64,000 bases of DNA from Fimbriosthenelais zetlandica (Eukaryota), in assembly GCA_977030845.1 (NCBI GenBank), contig OZ365115.1:29636001-29700000 (forward strand), in the 5' to 3' direction. The stretch's first letter is position 1; every line of letters begins with the position of its first letter. The position numbers and the translations under genes were made by a program. Under the pieces are notes generated by a model, which was not told where the DNA came from, did no database searches, and worked only from the letters and a program-made list of their open reading frames with translations. Shown piece by piece: positions 1 to 64,000 of the stretch.

Positions 1-1137
1 AAGAAAATAAAATTATCACCTTTTGTAAGTTTCTATCCTTGACGAGAGTAGACCTAAAGAGTTGGCTCTCCAAGGGCTTCCTCCTATACACTACATGTGA
101 TCCAATTTGAAGTGTATTAGTTAAACAGGTAAAACCCAAACCAGGGGATTTTCTAACAAGACAGTCATGATGTAAAGTATAGTCCCCTTTGGGCTTTTTG
201 CCGGAATCTTCTTGTTCTTACCAAAGATGAATTTACCACTCCACAAGTCTCCAGGCCTGATCCATATTCAAGTGCATACCTGCATGGAGCCCATTATTAT
301 ATCCTAGAGAGGTATATACAGAGTGTGTCTCTCCATGCGGGGTATTTTGCTGTCATATATATGGGAGCAAACGACACGGACTATTATCATAGTAACTATA
401 CAGTATAAACTGTATAGGAAATAGAGCGTGCTTTCTTATGAGCAAAGACAAAAAATATTATATGAGATGATTATAATGTCCTCGTCTGCCTCCAAGCACC
501 TTCATGGTAATGTACAACCGTGGGCATCCCTCATATGATCCCAACCTGTTGTTCTGGTTGACCTACATCAATGATCAATCTTTATACATGCAACACCAGT
601 TAGAAGTTCATTATTGAGTTCACATACAAATAGGACAACCTGACCCATAGTTCTGGCCTATTATTTGGCGAATGTTACCACATTAGGATGTTTAAGCATT
701 GCTCCCAAGTAAACATCTTCTCCGTATGAGTTGAAAGCAGTTCCTATATTGCACATAAATGTGTTTTAATAGAATATTGATAAAGAAGATTTAAGATGAA
801 GTCAAATACAATTGGATCCGATACCGAATACTCAACGCTGCAATACGGTATGCAGTTAGTATGGCCTCTAGCTGTTGGCAAAGCATGCCATTTAGTTAGT
901 GCCACCTGTTCTAATACCTTAGCTTGGCACACATTGAATGAATAGACAGTTTGTAAACTTATAAGAGTCTTAACAAACAGAATGGAGATTTATGGTTCTA
1001 CTGGTATGTCAATCTTCATGAATTTCACATATTCAGTTGGAACTCATTGAAGTTTTTATATATGTGGAAAATGGTGTTAGAAAAAAAGCAAAATAATAAA
1101 CTGTATGTTACAAAACAGATTTAATTACTTTTCTTCA

Positions 1138-1177
1138 AAAGTACTTTAGTAATTTTGAAAGTACTTTAGTAATTTTG
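1138..1177. repeat. 20-bp tandem duplication (AAAGTACTTTAGTAATTTTG x2)
   Basis: Two adjacent exact copies, read directly, probably in the intron before the SLC1 exon at 1294. Confidence 0.85.
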
Positions 1178-1293
1178 TTTATAGTTAATGCACTTTGAAA
1201 TCATAATGAAATATAGGCTATTTCACTTCACAATAGTGAACATTCCAATTATCAACGAGGGATATTTCCAGATAAGTATTTTTGATATTGCAG

Positions 1294-1778
1294 AGCCTTG
1301 GCCATCTTACTATCTATTGGTTCTCCAGTAGCAGCAAGTAAAACATTGACGTTGAGTATACTTCTGGAGACAATGGGACTTCCCACGGATGATATCATCC
1401 TATTACTTCCCTTTGACTGGATCCTGTAAGTACCTCGACAAACAATATTTTTCCTGTCTGTATAGGTTTAGCTTACATATCATTTGAGGTATGAATAATT
1501 GAATACTCGACATTTTTTCCAGGGGACGATTAAGAACCGCTGTCAATATTTGGGGTGATAGCATAGCTGTGGCTGTCATCGCTCACTTCTCAGAGGATCA
1601 ACTTCTACTCGACACGTCAGATGTCTCTGACGTCTCCAGCGTTTCTGATGACGTCTCTATTGGCATGGTGATGAATGGTTCATACAGACCATGCGACAGC
1701 ACGCCCTCTAGGCGCAAATCATATACACTAACAGTCCAAAATGAAAGTGGAGATGTGGTGAAAGTCTCCAAAGTATAA
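1294..1778 (+). CDS. SLC1A-like: SLC1/EAAT-family (dicarboxylate/amino acid:cation symporter) transporter, last two coding exons (5'-partial)
   Basis: Exons 1294-1425 and 1523-1778 are joined by a GT-AG intron in phase 2. Translation: ALAILLSIGSPVAASKTLTLSILLETMGLPTDDIILLLPFDWIL/GRLRTAVNIWGDSIAVAVIAHFSEDQ...VVKVSKV*. This matches the EAAT HP2-TM8 signature (GLPTDDI..DW.L.RLRT..N..GD). The C-terminal SKV is a class I PDZ-type motif. Upstream exons, including NMDGT, were not located in 1-1293. Confidence 0.88.
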
Positions 1779-3019
1779 ATATATTTAGGGAAAAGATTCA
1801 AGGCATTGTTGTACAATGACCTGATTAAATATCTTATAGTTTTCAATGGTCTAGAAGCATCGAGATGTTGACAATTTGTCTCTTTCTGTCGAATTTGAGT
1901 CACTTTATTTTACATACCATCAAGATTGCATTTTTCCTTTTACAAGAATAATTTTGGCATATGTGTCTTACATGCATTTATACACCTTTTATTACCCAGA
2001 AATGTAGCTAAGGTTTAGAGGACTTTTCATCCAATATTCTAATTCATCGCTGTAAATATGGGACCAATCCAGCAAGTAACGAAGTTACAACATACTATTG
2101 TATAATATTCACATCTTTTATGTTTAGATAGGCCTATACAATATACATGTAATAATCACAATCGAAACGTTTATTTCATGAGGAAAAGGTTATGTATGTT
2201 GCCCGGGGTATATTGGCAAAGATACATAACCGTAGAGAATAACAACAAGAGAGAGGCTGGTGAATTTTATTTCCTTTATTGGGTACATTTCTGCATCACT
2301 TTATATATGCATGTTTGATTTTGGATATTGTCTGTTTGATGTATTTGATTGATCTGTAGAGGAACAATTTACCATTACATTACGAAGTGAGTTTCCTTTG
2401 AGAGCGAGTAGATACACGACAGAGGTAGGCTATTCATATTATAATTACAGCAATATAAATCCATGTATTGTACAAAGCGGCATAATATATATTGAATCAG
2501 ATTATTGTCAATGACGTAACCCTCTGGTAAAAAGTGATTTTTGTTGTTGATGCCCTGTACCTATTTATCCCACCAGGTATAAATTAGTGTATATTTTTAT
2601 ATACTTCGATTTTACATGTGTATGATACATATCACATATCACAATTCATTTAACACAAGGTATAAACACATTAAACCTATAAAATGAAGGGACTTTTCGT
2701 CATAACGAATATAGCATTCATTGCCAAGCCCATTATTGTAGGCTGAAATTATTTGTTCATGCGGCCATGTTAAACATACCTGTATAGTTTGAATGAACGC
2801 CTCTATTTTGACTAAAATAAATATTATGGATAAAAAAATCAGTTTTTAAAATTCAGCAGTTCATTTTTGTTCTCTTCAATAATATCAGATTCAAGCATCA
2901 GTCAATCTTATGTATAAAAGTACAATAATCAAATGCCTGCATATTATTCACTTAAATCCATTCATAAATATACAACAGATATACACAGTATAAAAATAAA
3001 TCCCTAGTTTGATGAAAGA

Positions 3020-6000
3020 CTATTTTTTGAAGGTAGAATGTGTATAGATTTTGTCATAAGTTTTTTGCGTGGACGGGCCTCCTTCTTCTGCCTCCGCACC
3101 TTCAGTAATATTGCTGTTCAGCATGACAGGTCCCATGCTCATTCTGGCCTTTTTAGGATCCAAAGGATGAAGGGGGAAATCTTTATTTTTATCTCTCCTC
3201 ATAATACTGTTATGATTAAAAGCGCTCATCTCAGGAACAGTAGGAGAACCGTCGTTATTGTTCAATGTCTCATTACTCGAGTCTAGGTTATCTAGCCCAT
3301 CCTGGAAATAGTTACGGAATGCAGGTTTGGTTGTGGGGTCAAAAGGCATCACACCATCATCCAAGGTCACGCTGGGGTTCTCTTGTGACGTCATCATTTT
3401 GGGTGGTGACGCGCGCATGCCCGCAGACGCTCGTGGCGTGGTTCCGTTCTGTTTGGTTGGTGGACTGTCTGGACGGCGTGGGTGGTAAGCGTAATCCATG
3501 ATGTCATCGTCCCCCACATAACGCATCTTACGGGCCCTGAAATGGGAAGAAAGAGAAGTTTGAGTATACATAAGATCTCTTACAATTTGGACACAGACCA
3601 TTAAATAATAATTTTATGGTTTGAACAGGAAATAGGCCTAAGTCTAACATGCAAACTCAATAGCAGGGTAGGAAATCCCAAGCAGCTGATAGACAGTCCA
3701 AAAGTGGAAGGCTTTGGCATGATCTCTATATCTTTCTGGGAGACAATTTCTTACAATTCAAATGTCATGGCCATGGTATATATAAGCATGCATCTTTTCA
3801 TATTTGACTGTTTAGAATCGGTAGGCCTATCACAAATATTTGAGGTCTGGCCAGGAGAGTCTGAGATATAGAGCTAAAACACATCCTGACCAGACCACAT
3901 CAAGCTGGGGTACAGTTTTACTCCGTGGGTATACAGTACTATGACCTGGTCGTCGATGTAGTAGACCGTTTGTCAACGACAGATTGGGCTGAGATTTTTT
4001 ATGCCAGTTAGTCAGGATCACATGTCTCTGATGTAGGAATTTCGACCAAATGACTAATTCACCAGTTATATATCACTGTACAACATCTGAGATATGTGAG
4101 ACACAGAATCTAGCAAGGTCCTACATACATATATCCCTGATAATATACCCCTCATTATTCCTCCCATTGACGCTTGATCCAGAGCAAGATATAAGCCTAC
4201 GTCTGAAGATATATTGATGCCCTTCAATCTAACGCTACATTCTAGCCATGGGCCATGGGAAAGAAGTTAGCAATGTTGTCAGGGTCCAAATCCGAGACTA
4301 ATTACCTTACACTTTAAAATATATACTTTAAAGTGTATGCATACATTTATGAATAAACAGCTAGCTAGGTCATATTTGTCTTATTTGTCCATAAACATCG
4401 AGGCTGAATTTTCTCACCTTTCTTTCTTCTAGGCCATACTTTATCAGAGACAAAATAGACTAGACAAATAAAATGTTAGTTAAGATGGAATGTTTAGACA
4501 TGGTACAAAAACTGGTATTTAAGATTTCAAAAAACTATTCTAAGGAAATATAAGAACTTACTTTTCCCCTCGTTTCTTTTTTATGCAGCAAGCAATGAAT
4601 ATGATGATTATCACCAACAATATTCCTGCAATACTCGCCAACACAATAATCCAAAGCTCAGCCCCAGGTCCTGAAGGCGTATATGGGGTTGTCGCTGACG
4701 ACGTCAAGTTGTCATCACCTTCAGTGTACCCGAGAGTGAAATCTGACGTTGTGGCGTCAGTATCGTGGAACGTAGTCGTTCTGGGGATGGCTCCACTTCC
4801 GGTTGTATCATTAGAAGGTGGAAGTCCTGTTGTTGTACTAAATTCGACTTGGTCTTGGATTGATGTCGTGATATTTACATCAGATATTGAACTTGTTATG
4901 TTTAATTCAGGTGTAGTTGGAGGAGTACTGGTGAACACAGAAGTTGTTTCTGTAACGTTTGCTTTTTCAAAAGTTGTCTCCTGTAGAATTGTAGTCATTT
5001 CCGTTGAGGTCATCGTAGAGTCATTGACGTTCATACCTGCAATAATATGTGTAATAATATGTTTAATTCGAATTTCAAATTCAGTTGAACTACAAATGTC
5101 AATGATTAAGCTGATACCAAATATACCTTTACGTAGATTGTAGTATTTATGCATACCTGTTGTTGCTTCTAATGAACTGAAGGTGGTAGTTGCCATTGTT
5201 GCATTCACAAAAATCCCAGGGGATGTCACTCCTATACTTAATGTCGAATTTAAATCTGATGAAGTATTGCTTTCTGCAGTCAAAATGTCTCCTACAACTG
5301 TAACATTGTCTGGTACGTACATAACATCCTCAGTAACAGTTAGTGAAGGATCTCCTCCAGGTTTTGTGACGTTTGCACCAGAGGTAACAATTGATTCAGT
5401 AGTTCGAGTTACATTAACGTAACTTGGGTCAGTAAGTAAAGGACCTGACGTTGAAATTGGAACGGTTAAAGATTCTGTTTTCAAGTCTCCTGACTGTGGA
5501 ATGGTTGCTGTAATAGATGTTGTGGCATTTTTATCTGATTCAGATAATCCACTAGTACTATTGTCTAATATTTTCCTATCTATATCACCTGAACCATGAT
5601 CTTCTGTATTATAAGTAGATGCAGTCACTGGAGTAGATTGCAAGGCCTCATCTCCTGAGGAGAAGGTTGCCCGTAGATGAGCTGTAGCTTCAGTAATTGA
5701 TCCAGTAGTTACTTTAGTACTAGTCCTATTTTCTGAAGTACCTTGGACGTAAAGATCGGAATCTACTTCTCCACTGTACTCCTCTATGTCCAGTGGATTT
5801 GATGTGGTATAGATGGTCTGTTGGGGTGATGGTTGTTTGGAAGGACTTTGCACATTGTTAGGGTTAGTAGGGATAGTAGCCGGAGGATCTGGGAGGGCTG
5901 GGACGTCCTCGTATACAGTGACTTGACAGAAGACAAGGGTGGTGAAATGGATTTGGTATACAATCCAAAGTTGTAGTGGTAACCACCGAAACCCTAAAAA

Positions 6001-6253
6001 CAGAAATAGTAGTACAATTAGGGCAATACATCAGGAATTAAATCTGCAATCGATATATTTAAATTTAAACATGATAATGCTCCTTTTTATACAAAGATTA
6101 AGGCAAGAGAACCTCATATTATCTTCTTATCACAAACAAGCATATTGACACATTGGAGACAAACACAGATACATATCACTGAGATGTTTGTTTGCCTGAT
6201 AGAAATAAGCTAAGGAGTCTGGTTTGACTTAACACACACTGACACCCACCCAT
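3020..6253 (-). CDS. Mucin-like Ser/Thr-rich single-pass (type I) membrane protein, about 610 aa (650 aa if the 120-nt intron is retained)
   Basis: Exons 6253-6250, 5993-5157, 5036-4562 and 3536-3020, all GT-AG with compatible phases. The N-terminus MGFRWLPLQLWIVYQIHFTTLVFC is signal-peptide-like. It is followed by a T/S-rich ectodomain with many NxT/S sequons, a TM segment LWIIVLASIAGILLVIIIIFIACC, a KKKR stop-transfer and a Tyr-containing tail. An acceptor at 6297 implies further non-coding upstream exons. No family was recognised. Confidence 0.75.
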
Positions 6254-8620
6254 GATAAATGGGCGTAGAGTACACCCTGAAGAAGAACAAAAACCACTGG
6301 AAAAGAAATAAAATAGGGGAAAGGGGGGAATTAGAAAGAATATACAAGATGGTGGATTGTGAACTTTACCATTGGATGTAGCAGCACGAATGACAAAACC
6401 CGAGAACATGTAAGTAAAGGCTGACATGGTGTCCTCTCTGAAGAGCAAAGCTAGTTCTATCTTGTAAGTAAGACAAGCCACAATAAACTGAGTTCAGGAG
6501 AAGCGCACCTGGCCATATAGACTTGCAATCAACCAGACATCTCCAGTTGTTAACGATTTCTCACAGGCTAGATCCTGCATGTCATTGTCTGGCACACACA
6601 TCGTCTGATAGTAGATGATAATATTGAAATGGCAATTATAAATTTAATCCCAATAATTTAACTCCAATAATCAACAATAATTTATTAGACATGTACATTA
6701 GATGTACTTAAATTTACTTGGCCTGTATTCAATTAGAATACCACATTTAAACTGCTATAATTATATCAAGCAGTTGGTTGTGTTATCTCTTGTAATATAT
6801 TTTTATGTGAGTCCAGCTAGTTATGAATCCACAAATCTTTGTGTCATTTCGAATTTAGTTGGAGTTCAATATTAATGTTTTCATTTGGTTCACTCCTCTA
6901 CTTTGACAGACTGTCCCCCTCATATGATTTATTAGTGTAAAATTCTCAGTGTAAACTCGACCCCAAATGTCACTGAATGGACTTAATAGGACACTAAGAG
7001 GAAGGTGTAAGGAAGGTAATATTTTATCAGTTTTCATTGGCGTGGGACTCAATATACAGGGTGTAGTCAGTCTGACATAACAAAGTAAATTGAGCAGCTC
7101 ACTACTGTGGAGACCCGGCCTCACCAGGTGCTCGCTAAGTAGGTCAGCAAGGTCCTCCACGTGAGCAACTCATTCTGACACTTCCCCTGCCACAACATAT
7201 ATACAGAAGCAAGCCTGGCACTGGTGCATGATCTCTAGTAGGGAGGACCCTTAACCCCAAATCACCCCCTCACATATCCACTTGTCTGTACTCAAATACC
7301 TCCATGAAGTTCGATTCAATAAGAAACCTTCAATACTACCAACCACTCCAGTTCTATAACTAATACCATAATGATTTCTCCATGCAAATGATAAGAATTT
7401 CCTGTTACATGCCTCCTCCCCCTTGCACCCACCACCTACACAGATACTAAAACACCCATCTCTTTCTGCTGGCCACCCGTTTCCTCAGCTGGCACTCTTT
7501 GAGGAACTCACAAAAAAATGATGGGATGGGGAAGCAACAGCTGTCAGGTTTTAACAGGCATAAGGTGTACTTCATTTGTATGCATGTCACTGTTTCTGTA
7601 AATATCAATATGCAACGAAGGCCAGAAACTTTGCTCACTGGATTTAACAGGACTGAGATCAGGACCACAAGCCCATCATTTATAAGATTCTTTTGAAGTT
7701 ATTAAATATTGATGCATGACAGGGACAATATTAGATTTCAAAGTTATATCTACAATTTTTGTTCAAATTGAAGAGTGATTCTTTCACAAATAGGTAATAA
7801 ATCCCTCCGAGTTATCAGAAAGGAGGCAATGGGTATACATGTATACATGTAACAGTACAGGCCTATTTTACTACCAATAATTTTGGCTAGTGTGTAAAAA
7901 TTGCCATGGGCTTTCCACGTGTCCCTCCTCATAATGTAAAACCCACAACAACCCCATGCCTTCCAAGCTACACACATTTTACATTGACTTGCGAAGGTCT
8001 ACAGTTGGTAGTGTTGAATATTAATATTTTCATGCACTGTAAAGTAAGCAGTTGAAAAGGAAATGCTTGAAAACTATAGGCTATATTGCCAGGCATCAAA
8101 TGTGCTGAACTGTATTGGCTTTTCCATCATTTTAGCATTGTTTTCTGGTAATGAATTAAACATTTCCCTATGAAATAGAAGCAGAATACTCAGGAAGTGG
8201 ATTCATGGATCCCTCACCTGCGGCTATATCGCCACAAAAAATGTTCTGAGGTATGATTAGGATTGACAGCAACAATGGGCCTCCTGCACTGGAGCACCAT
8301 CTATCACGTCTCATCAGTTTAGGTGTCGTTTTTATGGTTGTCACACCTCATTTATCCCACATTGGAGTGGTAACAATTAGGGGAGGATCAAAGGGGTCGT
8401 ACTTGTTCCATAACACAGGGACTCTTATCTAAAGTAATAACACATTGACAGCAACAATGTTGATGGACCTGGGCAGTGACTCACTCACCAAAAGCCCTCA
8501 TAGACTCATCCTCATAATACTATACCCCTTAATGTACGTCATGTATCTGTGAATACTAATAATATGCCTATCATTAGCTAATCAGTTACCTAATCCAGTG
8601 AGAACTTATTCAAAGTAAAG

Positions 8621-8662
8621 ATGTTGGAGTCCAAATGTTGGAGTCCAAATGTTAAGAGTCCA
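8621..8662. repeat. 14-bp tandem repeat, about 3 copies (ATGTTGGAGTCCAA)
   Basis: Two exact copies and one degenerate copy, read directly. Confidence 0.75.
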
Positions 8663-11600
8663 TCAACAGGAAGTAAATTATTCCGAGGACAATTCAGAGT
8701 GCCTTTTTTGTATTCATGAGTGAAAGGAACTTCATCCAAGGGCAATGAATGACCTAACAGTATGTTTCCTTTGTTCAAGCCTCGTCCAGGAACTCTTGAA
8801 TACCTGCTAATATATATGTATGAGATCATCTGGGGTAATGGATCACAGGTATACATGTATACGCTACCTATGGTGACATGAGCAGAGCTAAAGCAGTACC
8901 ATCATTTGTGATCCAAGTTATTACTTTCGTGTGTAATCCTCATGAAGTTTTGATCAGAATGCCTCCCTGTAACCTCTCAAAACCATCAAAGTGTAACTGA
9001 CCCAAATGGTAAGCCTCGATTAGGACTCACCTTATATTAGTGTCGTGACAAAAAAAAAGTTTTTTCAGGTAAATTGACTTCAGCTTTAATCCTTTGGCTT
9101 CCTTTGTTCAGTATCTGGGTAGATATCTGGTAGATATATTTATATGGAATACATGTAGGCTTAAAATCCTAGTGATAATCCTATTTAATCAGAGACCTAT
9201 TGTTGGTCAGAGGATCCAGGTGAAATGAAGATAGAGGACGGTGACTGTACTATAGGTAGGAGGGAGCAGGGCTTTAGGATATACAGCACTAGTGTATACG
9301 AGATAAGTATAGAGCCGTGCCAATAATCCAGGTATGTAAAAGAAAGGGGGGTGGATCTAGAAGAATCATGACAAGGGATCAGACTGGTAAAAGATCGTTA
9401 GAACAGTAGAAATCATTTTGTTTTTTTCAGAGCTGAAGGGGGGCAGGATGCCATAGACAACTTTGTATCTTTTGAAGATGGAAAAGGTGGAAAACTATAT
9501 TCAAAATTAAATAATTACCAAATACAAGTTGTACTTAGGGGAATTAATTCTTTGGATTAAGTTCATGCTCCCAGTTTGTCTCTCCATTGTTTTTCAATTA
9601 TTTTACTTGAGGCATTAAAGCCCTTTTCTCCCCCCTTTCCAAACAATTCATCTTTCCACTGATCCTCCACCATCTTCTCTTCTTGCTGGGTTATTCCCTC
9701 ATCGGTAGAGGATGACACAGTGATGTAAACATGTAAACACATACCTAGCAGGCACCTCTATAGGTGTGACACTGGTACCTCAACATAATGCAACCGAGAA
9801 CATAAGACAAGGGTGGAGTCTACATCATTGTATATACTGCAAAAATGCCCGAGTTTACATGCCAGAAGATAATATATACTGCCACCCACTATGACAGTGA
9901 AATTTATGGACTTTTGACAGAAGACAAGGGTGACAATAATAAAGGTGTCAGTAATATGGGGCTTATATCAAGTACTGTAGTCTTCATATTTATATTCCAA
10001 TTCACAAAGACTAACTTATTCTGAGGCTTATACCATCTCCCATCACTATGTTCTATTCAGAATTCCTCCAATGCATAGTCTCAGTGGTGGTCTTTGCATG
10101 ATGGGGCTTCAACTGAGAAGGGAGATGTTATTTATAAACATCCTTCTAACTTTGTTTTTATTGTACCTCATATTATAAATATTTTATCTGCATATTATAT
10201 TATACATCTGTGTGTCATATTAGAGTAAGACAGGCGATCACAACATCAATGGCTCTCGTTTTTGACTCATGTAACTCAGGTTGTCGATCATGTCAGTTGA
10301 GTACCGGATCCATGGACTTGTATAACATGTAATAAGTGGTGGCTAGTATATCTGATGACATGTCATGGCTCTTTGTGCTCTTTATGTTCCGGCTGTTGGA
10401 GGACAGTCAGCTTTCATGATTTACATCATAGATCCGACCACTCAGTCTTTATCTGTATGGTATCAGGCATCGGTATTCCTCTCCCTATACACACCAACTC
10501 TCACCCCTATCTGAGATAGGAATATATATGGTACTTGACATTCTGTTATAGTTTACACAAAGATTCGTGAGGCATTGTCCATGACCAAATATTGGCAAAA
10601 TTGTATAATTTCATGTTACATAGACAAATCCTATAAATAATGTTAAAGCACAATCCCTCATTCGATCCCTGATCAGACTTAGTAGGGCCGGCAGCCCACC
10701 TATATACCCATCCTGCCACCCTCCAACAGACTCACCCACCTTGAAACACAATACCCTGGGGCAGTTTCAGTCTAAGCAATTCAGATTTTTTAAACACTGC
10801 CCTGATATACTCTATGGAGCTGGGTATTTCTGTGAGTGATCTGGATTCGGTTTTCCCCCAGAAGAAGCTCAACAATTATATGCCTGGGGACATATGTATG
10901 GAAGGCACAATCGATGCATCTTTCATGGATATGTAGAGAGGAGACTTTGAAAAAAGTCCTTTATCTTGTATCCTTTTGATCACCATGGATCAAAGCCTGC
11001 TGAAATGGGCAATCAAGATTAAAAACTTTAAAGGTGAATAGCATCGGTTTTACAGACATTTAAATTGGTGGAGTCTTAATTTCGTTGGCATACAATTGTA
11101 AGCATTCACATGACTGGAGGCCAGTGGTTCTTTATACAAGTTGGCCTGTCAAATATGTGTAAGGACAGTCGTGAAACTAGAGAAAAATAGTGAATGAGAT
11201 AACAAATGCCTACCAGGTAGATGACACTGACTGACAACCTGTGAATGGCAAACCAGAGCCTGGCTAGGTCACATTCCATGCCTTCTCAGAGGAAGGGAAT
11301 TCAGGTCTCTTAAATTTTGACTTCACAAAAACGTATTCTGAGAAATAATGATGTTGAAATGAGGCATCGAGGAGGCGTAGAATATTAATGACAGTTTTTG
11401 TTACATGAGAAATTGGTTGACGAGTCACAATTTTCTAAATACTATATTTAGATGCCAAACTTGAAATTGGAACAGAGCCATTTCGAATTCTGTTACAAAT
11501 CATGTATATCATTATTCAATTATATAATGAACTAGATAAGTACAAAATGGATTTAGGAGGTGTTCTATGTACCGGTAGATAGAAAGGTTAAAAAATGTTT

Positions 11601-13968
11601 CAAATACTTTAGAAGGCAGTTCCCAAAGGTGATACCATCGGTGCATAAGGTATTACCTACCTACTGGCACCCCATTGGTCGCCAAGCTGGGGGTCTGGTC
11701 CTACTTCCCTGGTAACCTATGGATCTACTCGTTGAACCCTGATCTCTTCTGGGGAGTTAGTTCTAAAGGACTAAAGTTCTATCCTTAGATACCAAAAGAA
11801 GTCCATAGAATTAGACGTTTCTTATCTAATACAGTATATTATATCGACAATGCGGGTTTGTTATAAGTTATTGCCAGGCTAGGCCCATATTTTCCTAGGA
11901 TCCCAATTTTCAATATTTGTTGATTTTCCCATAATTGTATCCATTATTTGTTTGGATAATGGAATCTAATATAAGTCAGCCGAACTATGGCTATCAGAAG
12001 AAAATGCGAATTATAAATAATTAAATGTCCATTCTTAATTCATCTGAATGGTAAATGATCGTGGGAAGGGACCTTAATAATATTAAGCCACATTTGTGTG
12101 GGTAGATATGCAGTTTATTAGCAGAGTCACTCATTATCTATGGTAACTGCTAGAGTGCCAGACCTAGGGGCTATTTGCACATCTGGGCCACGAACACATT
12201 TTATCGTAAGTTTCCTTCATAATCTGCCATTGGCTTTTCCATTGGTTAAAATGAAACCATTGGTTCTATGTCACTGTGTACTTCCTGAATAAAGATGTAA
12301 ATTTACATTGCCAAAGCACTTGTTACATTGTACACATATATCTCAGTACTTTATCAACACAACATCCTGTCCTCTTTCCCCTCTTCTGACCTCAGTCTAT
12401 ATTTCAACCGACTTACAAAAGAATGTACACCGTTTACACAATCCTTTTAAACCGAACAACATTTACGCACATTGAAGTTTGGTTATGTCAGGCCATTTCA
12501 TTCCCCCCGCCCCTTTATAATTCTACTTAAATGAATTAATTCAATATGAAAGTTGAGTGCATTGAAATGTTTGAAAACTCCTAAGTGCATGTACATGATT
12601 TACATCAGATGGTAAACTATTTTAGAACAGTCTTATTAAGCACCTTATGAGCAAAATGTGACCTAGCCTAATAGGGGGTCAATATATATGGAGATCTTAA
12701 TACATTAATTGTGAAACCACTATTACGTCAAACATGGACAAAAGAGCAGGTTTAGTTCCCTGTTTCGATCTGGGACACCAGGATCGAAACCTTCCGGGGT
12801 TGCTATATATATTTATTTCCTTATTCAATTCCGTGTCACGACGTATATTAAATGCATACCAGTTATATATGTGTGAATGTGTGATTGGGGCAATCGTTTT
12901 AATAAATAGGGCATGGACCCGCATAGATCCCCTTACCCCTACATAAAACACGTAGGCCTACCTAGGAAATTAAGAATAATGTATCTCTTATACATGACAG
13001 ACCAGAATTATGTACCTCTCTCACGTATTGCCCATCATCATGCCAACGACCACCAGTCTCCAGGCACAAATATGAGTCTTTGTTTCTAGAATACTTGAGA
13101 GATCATCTACCACCAAACTTTCATTTTATACCTGGAAATATTAAACATACCCTATGGAAACAACAAGAGTGAGCCAAAGTCAATCATTGTTTCTAGTATC
13201 AGGACCATTGTCTCTTGCACAGTTATTATCTGCACTAAACCCACTTATCATTTCTTGATGCAATGCTCTTATTTCGCTGGCCTTATTTGGCATTTTCCCA
13301 GGCTATCATAAGACAATATTGTATCCTCCCCAGGACAGACATATTCGTCATAATCATGGTCATGTCAGAGGTCAGAAACTGTGAAACGACAGCAAAAATG
13401 GAGGGTCCAATGACCTGATATGTGACTCAAATATTCCTAGGAGTATCTAAGGTGGATACCAATCCATGTGGGGATACTTCATAGCGGGCACTTAATTAAA
13501 GGAACCCTGTGCTTTTAAAGCAGCTCATGCACTTACTCATAGCCCTTCAAAACCATTATAGCTCATCCATTGCGACGTTCATATCCGGTTGGGGCTTACA
13601 GTTTGTGCAGAGCGACCAACATGATTGTGATGTTATGTCTTGGGCAGATAAATTTATGTGGGGTCAATGTCATTACTGCAAACAATGCATTGTCATTTAT
13701 ACTAATACTGTGCATAAACACACATATATATGTAATATATTCTTAACATGAATGAATACAGATCTCCAGGAAGCCCACTCGTATATATATTATGACGTTA
13801 GATTATGGGTATGATATCCATCAACCTATTATGATCATTTTTTGTACGGAACATGTAAATCTATCCTATAATCTTCTCACCCAACTTACTTAAATTGGGC
13901 TGGGAGAAACATGCAAATTACTTAAGGCTATAATGGGAGGGGAGTTTTTAGGTTGCTACTGTGGGGCA

Positions 13969-14061
13969 ATAGGGCAGTGCTCCGTTAGTAGATTAAATGG
14001 GGTGAAAGGATCCAGGTCCCACGTTATAGAGACCTGACCCCCTGGCCCGGATCTGCCCTAT
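13969..14061. mobile_element. Possible degenerate short MITE
   Basis: 9-bp terminal inverted repeats, ATAGGGCAG (13969-13977) and CTGCCCTAT (14053-14061), with internal GGATCC-like motifs. No second copy was seen in the window. Confidence 0.25.
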
Positions 14062-17000
14062 AAAAACCCCAGGCTTGACAACATCATACCGTAATGTATG
14101 ATCAAGTTATCAATCACTCCCCTCATAACTATTATACAGGAAAAAACTTATAATGCATGTACATATGATATGGTGAATACTGCTCTCAGAGATGGCACAA
14201 TGCCTCAAATGGGGAAAAACATCTCTCATAGGAACGTGACCGTCTATGTCGGCATCAAATGTCCATGGTCAAAAATTTAGTAGGATTTTTAATTACTTTG
14301 AGGTGTTTACTTGGGGTAAGTAATAAGTGACGACAAAGAAATGCTATAATATGTAGGCCTATACTGAAAAACTGAACATTTTCTCTTCCAGTATTATACT
14401 ATCACGTTCTCGCTATTAGATGACAAACTTTACCATTCGTGACAACTAACATTGACATGAATTGTCATGGAAACTGTTGCCAAATACTTTCTGCTACATA
14501 TTAAGATGATCCTGCACAGGGATGTTATCAGATAACGGGGGATGGAGTTTCATTGAACAATTCCGGTTCCAGAGAGGTGACTAAGTCCACCCTTTACCAC
14601 TTTTACCACACATCTCTCATCTGCCCCATTTGGTTGCTATCTATTAGCTTATATTGCCCGCAAACCTTTTTATCAGACCTCCACTGGGGCTTTGGATGTA
14701 TTTTAAATTGATTTATTAATGAGGGGAAGGAGCACTTCAGTGCGAAGTCATTGCCTCTTCTATCTGTTGGTTACCATAGCAAAAAATGCAGGCAAGAACA
14801 CTAATACCAGTTTAACTGGTAAGCTATCACTTATAATTTATATCAATGCTCTGAATAGGAAGGAATTCCACCTGACCTCCGAATCCACTCCACAAATACT
14901 TCAAAGCCTGATACATGCATATTGATTGGAAGAAACCTATTCGAATCTTCTCTGGGGAAGGGGAAGGGGAAGTGGAAGGGCGATGGGCATTTTCCCAAGT
15001 CAGTCCCTGGGGGGAAATGTAATCGGGGGACATCCCCCTCCCTTGAACCCTTTGCCCTGGAAACTCAATTGCAAATGAAGCTAGGCCTGTAGGTAATACA
15101 TAATCTCAATATCCTCAGTGCCGGGAAAAAAACTATTGATCCATATGTTTGGCATTCACCTCGGTGTCAATGCTACCAAGCAGCTCGTTACACGTGGAGT
15201 CGTATGGGATGGAGCTGCTCCTTTGAGGCCCAGAAAGCTCATGAGGCATTAAGCATTACTATAAGCTACTTTTGACTTTTAACTTTGCAGCTCAAGGGTA
15301 TATGAATTACGCATACCAGTCTAGTGTGTGTAATATAAGCCATAGATGAATCATGGTAGTATTTTATGTTCCAACAATTCCTGCTGTTATCAATTGGTTG
15401 TTGTGTTTGTCCCAGGACGGATATAGCATCGATTGATCTGTAGTCTAAACATCTGGTCCCCAGATATATCTGGCAGACCGACTTAGATTCAAATAGATAA
15501 GGGCATTTTTTTAATATGGAGGCAATAGTTAATTATATAATTTGGACTGAACCTAAAGCCATGACTTCCTACCTCGCCGTATCTATTTTTCTCGCTCCCA
15601 TGTCTAGACTTATCATTCTAAAGGGGGATTAATTATCGGAAAATTATTTGTCAAAATTAACATACGCCTGTATATGGACACCTTCGGGTGTTATACAATT
15701 CTTGACTCCCTAGTGAGATCACCACACAATAGAAAACTTTTAAAACCTTCTTTTAGTCACAATAACAAGGAAAAGAATGGGTCTAGGTCTAGGTCTAGTT
15801 AAACTTAATTATAGGGTTAAGGGACTCCTAGAAAGTACAAAGGTGAATGGGTGTACAAAAATATAACCATTAAGACACATGGGGAGGTGAGATGCAGGTA
15901 GAATATACCTGTATAAATGTTTCTATATGTGTGTGCCAGAAACACAAGGTAAACTCTGCCAACCATGACCAATCGCCTATTGTCAACACGCCCCCCGAGG
16001 ACAGCAATACCGAGATTTTACCTTCTACATGCCTCACATTCCTTCCTACCTGTTTTCACACCAAACCTGACCCTTCCCAACCTATTTTACTTTGAAAATT
16101 TGAAATCTAAATACTTACCGTATAATTGCCTTGATGTAGGACATCCAAAAAGAAGCGTGGTAACTGTAGACAGAATCATGGTGCCAAGTTTCTTAAAACT
16201 TTTTGCCAAATTTTTGAATTGAAGTTCAGTTTAATGAACTTTAAAATCTCACAGCGATCTTTTAACGCTAAGATCCGTAGAATTTGTTTCCCTTGGAAAA
16301 AGATTTAGTCAGTTGTATGGTCATTGTGAATAGCAATCCATGGATCCGTAAAATTTGTCAAAGGCCATAATAAATTCATAGGTGCATGGTCCTGTATAAG
16401 TCAACACGTGCTTGTGTGTGTAGTTTGTGAGTGCCTATAACTCCAGCCCCTCAGTCACACAGCCTGGAGAGTAGAGTGTGGAGGGGATCGAGGATTAATA
16501 ACGAATGGGGTATAGTACTTGGTTAAGTTGTATTGGTACACAGACTGCACTTGGGGAGGTGTTGTGACTAAGCTCTCCTTCCCCTCCCCCTCTTTTGGCC
16601 TCCTGCTTCAACAAGAATCCTTTTACATCATGTGAATCATTCTGAAGGCCCTACCCTCATTGAGGTTTAGGGGGTGAGGAAAATTATGTAGGGCTCGAAA
16701 TTGTGTGAAAAATGTATGCCATTAAAATTCCTCAATAGTTACTCATGAAAAAAAATAAAGTAATATCTTTTAAATGTTAATAAAACACCCAGCCAACTAA
16801 TAGACTGACAGTCAGCCATACAAACCAAATGCTCATATACTCTAGTATTTGGGCTCACATGTCCAGACACATTTATCTTGGAGCTGTAAAATCATGAAGA
16901 GCGACCCAGAAGCACTAAGTATATTTCATACAATAATGTTTCCATTAAGTTAATTAGTTCCCCATACTCGATATTCAGTCTTTGGACTCAGGGAACCTTC

Positions 17001-17911
17001 CATGCCACACAATTAACCCTCCCAGCTCTACTCCCTACTACTGACCTTTCCCTGCCTACAGGCAACCGGCCCGTGGTTGGTTAAGCGCCAGCGGTAGACT
17101 GTGAAAACCAGGGAAAAGGGACCCAAGGCAAGATGGTTAGGTTGATGAAGTGGTGCGTAAATAGGTGGAAAGGTCATACATATGATAAAGAATTAACATA
17201 CAGTCATCACGGTAGCAAAAAGTCAATTGGTTCGAATAGAAAATTCTTTCTAAACATTCAATTTGTTTTGACTTTAAATGAGTAAAAACAGTTAATGACG
17301 ATTATCAGATTAATTTTTTTGACTTTTAAATATTTATTTAACTATACATAGTGGAAAATGACAAAACCTTACAAGATTGATTTATCCCTTATTCGGTACT
17401 AGTACCTAGTCACTACCAATACCTACTCAACCGACACAAAACGGATTTGGGAAATATATCCCAACTAATACATGTAGAACACTGAATATAGGTGCTGACA
17501 ATGTAACGCGCACACAGTGATAGAACCTAACTTTTATATCCAAGACGGAATGTTCAATTGCTCCCCCGTGTAAGTTATAATAATAAGTACCGAAGTTATT
17601 ATTTAAAGATGATATACCTTCTTCCTCATAGAAGTCATTCAACCATAAAAATTCACATGAAAAATTATATGCAACATTTCACCATATACAAGATTGACTG
17701 TATGAGAAATGATCTGTGCCATTACACCGGCTATTAAAGATGAAATTCATGATAAGCGATTTTAGATTTGACTGTGATAATTACCCTGAAAAAAGGAGAG
17801 GGACAGAAGGGGGAAAAAATTCCCCAGAGTTAACATTATTAACGCGTCCTCTAAGCTTAACCCAGACTTGTTACTTGATACATTTATCACTTTTAATATA
17901 TAATATGGTTT

Positions 17912-18028
17912 CTAATTTTTCTTCTCTTCTTGTGTTTTCCTTTTAAGTGCCTTGGCACGTACGACTTTCATGTGGGAAAGCGTCTGTTTGCTGACAAGCC
18001 AGAAGGGCAAACGGGTCAGTACGAAACC
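17912..18028 (-). CDS. HSD17B12: HSD17B12 alternative last exon C (distal)
   Basis: Acceptor ttttgctttcag|GGT, phase 0. Encodes GFVLTRLPFWLVSKQTLSHMKVVRAKALKRKTQEEKKN*, the closest of the three to the vertebrate C-terminus (...KKTKKN). Confidence 0.88.
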   Translation of the reverse strand, partial: GFVLTRLPFWLVSKQTLSHMKVVRAKALKRKTQEEKKN

Positions 18029-21000
18029 CTGAAAGCAAAAATAGATATCAATATCAAAAATATGGAAAGTAGAAATCAAAATAAAAGACTCACAAGTAAA
18101 ACTACGGATGTGCAAATAACACATTCATACTTACTTTTTATTTCCATTTCTTTCAAAATCATTTCTAGAAACATGCAGGCGGAAAAATAACATAATTCTT
18201 TCCATGCCATTGTTTCGTTTTCTCGATATAAGCATGGGGAAAGGAATTCGTGATATAGGCTATAGGTAAGTTCTATTCAGAGACAGGGTTGAAAATTGCA
18301 TATCCAGGATAATTTATACAAGGTTAATTTTAGGCCATAACAGTAGGGGGAAAATGTATGGATTAATAGATATTGCCATAGATCATAATTATATATTATA
18401 CAAGTAGGTAGTTGTAGATCCCTTAATTCTAACACAGGACCCTAAGGCAATCTAAAGAATGCAAAGATACCAATTCTCTAAATGAAAAAAGCTTTCCACC
18501 GTTTGTGAATATAGGGGGCGAAAGGAGAAGATATGACACTAATGAGTGCACTATATTAGGCAGTGATAAACCTAGGCCTAAACCCAGCTTATGTAGCTGA
18601 TGAGAGACATCTTAAGTGTAAACAGTCCAGGATGCAGGCTATAATAATGACCACCTACTCAGTTATAACGGAAGTCTTTCTTCCCTTTACTAGCTATGGC
18701 CTTGGCTCGAGCAGAGACCATAGCGGTTTGCATGACGTACTGGTACACGGGGTAAGGGAGGCTTCCGAAAATGCAGCCCTGTTAAGATTAATCCAGCATT
18801 TAATACAACAGTTCCATCTGTTACCAGAGTTAAGGCAAAGCCATGCTTTGTATTTCGGAGGCACCCCACCCCGCCCCAACATAATCCTAGGGGCAACATG
18901 TTCAGACTTGGTCTTTGTATGGACATGGGATTGTTGCAGAAGAAAGATGCCCGACATTAACCCATAGGCTTATCATCAGGTAATGTATTACGCCTTTATT
19001 TTGAAACCGGTTGCAGAACCTATCTCTTCTACTTTAAGGTTTATGGAGATCTAGTGCGTCCTCTCGTTGCAAAAGCGTTCAAATGTTAACCGATGAACCA
19101 TGCCACTAAATGCAACCTAACAGATTATTTCGCTCACAAGCCGTGGGCCCTTTTCATAATCGTCTTATAGACATATTATCTGTTCATGTATGAAATAAGA
19201 GGCAGATTGAGGTAGAAACCAACACTTAGATGCAACCCTAACTCCATGTGTGCTTAACAGATTATCCCGCAAATAAATATGGGTTCACACCAGTAAAGAT
19301 ATGGGTATCTATATTCAATAATCATGACGAGACAACACCTATATAATTGTTACAAGGACATACCATTAGGACCTATAATACTTGCGGCCCGCATTAATGG
19401 GGAGATTAGGGTCGTTTAATCTTTTAAGGGCTCTCTGTTGATACCAAGAACCGGGCAAAATAAAGCCCAATATGAATCCCTGGAAAGGCAATCAGGGTTT
19501 CACATTAACATATATACATGTATGGTGAAAATTCATTTCGGGTTAAAAGTGCAGGTCAAACCTTGGTTGCCTTCAAATTAAAATTCCATATACTGACAGG
19601 GAACGCAGTGGAATAGGATTGGATGAGGGTGTTCAATGCAAACACGATCAAGTGGGTGAATGAGGAAAAGTGGAATATTTACATTATTTTTTCACCAATG
19701 AATATAGGTACAATGGTTGTAAAATGACTTACCTGTAAAGCATGAGAGATACAGCCAAAGGTCTGCCCCTCAATGCCAATCGTAGCAAGAGCGGCACGGA
19801 CGTAGGAGGTGGGGGTAGGTACGGCGAAACTGGCCTTACGCATCTTACTCAGTTTGGTGCTAACAAAGTAGGGCATAACGGACTGAAAAGGAAGAAAATC
19901 ATTTTTAGGTTCCTCTTAAAAACGCTAAAAATCGTAATAATTTATTAAGTAACCTTAAAATAATATTTATAAGGTTTGCGGGTATTAACTACATGTAAGG
20001 ATGACTATTTCTGGTACATATATCTCGTGTTTATGTTATAGATATGCATGACATCACTTACCTGGATAATAATTCCCTTACTCTTGTATTCGGTCTGGAG
20101 AGCCCGACTGAAGAAATCCACAAAGGCCTGTAGAGGATAAAACAGAAGAAAATCTTGTCAATGTCAAATTCGCCCTTTTAACAAATGTACCTTACAGGGT
20201 ACTGCTCAGGATCATAGTTCAGTATCAGCTGGTGGATTTTTCTCTTCTAATTCTCATGTAATTTCTTCTATAAAAGTTATTTTCTTGAAATTATACAAAA
20301 AGCAAATACATTACCTTGGTAGCTGAATACAATGTGAGCATGGGAGTTGGGATATATCCCGAACCGGAGGAAATATTGATGATAGCACCGCGCCTCCGCT
20401 CCTCCATACCCTTCAGTACTATCTTAGTCATCTGCAATTATTGGGAATAAACCTTTTAAGACAAAATTAATCATAATTTGTTTAAATCATACATTTGAAA
20501 AATATGGTTCAACAATTAAAATTACTTGAAACACATAAATAAGTAAAACCCATATGTTTAAGAAAGTATACGTTAATTTTAATAATAATTCATCAGAATG
20601 GTGGTGAAAAAAGTCTCACCTGGGCGACTGAGGCCATGTTGACGTTGAGAATGTTCCTGATGGTCTGAAATAAAGATGAATTAATTACATATAATGTCAA
20701 AATTCATGTCAAATTATTGGTATAGTACTGATATACAACAAATAAGTCTAGGAAAATGCTGTGACAACTGATGCTCAATCACGGTAAATTTTAACAATTT
20801 TAATAATATTTTTTTGCCAAAGTAAACGCTGGATTTAATATTTTAGAGAGACTTACTTCTTCATCTACATCCGCATAATATTCAGGATGGTTATAGGACA
20901 TCCCAACGTTATTCACTGGAACAGAACGTGTCACATTGATTAACATTGGGTAGGATCAGGGCTGTATACGGGCTGAATTTATTATTTAAATGATTAAGGA

Positions 21001-22504
21001 CGAAACGTGCTTCCACTATAGACTAGCGCAAGTCTTTCATTCTTTTATATATTCAAACTAACAAATAATGAGGCCTTTCCCTCGCTCGTCTAACTTATTA
21101 CCTACTCACCTAAAACTCCAATATCCATGTTGCCGATTTCCTTCTTTATTTTCTCATAAATCTCAGGACCACCAGTAAAATCGATCGATATGCATTTTGT
21201 CTTAACTTTGCTCCTCGATTCTAAAAGGCAAATATAGAATGAAATGAAAGATAGAATAAAAAATTAAAATGTGCCTTTATTGGTCTATCTCCAGTCAGAG
21301 GAATCTATAGAATCATACATGAAGGCATACATACCTATTTCTGAGGCCACGTCACTCAGCTTCTCGGCATTGCGGCTTATCAGGACAATGTCCAATCCCA
21401 TGCTACCGAGCTAAAACAAATGATATTGACTTATAGTGGGTTGCATTGTTCTAAATATATTAAAAGGATTTATTCTTATAATAATGTTTTGTCTATTCAT
21501 ATAGCACTAATTATTTAGTAGCCTTTAGATCGTGCCATTTTTTGTCTCTATATTTACACTTTACAGTTCTGGGAAATAGTGGTTTGATAACAACTGTTAC
21601 CAGTAGGCTATAGTATAGGTGTAGGCCCTTTTATTCATTATAAATCACATCCTCCCGACCCGACAATCTCAGATAGATTTTCTCACCTCGTGAGCGTAGG
21701 CTTTTCCAATGCCATCAGTAGATCCCGTAACCACTGAAAAATATAATTTAAATAGCGTGTAACAACCCAGAATCCCCAAAGAAATCAGAGGTACCGTTAC
21801 CCAGTAGTTTAATTTATTTGGTTCAATTCATGATCATTCATAGGCCATGCAGGTAGACCCTAAAATTAATTGAGGATAGGAGGCCTAATAAAGCCAAGGC
21901 CCAAGCCGCCCATAAACTAGGTGTGAACTGCAATGTGCACATGTGGGCATTGGGGCCTATATAGGTGTGGCCAGGGGGCGGGGCAGAATGCATGCTATAG
22001 CCTATAGTACCGGTATCTTAGTCCTAGATACTATAGTCTTGGACTTTGGCAATACAATAAAAAAAATTAAACCTGCATTGCTGCAAGATTAGTCAGATTA
22101 GAATACAATTAGATATCACTGGACCTTAGACATAGAATGTATATATTTTCTGACAGCAATGTTATGTCTATGGAAAGCATCCAACATATATAGCAAGCCC
22201 TATTAGCCAACCGGTGTAGGCCTACCTACCCGGTGTACGGGCCACCGGTTTCGGGTTGGCCTACTGTACTGACGCGATGACCCGATGTGTCAGGCCATTC
22301 GAGTCCCGAGAGGTGCAACTTACCTGCCCACTGGCCCATTGTCTGCAGGTTGGCATTAAGTCCCAATGATTTCCCAATCACATATGCCTTTAGACCACTC
22401 CATATTGCCCAGAACAGCTTTAAAGCAAGGTACGATGCCGCAATAGCACCAAATAAAGCAAAGCTATCGGCATAATCGCCAAGGAATGAGTTGGAGTCCG
22501 CCAT
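17912..22504 (-). CDS. HSD17B12: Very-long-chain 3-oxoacyl-CoA reductase / 17-beta-HSD12 (SDR family), 322 aa with the distal last exon
   Basis: Exons 22504-22324, 21733-21687, 21410-21335, 21220-21110, 20915-20857, 20664-20620, 20431-20315, 20127-20062, 19882-19733 and 18028-17912, all GT-AG and phase-consistent. Motifs: N-terminal TM, TGSTDGIG (TGxxxGxG), NNVG, catalytic YSATK (YxxxK), PYFVSTK, and C-terminus ...RAKALKRKTQEEKKN. Confidence 0.95.
18659..18778 (-). CDS. HSD17B12: HSD17B12 alternative last exon B
   Basis: Acceptor gattaatcttaacag|GGC, phase 0. Encodes GCIFGSLPYPVYQYVMQTAMVSARAKAIASKGKKDFRYN*, which aligns with exon C (G..F/L..LP...RAKA..K..KK). Too short for the ORF track. 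Confidence 0.75.
   Translation of the reverse strand, partial: GCIFGSLPYPVYQYVMQTAMVSARAKAIASKGKKDFRYN
19366..19479 (-). CDS. HSD17B12: HSD17B12 alternative last exon A (proximal)
   Basis: Acceptor ccctgattgcctttccag|GGA, phase 0. Encodes GFILGFILPGSWYQQRALKRLNDPNLPINAGRKYYRS*. The GF.L...LP.SW start matches exon C. Confidence 0.65.
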   Translation of the reverse strand, partial: GFILGFILPGSWYQQRALKRLNDPNLPINAGRKYYRS

Positions 22505-22959
22505 CTTGGAAAATGATGTGGACTTTGTAATGTAGAGGGAGTCGTGGTGCAGGTGCGCGGATGGTGGCGCTACCCAAGTCAGCGGCAATCACAGGAACTT
22601 CAAAATCCAAAAGTGCGATTGCTACATTCTTCCCTCGAAACGTGTTCCAGGGGAGCAATGAGCCATAGCAATCCGAGTTCTTATTGGCTTTTCTTATCAA
22701 CTTAGAATAACCCATTTTGTTTTTTTCCTTCTTTATCAAGATTATTATGATAAATTTGATGACATATATTTGACATTTGACATTTTAAAGCTAAATATTT
22801 AGGAATTACATTTTATCGCGGCAGCTGAAAACATGGCGCGCAAGGTGACAGCTGTTCGCAATATTTAGCAATGTGCATCCTGCGTATTCCCTAACATCGC
22901 CCGGTCGGCCAACAAAGAAAACAAACGTGAAAACGCTAATATTTACAATGATTCCACCG
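22505..22959. promoter_or_regulatory. Putative bidirectional promoter and Bcl-2 5' UTR exon between HSD17B12 and the Bcl-2-family gene
   Basis: Divergent genes with a CpG-richer spacer. ATTGG (CCAAT box) at 22683-22687. YY1-like AAGATGGCGG over the HSD17B12 start and AACATGGCG at 22830-22838. Splice donor CCG|gtaagt at 22959/22960 pairs with acceptor cttgctccag| at 23380. Confidence 0.55.
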
Positions 22960-23446
22960 GTAAGTATCCGTTTAAACATTGCTTCAGACACAAGAACTTC
23001 TTTAGATATTATTTCCCTTCAATGGGTGTCGTAGCTCTCATTTATATGACAAAAAACATTGTAATGCAGAGGACAGCTGCAACCCAGGCAAACAAAAAGC
23101 AAAGGCCAAAGGCAAAGCCATGCATTTACCGTCCATAGGCATAGATAATACTATATTATAGGCGCTATGCATTGGCATAGATCTTATAATAATAGAGGTC
23201 AGTCTACTAATGCGGATCCAAGTTGCTGATCGTGGTTCAATGTTATGTGCCCATAGGCTACAACTGCTGTTAATTAATCTGTTTATTATATTATAACGTT
23301 TTATTCATAATTTCATAAATTGTAAATTAATTGTATCAAAGTGAGTCTTATTAAATTTATCCCATTCTTTCTTGCTCCAGGGGTCAATTTGCATGAGATG
23401 ATACCAGCCAGGCGTTGTTGAAACTTCACAGTGTACCGGTACCAAG

Positions 23447-24524
23447 ATGTCAACGACCCAGCGTAACAACAAAGGTCATGTACGTCATGGCTCTGACAAT
23501 GGTATCGACATTCAATTCCTGGCGGCGGGAAGTACCATCAACGCCCAGAAATATTCCAGTACCATCCCAGAGACAATCCGCGCGTCTGGCAACGTAGGAC
23601 ACAACTTCACTCCCTCCAATGTCCCTGGCCAGCAGATCATTTTGGATGGAGATTTCCTCCCTGCTAATTTCAGGACCCAGTCGTATGAGATTGCTAAAGA
23701 CTCGGTCCGCTTTGTTTGCCGCGGTGAGTGCTATGGACCAGCACCTAGTAAAGCTGCTGTCATCATGAGGTCTTTGGTTGAAGATACCATCAAAGACCGG
23801 TCAGCCATGATGTCACAGTTAGTGAGGACTCTAGATGTACGGGAGCGGGAACAGCTCCAACTGGTCAGAAACATCGCTAACAATATGTTTGATGATGAGC
23901 AGGTGAACTGGAGCAGGATTGTCACGCTACATGCCTTCTGTGGCTGCTTAGCTAAGTACTGTGAGCAGAGAAACCTGCCTGATTGTGCTGATGATGTGGC
24001 CATAGTTTTGGCTGATTTTGTAGTTAATCGTTTGGGGCTGTGGATAGTGACACACGGAGGATGGGTGAGTGTATAGTCCCAATAAGTTAGTTTTAAATTG
24101 ATAGCAGATGCATCTTTTAATAAAAAAATATTTTCAATAAATAATAAGTGCATGAATGGGTTGCCCTCATATGTAGTTCTTTGGGAATCTGCTTTACCAG
24201 ATCCTAGGATCAAACTCAGAGCCATGCCTCCCATGTCATCTGAATTTATGATGTTCTTATTTAAGCAATATGAACATCTAATGCTTCACAAAAGCTGACA
24301 TGATTAGTACTGACCATTTCCCACTGTTCCCATCTATGGGTGAGATTCATCCCATCATGGCTTTTCATTGCCTTTGTTTCTTACAGAAAGGCTTTGAGGA
24401 CCAGTTCCCTTCCCTAGTATTGTGGGGCAACTCTGGCATGTGGAAGGGGATCGTCATCGCAGCTTTACTATTTTTCGCTCTGGCGGTCTTCTACTCATGC
24501 ATTCGCTTTGTAGTCAGCAGATGA
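23447..24524 (+). CDS. Bcl-2-family multidomain protein (BCL2L10/NR-13/Mcl-1-like), 251 aa, isoform with proximal TM exon
   Basis: Exon 23447-24064 contains BH4-like SYEIAKDSVRFVC, BH1 MFDDEQVNWSRIVTLHAF and BH2 WIVTHGGW, with donor TGG|gtgagt at the conserved BH2 intron position. Exon 24387-24524 encodes KGFEDQF...WKGIVIAALLFFALAVFYSCIRFVVSR* (tail anchor). Orthology within the family is unresolved. Confidence 0.92.
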
Positions 24525-24817
24525 CCTGAAGAACTACATCTGAGGGCCGTCAGTACTGGATAATTGTGAGCAATTACTAGCTTTAAAAGTGAATCATGTT
24601 AGACAATAGAAATGGTCATCAACAAAAAAGAATAGTGATTGTTCTTCAGTGATGGCATCAAACCATCACTGAAGTAATTACAAGTTTTACAAGCTGAAAA
24701 TTTGCTATTTAATTCCAGATCTCTTGCTATTTTCAGAATCTTATTCCATCATTCACATGATTTCTCACTGTAATTTGAAATTACTAAAATCCTTATCATG
24801 CACTTTTTGTTTTACAG

Positions 24818-24961
24818 AGTGAGTTTGAGCGTCACTTCCCCACTCTGGTATTCTGGGGTACGTCTGGCCTGTGGAAGGGCGTGTTTGTTGTGGCCCTCCT
24901 CATTGGGACTATCTTCGTCTGTTACCAAGCCATTTATGGAGGTCCAAGTGTTAAACTTTGA
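24818..24961 (+). CDS. Bcl-2-family gene alternative (duplicated) last exon with a second TM anchor
   Basis: Acceptor ctttttgttttacag|AGT, phase 0. Encodes SEFERHFPTLVFWGTSGLWKGVFVVALLIGTIFVCYQAIYGGPSVKL*, with 13 of the first 21 residues identical to exon 24387-24524. This frame is absent from the ORF track. Confidence 0.82.
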   Translation, partial: SEFERHFPTLVFWGTSGLWKGVFVVALLIGTIFVCYQAIYGGPSVKL

Positions 24962-27918
24962 AACACATCTACACCAACCAGTTATTTACTGTGCCAAAAT
25001 AATGTGCATCTCATCTATTGATAGATCATGATCTTAGCCACAAGGTTTTAATTTCTTTGTTAAACCATTTTAAGAAACATGTTTTCTTTTATCCCAGTTT
25101 GTGGAGCTAAACTTTTAAACGTTTTTAGTCGTGTTTATATTTCGGGTTTGAAAGATACCAAATTACCTCTCTGTGGGAATATATACGTGTATTAAAAAGA
25201 CTCCAAATGAATCGTCTCATGGTAGACTGTCACATTCCCTATTTCAATATTTGGAATGACTTGAATTCTGGCAAAATAAGGGAGCTGTGAGGATGTGTAG
25301 CATTTAAAACAAATTATGTGTTAGTCCTGGTTATATTTCCCTGATGGAAATTTGCATACTTGAATTTCACCCTGTTTCCACTATGATATTAAGAGTTTGA
25401 GGGCCAAAGGAGCATTAGAAACATGGATTGTCCAGTACTGAAACTGCCATGTCGTCTTATCCCGATGTGAGAAATTGTACTCTAGTCACAAACCAGGCTT
25501 GCATTCTGTCAAATAGTCATCTCTGAGTTAACTGCTGAAAAATGTTTGAATGACATTTAACAAACGGAAAAAATTCGATTTAAACAGAGGTTTAGAATCT
25601 AATATATAGTTATCTAGCTTAAGGAGAATCTACAGCACTTCGTGTTGCCGCACACTAATATTATTTAAAAGCTTTCTATCAATAATCATGCATTTGAAAG
25701 TAAGACTTATCAGTGTTCTCTTGTTCATGTATTAGTTGCTGATAAAAGAAATATTTTGTATGTTAAAAAAGGAAAATATTTGGCATCCAAGACAAATATA
25801 TGCAGCAAATTGGTTTAAGATTATAGGTTATTTAATGCCATGGAAGCATTAGAAGCAATGTCACAATAATAAAAGATCAACAAGTATTCTGGATTTTGTG
25901 CCTTTTATTACCTTTATCTCCTAGAAATTCACTTAAGTTAATAAATGCAAAAAAAGCTATGAAAGGTTCTACAACAGCGATATTATTGAAGCCTTTCTTA
26001 CAAGATATATTTTTGACCAGTATATTAAGCCTTCCTTATTAAGAATTCCACTTTTCTTCCTCTGTTTTTGTGTTCTCTTAAACATCAAATGCCACGTAAT
26101 TCTATGAGAGATACCCGTTTTTTACATATCAAGATATCACTTTAATTAGTTTCGGTTCTAATAACCATCAATCGGTTTGGAACCAGAAAAGGTGTTCAGC
26201 TTGCCCGTATGTGTGACGACACAAGGAGGTATTATTAAAACGGGGCTTCAAACGCTTCAAGAAACGTCAGGAATTTAACTTCATCTAGCAACTCTCAAAT
26301 ACACAATACCAAACCTATCTTATATCACCAGTAATAGATTAGTATACTCTGAAGTATGCCATTAAAAATATCAAACTTTTCCCCTAATAAAAACATTCCT
26401 ACACGAATGCAAAAGACTCCGTCCTCGACATTTGAAACATCTTTTCATTAGTAGTAGGGACCAGTGGGATTTTCTTAATTCCACATTGAAAATAGCGACT
26501 GACCCTTTTCTTATCAAGAATACAACTTCTCAACGGGAAAATCTATGATATGAATACAATGGACGACACGGTGGGTAGTAATCTTCGTACAATATTTCAA
26601 TTAACTAATGCTTGTGGATATTATATTCTACGCCTAAGACAATCAAGTTATACAGTGATATTTAATAAATTAACGAGTTTATACATTAACCGAATGGTTC
26701 TGATAATAACCATCGGTGGCGATTCCTGCATGGCAGTGAGCATGATGCTCCTTTGCGCAATTATACAATTTATAACATCCATACACATAGACTCCCCAAC
26801 TTCTGACAAATTTGAATGCTGTTCGGATAATGCGGTGCATATTCTTTTGGTTTAGCGGTAATTACATATTTCATCCGTGTGAGAAAAAGAACGAAGTGTT
26901 CGTTCTCCATGTATAACAGTGAATTATAACAAAGAGTACAATCTCTGAGTTAATAACACTAAGGCTTTCCCAGATGGGGAAAAGCTGAGATAATATTAAC
27001 TTTATACTCTCACAGTTCATGTAAAATATTTTAAAAAAAAGATCACCCGCCATTTCAGCCAAACTGTTACAGCCTGTACCCATACACGAGTCCATCATAT
27101 ATATTTTTTTTTAAATAAAGGAACAAACTGAGTCTACATTTTGAGGGGTTAGAGTAACAGCTGCTGATAAGCAATATTTATGAAACAGCTGGACCAGTCG
27201 ACGCTTGTATGTTTTCTCTACTGTCACTCTCTTTCGTGCTACAATCAGTAACAATATCAAGAAATACCTAAGCAAATTAGCTGTTTGCTATGTCTAAGAC
27301 CATGCAAGCCAGCGGATAAATGAAATATAAACAGAATACGTACGAGTATATAATTATATATTTAACCTAAAATGCATCTCAGAATCTATTCCAAACGGTC
27401 CCAGCTCGTGAAGATTTTAGTAGCAGAAACATGTAAGCATTCAGGGACAAGTTAATGTATTCTCTCCAGTGAAATATCACCGTTTTCTACCTGGTAGCTG
27501 CAGTAACAATTTGATCTATGATACAGTTCCAAATCATTTCAGTTAGAATGTTGTAACTTGATTTGATATGTTCAAAACTTAAGCACTTAGTCTCTTAATT
27601 CAATAAATGTAAGGGATGCAGTATTATATTAATGCACAAAGCACAGCCTTTGAAATAAGAAAATTATAGTCTAACATATATTAAAGTGAGGAGTATAAAT
27701 TTACAGATTCACATAATCTCTGTAAAAACTACAGAATTCTCATACTAACAAGATTCATACCGGGTGCATAACTTTACATTAAATTGTGTTGAGATTGAGA
27801 AAAATTACAGTAGATAAAAGGTAATGTAATGGACAGTAAACGACCACAACATCGAGAATGTTACCTGCTTATGACATATATCCTCCATGGTCATGTGAAT
27901 ACAATTATGCATTTTTTC

Positions 27919-27950
27919 ATGGATGCAAGAAAATATGGATGCAAGAAAAT
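27919..27950. repeat. 16-bp tandem duplication (ATGGATGCAAGAAAAT x2)
   Basis: Two adjacent exact copies. Confidence 0.8.
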
Positions 27951-29031
27951 TCTATTAAAATCCAATCTCCTAAAGAAGCACGATAATCAGTCATGTTCCT
28001 GGATGGACGAAATTATAGAAGCTAATTGAGTACAAGAAGCTATTGCCTGCCCTGGGAACTAAACTTTAAATAGTCAAGAATGCTATTCTAAATTTGAAAC
28101 ACGATATGAGAATAAAAAATTGAAAAGTCACATTTTCACTGTCAATGGAAGCCGTTTCTATTGATAAACCTATTGGTTTAAAAATTCCTAAGATTTCAGC
28201 AGCATGTCAGCAATTCCAATTACTATCAGCCACAAAACCGAGACAAGGAAAATTGGTACGTATCAACCATTAGAATAAGCAGACGTGTTAAAGTAATTTT
28301 CGGGCGAAAATTGTCAAACATATCAAACTTGGCATAAAAGCTCGGTATAAATTCATTCAAATAGAGGAATATCAGACATATTAATTAAGGCTGATTTCCC
28401 CTGTATAAGCTATTTTAGCAGGCTGCGGTTTGATCAGAAAAGATAGAAATGTAACTAAGAAAATGTAATAATAAAAAAAAAATAGAACCAATTCCTCAAA
28501 CAGGGAAAAGGGTTCATTAAACATCGAGGAACGAGGTGAAGTCAACGGGGAAATATAGAGAGCAAGTATTACATCCAGGTATCAAAAGTATATATATATA
28601 TTGATAAATTCAACATTGCGTTTTTTTCTCCCTATTATATTATACATCACAAAAATTGAATTGAAAATATGAGAAGGATCATCAAAACCCATGACCACTG
28701 GGTTATTTCTTTCATAGTAAGCTTCACACCCTATCTCCACCACCTCCGATTTTCTGTGCCTTTAACAATATTATAAAAGTATTAGAATGGGGCAAAACAC
28801 ATGCTCATACGAACTGTCAGCTATTAAAACTGACCAATTCTAAAATCTCTGTTCTATCGGACTCTGCCTCAGCTCTCATTTGAAACAACTTCCTCCAGAA
28901 TTAAACAGTGATATCCTGTAACAAGTATTATCACTCAAACAAATATATATTGGTCTGGCAGTACATGTAATACAAATTCCTAGGTATCAATTCACTTTTC
29001 ATAGCAATATTATAATGTTGGATTTGTTGTC

Positions 29032-29132
29032 AGCCGAAAAACTTTGCCCACATACGACAAACCAAATTTAATCCAAATCAACCAAGCCGAAAAACTTTGC
29101 CCACATACGACAAACCAAATTTAATCCAAATC
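29032..29132. repeat. 48-bp direct repeat, period 53
   Basis: AGCCGAAAAACTTTGCCCACATACGACAAACCAAATTTAATCCAAATC at 29032-29079 and 29085-29132, exact copies about 280 bp downstream of the PPP1R2 stop. Confidence 0.9.
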
Positions 29133-29409
29133 TACTTGTCCAAAAATCCCAGACCTACGGCTGAATCCCTGGTCTAATGATACACCTTGGCGAGTCCTTC
29201 AATCACAACACATTATGCTAAGTATGATCAAACTAGAGTGGCGTATTAATAGTGAGCGGTATATATACACTATACCCATCACCACCACCTCCTCATCTGT
29301 GAAACCCTTTCGTTTGGCAGTTCTGTAACTTTTAGGGTCATGTTTACAACCTGGGACCCCTGAATCCCACCTTCTCTCAACTCTGCATCTATTAAACCAC
29401 CAGGTGGGA

Positions 29410-32255
29410 TCATTGACTTGTTTCTCCTAATTTATTTTGGTCTTCCTTCTCCTCTGCTTGTCCTTCCTTCCCTTCCTCTGCCTCTTCTTCCTCCTCTTCT
29501 TGTTCTAACAACTGTTTGCCTAATTTGACTGCGTGGAATTCGTTGTAATGTAGTTTGCGTTTGAGCTCGAAGTGCTTTCTCTTGGCTGTGGATAAAGAAA
29601 TTGTATTAGGCCAATTACAAAATATAAATATTTAGCTGTAATTATATTATAATATGAATTCTCAACAAGAATAAAGATTTGGAATGAACATCCTCACCCC
29701 GCTCTTCTTCTGTCTCCTCTATTTCTTCCTCACTAGATTCTTCAAATTCCTCCCCTGCACTTCGCCGACGTTCTCTACGTTCTAATCCTAACACTAGATC
29801 TGTTGGATCCAGATCGGGCGTCTCGCTGTCTGAACCGTCAGCATCTTCGAGCATCTTGTTATAGGGTGTTGGAGGCTCGTCTATTTTGATGTGACCATAG
29901 TCCTTCCCTTCTGGGTGGTATGTGGCCAAAATGCTCATTTCGTCCCATTTCATCTCTCGTTTCTCAGCATTAGGGCTATAAAACAGAAAAATAAATGTGT
30001 TATTCCTGCAAATCTCGGACCACAATGGAATAAATTGTCAGCGAAGATCTTGCGGAAATATAGAGAGATATCAGAATAGACCAGAGATTAAAGGTACACA
30101 TGAAGACTATATACACCCTAACAACAAAGACGCTCTGAGGATTAAATCAATGAGACAGGCAGAGAGAAGGGCGTTGCCAATGACAGAAGTCCCAATCCAT
30201 AAGCCATATGATATATACGTTTGTATTATATAGAATACAAAGGAAATGCCTTCATTAGATCTCCCTTTCAGTACCAACATATTGCCTCTGATGTTAGGGG
30301 GAAATCTTGTAAAAATAAACCTTAAAATTTAAGAATAGATTACATTAAGAATAGTTTTAACATCAAGGCGTAAAAACGTCAAACTAGTTTTAACATCAAC
30401 ATCTCACTTGTCTGGAATTTACTAAGTAGATCTGGATTTGTTATATGAAAAAAGAGCCCTTGATAACTTTGACCACCCTCTTGGGTTAGATGTGGCTATA
30501 TTAATTTCCCAGGAGTTTCCTGCAGGCCCCGGCCTTGTAAGGTTCAGTATTGATTGTTACAATTCCTTGCCTGTTTCAGCATTGTACCCTAACCACTAAT
30601 TCTTAACTTGATTTCACATTGACGTGTTTCCAATTTCCTATTTTGTATGTAGCCAATCCCATGATAGAGATCTATTCACTCAACACTGCCAACATCATGC
30701 ATCAGCACGGTTGCTATTGTTAATCTACTTTCAGAAGTTTTTCATCGATCAGAACTGAACATATAGTTTGGTGGTGGCAGCTAGCTTCCCAAGGAAATGA
30801 TAGCCACAAATTAACACATCTTATTTCGGATTAATAATATTCACAAAGTCTGTTAAAGCAACACGGTTAAAGTGTCCACAACTAAAAAGGGACAAATAGT
30901 ATACCGGTATTCATAAAGAGATAAGCTACTGTTTGTGTAGATTAGATATATATACCATCACCATGTATATATTTTATACTGGTAAGTCTTCTAGTAATAG
31001 ATCAAGTCCATCGAAGATCATGAAGAGAACTACTATTGTTATCTGAGGTACTGCTTGATCAATAAGAATGAATTGTAGGCCTAATGATGTTCACGTCTAA
31101 GAGACAGGTAAACTTATATAGAAAAATATATCTATTGATCACACGCAAAATAACCATTTGGATATGATTCACTGATGATTGATGGGTTGTGAGACTGGGC
31201 TTCAATGCCAACAGGCCACACATTGAGTGGTTCAGATGAGGTGTCCACCTTGCCTCATGTAAGGTTTCCATTTCTTTTATAGATTTTCAAATGGCTTGCC
31301 ACCTTCACAGGAATAAAACTGCTTGACCAACCTGTGAGACATAGATGCCAAATCAGAGAGTTAGTACGAGTCTCGACTAGATCTAGGCCTATATTAAAAT
31401 ATCATATAGATCTAATCCTTTCAAAGGATGTCATGAGATTTTTTAATTTTTTTTAATTTTTTTTTTTTTTTACATTATTTTATATTTGGAAATACCGGTA
31501 GGCCTAATGTTGAACTGAAATAACCAGAATAGCCTAGGCCTTCCGTAATTAATAACCTGCAATGTTAACTTGTCGGCTGAATAGCATCAAGCTAATGTTC
31601 TACTTTTCTGTAATTGACATTTGTACCGACGCTAAATAAAGGCTTGAAATGAAATGAAATTATAATTTAATTTAAATGCATATTTTTACTTTTAGGGCTA
31701 ATTTAGGGGAACAAAATTTACATAAAATTTGAAATCGCAATAAAATACAGCCAGACTTGGCTATAGCCTATTTCCTATATCCTAGATTACACTCTAGGGA
31801 ATAAACAAGATAAAAACAAGACATTATGATTAGGCCGCCTACAAATCAATATTATTGGGGTAAAAGTTGCAGGACAAAATTCTCAAATAACAGACAAGTC
31901 AGATCGTCGCTTGAAAACCTCAACAACAGTTCATATTATAATAATCTCTGCGGTAACAAAAACAAGCTAGACAGACCCTCCCCCGCCCCCAAAATAACAG
32001 ACTCTCCTGTACATCAATACACAACACACGTTAGCACACTGACAGACATGATGGGAGATAACTAAGACTGCCCACCGGCCACCCACACACTCTACACCCG
32101 TGAAAGTTGATCAAAGAAAACGCAGGCAACACCCGGTCACATGGAAAGGAAAGATTGACAAACAAATATACTTACTCAGCCGCTTGCTCTCCTCCTTTGT
32201 CAAAGCTGGTAGATGATTTTAGTATGCCCTTGATAGGTTTCTTTTCCGATGCCAT
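29410..32255 (-). CDS. PPP1R2: Protein phosphatase 1 inhibitor-2, 177 aa
   Basis: Exons 32255-32176, 29975-29698 and 29585-29410, GT-AG and phase-consistent. Motifs: KGILK (SILK), EMKWDEM (KSQKW-like), TYHP..KDYG..KIDEPPTPY (PxTP phosphosite), KRKLHYNE, acidic tail. Confidence 0.95.
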
Positions 32256-32600
32256 CTTGCTTTCTGACGTCCACAGTCCTCCACAGTTTGTGCAAGATGG
32301 CGGTCTCCTGATGGAACCGAAGTCAATATGAAAGAGGGGCTCTGATTGGTTCATGACTAAAAGACTAGTGCCAGGAAAGAAATAGCATTTTGGGGGATAT
32401 CTTGACGGCAGATGTCATTTATCTGTTATGAATTATTCAAATTGAATTTGGAAATGACCAATGTGCGAAATATTGAATCTCTGCGTTAAAAAAACATAAT
32501 TTACATTCGAAACATGGTCCAGATGACAGAAACCGGAAGTCGTCAAACGGGCCAATCAGAGCTGCTCTTGCAAAGGACGATTTGTAAACAGCCGAGTAAA
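32256..32600. promoter_or_regulatory. Putative bidirectional promoter PPP1R2 / VCPIP1
   Basis: Divergent genes. CCAAT boxes at 32345-32349 (ATTGG), 32458-32462 and 32552-32556; ETS site CCGGAAGT at 32533-32540; YY1-like AAGATGGCGG in the PPP1R2 5' region. Confidence 0.6.
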
Positions 32601-33905
32601 AAGCGTGAGCATGACATGAATCTTGGAGCTAAATACAGACGTAGATGTCAACAAATTTCACCATTCCTGATGCCGTATGTTGATGTCAGTATAGTTTTTA
32701 TTCTCTTTGTAAACTGTTGTGTCTTTAGAGATTGCTAAATGAGGTTCTTTCCTTGTATAAATCGAATGAAACGCGCACATAGTGACATAGGCCTACTGAC
32801 TATGATGACTATCCTTATCCTATCCTACTACTATGTTATGCCTATGTCCCCAGTAGGCTAGTCAGGAAAGGGAGTGAATGAATATTAGAGTCAGTTTTCC
32901 CCGCCCTGGTTATTGTTGCATAATCCTTTTGACAGAAAATATACGTAAGAAGATGCCACATATTGTTTGCCCTATAATAATGATGTAGGGCCTATGGTTC
33001 TTCTGAGCTGAGGGGTTTGGCAAAAAATGCACCATGAATGATGAATGATTAGCTTTTAGGTTTTGTCATGTCTCATGTTTTGTTTCAGTGTCATTTTAGT
33101 GAATTTTAACTGTCAATCTGTTTCGATTCTGGATTTCTTCGTTTTCATGGTTTGGATCTCAATTTGAACTTATTGGGGATTCAAAGATACATCTGAATAA
33201 AATAATTTGTTCAGTAGGCATACCGTAGGCTATCTAAATTTCTTATAAGTAGAAGTAGGCCCTATTAGATCTAATACAAAATTATATAGGCCTACCCAGA
33301 CACTATATTTTATTCGGCCTAATAGTAATAGTACGCGAGGTTATACTGTTAAAATATATTCAGCTGAACATGGTTATGGCTATTTCCCATGGCCATGCAA
33401 TATTAGAAAGGAATTCCCCTATATTGATGGTTTCAGTTCTCACGATGTGCTGTTGCAATCAGTTATTCCTCTTTGCACAGCAGGCCAGGATCGACTCTAT
33501 ATTATTCCCAGATATGTCTAATTTAGATGGAATTATTCCAATGGAAGGGGAAAATGTCGGCTTTTATTTACTTTATACGGATTTAGAGACAGGTAAGTGT
33601 ATTACAGTGCCCGGTATATACCATGACAAGGTCTTGATTGGTCGTTTAGGGCATAATTAATCAAGGAAGAGGATTATGTCTATTCCCCGTCATGTGGTCT
33701 CAAATCTTTCCTCATTATCATGTTGGTAGGTTAGTTTATGGCGATATAATCCACATTCTGATTTTACTTAAATCGCCCAAAAGCCCAGTGCTTCAAACAA
33801 GGAAGTTAATTTAATCATGAAAGTGAAATTAATCATAGACAATGGGAATCGTGTCGTCCACTCATGATTCTAATTTCATTTCACTTCTTTCCAGCAGTAG
33901 ATGCA

Positions 33906-36900
33906 ATGTCGGTTGAGGAACGTGCCAGCTGCCCAGTCCTGAGTGGCTGCTGCCCAGATGATGCCTGTAAAACCAAGCTTTACTTTCCTGCCTATGATGA
34001 CAGCATTGAATGCACCAGCTGTGGCCAGAGACACCCTAAAGAAGCCCTCAAGGACATCACAGAAGCCAAGACCACCAACGATGTCAGAAAGTACATTTAC
34101 GATCTCCTGGTCCGATACCAGAAACCGAAAAAAGGGCCAGAATCGGTCAAAGTCCTTGGGCGATCGAACTATGAATGTAAAATCCTTTCACCTATCCTGA
34201 CCAAGTATGGCATGGACAATAAGACTGGGAAAGCTCGACTCTTGTCAGAAATGGGACGTGGAAACATGTTTGATTTTGCCAGTTTGAGTGATAGAGCTTT
34301 TATGATAGAGCCTGATCAGGCCGGTGTGAGTGGGTATGGGAGAGACCACACGGGGAGCATGTCATATCTGAAGGAAACCCTGGCAGTCTTCAACTCTAAA
34401 GAAGAATGTTTTCTCCCCATTCACGCCGATGGCGATGGCCATTGTCTTGTACATGCCGTTTCAAGGGCCCTCATAGGAAGGGAACTTTTCTGGCACCCCC
34501 TGAGGGCTAATCTGAAAGCTCATATTATGCAGGAGAGAGACAGGTACATGGAACTGTTTGAGAATTACATAGACCGCAGTGAGTGGCCTGATATTATCAA
34601 GGAATGTGATCCTGATTATGTACTGTCTACCAAAGACACAATGGGGCTGAGAAACATCCATATTTTTGGACTTGCTAATGTTTTACGGAGGCCAATCATT
34701 CTCCTTGATTCAATAGAGTGGATCATGAACTCGGGAGATTATACAGGTAACCTCACTAGTTAATTCCTCCCAAATAGATTTAATTTATTTATGTGACAAC
34801 TTACTTTAGTAATTGTCCGAATAGTGTTCAAATATATAATTCAAAATCAACTCATCCAATTACTCAATTACTCTCCCTCCCTCAGTTACTCTTTACTACA
34901 TTACTCCCTCTGACACCAGTCACTTATTTCAATTATACCACACAGTAGTTTCATCCATTAAATAACGAATTATTTTTCAGGTATATTTCTGCCTGGTCTT
35001 CGCCACCCTGACGAATGTAAGAACAAGAAAGGTGAGTTAAACAAGCCTCTGTGTCTGGCGTGGAGCAGTAACGGACACAATCATTACATCGCCGTGGTGG
35101 GTGTGAAGGGGCGACCTGTACCTCGTATACCTAACTGGATGATCCATAAATGTGGGGTGTGGGGCATGTCTCAAGATCATCTACTCCAATACATAGACAT
35201 GGACGAGGACGGCTCGGTAGTCATTGGTGGTACCAAGGGAACTGGGGTAAGATGTCATTTTGAATTATGTTATTGTACTGATAATAGGGATTTCCAATTT
35301 TAATCCAGAAATATACCATGACAACTGCCTTAAAAATTAAACGTTCAGCCATCTTTAGATTTTAATGATTTTGAAGGATATTTCCCATGATTGATGTCAT
35401 AAATATTGCCCATTTTAGCATAAGTTTTTTTTACCTTGGATTACAATTGAATATCAAATTAATTTGCATCATTCTACAGGATCAGTATCTACTACGCCTC
35501 ATGCGAGCCATGGAGGAAGTTTTCCTCGAGAAACACGAAGTGGCCAGCTCACTGGTTACAGATGTACATCACTATGTGCTCAAATCAGCGGGTGAGTTGC
35601 TCACATATTTACTCACTTTCCCAATGAAATTATATATTATATAAAAAAAATATATATAAATTCCTAATTCCTGTCTTGGCAAAATCATGATGGAATGTAA
35701 TACAGTATTATCTAGGCTGTTTAATCTATTCATTTCTCTATAGTGATGGATAATTTGGTTTAATGTTTGATACATTATTTGATATAATTTCAGGGATAGT
35801 TGGTTTCTGTCCTGATGTTGTGATATCAGAGACATCCCATGCAGTACGTGAGAAGCGTTTATTCCGCTGTATCTCATGCCAGGCGCTCTCTATGATGAGT
35901 GTACCCGCCAAGGGCTTCCTACCTACTGGTCATCTCTACAAGCTGGCTATTAACTGTCATGGTAAACTCGACCCAGGCAAACGCTACTCCTTCCCTACTG
36001 AAGGTAGCAAATATTGGCATTTATATATGTAAAATAATGTACCCACTATGAGGTAGTTGAATTTTTGTTGCATTTTTCACATGGTAGTAAACCTGGATTT
36101 GCCGTCTCACTACCACAATTCAGGTACCTAGTCTACCCCTTTGGGATATATTTAAGCAGCTATAACAAATTTACCTTTGTTATTTCAGGGATAATTTGTT
36201 CCTATAGCGAAAAGCAAGATCGCCTTGTTCCAGAGAGGCTGTCATCTTGTGGATTTTGTGAAGGGTAAGTTATTGAATTTCTAATATTGCCTGGGTATGT
36301 ATTTGCTAAGTTTGTTTCATTTTACGTTAATATCTCTTGCCGTCATGACTTATTATATAACATCTACCAACAATTATGTTTCAGGACTCAGATGAGACTA
36401 GTCAATGGTGATGGTAGCGTGTGTTTTGTGAATGGGGATAGGACGAGTACACGATCCATGAATACTAAGTCTTCCAGTGGTTTCAAACTCCACTGGGAGG
36501 GAAAGGAATACGATAATATGCCCAAAGTGTAAGGACCTATTTCACAAGTGATACCAAAAATACCCAATAATATGCCTTGAACCAAAGTTGGCATACATGG
36601 TATATGCATACCTAATGTGATTTTCGGTAATTTTTTCCCAATTTGTGAATATTATGTGTGTCATTTTCATCTCAACAGGTTCCCGGTAACATTGAAATGG
36701 GGCTCCAATGTTATATCTGAAAAGGTGGTGTGGTTCGAAGATGAATCTGACCCTGAATTAAATGGCAACGCTTTCGAAATAGCGAACCAGCTCGTCCAGA
36801 AACACTTCCCAGGTTAGCTACTACAATCCTTAGATTAAGCTCAGCACCACTATCTGGTACAATGTTAAATTTTTCATGTGGAAAAGCATCTATTGCTATA

Positions 36901-39871
36901 ACTATTTAATAGTATTTATTTTTATGATGATAAATATAATCTCTGATACAGTATATATCCTCTTTTAAATCTAATGTTTGTTAATGATACATTTGTATAA
37001 TTGTCTTTAGGTGAGTTTGGTAGTGAGCAGCTGGTACAGAAGGTAGTAGAGCAGATCCTGAGAGAGACAGCTGCTCCTGTGGAGGAGTCCACCACACCTC
37101 AAGGTGATAAAGAGAACCAGCCAGCATGGAACGAGACGGTCCCCACTAAAATCATCCTTACTGGACAAAATGTTAGTATTCTCAACTCAACTAAAATTTT
37201 TAAAAATATATTTCCCTCGATTCTAACTACAAATTTACAAAAACAAGTTTGTAAATTCTTTGAGCCTTTCCTGATTTAAATTTTGATTCTGGTTTCAGAG
37301 GAAAACCCTGCACAAGGAAGAGCTAAACAAAAGTCAGACAGAGAAGATGGTCCGCCAGAATATTGAGGCGAAAGCTCGTCAGACACAGAGGAGAAGGACC
37401 ATGGAACAAGCCAAACACTCACAACCTAGTCAGGGTAGTCCTACCAAGGTACATAACTCTCTATGTGAAATGTTCACATTTAAATAGGGAGACTTTAATT
37501 TCAAGTTATCTTTTCCAAGTTTCAAAGCCAGAGCTTCTGTGAAAAATAAATGGAACTGTTAGCCATAGGTCATGTATTCTATCAAAATGTTTTTTTTTAA
37601 TTTTTAAGTATTTTTTTAAATTCTCAGGTAAATCCCAAGTTCCAGAAAACAGTTGTGAGTTCACCATCGCCCACCAAGTTAGAGTCTCCAACAACTGAGT
37701 CTCCAACAACCATCTCTGTACCTGAGACTGGGATCAAACATGTCCGGGTCACTACCTCAGATGGACGCAGGGTAGGCATCTTGTTTTTGGAATTCCTTTT
37801 CAAATATATTCGCACTGGGCCTTTTACACCCATATAATACTTTTCCATATTTGACATGGAAAATACTGAATGTACTAAGCGTATTTATGTCATATTTTAC
37901 TTCAGCTTCAGCTGAGTCTCCGGCCGGACGAGACGTTTAAAAGTCTCCAGTCTACACTGAGTGAGGAGCTAAAGGTATCAGAGAGCCAGCAGCGCATCAA
38001 GTATGGCTACCCTCCCCGAGTCCTCACCTTACCGCCAGGTTCTGACGACATGTTCCTGCCGTTTGGTGACAGAGAGACGCTCATGTTAGAAATCATACCT
38101 GATTCTAAACCTTCTGGTATGTTTTTTAGATTTAAAATATTCGTCTTATGTCATGGGGAAAAGTAAAAAATCAGTTGCCATAACATACGATGTTTTAACG
38201 CCCTAATTACATATGCCATTTTATAATGATAAAATATTATTTTATTATGATAAAGTATTATTTCTCAATTTCTAACCAATAATTTCCTTATTTTCAGCCG
38301 CACCTTCAACACCGTTAACCGTGTCTCAGTCAAAGTCAGAAGGAGTAGCTCCAGGAAATCAGGACGCTAAACTCCTGAGAGATATAGCTGCCTTACAGAA
38401 TGGTCAGTTTTTTAAATTTATATCCATTCCCGATTGCCAACATTAATTTAAATACATGTAGATCTTCTATAAATGATGTAATGTTTTATGTGTTTCAGTA
38501 TCAGAGATGGATGACATTGATCAGACCATTACAGCTCTAGCTCTCACCTCGTCTCTGCTGGGATCTAATCTGTGGACGCAGGCTCAGACCATGCCTCATC
38601 TCTTCTCTCCTACTGGAGCTTTCTATGAGCAAATCAAGCGAGACCTGGGATTACAGGATGGCAAGCACTACAACATACCCGCCCTCCCTGGCAAGGTATT
38701 TACTAACTCTTGTCCTTACTATATATTAAAGTCATCGTTAATTAAGTGGAACATTTTGATATCAGGCTAGGGTGGGATATTGTGTTCTGGGTTCACTGGC
38801 CAATATTGTTTTTTTTTCAAGACCTGTCTAAAGATTTGAAATGACAATAATTAGCATCTATAGTCACTGGAATAAATCCAGTTATGGATCTGTTGTTTCT
38901 TTTTGTCAATGAAAATACCGCCAGTTTGGGAAAGGCATGAGGTAATACTAAGCTTTTCACTCTGAATCAAAACCACTAAAATTGCTCTCTTGAATCTCCT
39001 ACAGACTTTTTGGTACAATGCATCATCTGACCAACTTGAACTCTGCCTGGAACCACACGGTCATTACCCGGTATCTTCGGGGATTGAGGACCAAGTGTTG
39101 AGTCGTGCAGCGCCAGCACCAGTCAGTATGGACACCAGTTCACTACCAAACCTGGGTTCACTACCAAACCTGGGTTCACTACAGGAGACGGGCCGAGCCC
39201 TGAAAAGTGGGGCTAGCGGTGTGGTGGTCAATCCCCATATGCAAAGGCAGACGCCTCACATCCCATTCTCTGGTAAGGGTCACACTATGTCAGGTGCACC
39301 ACCACCGGATACTAAACCTGCACCAGAAGCTACACCTGCACCAGAAGTACAAGGTGCTGTTTCCATGGAAACAGACCCAACACCTGAGGCTGTGGTGAAG
39401 CCCAGCGAGCCAGTGTTCCAGCGGGTTGGACCCGGGTACAGAGTGATCCGATCAGAAGCTCAGAATGAAGCCAACGCTACATTAGACAGACTCATGTCCA
39501 TGGCTAAAAACATTGTGTCTACAGAGGCTGAAAAGGTGCAGACACAGACTGAGAAAGTGGAAGAGACTGTACTCGAAACGAGTAGTGGAAATGTGGCTCA
39601 AGCCTCTATATTAGAGGCGAGTACTGAATTGTTAGACCGAGCTCTTACTGCAATGGAAAAAGAACAGAAGATGGAGGTGGATGAAGGGGCTATGCAAGGT
39701 GAGGCACAACGCAGTCTGACTATACAAGACATAGAAGGCGATATACAGTACATAGACGAGGAAGAGGTGCAGGAGAAGGATTCAAGTGATAACAAGGAGT
39801 CCACAATGAAATGTGATGAAACAGATACCATTATAGATGACACTACCAAGCCAAATACTGATCATGTTTGA
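33906..39871 (+). CDS. VCPIP1: Deubiquitinating protein VCIP135 (OTU family, p97/VCP-interacting), about 1205 aa
   Basis: Exons 33906-34746, 34981-35246, 35480-35591, 35794-36003, 36189-36264, 36385-36528, 36679-36812, 37011-37171, 37299-37448, 37628-37771, 37906-38116, 38298-38402, 38499-38695 and 39005-39871, all phase-consistent. OTU catalytic DGDGHCLVHAVSRAL and WSSNGHNHY; GLRNIHIFGLANVL; UBX-like QRIKYGYPP. Confidence 0.95.
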
Positions 39872-41117
39872 TTAGGAAACTGAAAATTCAAGTGTGCATA
39901 TTGTTACGGTTTAATTTACACTGAGCCATTTCATCATAGATATCTGATAATAGATCATGAAATAGGCCTCCTTGATTTGGTTGTGATGTTTATGATTTGC
40001 AATTTGCAAAACAAATATATATATTGTGGATCTCTTGCTCATATCGATTAATGTTGAATGGCTTTGTTTTCTAAGTGCTGGATATGCAGTATTTAAAAAA
40101 CAGAAACATAAATGATTGGACGAGAATATCCTCCCAGAATTATGTGGGAAACAATCATATAGCAACAAAAACAAATGGATATACCAGTGTTACATAACCA
40201 ATTGTCACATTGACATTTACGACTTGAAGAATTAGAATTTGCTGTTTAATTGAGATATATTCTCCAATGCCATTGATATTATTATTTCCAGCCCAAGCGG
40301 AAAGTTTTAAAAAATTCATTTGAGATTAGGAAACTTGTAATTGCAACATAGCAACGCATATGCGGCAAAGTATTGCATAGAATGATTCTGTTATCCTTAG
40401 TTATTGGTTTAGTTATGAGTTTAAACCGATGGAAACTCATACCAGAGATGGAAATCTTGAAAATGTATTTTTTTTTAAAGTGGCAGGTTAACTTCTGTAT
40501 ATTAATAGTAGTAGTTAGTGTATTATAAATTAAGCTGTAAACATGTGATAATGATGATGAATATATTATGTAAAACATTACATTGCTTGTGCCTACTGTA
40601 CATTAATGAGTATGATAGTTAAATGCAGTATTGAACATGCACTCTGCGCCTGGGTACAAATTATGTATTTACCCACAGAAGGAAACAAATAAAATGTGAA
40701 AATTTCAAGTATTTCATTGTACAAAGAATATTTGCTATGAAATTGCTATGAAATAGTTGCTATGTCCTAGTAATGTGGTTAGATACATGATCTCTTCTCA
40801 AAAATCCTAATTGAAGAGATCATGGGACTATTGACCATAGCTTAAAGGAACTTTCATTGAGATAACCTAATCACATACACCTCTGTATCTCAACAATACT
40901 ATCGTTTAAGTTTACAAATTTAAACTTAAAAATTATATTTCCTTCAGTGGAATTTTCAGCAAATTTATCAATGCCCTGTCCCTGTTTGCCATATGAGTGA
41001 CGTCCAGTACCGTGATACTGATACTGCCACCTACCGACAATGATTGACAGAGGAGGAAGCAGGGGTCACGTGATAGCCTAAACCCACACCCTGCCCCCTG
41101 GTGTCAGTGATGATGAC

Positions 41118-41734
41118 ATGGCAGGGCGCCCTCCACCGGACACCCATCAGCTCAGCAGAGCTGCTCATGGAAAACCTGTGAGACTCATACAAAGGTACAA
41201 GTCCTATCCCATCTACACTATATCATATCCCTGAGTAGGTAGGCCTACATCATAGGATTAATAATATAAATATTGAATTTATAGGCAGATTAAAGTATCA
41301 AATAGGCCTATATTTAGTAATGTACTTCTACACTTGTACAAGGGGTAATTTTCCATCGGTAAAATTGTTATGCTACCACTGAGATAAAGTATTATTTCAA
41401 CGTTTACTTGGCTTTCAGCGTAGTTCTTCATTCGGCCACCACGCGGCTTTTACCCGAGCTCTCTGCTGTATCGAAAGGCCCTGAAGGGGGCGCGGTGGTG
41501 CAGGAGAGGGAGGCATGTGTTGAGGGAGAGAGGTGGGAGTATAGGAGGAGAATGACAAGGGAGAAGAAGAAGGGATCAGCCGCAGACAGTGAAGACAAGC
41601 CGGGCGAGACATACTGACACGCTCTCTGCCCTCCTCTCCAGACAGCCTCTATATGTGTGGAGATTTCCATTCTTTCCTACTGTGAATCCCTTTCAATCAG
41701 AGGCGGCCACTCAAGGATTCACCGTGAGAAGAAG
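41118..41734 (+). other. Putative spliced upstream transcript or small ORF (91 aa) 5' of sFRP
   Basis: ATG at 41118; donor AAAG|gtacaa at 41194; acceptor ggctttcag| at 41418; open frame to TGA at 41617; donor AAG|gtaaga at 41734; further strong acceptor ttttctcctcacag| at 43742. No homology recognised. Confidence 0.35.
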
Positions 41735-44106
41735 GTAAGAATTTTTCAATTGAAAAACCAACACTGAAAGCTTCATTAGAAATCAGCAAACGCCTCTCAA
41801 ATGAAGAGAAGTGTGGAAGGAGACAAATTCAAATTTAATTTACCCATCACACACTGAATCTCAAATCATTCACTCCATTGTGATATATATGCCTTGGTGG
41901 GCAAAGTGAGAGATAATGGTTTTACCATTTTCTCCTGTGTATTAAGTCACTTGGGATATAGAGAGTGTGGATATTAGAGGCATACTAATATCACTTATCT
42001 TTTATTTTAGACAATTCATAAAATTGATCTGTTCCAGCATAAACTGATCTGTGATTTTAAGATAATCCTGGCTTTGACAAGGATCTGGATTTTTCTTCGA
42101 GATTAAGCTTGTTAATGTAGTTCATATGGGCCAAAGTTTAACATTAGATTCAGAAATGAAATATCTAATATTTTAAAATATTATTTTAAAATGTTTGAGT
42201 GACTGTTTTTAAATAAAACCTTTAAAATCATAAATCATCAAGAAATTAATCGAAATTAATGCTGAAAGTGAAACCATAATATTTAAAGGATCTTCTCTGG
42301 ACATTTCCCAGTCAGATTATAACAGTGGCATTTTTGAATATTTGTCTCGCCTGTGACAGTTTTGTGATATGCACGGACACATTTTCTCAGCCTAGACTAA
42401 CAATGAACTTGTCCCTTTAGTTTAGATTTGCCCGTTAAAATCGTCCTCCAGCTGGTCGCCAGCCGCGACGCCGGGTCCTATGGGGGAAAGCCGGTCTACC
42501 GACCCCTTCACTCCTCCCTGGTAGAGGGGATGGGGAGCGGGCTGAACAGGGGGCTTAAATATGGAAAGGGGCAAACATTGGCCAAATATAAGGGTGCTTT
42601 ATGGTATAAGGCTAAGCTGAAGTCCAAGTCAGATGAAATGAAAAGATGACGAGTGAAAGGATTAAAGAAAGTTTAGGCTAATCGCTAATACAAATGTTTT
42701 TGTTGGGTCTGTATGTAAGATTTAAATTTTAGAGAACACCGGATTTCTTCACATTATTATGTTGTGTGTTTCGTGTGTATATACTTTAGTATGTGTGTGA
42801 GTTATTGTGTGCTTGTGTAGTGCGTTCGAGAGACTGCACCAAAATCAGAACATGCCTAAAAAAATGTCATGGCGGGTGCTTACGACCTCGTATAGGTGAA
42901 GATCTAGAGTGAGGGAGAAAGGGTCGCTAAGGGCCAGACTCTGGGGGAAGAAATGGATAAACTATGTGAGCTCCCAACTCTAGCATTGAGCTGAGTGGAA
43001 GAAGAAAGGGGAATCAGGGCTTCATCCAGACACGATAGGAAATTTGACACTTAATTTGATCTTTAAAAAATGATAGTTAAATTTCACATTTTGGCTTTAT
43101 GCATTATCTACTATGAAAAAGTTTATCATCCTCATTTGATTGGTTTGAAACTAATTAATTTTGAACAAAAATTCAAGCTGAGGAAATTAATTTTCAGATG
43201 ATTTTAACCATCTCAGCATGAGTCGCTACAAATCAGATTCGATGATAATGACAAGGGCGTCAAATAACAGCTCCTCCTGGCTTGCTTTGGAGGATCTCTC
43301 ATGCTTCTCTTGCACAATGCAGGCAGTGAATCTTTAAAAATTAAAACCTGAACATGTCTGCATGACAGGGTGATATGACATTTACACATTTCTAGTTATT
43401 GGTTCAGGAACATTTTTACCAGTGAACAAAGAAGCATCATGATGCATGACATGATTTGTTCTATAGCCAATTTTGATGTTGTATGCACATTAGGAGAAAC
43501 ACCAATGAATCCATATAAATGTCAAATGAACGTCATGTTACTGAAAAGAAGGGTCTGATAGTATAAAATCATTTTAGGATAAAGTGAGGGTATTTAAGTC
43601 ATTAACTGTATAAATATTGTCCCAGTAATGCCAGTGGAGAATCAAGCTTCATTGCTGTCAATGATTTTTGGGCAGACTATAAATGGTTATAGGTCAGCCA
43701 GCTCTATCTGATGCTGTATGTGTTTTATTTTTCTCCTCACAGAGAGAGTGAAGTGACTGCAGCACACCTTCCATGACAATACAGCACTCATAATCACGGA
43801 TCTACGTCTGATTATCATTGGTGGAGGAGGAAGGAAGGAGGAGGAGGTGGTGGTGGTGGTGCAGCAGGAGCCTTTAAGAGAAGTGGACTTGGCCAGCAGG
43901 GAGACATCACACTGTTGTATCGGGGCAGCAAGCTTCAACGGGCACGGATGGTGATGGACTGTATAAAGTAGTGGTTAACATATAGGAGAGACGCACGGAG
44001 AGAGACAGGCTATACACACACCTTTAAGGCAGTGAGTGGCTGAGCATCAGACCTAGATTATCACTAGGTTAACATTGTAGTATTTGTACTTCTCCCTCTA
44101 CCTTAA

Positions 44107-44114
44107 TATAAAAG
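44107..44114 (+). promoter_or_regulatory. Candidate TATA box for sFRP (TATAAAAG)
   Basis: Consensus TATA about 330 bp upstream of the Kozak-context ATG (gtcaccATGg) at 44439. The TSS is unverified. Confidence 0.3.
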
Positions 44115-44438
44115 CCAGTCTTTGGTTAAACACAGACAGGACAGAGAGATAGAAGAGATAGGGAGATATAAATATTCCCAAGGCTCATCATACATCAGAC
44201 ATTTGTCTGAAGGTAGAGAAGATCTGGGTGCTCCTTCCTACCACTGTGTGTGGACTAATACCAGCCTTCCTCTCTCCCTTTCTTATGGCAGAGGACTTTA
44301 CAAGGGGATAAACTGTCTCTGGGGCTAAGAGGATCACCTCCTGCACACCTGTGGGGATTTGTACTTTGCCGATCTAAGCCTCTCCACCAAAAGGTCCTTC
44401 TCAGCCATTAAGGACGCTGATCACTCGATAACGTCACC

Positions 44439-44988
44439 ATGGCAACCAGTAAGCCACCCCAGGTTAGGATGTGGATCTGGCTTGTCCTCGGATTCTTCTG
44501 GACAGCCTCGGCTTCGGACCCTGGTTATGCCATGTCCTCGGACAATCTGGATTATGCCTACGGGGACAGTTATATGTCCGACTGGTCGAAAGACTGGGCC
44601 ATGCTTAGTGGACGCATGCATCAACCTAAATGTATTGACATCCCATCAAATCTAACCCTTTGTCGGGGAATAGGCTACACACAGATGCGCCTACCCAACC
44701 TGTTAGATCATGATACTGTTAGGGAGGTAGTGCAGCAGGCCTCCTCCTGGGGCCCTCTCCTGGGCATCCAATGTCATCCAGATACTCGTCTCTTCCTGTG
44801 CTCACTCTTCTCACCTGTCTGTCTTGACAGGCCTATCTGGCCATGTCGGTCTCTATGTAATGCCGTTAAAACCAATTGTGAGGGCTACATGAACAAATAC
44901 GGCTTCCCGTGGCCAGAGATGCTGCGCTGTGACAAGTTCCCCTTCGACAATGATCTCTGCATTGACCAACAGACTGAGAACAATAAAG
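44439..44988 (+). CDS. SFRP1/2/5: Secreted frizzled-related protein sFRP1/2/5, exon 1 (signal peptide + Frizzled CRD); 3'-partial
   Basis: Signal peptide WIWLVLGFFWTASA and a 10-Cys CRD (CIDIPSNLTLCRGIGYTQMRLPNLLDH...CHPDTRLFLCSLFSPVCLDRPIWPCRSLC...FPWPEMLRCDKFP..NDLCI). Phase-1 donor AAA G|gttggt at 44988. No NTR-domain exon was recognised before 64000. Confidence 0.92.
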
Positions 44989-47900
44989 GTTGGTATTACG
45001 TCTGAGTTTTCAATAGATAAATTTTATTATCCATTGCCTGTGATTATTATTGCACAAGGATATCAATTTACTTTTTTTTTTACCTGAAGATTAATTTTCA
45101 TGTCATACATAATATTAATACACTACGCGAAAAACATCACAAAAAGGTATCCACAGTTTATGGTCTATAAAAAAAACATGCCGGCATGATGGTTAAACTG
45201 TGATAAACAATTTACTAAGATTCACAGTTGTGTAGCATGGATTATAGCAGTTAACCCCTGTGATAATCCAGAGAAAGTGGCCGACAGACGGACTAAAGTG
45301 GGGTCTGTTTGTTACACAAATGTATACCGAGCAATGCTAAGTCTATGGGATATAATGCATAATACGACAGTTTACGACATAATCCTTATCTTGTGAAACA
45401 TCCCCCAGATGTAAGTGAAACTGTTCGATACTTTTGTGTAAGAATGTACACCTCATTATAGTGAAACTCTTGAGATTAATTTCTTAGGAAGGTAGCTTAA
45501 GGCTTCATCTTCTTCCTGCCAACAAATACACTCGTGCTGGGAATTAATTAATGCTTCCTTAGGCTATACCAGCTGATGTACCTTTATAATCCGATGATGA
45601 CTCTGCCTTTCTTTCTCTACCTTCTCGGGATTGTAAGTAGGGGAGGGATCCTGAGCTAACATTGAAGTGATGGAGAGGACGTTTATTAAAGAAAGACTAG
45701 TAATGACTGAATGCCCCCACCACTTACACAGTCCAATATAATCTCTCCAATATAATCCCCCCCTAGAGGGGCAAGACTGTATGAGTACCTGTACCCAGTC
45801 TTGGCGACCAAAAAACATCCCGAATTACAAGAGCGCTCTTCCAATAAATCAAGTCTTTATTATGGGCTCGAAGAAAGGCTTCTTTGTTATCCAATCAGTT
45901 ATTTGCCCAAGGAGACCATGTCTGTCCTCCCGTGGGGGACACCTCCATCTTCTCAATCCGTTCAGCATGCCATTAAATGTCACTGCCAGGACTTGTTTTG
46001 TCATTAAACGTCGTAGATGACAATTGGACGAACGCGAGCGAGTCATCGGGATTTTGCAACATCTATAAGATATTTGTAGCACAGACGCCAAACTATTTTT
46101 TAATCCAAAATCCCTCATCACCAACTGAGGAATTTAGTCCAACTTTAATTGCAATTACAAAACGTCGAGGCTAGGTTAAATTAATGCATGGGATGAGACT
46201 AAACTGGGGTCGCTTTCAAAGAAAATATCTGCCTATACGCAGCATTAGGTCAAACACGCTGCATGGAGTCGACAATAGAATGTCTATGGATATACATTAC
46301 ATGTATATCATAGGCTAAATGTAGCATGTTCTTATTTTGCAACAATCCCCAAGACGAGATGGGCTGCTCGTGATTGCATGTTAATATGGAACTAAGGAAG
46401 GGTGAATTGTAAATTAACACAAGGTGTCTTTGTGGAACATGTAATTGCATGTTATATTTATCACGCATTTGGGCTGTTTTGAAGACGCTCTTGGATATGC
46501 CTTTACATAAAGGCTTTATTAAGCATTTTCATCACGACTGTACCCTCAGTATTCTTTTTAAAGTTTTTGTATCATATAGGGTAGATATAAAAGCTGAAAA
46601 AGCTTAATTGATCAGTTATGTCATAGACCTTCATGACCTATAATGATGAATGTACCATGACTTTTAGAAGTTTTCACGAAACAGTTTATAAGTTTTCCAA
46701 AAACTGTTTTACCCCAAATTGGACTGTATAGGGCGATATGAGGGCGAATCTACAGCATGACATTGATGTATTGACAGGCAATGAAATCATAACGTGACGG
46801 ACCTCTGGCCTGCGGGCGTATGAATATGTCCTTGTCTCCTATAACGGGCTAAAATAGGTCCGTTTAGCTCTTCTGTCTGGGGGGCAGGTACAGTATTTTA
46901 TCAATAGGAAACTTTCATTTATCCCTCGTTCACTTGGAGGTTAAAAACATGTTTCCAGTGCTCAGTCTTCCAGACCATTTTTTTTTTATACTTTCCCAAA
47001 CAATTCGTTATATGGACCTATACAAATTGCCAGCCAAGTTTTCCTTGAGATTCACGGGTGGGGGAATGGTCCCTATCACGCGGCCAGGTGATAAGAACCT
47101 GAAGTGTGTGAGGGGAAGGGTGATAGTGGGTCTGGGTTTTGTTTCACATCACTACATGTTAAGTCTTTTTCCCCGGAAACTAGTCCCTAAAAATTCACTT
47201 ATGGAAGTTTTTTCTACGGAGCAAAAAAAAGAATAAAAAGTATCCCAATTCTGTATTATTTGGAAAGCATCAATTAATATTATTAATGCTATGTCATGTT
47301 AACCAGGCCCAATCTCCACCTCTCAAATGCAACCCCATAAATCACTTACTGTATGCAATATGGCATGGGCTTTCCCATCCCAGTTAATCTGTTACATACG
47401 GTTGCCTAGGATAAGCTCACGAGGAGCAATAAAACAATTAATGTTGGAGGGTGGGCGCCCACTGCCCTAACCACGGGACATTATCATCTGGCAAAGATGG
47501 CCACCGCGGGACGCCCGAGGGCCGCGCCTGGTACGGTGGCCCGTAACCTGCTGGGCTCTGACACCGAGGTCCTCAAGTCACATTCCTTCCCAACATGGGT
47601 AGGCGGAGCAGGAGGCCTACCAGGGACTCACTCCTCCCGAGGCTTTCCAGGGACTGAGGGTACATTGGGGTACCCGTTAATGATTTAATACCTTTCTTTT
47701 TAATTTTCAAAACCCTTGATTTGGGGATCAGATAAGAATTATTGGTAGGCCTGTCTGGGAGCAAAAATGAATTTTTCCCTGTGGCTGTGGAGTAATTTCC
47801 ACTATTTCCAGAATAGTGGCCGTGGGTTTGTTTAGGGCAAACTCAGAGCAAATTAGGATTAGGCCTACCCCCAAAATGAACCCATGCCTGCCACACAACC

Positions 47901-48012
47901 CGAGGCCGCCTTCCAATATTGGTGTACATCATTTCGATCTGGGCTTTATATGACATGTCTCTATGGGCAAGTGACACGACCAGTTGCCCTCAGTGACCTT
48001 ACTGCCCGCGGA

Positions 48013-48125
48013 GAGGCGCTCCCGCCTACCCATTCTCCCTAGCTAGCGCCGCCCCCGGGCCCTATGAGAACTACGCCCTCGGGAGCGCTTCGTTGCGCCA
48101 ACGAGATTAATCTCGTTGGTTGCGC
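48013..48125. repeat. GC-rich nested inverted repeats including a perfect 22-bp palindrome
   Basis: GAGGCGCTCCCG (48013-48024) pairs 11/12 with CGGGAGCGCTTC (48080-48091). CCAACGAGATTAATCTCGTTGG (48098-48119) is a perfect palindrome. Confidence 0.85.
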
Positions 48126-49515
48126 TAACTGCGATGCGTTAAGTCAAATCGATCGATCATGCCCCCAAGACAGTGGTTTTGGTCGGTGACCGGTAGGAGG
48201 ACACCTTGGGGGCTATTGGTTCAGGGTCAGTGTTATTTCCCGTTCTGTCTCATGCTCATGTAAATCATGGACTATAATGGACAGGGCTGAGTACATTGTG
48301 ATAAATCTTTATAATCATTGATACCGGGCCCTGATGGAACTCTACCGCCCCTCATTACATTCATGTCATTCAGTAACATTGATGCCCTTGCTGGACGTCA
48401 ATGTGACCAAAACTAAAATAAAATTATCATAGGTAATTCTGAGTAAGTTATCCTCCATATGATTTAGGAGACATTTCATCCTACGCCAGATTAACTAGCT
48501 TGAATAGAAAGCAATAAGACCCTTTGGAAATTCTTTGCGAGATCATTTTCAAATTGCCTTAGTTAAGTCTGTTCTACACATTTTCTCAGGAAAAGCTTGA
48601 AGAAAGTGATGTAGTATTTAAGATCTTTGGACGCGAGAGTCTACTCGCGAGTAAGACAGGCTGGATGCTACTCACATCCTCGCCAGTCTAGTAGAAGACG
48701 TGCTAAGTACTATATATCACCAGAAAAGGCTTGAACCAGGATATAGAAAAAAAGAGAGACAAAATATAATCCTGGATCAACACCGAGACTATGCATGGCC
48801 GAGGGAAAAAGTTCTTGCAAACACACCAAGCCACAAATTCAACAAGACACACACACACACTACTAGCTGAGTCTCTTGCTTGCCTTTCTCATTTTTACTT
48901 TTATTTTTGGACGGCCCAACTTGTAAAGTCTGACCTGGTTGTGTATACGGACATTGGACGAAAGTCGTGGTTCTCTCTATCTCAGCATCTGTGTTTTATC
49001 ACAGGATTAGAGTGATGTGGTTCGCGGGGTTTAAATCTCACAACCTGTTTTCAATTTTTCTGTCCTTTGAAAGGGATCCAAATTGATGAAGACGCAATAG
49101 TTCGATGGTTAACTAATCCCCTGTATGGCTTTAAAAAATAATAATACATTTTTACTTTTCGTAATTTTAGCAGGAAATAATTATGAAACGATATACAATA
49201 TAACAAGTTATTATGTGAATATTCTCACTTACTTTCTATATCAGTGTAGATATAAAAGATGTGTGGAATTTACTTTTGTAGTGACAATTCTATGCTCAGA
49301 TTACTCCTGTTAATTGAATGCAGGATTATCAGTGGTATATCAGTATGTTAATGAAGCGGTGCCCAGTATGTATGAGCTTTATATTTAACCCTCCTCTGAG
49401 GCGCGCTATCTGTGTCATTCTTCATTCTGTTTTCTGACTTTTCTCATTTTTCATAAGCTGACTGATGTTTCATAATCTCTGTCTCTAACCTTTGCTTTGC
49501 ATTTTGCCCACTTAG

Positions 49516-49533
49516 CCGCACGGAAGCAGAAAG
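49516..49533 (+). CDS. Candidate 18-nt microexon of sFRP (phase 1-1, encodes A-A-R-K-Q-K)
   Basis: Long pyrimidine tract, CTCTAAC branch-point-like motif and TTTGCTTTGCATTTTGC upstream of ttag|CCGCACGGAAGCAGAAAG|gtaggt. Frame-preserving and stop-free after the phase-1 sFRP exon 1. Confidence 0.5.
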
Positions 49534-52500
49534 GTAGGTGCCATACGCTGATCAAAAGGTTATAGCTAGGACCTTTCCCATTGGTTAGTCTCAATGTATC
49601 ACTGACATTATCTTCCTTCAAGAATTCTGGATATATTTAGGAAATCACTCAAGATTAAAAATGTCACCGAAACTTATTCCAGTATAGATTCGTTATAAAA
49701 AGTCTATATAACATTGAGTAACCACTGAGAATGCTCCACCCCATAGATTTAGAGCCAAGACCTGCCAGACAAAAAGCTATTTTCTACCAGGATTTTCTGG
49801 TCAAATACATGTATACATGTTTCCTGAATGACTAAGAGCCATCAAATAATCTCTCATCTCAATTCATTACTGAAACCAGAACTCCTTAATCAGTCCTTCA
49901 CCATAGTTGACCAGTTCATCATTAACTGTCTGGCAGGTTTCTATTATTCCTTGCATGCCCTCAACTCCTACCTGAGTATATTTCACATTTATTTTTAGAC
50001 CTTCTTGTTCTACCTTTCAAGATTCTGCAGTACAACGACTCGATGAATGAATGTATATCTCTACCTTTATAGTTTTTTTACTGAAATGCATAATTAACTC
50101 ATTCTGAAGAATAACACTTAAGTTTCCCCAAGTTCTACTTGACCTTAGAATATTACCTAGATCTTGTCTGACATTACAAATTTGTAACACACTTGATTAG
50201 AAAACCTATTGCATCATCAAGACCATGTTAGTAGACGTATACACACAAAACATGTAGAATTATTAACACGCAGGTACAATACACTTAATCTAGTGGTAGC
50301 ACTACTTCCTCACGTGGAATATTACATGCACATGTCGCACACAGAATTTGTTTTAACCACTAGGTCCATATTATAGCATTGTAGTGAACAAATAAACCTT
50401 GCAATGTACTCACACTTTTGGTTTGCTGGTATTTCTCTATTTCATCTGTATTTAACTTTCTTCATTCTACGTACATTGAAACTTTCATTCCATGCATAAA
50501 TACACCGAGGCTAGAAACCATTATTTGTTTCTGAGGTAGGTATACATCGGAAAATTAACAGCATGCATGTATTTTGTTTCTTCACAGGTCCTAAATTATA
50601 TATAGCATATCGTCTCTGATAGAGATATATAGGCTATGACCCAAGAGAATAATGCCAACTGTGTTGGGGCAATTTTTCAAATATTGAAATCCCATTGGTT
50701 CTGGTCCACACAACAATATGTCAATATATTTCCGATATTTCGGGGAAAATTCTATTGCAAAAGGGGCTTAAATTTCTGGGCTTAAGTTTACATGTGAGTA
50801 ATATTAAGACATGGATGAGAGTTGGCCAGGTGTATGGCAGGGTGTTGGACCACATAGTGGGGGAGTGTGTAGGTGAGGAGGAGGCGAAATGGATGAGAAG
50901 CCAGCATCAGCCATTTAACCCATCCAACTATCTCCTCAATCATTCTCTACATTCTCCCTGTCACTTCCTACAACATGCTCATTATAACGAGAAGTGTGAA
51001 CTTCTCCCTCCCCTTCACTCACTTTTGTTCTATCCCACACATGAAGATTTCTAGAAGGTATACCTCTTGTTACCGAATAATTAGGTGCCACCTTATAAGA
51101 AAAGCCATTTATCAGCACACAAAAACAGTTCAAATCCCTATTGCTTCTTAAAGCTGAGGAAACTTGGTAAGTTCTGAGGAACTTGTTTCTGGAATCAACT
51201 TATGTGCCTCTAGTGAATTAGCCTTTTAAAATCAGCTAGCGGCAACTAGGCCTAATGGACCGTAAGGAAAGTGATAGTCAGAGGTTCCCACGAGGAAAAT
51301 AGTAGAAGTTATTGTGGAAGTGGGATCAAGAGATGTCCGGTCAGTTTAATTGACCATAACTGTGGGCCATTTGTGCGTCTGATAGATTAATTTACACTTC
51401 AGAAGAACTGAATTTAGTATTCTCATAGGATACTTCACAATCTGCACCATGTCCACCCTGCTTCTTTCATTCTTGATTTTAAGACCCAATTTCCACATAT
51501 AAGTGAGTGCATGCATGGGCCAGACAAACTAAAGAGGTCTGGAATTGTTTTGTGACCTTTGGAATTGCTTTCGATCGAAATTTCACCATTATGAATCCAC
51601 TCAAATCTACTGGGTGTACATGCCTTGTATCCATAAAACCAGCCAAATCACTAATTTCGTGATGATATGCATGTACATGTATGTCTTTAGGACGTTTTAG
51701 TCCGTTTCTCTACCCTCTGTGGTCCATGTAATGGACTAAGAGGATACCCATAAAGCACGTCTCTAAGGGTGGCCATGGGGACGCCCACAGGTGCGTTCTC
51801 TGCTCCATCAACTCCCATCATTCTCCAGTATCTTCATGAGGCCAGGCCAAAAAGTCTTATCTCCCCCTCACGAGCATCCCCTCCAGGCCGTAAGGAATAG
51901 AATTTTATGGGAGCAGTTGGTGGAGTCGGTAACATAGCTTAATCATATTTTCGGCCTTTTTCGTTCCCACTTTTCTGCAGACTTCCACAGGGGGACATTT
52001 ATGCTGAATGACTTTTAATCTTCTGCAAATTTATATCTGCAAATTTGAGTGGTTCTTTCAAATGGAATTAAATGGATAAGGGGCCCAAGCAGATCTACTT
52101 CAGAGAGAAAATCAACTCTCAGAAAAAAGGCGAGGCTGTTTTCTGAAAGCAATATGCGTGAGGTAACTAATACAATAATTTTATAGTGGTATTAAATTAT
52201 TAGCGTGCATATATATGAAGTATACAGTAAGCATGCACCTAAAATTGAACCTTTCTCTGTGTGACAATGAAGCATTTGGCCTGACCTTCCATATGCACGT
52301 AAAGTCGTCATCATCCCCAAAACTCTCATGCAATAGATAAGACGATTTACTTGAGTGTCAATTTGCAGGATGGCGTGCAGCAACTTAAAGAGTTTCAGGT
52401 AAAACGGGAAAAGTCAATGGATAATAATATGATCTATAATGACAACGTTTCCATTTAGCCTGCTATACTATATCAAATATGAGCCCATCATGATAGGATT

Positions 52501-55500
52501 ATTCATATTCTCCGATGTCTAAAAGAAGTGCATGTCTGGCAGTCTGCAGACCAGCAGGGCTTCAGGACTTTGTCTATCATTGTCTGTATATTGGAATATC
52601 TTCCTATACATCCCTTCCTATATATTTTCTTTTCTTATTTTTGTACCTCATCCCCTTCCTTTCACTTTGTAACTCGTGCTATAGAGCTTCTATTGTTACC
52701 ACAGACACGGTTTCTCTATAGCTCCTTTCTTGTGAAAAAGGCCTTTGGCCAGTGCCTTTGAGGACTTAGGAACTATCCAATATAACTGTCCCTCTGTATA
52801 GGTCAGTGAATCCCTTGTAACTCTTTACCTGTGCATTAAAATAACCTTCATAGCCTTAAGGCCATAGGATCTCAATATGTTTCTATAAGGTCCACATCTT
52901 TTGTCCTCAAAAGCAAAACACCCTGCATTGAAATATTTCGAATACGACGTGTTTTCATTTGTGATTAAGTCCACGTCTATTGCTCTCTATACAGAGTCAT
53001 AGATGTGTGAAATTGAAGATGGGAAGTTCAGAAGCAAACCAGAAAATGAAATTCTGTATGACATTTGCCACGACAATGAACCATCCGAAGGGAAGCATCT
53101 CCTTGATTTTGAAACCGTTGATCATGACCAATTTCAAAAGCTATAAGCCCCATCTTCGTTCCCACTCCTTAAGCCTTTATACTACGGTCACACTTCTTGG
53201 TAATTCGGAAATATCAAACTGACATTGGATCTAAAAGAAAACAGCGACAGTAATGAGAATATCCATGTCAGTTAAAATAAAGTTACAAGGAAGGTGTTTT
53301 AAAGATCTTTCCTGCCTTATATGTATACAGATATGAGTAGCATATTAAATAATAACAGGGCTTTACAAGGCAAAATGTTCTATTAATCACTTTCCGGTGG
53401 GGTTCCAACCCATAGAACATGCATGTCAACCTGTGCTCTATTCTCTAATAATTATCAGTGACCCTGTATTTGACATTTAATTAGTTTATGGGTCTATGTC
53501 TAGCTCTAGGTGCCCTCCACTACATGTCTCTGCCGCCAGGGGGTGGGGAAGCACTTGACCCTCAACACGAGGGACCTCCTGTAGAGGTCTCTCACCTGCC
53601 AATCACCTTCGCTGGGGGTCTTTTCTCACCTGTCCGCTGTGGTGTCAAGGAGAGCGGTAGTAGAGGTGGAGAAGTAGGCTCTACCTCTTCAGATGGGGTT
53701 GAGGGGGTGAGAAGGGCTTCTCTGTTGGCCCAACACTTTTATCTGAGAGGACTAACTGTGGGCAGACATTCAGACTAAGTAATTGAATGCACGCAGGTGG
53801 AAAATTCGATTACAGGCCTAGTGGCATCTGACATTTCCTTCCACATTGTATCTCTATTGTGTTAGGTGAGAGGAGTGGGACCTCCATCAAGTCTTATTAA
53901 TTAAGTAATCTCTAATAGCGATAAGAAGCTGGAGATAGACCTAGATTACTTTGATGTTCAAAAGGGAAGATATTTCTGTAGTAAATTTACACAGTACGTC
54001 CACTAAATAAGCCTAATAAGCAATAATTTCTGAGTATGAAGGAGTGATTTTCATGAATAATGTTATTAAAGAATTTTATAAATATGCACATTACTCAAGA
54101 TATCTATAAATATGCACAGATAAAGTCGATATTCGAAGTACATACATTTAATGTGGGGAATAGAACTTTTTTCTTTCCGGTGATCTTTGATATTGTTCCA
54201 TTCCCCCAAAATATGAATTTTCATTTCATATTCCCTTTGTCTCATTCAATGGTTTGGACAAACATTATTTCTATGTAACCCAGGCTAATACTGATAACCT
54301 AACCAGAGCCTCGAAATTTTCTCACGCTGGAGCATTTCTTTGCCCGAGTCTCATAAGTGGAGGGCACATATATCCTTCAGTCAACAAGGGCCCGCTACAG
54401 GGCCCTTCAGCTCTGACAAGCAGCCTTGTTCTTTCCACTCTCGCCCCTTCACGCGAGAGCTTCGTCTACGAGAGCACCTCTCGAGAGGATTAGAGGAATA
54501 ATTTAGCTCCCAAGATCGTTTACTTCCCCCTTGAGGATTTAGTCTAGGAAAACAAAGGTTCAAGTCGCCTGCACCGCCCCTCGAATTATGGATGCCGGGG
54601 GCCAACTGCGTCCCCTTGTGGTGAGAACCGGGGACATTTAACAGGGAATCAGACATGCGCACCTGTTCTCCTACTGTCTCTATATATTAACAGTACCATA
54701 ATTCATAAATCAATGCCAGATATTGACTTCATATGAGCATATCCATATTCTACTTTGATAAAGTTGATATTTAACATAGTTAAGTTTAATATATTAGTAT
54801 GATTCTCTGAAGAGTTTTCTTGATCCAAGAAATTCCCAACAATCAAAGAAATATTTTGAAATATATTAATATTTTTATATTATTTCATGATTTGTTACAA
54901 TCAGAGTTGCTTCTTTTTTGCCTAAAACCAAAATGGAAAATCTCACTTAATTATATTGGCCACTATTATCCTTCTCGACACCCCGTTTTCCCACATCCCA
55001 ATCAAATTGATTAATCCATGTTAACATTAGCTCCTCTTGATTGGTAATAAGACAAGCTAATCTCTAATTACCCGGTGGCTCAGTGTATCAGCAGCCAGCT
55101 CGCTGTCACATGCCGGTAATAACCTATCATTATCTTCATTATTTCTCATTGCACTGTGGTATGCAAGACGTCCATGTAGCCACTTGGGTGGAAGTGCTCA
55201 TAAGTCCAAATCAGACCACTTTTTCTTCCCTAGGAAATTGAGCTACTATCCATATGTAAGAATACGATTCTTTCACCTCATTCACAGGGGTAGGTGAATA
55301 TGGGTGTAGTGGCTCATGAAATCACAACCACCATGACTCTGTTTCAGAAACAAATGCAAGTTAATTTATATGGAAATGGATAAGTTATTCTTGCACATTC
55401 GGCACATTTTTTCACACAACTTGTTTTTCAATTTTATGGTGAGCGTGCAAATGTGTGCATCATCTAAATTGGTGGTAACTGACTGACTGGACCCGAAATG

Positions 55501-58500
55501 GGCTTTGTTGAAACAGATTACCTGGGAATCTGGCGGTGTTTTGATTAAATATTTCCTTTTAAAAAGGATGTGGATATAAGATTTAAAAAGATCTAGGGCT
55601 AAGCTTGAGATCAAATAGCTGAGTGCACTCACCCTGATAGAGGGTGGGGGAATACCTCCATATTCAACATTGATATACATTATATTTAACATCCACTCTT
55701 TGAAGAAAGGCAATCTTTTGTTGTTTGAGCAACGCCTTTCGGAAATACTCAAAATTATATTATTTAAGTTGCAAAACAGAATGTTTATAGAAGATACGGC
55801 GCCAAAACTTGGTGCTGTAAATATAATATCAAAGATGCACCATGGTTCATATTAGTCTATATATAGGGTCGCCCATTATAACTTTCTTTGGACACAGATC
55901 TTTGATATTACAAAGAATAAAATTAGTGAGAACGTCTTTATTAATGACAATAGATGAGGTGGGTGTCTGATCTTATAAGACTCACGCGTGAAATTCATGA
56001 GAGTATATCGGTGTTGGTAGCAACCCCCTTAACCCGGGCTGGCGAGGGAGTTAAGCTGAGGGGGTTTTTAACATTACCTTAGCATCCACCCCACGTAGAG
56101 GAGATAATCTGTCCCCAGCCGGCAGAATCCCCCCGGGATCATCTGTACAGGGCCAGTCTCCCCCACACCCAATATTTGGAATAGTCCTCATTTGGCCAGT
56201 AGCTTGTCCAGTCACGGCTCTATGTTGATTTCTACACTCTAGCACCTCGCTGGTAAGCATAAACGACAACACCCCTGTCATAAATAAACGCTACCCATGC
56301 TGAAACTCTCACCCGCATGTATTTTATATACCCACTTACCTCTTGAGAGATTTATAGAAAAAAAACACAGCTTGTGGATATTATTTTTCACAGTTGTCTA
56401 CTAAGTCAAGGCTCTGTTCTAAGTGTCTTATAGATGACATGTAACGACTGGGCTTTGGGCTGAAAAAAGCATCTCTGCAATTATAACTTAGGTCCAAGTT
56501 CACACCAGCAGGATTTTCATATTGACTGGTGTCCATGATAGCTGCTTATAAATACAATTTATGTATATCAAAGGGAATGATTATGAATGATATCAGGCAC
56601 CATTGTCCTATATATTACTGGCTAATATATAATATAGCAATTTTATGCTTCCAAATTGGAAAAAAAATCTCAAAATGGAGATAAGTCTCTAGAAAGACTC
56701 AGAATCATGTTGGTTAGAAATCAGGCTGACATCCCTGTGTATCCCTACCTTCAAGAACCTTTTCCTTGACAGTTACTAATTACATGGGTCTTCTCAGCTG
56801 ATAAAAGATCTACTGCCCCTGATCAACGAACAGGGGCCTGTTTCATATAACGTTAGCAAATGCTAAGCCTATATAGGCTGATGTAAAACATCTTGTGAAA
56901 CGTGCCCCAGGTAAATGTAAACCAGGCTGCCATCCTCCACAGACAGGAGCCTATCACCAAGGTAACCAGAGACACGGCTTCATTATCACCGTGAAGCCAA
57001 CAAGTCACCCATATCTCCATTATTTTCCACCGGAGTGACATTTATTCGTGGGGGTGATATGCCCTGCAGGTCCATACCTGTGGCTTATCACTTGTCTGAC
57101 GGTTTCCCTTCATTTTCTCTCCCACTTTACACCTAAAAATCGACATGATCGTGCAGAGGATCTTCAATCATGCTATCGATCCAGGAGCAGAACTTAAATA
57201 GCCCTAACCCAATCATGGGACTACATGTTTGTATTCAAGAAATAATTATGTTTACAGAATGTTCATGTCAAATTACAAAATACACAAAATATATATTCAG
57301 ATATTTTCATTTTGCGGAATCATTACCTTGGTAGGTAATGATTATTAAAGCAATGCATCCACACATCTCTTGTACATATCTCACTAATATTTACAGTGCA
57401 CAACATGGTGAAGCTTAACAGATGGTCGAGGTAGTAGTATGTGGTTGTGGGGTTAATCTCAGGCCTGTAAAACATGCACATCTTGGTAATTTTGTCAATA
57501 GTCTTGCCTAGTATCATAGTACTATCAATGTCTACGACCTTAACAACCTTATTGTTCATATATTTCAGATGACAGAATCTGTGAATCATGTGGGAAACCC
57601 GTTACGTTTGAAAGTATTGTGCACAATTATTGTGACTCCGATTTTGGTGAGTATTCATTTAAGTATACACGTAGTCGTTTCTTAGCTAAAAATTCTTAAC
57701 AATGAAATTGCAAACGATTGGAAGGCTATTGTCCTATTAGTATTGTAAGGAAGAAGATGGAGAAATGGAGATAATAGACAATAGAACATTTTTAAGAAGT
57801 CTATACTGCAAGTTTCATAACTTTCAACTGAAGAAACAATTCTCTTAAGTTGCTCGGGAACACTGCAAAAGAGAAAGGCTCGGGTGATTGCTATAGGGGA
57901 AGCATTATTTATATGTGAATACAAAAAGAAGATGAAATTTCTCTAAAAGCCTATTGTCTTCGATACAGGCAGCTAGGGATGTGTTTGAGGGATGGATTGC
58001 CTTTCCTTCCAATATTAAATCCTCTATGTCGCCTTGCTACAGTGTGTTTACTTGATGGATGCATAGATACAGAAGAATTCTGGGTGGAACTAAGCGACCC
58101 TGCAATCCAATCTTTTCAAATGCATCAGCTTGGGGAAATGCACGGTGTGGGAAGAGAGTCATTCATACAGGCCCCATGGACTCTTTCCCGAGGAAAGACT
58201 TTTGCCTCAGATTCATTTGCTTCAGATGTGAGCGAAGGCAATTATGTACTAAAGCATTAAGTGCAAAACGTCACTAAGTGACAAAAAAGATTTCCCCCAA
58301 AGAGCAAGAGTTAACTAAGTACACATATAAGCTAGTTTACTATGTCATTAGAGAACATTTGGAATAAGAAAGCTGAAATGCTCAGTTCACTATGGTAGAA
58401 AAGGTCTTTTTATCCTTTATTGCATGATTACTGCTATAATGTTCAATGATTCAATATGTTTATCCTACCAGGCCAGTAGAAGCGATGTCAGTACAAGTAA

Positions 58501-60990
58501 ATCAGCAACAGTTAGCCATTATCCGGCATTCTTATACATCACAAGTAATGACAAGATAATGAGACCAATTTTCCAATAATTGAGGTATAGAGGTAGTGCA
58601 GGTTTTAATCATGAGTTCCAGTACAATCTCATGTATGATGAAAATTAATAATGTTGCAAAGAGATCCCAGCCTCAGGCAATTATAGGTAGAAAAAAATGC
58701 ACCGAGATATGGTGTTGAATGAAACTGGATGCTTTTTGCAGTGAAACTCGAGGATTATCCTCCTATTGCAGCCCTTACATTAAGAGGCTTTGTGTCGCTA
58801 TGTGACCGTACTTATCTTGAAATCCGGGCCCGGGACTATGCATTATAAAAAGTTGTGTACTTCTGAAGCACGCAATGGAATGACCCAGCGTGGAATTTCA
58901 ATCCTATACACGGGTCGTGTAAAAACAACATTGGTGAGTGAATAGCTAGAGAAGGGAGCATTCAATTTCTCGCTATTACTGTAAAGGAAAGATCCCCAGG
59001 GGCAGGGTCATGTGACATGTCCTCCTCCTCTTTTCTCCCCCAGATCTTCGCGGTGGGATTAGAGCAAGCACAGACTGGTAGGCCGGGGGTGGTATTGGAA
59101 ATCTGTCATAGTGGATTCCACCAGTCATTTAGGAAAGCTCTCCCCCACTGGAATCATCACTGTAATTATAGGGAAGTAGGAAGGATTTCTAGACAGAACT
59201 ACAGGAGGGCAGCAAATTAATTGCATCAGAGCTTGCATGAAGCTTGGACATTTCAGAAAACCGTCTTTAATTGATTCCCATGATTCTCAATTTCCTATCC
59301 TAATCCTGATACTGTAAGACCAATACCGGCTCCTCTATTATAAGAGGAGAGGTATTTTCTTCTTTAATTGCACGATGCTAGTATCACAGTGGTTTCCAAT
59401 TCCACACATTGATTCTACATTTCCCAGCCTTATACCTAAGTCTCAAACAGACCAGAGCGTTTTCTTGCAGTGGCGCTCATGGCACAGCTGGGGGACTTTT
59501 TATAGAGGCATGCAGCAGCCTTGGTCTGCCTAAATCAAGCGCCTGTCGCAATTAAACGAACGCATTGCTTCTGCGACTCGGTTAGAAAATCTAAACGGTG
59601 CGCTCAAAAGCTTCTGAAGTTCTGAATTTTTCTGAAGTTGCATGACAAAAAATGCAACCAGAGGTGTTTGCAGTCTGTTCCAGACATAGGACCAATACCA
59701 ATACCTCTATGATGAGCTGGAAAAGCCATTTTCATAAGAAGCTTTTCCGCATCCAGCAGGTGCACAGCAGTTAATCAACCTTCCTGCTGTATCCAATACC
59801 CACATAGCACACGTGGTGGTATTCTGCCCAACAAATATCAATATATCTATATACTTTCTCTGTACATTTCCATGTAAAAGCCCCAGTCTCCTAGTCTGAC
59901 TTGACTACCCTTTCCCCAAACTGGAGATGCCTTCAGCCTTGTCAGTCGTGCCATACACGCTCCCCTAGTAGTACCTTCATGAGGCTAAATGGCTGTAAAT
60001 TGACCTGACTTGATCAAATCACACCACACCATTCTACTTACCACCAACCTCCCTCCACATATACACACAGCGTCAGTATTCAACCTGCATGCTCCTCTAC
60101 AAACACAACTCCAGTGGCAATATACACTCTCCTCAACGTAACCTCACACCGACACTTTTTCATTTTCAAAAGTCAGAAGAAAGCAGGCAAGGAATCCTGT
60201 TTTTGACTTTTTCTATTTTTCATTTGAATGAGTCCCGAAGGAATGTATGTACATGGTTTCCGTTGAGTATATTGCTTGAAATCACAGTAAATTATTTTGA
60301 ACATAATTTACTGCAATGAAGCCTTGAGTTTATTTCAGGCATAATCAACTCGAGGGCTTGATGAGTAAGTGGTCTATCCGCTAAATAATCAATCAAAAAT
60401 ATAGTTCAGTTCAAAAATGATCAAAAATGGGTTCATAATGATCGCATAACTGGGCAATGTTGATCTGGAAATGGTGAATATTTCAACCCAGAACTTAAGA
60501 TATAAGTCTTGAGTGTGATGTTGGAGGGAGTATTAGCTCGATCATGGTGACATATAGCATCACTAAGTTGTCTAGCGGATGATCAGGTTACCTTGACGAC
60601 AGGTCTCCTGTCAATCCATGTCTGGTAAGAAACACACATTGTCCTGTGTGTAATTACAGCTGGTCCTTTATATATTGGAGGTGTATAGGGCAAATCATAA
60701 ATCACAGCTATATATACAAAGATAATATATATATTTCCTTAACTGAGAATAAGGAAAGGAGAACGCTGATACAAAAGTTGAAATTCAGCTGAATACAATT
60801 GAACCGGTGGCAGTAATAATAGGACAAAGCATCTGCTGCACAATCTGGATCAAATATAGAAATATTACTATAGGAAATATGGATATCTGAAAGAATATCT
60901 GATGATATATTCATATCAGATAATGTGAAAATAAGGAATATACTTGTCATATACTGACTTATTTCAGTATCAACTACATGATAGATTTGG

Positions 60991-61036
60991 GATCCACCAA
61001 GATTTGAGATCCACCAAGATCTGAGATCCACCAAGA
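60991..61036. repeat. 17-bp tandem repeat, about 2.7 copies (GATCCACCAAGATYTGA)
   Basis: Read directly: two near-identical copies plus a partial third. Confidence 0.85.
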
Positions 61037-64000
61037 AAGGACCCCAGACTATTTCTTTTAAAGAAAGTATCTCTATTGTCTCCCTCTCCTTTGGTTTCCT
61101 TTGCCCTCGGGTTTAAGCATGACCCATTGGCAGGTAGAGTTTACAGGGAGGTGAGGGAGAGAGACAAGTTATGAAACATCCATATATCACAGGGCCATTA
61201 TTCCGTCAAGCACCTGGCGGGCGGTGTAACAGTAGCTGGTGAGCGAGCAGGTGTTGGCAGCTTTTCTCCCCTCCTCCTCCTCTCTCCTCCCGTTATACCT
61301 GTCACTCACCGCCATCATCCTCTCTCCAAGGCTGTTCCAAAGTTTGGAAGTTATAATCCAAATTATTGGTTTCTTCGAAAGTTTTTTGCTTCAGCGTATT
61401 CCCAGACCATGGTGTTGTTCCATAAAAAAGGTGAAATGTCATTGGCCAAGAGTAATATTAATATGAGCTATTGATATGGATACATACATATCCATTTTAC
61501 TTGCCAAGATCATGGTTTCATATTCTCTGAAAAATCTTACACCTGGCTGGCATCTGTTTGGAAGGATACACATGATCCTTTTCCTCCTATAAGGTATCAT
61601 TATTGTAGGTAAGCTTCCTACCAGAGAATGTTGCTTACCTGTTACCTGAATAGCCTGATGGTTGTATGTCCCATCATGGCCAAAACAGTTAAATATGTTA
61701 AAACAGTAATCGAGGAAAAACCCATGGGCACAAAAGAGCTGTGTGGATCAAACTGCATGTGTCATTCCCTTTTAGTGTGTTGAAATTTTGAGCTGCTCGA
61801 AAACGGGACTAGAATCCCTTAAATGTTACTTCAATACGGTCGCATTGAAGTGGCGACCTTGCTCTTTTCTTATGTTGTTCATATTTAAATCTTACTTATT
61901 TTTTCGAAACGTTTGACAAAATAGAAGTCCAAAATTATATCTCACTTGTTACATCTTCAAGAGGGGTAGACTCTGACTAAAATTGAGTAAAATACTCTAG
62001 TTATTGTTAATCAAGTAAGGATAGTGAGTCCATGTGGGACTGAGATCAGCCTCACAGTTAGCTTATTAATGGATTGCTTGGCACACTGCTCCCTTTAACT
62101 GTCGCCCCGGGTGCTGGAGGCACTTGAATTATTTCTCTGCTGCGTGTCAGACCTATGATAAATACATCATAAACTTCTCTTAGCAAAAATATGACGTGTT
62201 TAAAACATCATTTATCAATCTGCTAGTGTGATGTCCTCAAGTGAATCTATAGGAAGTGCCCCAGAAGTTAATATGCATTTATAAAATCCACTGCCTCCTT
62301 CTTTCCTTTAATAATTTTTTGCTGTGAAGTATTATTGTCATCGTCATGATTTTGACTGATCTTTTGTTTCTAAAATAATCCCCATGAGCAAAAAATGGAT
62401 TGTCTCCATGTTGGACAGATAAAGTGCATTTAAGACACAGGATTCTTCTTATCCAGCCACTGGTAAAATATCTTTAGGATAATTCATTTTGGATTATGAG
62501 GAAAGGCAGTGAAATGCTCTGCGTGACCAAGTTGGTACATTCTGGGAGAACAAATGTTGGTGTCGTATTGGCGGACCTATTATTTAAAGTAACTTGATCT
62601 TGTCATAATGCCATAATGCCCTCCATATACTGACAGGGAATTGTTCAGATCAAATCTCCACCCAGTTTAAATTCATAGCCCTCATTTTTCCAAGGGAGCC
62701 TATAAAGAAATTCTATGCATCGTGACGATAAATATATCTCTGAATACCTTGCCATGGCCTTTTATTTCACTGCTATTTGGATTGACAATGGGGGCTCTTT
62801 CCGAAGGAAGATATTAGGAATTTGCATGAAAAGACATGGAATTTGGCAGAAAATTTAGTAACGAATGGACTCCCATAGTGAGACGTGCTGTTGGATGGAA
62901 GGGAAGACGATTCTGTAAGACATGTTAGTTTACAGTTGCCTTGCCCGGCTGTCTCTTTTCCTTCGTGACACTTGGCCATGATTGGTCCTTTGTTTACTGC
63001 CCAATGACAGCATGCTGATAGAATGAACCAGCGACCTCCCACTCTCTTCACTATCAGGCCACAGGAGGAAGGGGTGCACTGTTCCGGCCTAATATCTGAA
63101 GACAAGAACTGGTTTAATCCACAATAAATAATATCAATCACCGAGTCCAAATGTCAAGTTATTCCACCTTATTATCCCCCAGCACTTATCCAGTTCCAAA
63201 TGAGTTCATCCATGATGACATGGCCTTTTTCATGGGAGGCAAATTCTGGCGCGTAAATTATGAGCAGCTCTTTAAGTAAAACAAAAATTAAACATGTTCT
63301 TTGCCTGGATCTCGGCAGTGTCATTTGATTATGCAGTGGAGGGGAATGAATTAGAGGTGTTAGCAGTGATTTCCCGAATTCCCGTGAGGCTAATGCTTTT
63401 ACAAGTGCTTCTCGTCATTTTTACCACAGTGATTCATACGCTGAAAGAGGAAAATACCATTGTTTATCATGGCCTTGATGATTGTTGCTGATCTCAAAGT
63501 CCAATGTATATTCTACAAAGTGTTCTAACTATTCCAGTCATCCATGAGAATGGTGTGTAACTGAACTTAACCCAAAACTGTATAGTTATGGCAGCTTCAG
63601 ATGCTTCACGTTGCAATCATCACCAATGACCATATATGGCAGGAGAGTATCCAGTATATATATACTCTGTACTTAGTTCATTACGAAGGTTGGATCTCAT
63701 TAACCCAGTAATTAGTGCAGGATATAGAAGCCTGGAACCATCAACAATATTTCAAAGGAGATTTCAGGATCTTCGCATTTGTCTTATATTGTGGACAAAA
63801 TGGCTGACTTAATCAGTTGTTAAAGGAGATCACAAGAAGGCAATGCCTGAAGGAGCAAGTGCGACTGATTAATTTTCCAACTCCTTCTTAAATTCTCTCT
63901 CCCCTACTCGAAATACTCCTTAATGTCATAGAAGTGCATGGTAAGAGAATCCCACCAAGTCCAATGCGTTGATTATCATCAGTCCCAAGTGTCAATCAAA

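Follow-up and report, generated by a model that had tools for sequence, protein, structure and literature searches.

Structure of the gene end

The window, by which we mean the whole stretch of 64,000 nucleotides (64 kb) that was analysed, carries near its start the two exons that are described here. In the list below positions are counted from the first letter of the window; residue numbers here and in the text are those of EAAT3 unless another protein is named.

1294–1425, + strand: exon A, penultimate coding exon; 132 nt, made up of one base, 43 codons and CT; HP2 and the start of TM8
1313–1345, + strand: HP2 tip, SIGSPVAASKT, which replaces the canonical SIGAAGIPQAG (HMMER alignments to ASCT1, ASCT2 and EAAT1)
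1415–1417, + strand: Asp of FDW, kept; the place of EAAT3 D440 and GltPh D390 (alignment and the residue map of PMC4693270)
1426–1522, + strand: intron between exons A and B; 97 nt, GTAAGT...ttttttccAG, splitting a Leu codon 2|1
1523–1778, + strand: exon B, last coding exon; 256 nt including the stop, TAA at 1776–1778
1524–1526, + strand: GGA, Gly at the place of EAAT3 D444, EAAT1 D476 and GltPh D394; first whole codon of the last exon
1527–1559, + strand: TM8 core RLRTAVNIWGD, with R445, R447, T448, N451 and D455 kept
1824–1829, + strand: ATTAAA, the closest poly(A)-signal-like hexamer past the stop (pattern match only)

On direct reading of the sequence, exon A follows the acceptor attgcAG (AG at 1292–1293) and ends at the donor CT|GTAAGT (1425/1426). 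The acceptor AG of exon B lies at 1521–1522, and the splice sites of both exons are canonical (AG/GT/AG). No alternative frame or nearby AG that would keep the reading frame was found around the two exons. Their G+C content is 0.43–0.47, compared with 0.31–0.35 in the intron and flanks. The spliced product reads ALAILLSIGSPVAASKTLTLSILLETMGLPTDDIILLLPFDWI-L-GRLRTAVNIWGDSIAVAVIAHFSEDQ... and continues after TM8 into an acidic, Ser-rich tail that ends KVSKV directly before the TAA. We take the C-terminal -SKV to resemble a class I PDZ ligand. Beyond ATTAAA, further poly(A)-signal-like hexamers occur 3' of the stop at 2670, 2816 and 2995, again by pattern match only.

The portion of the gene that is visible in the window amounts to about 128 C-terminal residues, the C-terminal quarter of the protein. 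A search of all six frames of the 64 kb, positions 1–1293 included, with the 67-protein profile described below gave no SLC1-like stretch besides exons A and B, from which we conclude that the upstream exons (carrying NMDGT of TM7, HP1 and, likewise in TM7, the place of E374, a residue tied to K+ coupling) precede the window. We also note that in the intron directly upstream of exon A (1139–1177, + strand) the 19-base sequence aagtactttagtaattttg is present twice, with one base between the copies.

Family assignment and intron positions

Exon A matches the solved chains of human ASCT1, ASCT2, EAAT1, EAAT2 and EAAT3 at HP2–TM8, with a best E value of 2e-4 (HMMER), and its alignment with the ASCT and EAAT chains has a one-residue gap in the HP2 tip. 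In exon B the second residue, an Arg, pairs with R476 in the solved EAAT2 chains, so that the Gly falls on the Asp just before it. In the residue map of PMC4693270 this place is native EAAT2 D474, EAAT1 D476, EAAT3 D444 and GltPh D394.

For a broader comparison we used an SLC1 profile built from 67 full prokaryote SLC1 ORFs, drawn from 80 metagenome loci that came from a JGI metagenome scan with the exon B pattern; these loci serve as a comparison set and are not relatives within the Gly lineage. Against the window the profile gave E values of 8.5e-5 for exon A and 4.6e-9 for exon B. The two matches are colinear, profile positions 379–421 corresponding to exon A and 423–452 to exon B, and the single skipped position, 422, is the Gly; it is Asp in all 67 of the prokaryote proteins. 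The Pfam SDF model (PF00375) matched with an E value of 0.0014 and 18.2 bits; since the scan covered a piece of only 43 residues, this score falls short of the cut-off of 27.9, which is set for whole proteins. Thus the HP2–TM8 sequence match places the protein in the SLC1/DAACS family, as does the animal gene structure with its penultimate and last exons, which the contig L001 described below likewise has.

The coding exons of human SLC1A1 end ...195, 135, (247) and sum to 525 codons (PMC2873418, supplement). By arithmetic on these sizes the 135-nt exon begins at the third base of codon 398 and the last exon at the third base of codon 443, which makes D444 the first codon lying wholly within the last exon. 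Both intron positions and both phases in the window equal those of vertebrate SLC1A1 exons 11 and 12, and the Leu codon is split as codon 443 of SLC1A1 is. Exon A is homologous to the vertebrate 135-nt exon, the difference of 132 from 135 nt being one codon lost in HP2. The exact match of places and phases with SLC1A1 makes a mis-splice reading very unlikely. It also led us to reject horizontal transfer from prokaryotes, an origin prompted by the prokaryote-like RT.VN.WGD, since the introns lie exactly at the vertebrate positions. Exons A and B are genuine and under selection, and they form the final two coding exons of an animal SLC1 gene of the EAAT/ASCT family.

Residues of TM8 and HP2

The combination of Gly444 with Arg447 corresponds neither to the EAAT type, which has Asp444 with Arg447, nor to the ASCT type, which has Asp444 with a residue other than Arg at 447. 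ASCTs lack the Arg at the 447 place. The Trp that precedes the GD of the TM8 core is common in prokaryote SLC1 proteins.

The HP2 tip SIGSPVAASKT does not fit the canonical loop [SA][IV]GAA[GA][IV]P.AG, and in 67 of 67 prokaryote SLC1 proteins HP2 reads GAA[GA][IV]P.A[GS]. Compared with the canonical loop the tip is one residue shorter, its Pro has moved beside SIG[SA], and a Lys occupies the place of EAAT3 G415. From the exon A alignment, the place directly after EAAT1 G447 in HP2 (EAAT1 L448) is Thr in the window and Val in L001.

The preliminary description of this locus had read it as the end of an animal SLC1 gene, spliced CT|G then GGA to give ...RLRTAVNIWGD. It had placed Gly at the equivalent of D444, with R447, T448, N451 and D455 kept, and had described HP2 as remodelled and one residue shorter. 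Direct reading of the sequence confirms the splice, and the ASCT/EAAT matches, the 67-protein profile and the vertebrate-like intron positions uphold the gene end. The Gly and the kept residues are as described according to the alignment and profile column 422, and the ASCT/EAAT alignments together with the 132-nt exon bear out the change in HP2.

A distant relative with the same Gly

The preliminary description had also proposed looking for the Gly in relatives, and it was found in one distant relative. An exhaustive phmmer search with exon A as query, covering 1.84 billion representatives, yielded a single true match, the exon-level ORF P0002, which is an ORF call on a 2.2-kb contig (L001) from an ENA metagenome assembly. 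The contig is animal-like. It has a 132-nt exon at 811–942 with the donor TT|GTAAGT, a 1020-nt intron and a last exon from 1963, all in the phases seen in the window. It reads ...SIGAPTMGSGVVVLIVLFKSIGLPLQDIVLLVPFDWIL-G-RCRTTVNVWGDC..., with the Gly encoded by GGC where the window has GGA, and its HP2 tip is SIGAPTMGSGV.

Over 70 gap-free codons L001 and the window share about 47% protein identity. As proportions over the same 70 codons, synonymous differences are 0.85, which is saturated, and non-synonymous differences 0.37; identical positions number 17 of 70 at third and 53 of 70 at second codon positions. Both sequences keep D440 (in FDW), R445, R447, T448, N451 and D455, and have in common FDWILGR.RT.VN.WGD. 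These divergence figures indicate that the lineage is old and under purifying selection, and that the Gly, SIG[AS]P and the loss of one residue are traits common to both sequences. An error of sequencing or reading at the Gly was considered and is rejected, as L001, with its saturated synonymous sites, has Gly by a different codon. On these codon comparisons we regard the Gly as an old, selected trait, of which one relative is known.

Past SIG[AS]P the HP2 tip is not conserved between the window and L001, and the G415 place is Lys in the former and Gly in the latter. This large difference could reflect relaxed constraint rather than a new fit.

Other searches returned little from the same lineage. 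A homologue search with the exon region of P0002 found only P0002 itself, and an alignment search that admitted full-length proteins gave, among the matches listed, only prokaryote SLC1 proteins (P0003, P0004 and P0006) and pieces of L001. The JGI metagenome scan with the exon A pattern gave no match, and the ESM Atlas feature search no meaningful match. P0001 was rejected as a relative of exon A; it is unrelated to SLC1, and its match is probably due to chance or composition. This 990-residue protein is a 13-fold tandem repeat protein (...LIGCSIGAPVAPSRQ...). Among the prokaryote SLC1 proteins, P0003, P0004, L008 and other metagenome loci of the DW[FL]LDR.RT.VNVWGD type have some 100 or more residues inserted following the third membrane segment, a region where EAATs also have an insertion, while the 406-residue P0006 is without it.

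Comparison with known transporters

D444 is described as stringently conserved in eukaryote SLC1 proteins, ASCTs included, and is assigned to the α-amino group of the substrate; R447 binds its distal and N451 its proximal carboxylate (PMC3737229). In EAAT models R445 pairs with D444 (PMC4693270). In EAAC1, replacement of D444 by Ser, Cys, Ala or even Glu leads to loss of uptake, and the neutral mutants bind succinate (PMC2151622). With Thr448 in place, neutral-444 forms of EAAC1/EAAT3 bind acidic amino acids and succinate with no steady-state transport, and EAAT3 with D444S or D444N alone binds dicarboxylates but does not transport them (PMC2151622; PMC3737229). When D444S is combined with T448A, dicarboxylates are transported and the response to K+ is lost (PMC3737229). 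In EAAT1, gate closure is helped, and the closed gate stabilised, by hydrogen bonds between D476/R479 and HP2; L448, directly after G447, is conserved in the K+-coupled EAATs, and in EAAT1 L448A/T abolishes K+ dependence.

The gene described here resembles vertebrate EAAT3/SLC1A1, EAAT1 and EAAT2 in the HP2–TM8 sequence, in the intron positions and phases of the last two exons, and in D440, R445, R447, T448, N451 and D455. The vertebrate EAATs differ in having D444 where the window has Gly, in the GAAGIPQAG loop, which is absent and one residue shorter here, and in the Leu after EAAT1 G447, which is Thr here and Val in L001. Closest among tested analogues of its TM8 are the engineered D444 mutants of EAAC1/EAAT3, in which 444 is neutral with Thr448 and R447 intact; unlike the present protein these have a normal HP2, and Gly is not among the substitutions reported in the parts of the two papers that we drew on (PMC2151622; PMC3737229).

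Two mosquito SLC1 carriers of dicarboxylates, CuqDCT and AeaDCT, are given as the sole exception to the Asp in eukaryote SLC1 proteins (PMC3737229). Like the protein in the window they are animal SLC1 proteins that have a neutral residue at the D444 place and keep R447 and N451, but CuqDCT has Asn at 444 and Ala at the T448 place where the window has Gly and Thr (PMC3737229). An HP2 change is not among the CuqDCT differences examined in that source, its analysis being of TMD8 (PMC3737229), whereas HP2 is rebuilt here. The mosquito change is recent (Culex and Aedes), in contrast to the Gly, which is common to lineages with saturated synonymous divergence. Bacterial DctA proteins, which are C4-dicarboxylate carriers, belong to the SLC1 fold family and also have a neutral residue at 444; they have Ser and Ala at 444 and 448, whereas the gene here has Gly and Thr and animal intron positions. 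The Ser of DctA and the Asn of the mosquito carrier, cited in the preliminary description, stand as given there (PMC3737229). The closest prokaryote look-alikes in TM8 (DW[FL]LDR.RT.VNVWGD) all keep the Asp.

Set against the features of dicarboxylate carriers, the residue at 444 in the window is neutral, but where those have a hydrogen-bonding Ser or Asn, Gly lacks a side chain that could donate a hydrogen bond. The Ala448 that EAAT3 needs alongside D444S is Thr in both the window and L001. We found no description of Gly at this place in an animal SLC1 protein in the literature, of which our coverage was incomplete.

Proposed function

The gene belongs to an old lineage in which Gly takes the place of the TM8 Asp that holds the α-amino group and in which the HP2 loop is one residue shorter and rebuilt. 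At the C-terminus the sodium-site residues that would be needed are kept (S-I-G of HP2, N451 and D455), and R447 would remain available for the distal carboxylate and N451 with T448 for the proximal one. The amino group would have lost its two partners, the side chain of D444 and the canonical HP2 tip, and those features of K+ counter-transport that can be checked, namely D444 and the Leu following EAAT1 G447, would be gone as well. Such a protein would most likely still bind sodium and a carboxylate-type anion without a free α-amino group, candidates being a dicarboxylate or an oxo-, hydroxy- or N-substituted acid, and would move it probably without K+ coupling. Ordinary amino acids are probably no longer carried, since the amino-group Asp is Gly and a distant relative has this Gly too; on the residues seen, recognition of amino acids has likely been lost.

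The best explanation that we can offer, with a confidence a little short of even, is that the protein performs sodium-linked, K+-independent handling of a carboxylate without a free α-amino group. The preliminary description had suggested a carrier of dicarboxylates or other non-amino-acid anions, or a protein acting mainly as a channel. The sharing of the Gly by L001 favours that suggestion in its general form. Its simple dicarboxylate version is weakened by the retained Thr448 together with the bind-only behaviour of EAAT3 D444S and D444N. As the known solutions change two residues (Ser or Asn at 444 and Ala at 448), a dicarboxylate carrier is one candidate here and does not follow from precedent. 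With Thr448 kept and HP2 rebuilt, the structural solution would differ from those of both DctA (Ser and Ala) and CuqDCT (Asn and Ala).

A more specific proposal, which is possible but to our minds rather doubtful, is that an old, conserved invertebrate SLC1 clade ceased to recognise α-amino acids in a third way, combining Gly444, a retained Thr448, a freed Arg445 and a short HP2, and became a sodium-coupled, K+-independent carrier of a non-amino organic anion. Its cargo would be of importance to these animals, for instance succinate or another end product of anaerobic metabolism, an oxo- or hydroxy-acid, or an N-substituted acidic amino acid. If this is true, the clade is a second and much older natural exception to the TM8 Asp, with a different residue pattern and a rebuilt gate; as such it would be a natural experiment on the part that this residue plays in substrate choice, gate closure and K+ coupling of SLC1 proteins. 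The clade could also represent an unrecognised route for organic-anion transport in invertebrates. In the papers that we found, the only exception reported is a change of two residues, recent in origin, by which a glutamate carrier in two mosquitoes became a dicarboxylate carrier (PMC3737229). The claim is limited in reach, since what is known of the gene here is the C-terminal quarter of its protein, together with one relative.

The main rival is a non-transporting SLC1 protein that has kept the fold and the ion sites and lost productive substrate occlusion, and that serves as an anion channel (leak or ligand-modulated), as a sensor, or as a silent subunit alongside ordinary EAATs in trimers. 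We consider this fairly unlikely. It draws on the behaviour of EAAC1/EAAT3 with neutral 444 and Thr448, in which acidic amino acids and succinate are bound and steady-state transport does not occur, on the HP2 tip, which has to close over the substrate and is both shortened and poorly conserved between the window and L001, and on the stabilisation of the closed EAAT1 gate by the D476/R479–HP2 hydrogen bonds. However, saturated divergence has left R447, T448, N451, D455, D440 and the S-I-G of HP2 all in place, a pattern more readily understood if the protein still needs to bind ions and substrate, and the channel-lining regions lie upstream, outside the window.

That the protein is still an amino-acid carrier is distinctly improbable. 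The amino group would then be held by carbonyls of the rebuilt HP2, by Ser/Thr side chains or by an upstream residue, and the Gly would retune substrate choice. This would agree with the intact R447, T448 and N451, the ligands of both carboxylates of Asp and Glu, and with an HP2 change that accompanies the Gly in the window and L001 alike. It conflicts with the stringent conservation of the Asp in amino-acid-carrying eukaryote SLC1 proteins, ASCTs included (PMC3737229), with the abolition of uptake by Ser, Cys, Ala and even Glu at 444 (PMC2151622) and with an Asp kept in 67/67 prokaryote relatives.

Least probable of all, and slight in our estimation, is a dead or partial gene. This would be a remnant consisting of the last two exons, a copy disabled recently, or an alternative pair of 3' exons within a canonical SLC1 gene that has its usual pair upstream of the window. 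In its favour, nothing SLC1-like occurs in 1–1293 or elsewhere in the window and no full-length product turned up in the protein collections (phmmer, 1.84 billion representatives; alignment search, among the matches listed). Against it, each exon has an open frame, canonical splice sites and a raised G+C content, the functional residues that can be checked are all kept save D444 and the HP2 tip, L001 has the identical architecture in intact form, pN between the two is much lower than pS, and a first intron of more than 1.3 kb is ordinary in SLC1 genes (PMC2873418).

Taking these readings together, the sequence evidence probably points to either a K+-independent SLC1 protein for non-amino anions or a non-transporting form.

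Other features of the window

Convergent with the SLC1 gene is a 193-codon open frame at 3020–3601 (− strand), for which there is no Pfam match. For two ORFs of the window, this one among them, no identical product is recorded in the gene collection. A 431-codon open frame at 4558–5853 (− strand) is rich in Ser/Thr and in N-x-S/T sites and ends in a hydrophobic stretch followed by KKKRGEK. It looks like an exon of a mucin-like single-pass membrane protein, with faint Pfam hints (Collectrin, TMEM154). A Bcl-2 family open frame (Pfam Bcl-2, E value 2.5e-22) lies at 23447–24076 (+ strand). Further along, a large exon at 33864–34763 (+ strand) encodes a VCIP135 N-terminal domain (E value 5e-63) followed by an OTU protease domain, and so belongs to a VCPIP1-like deubiquitinase gene.
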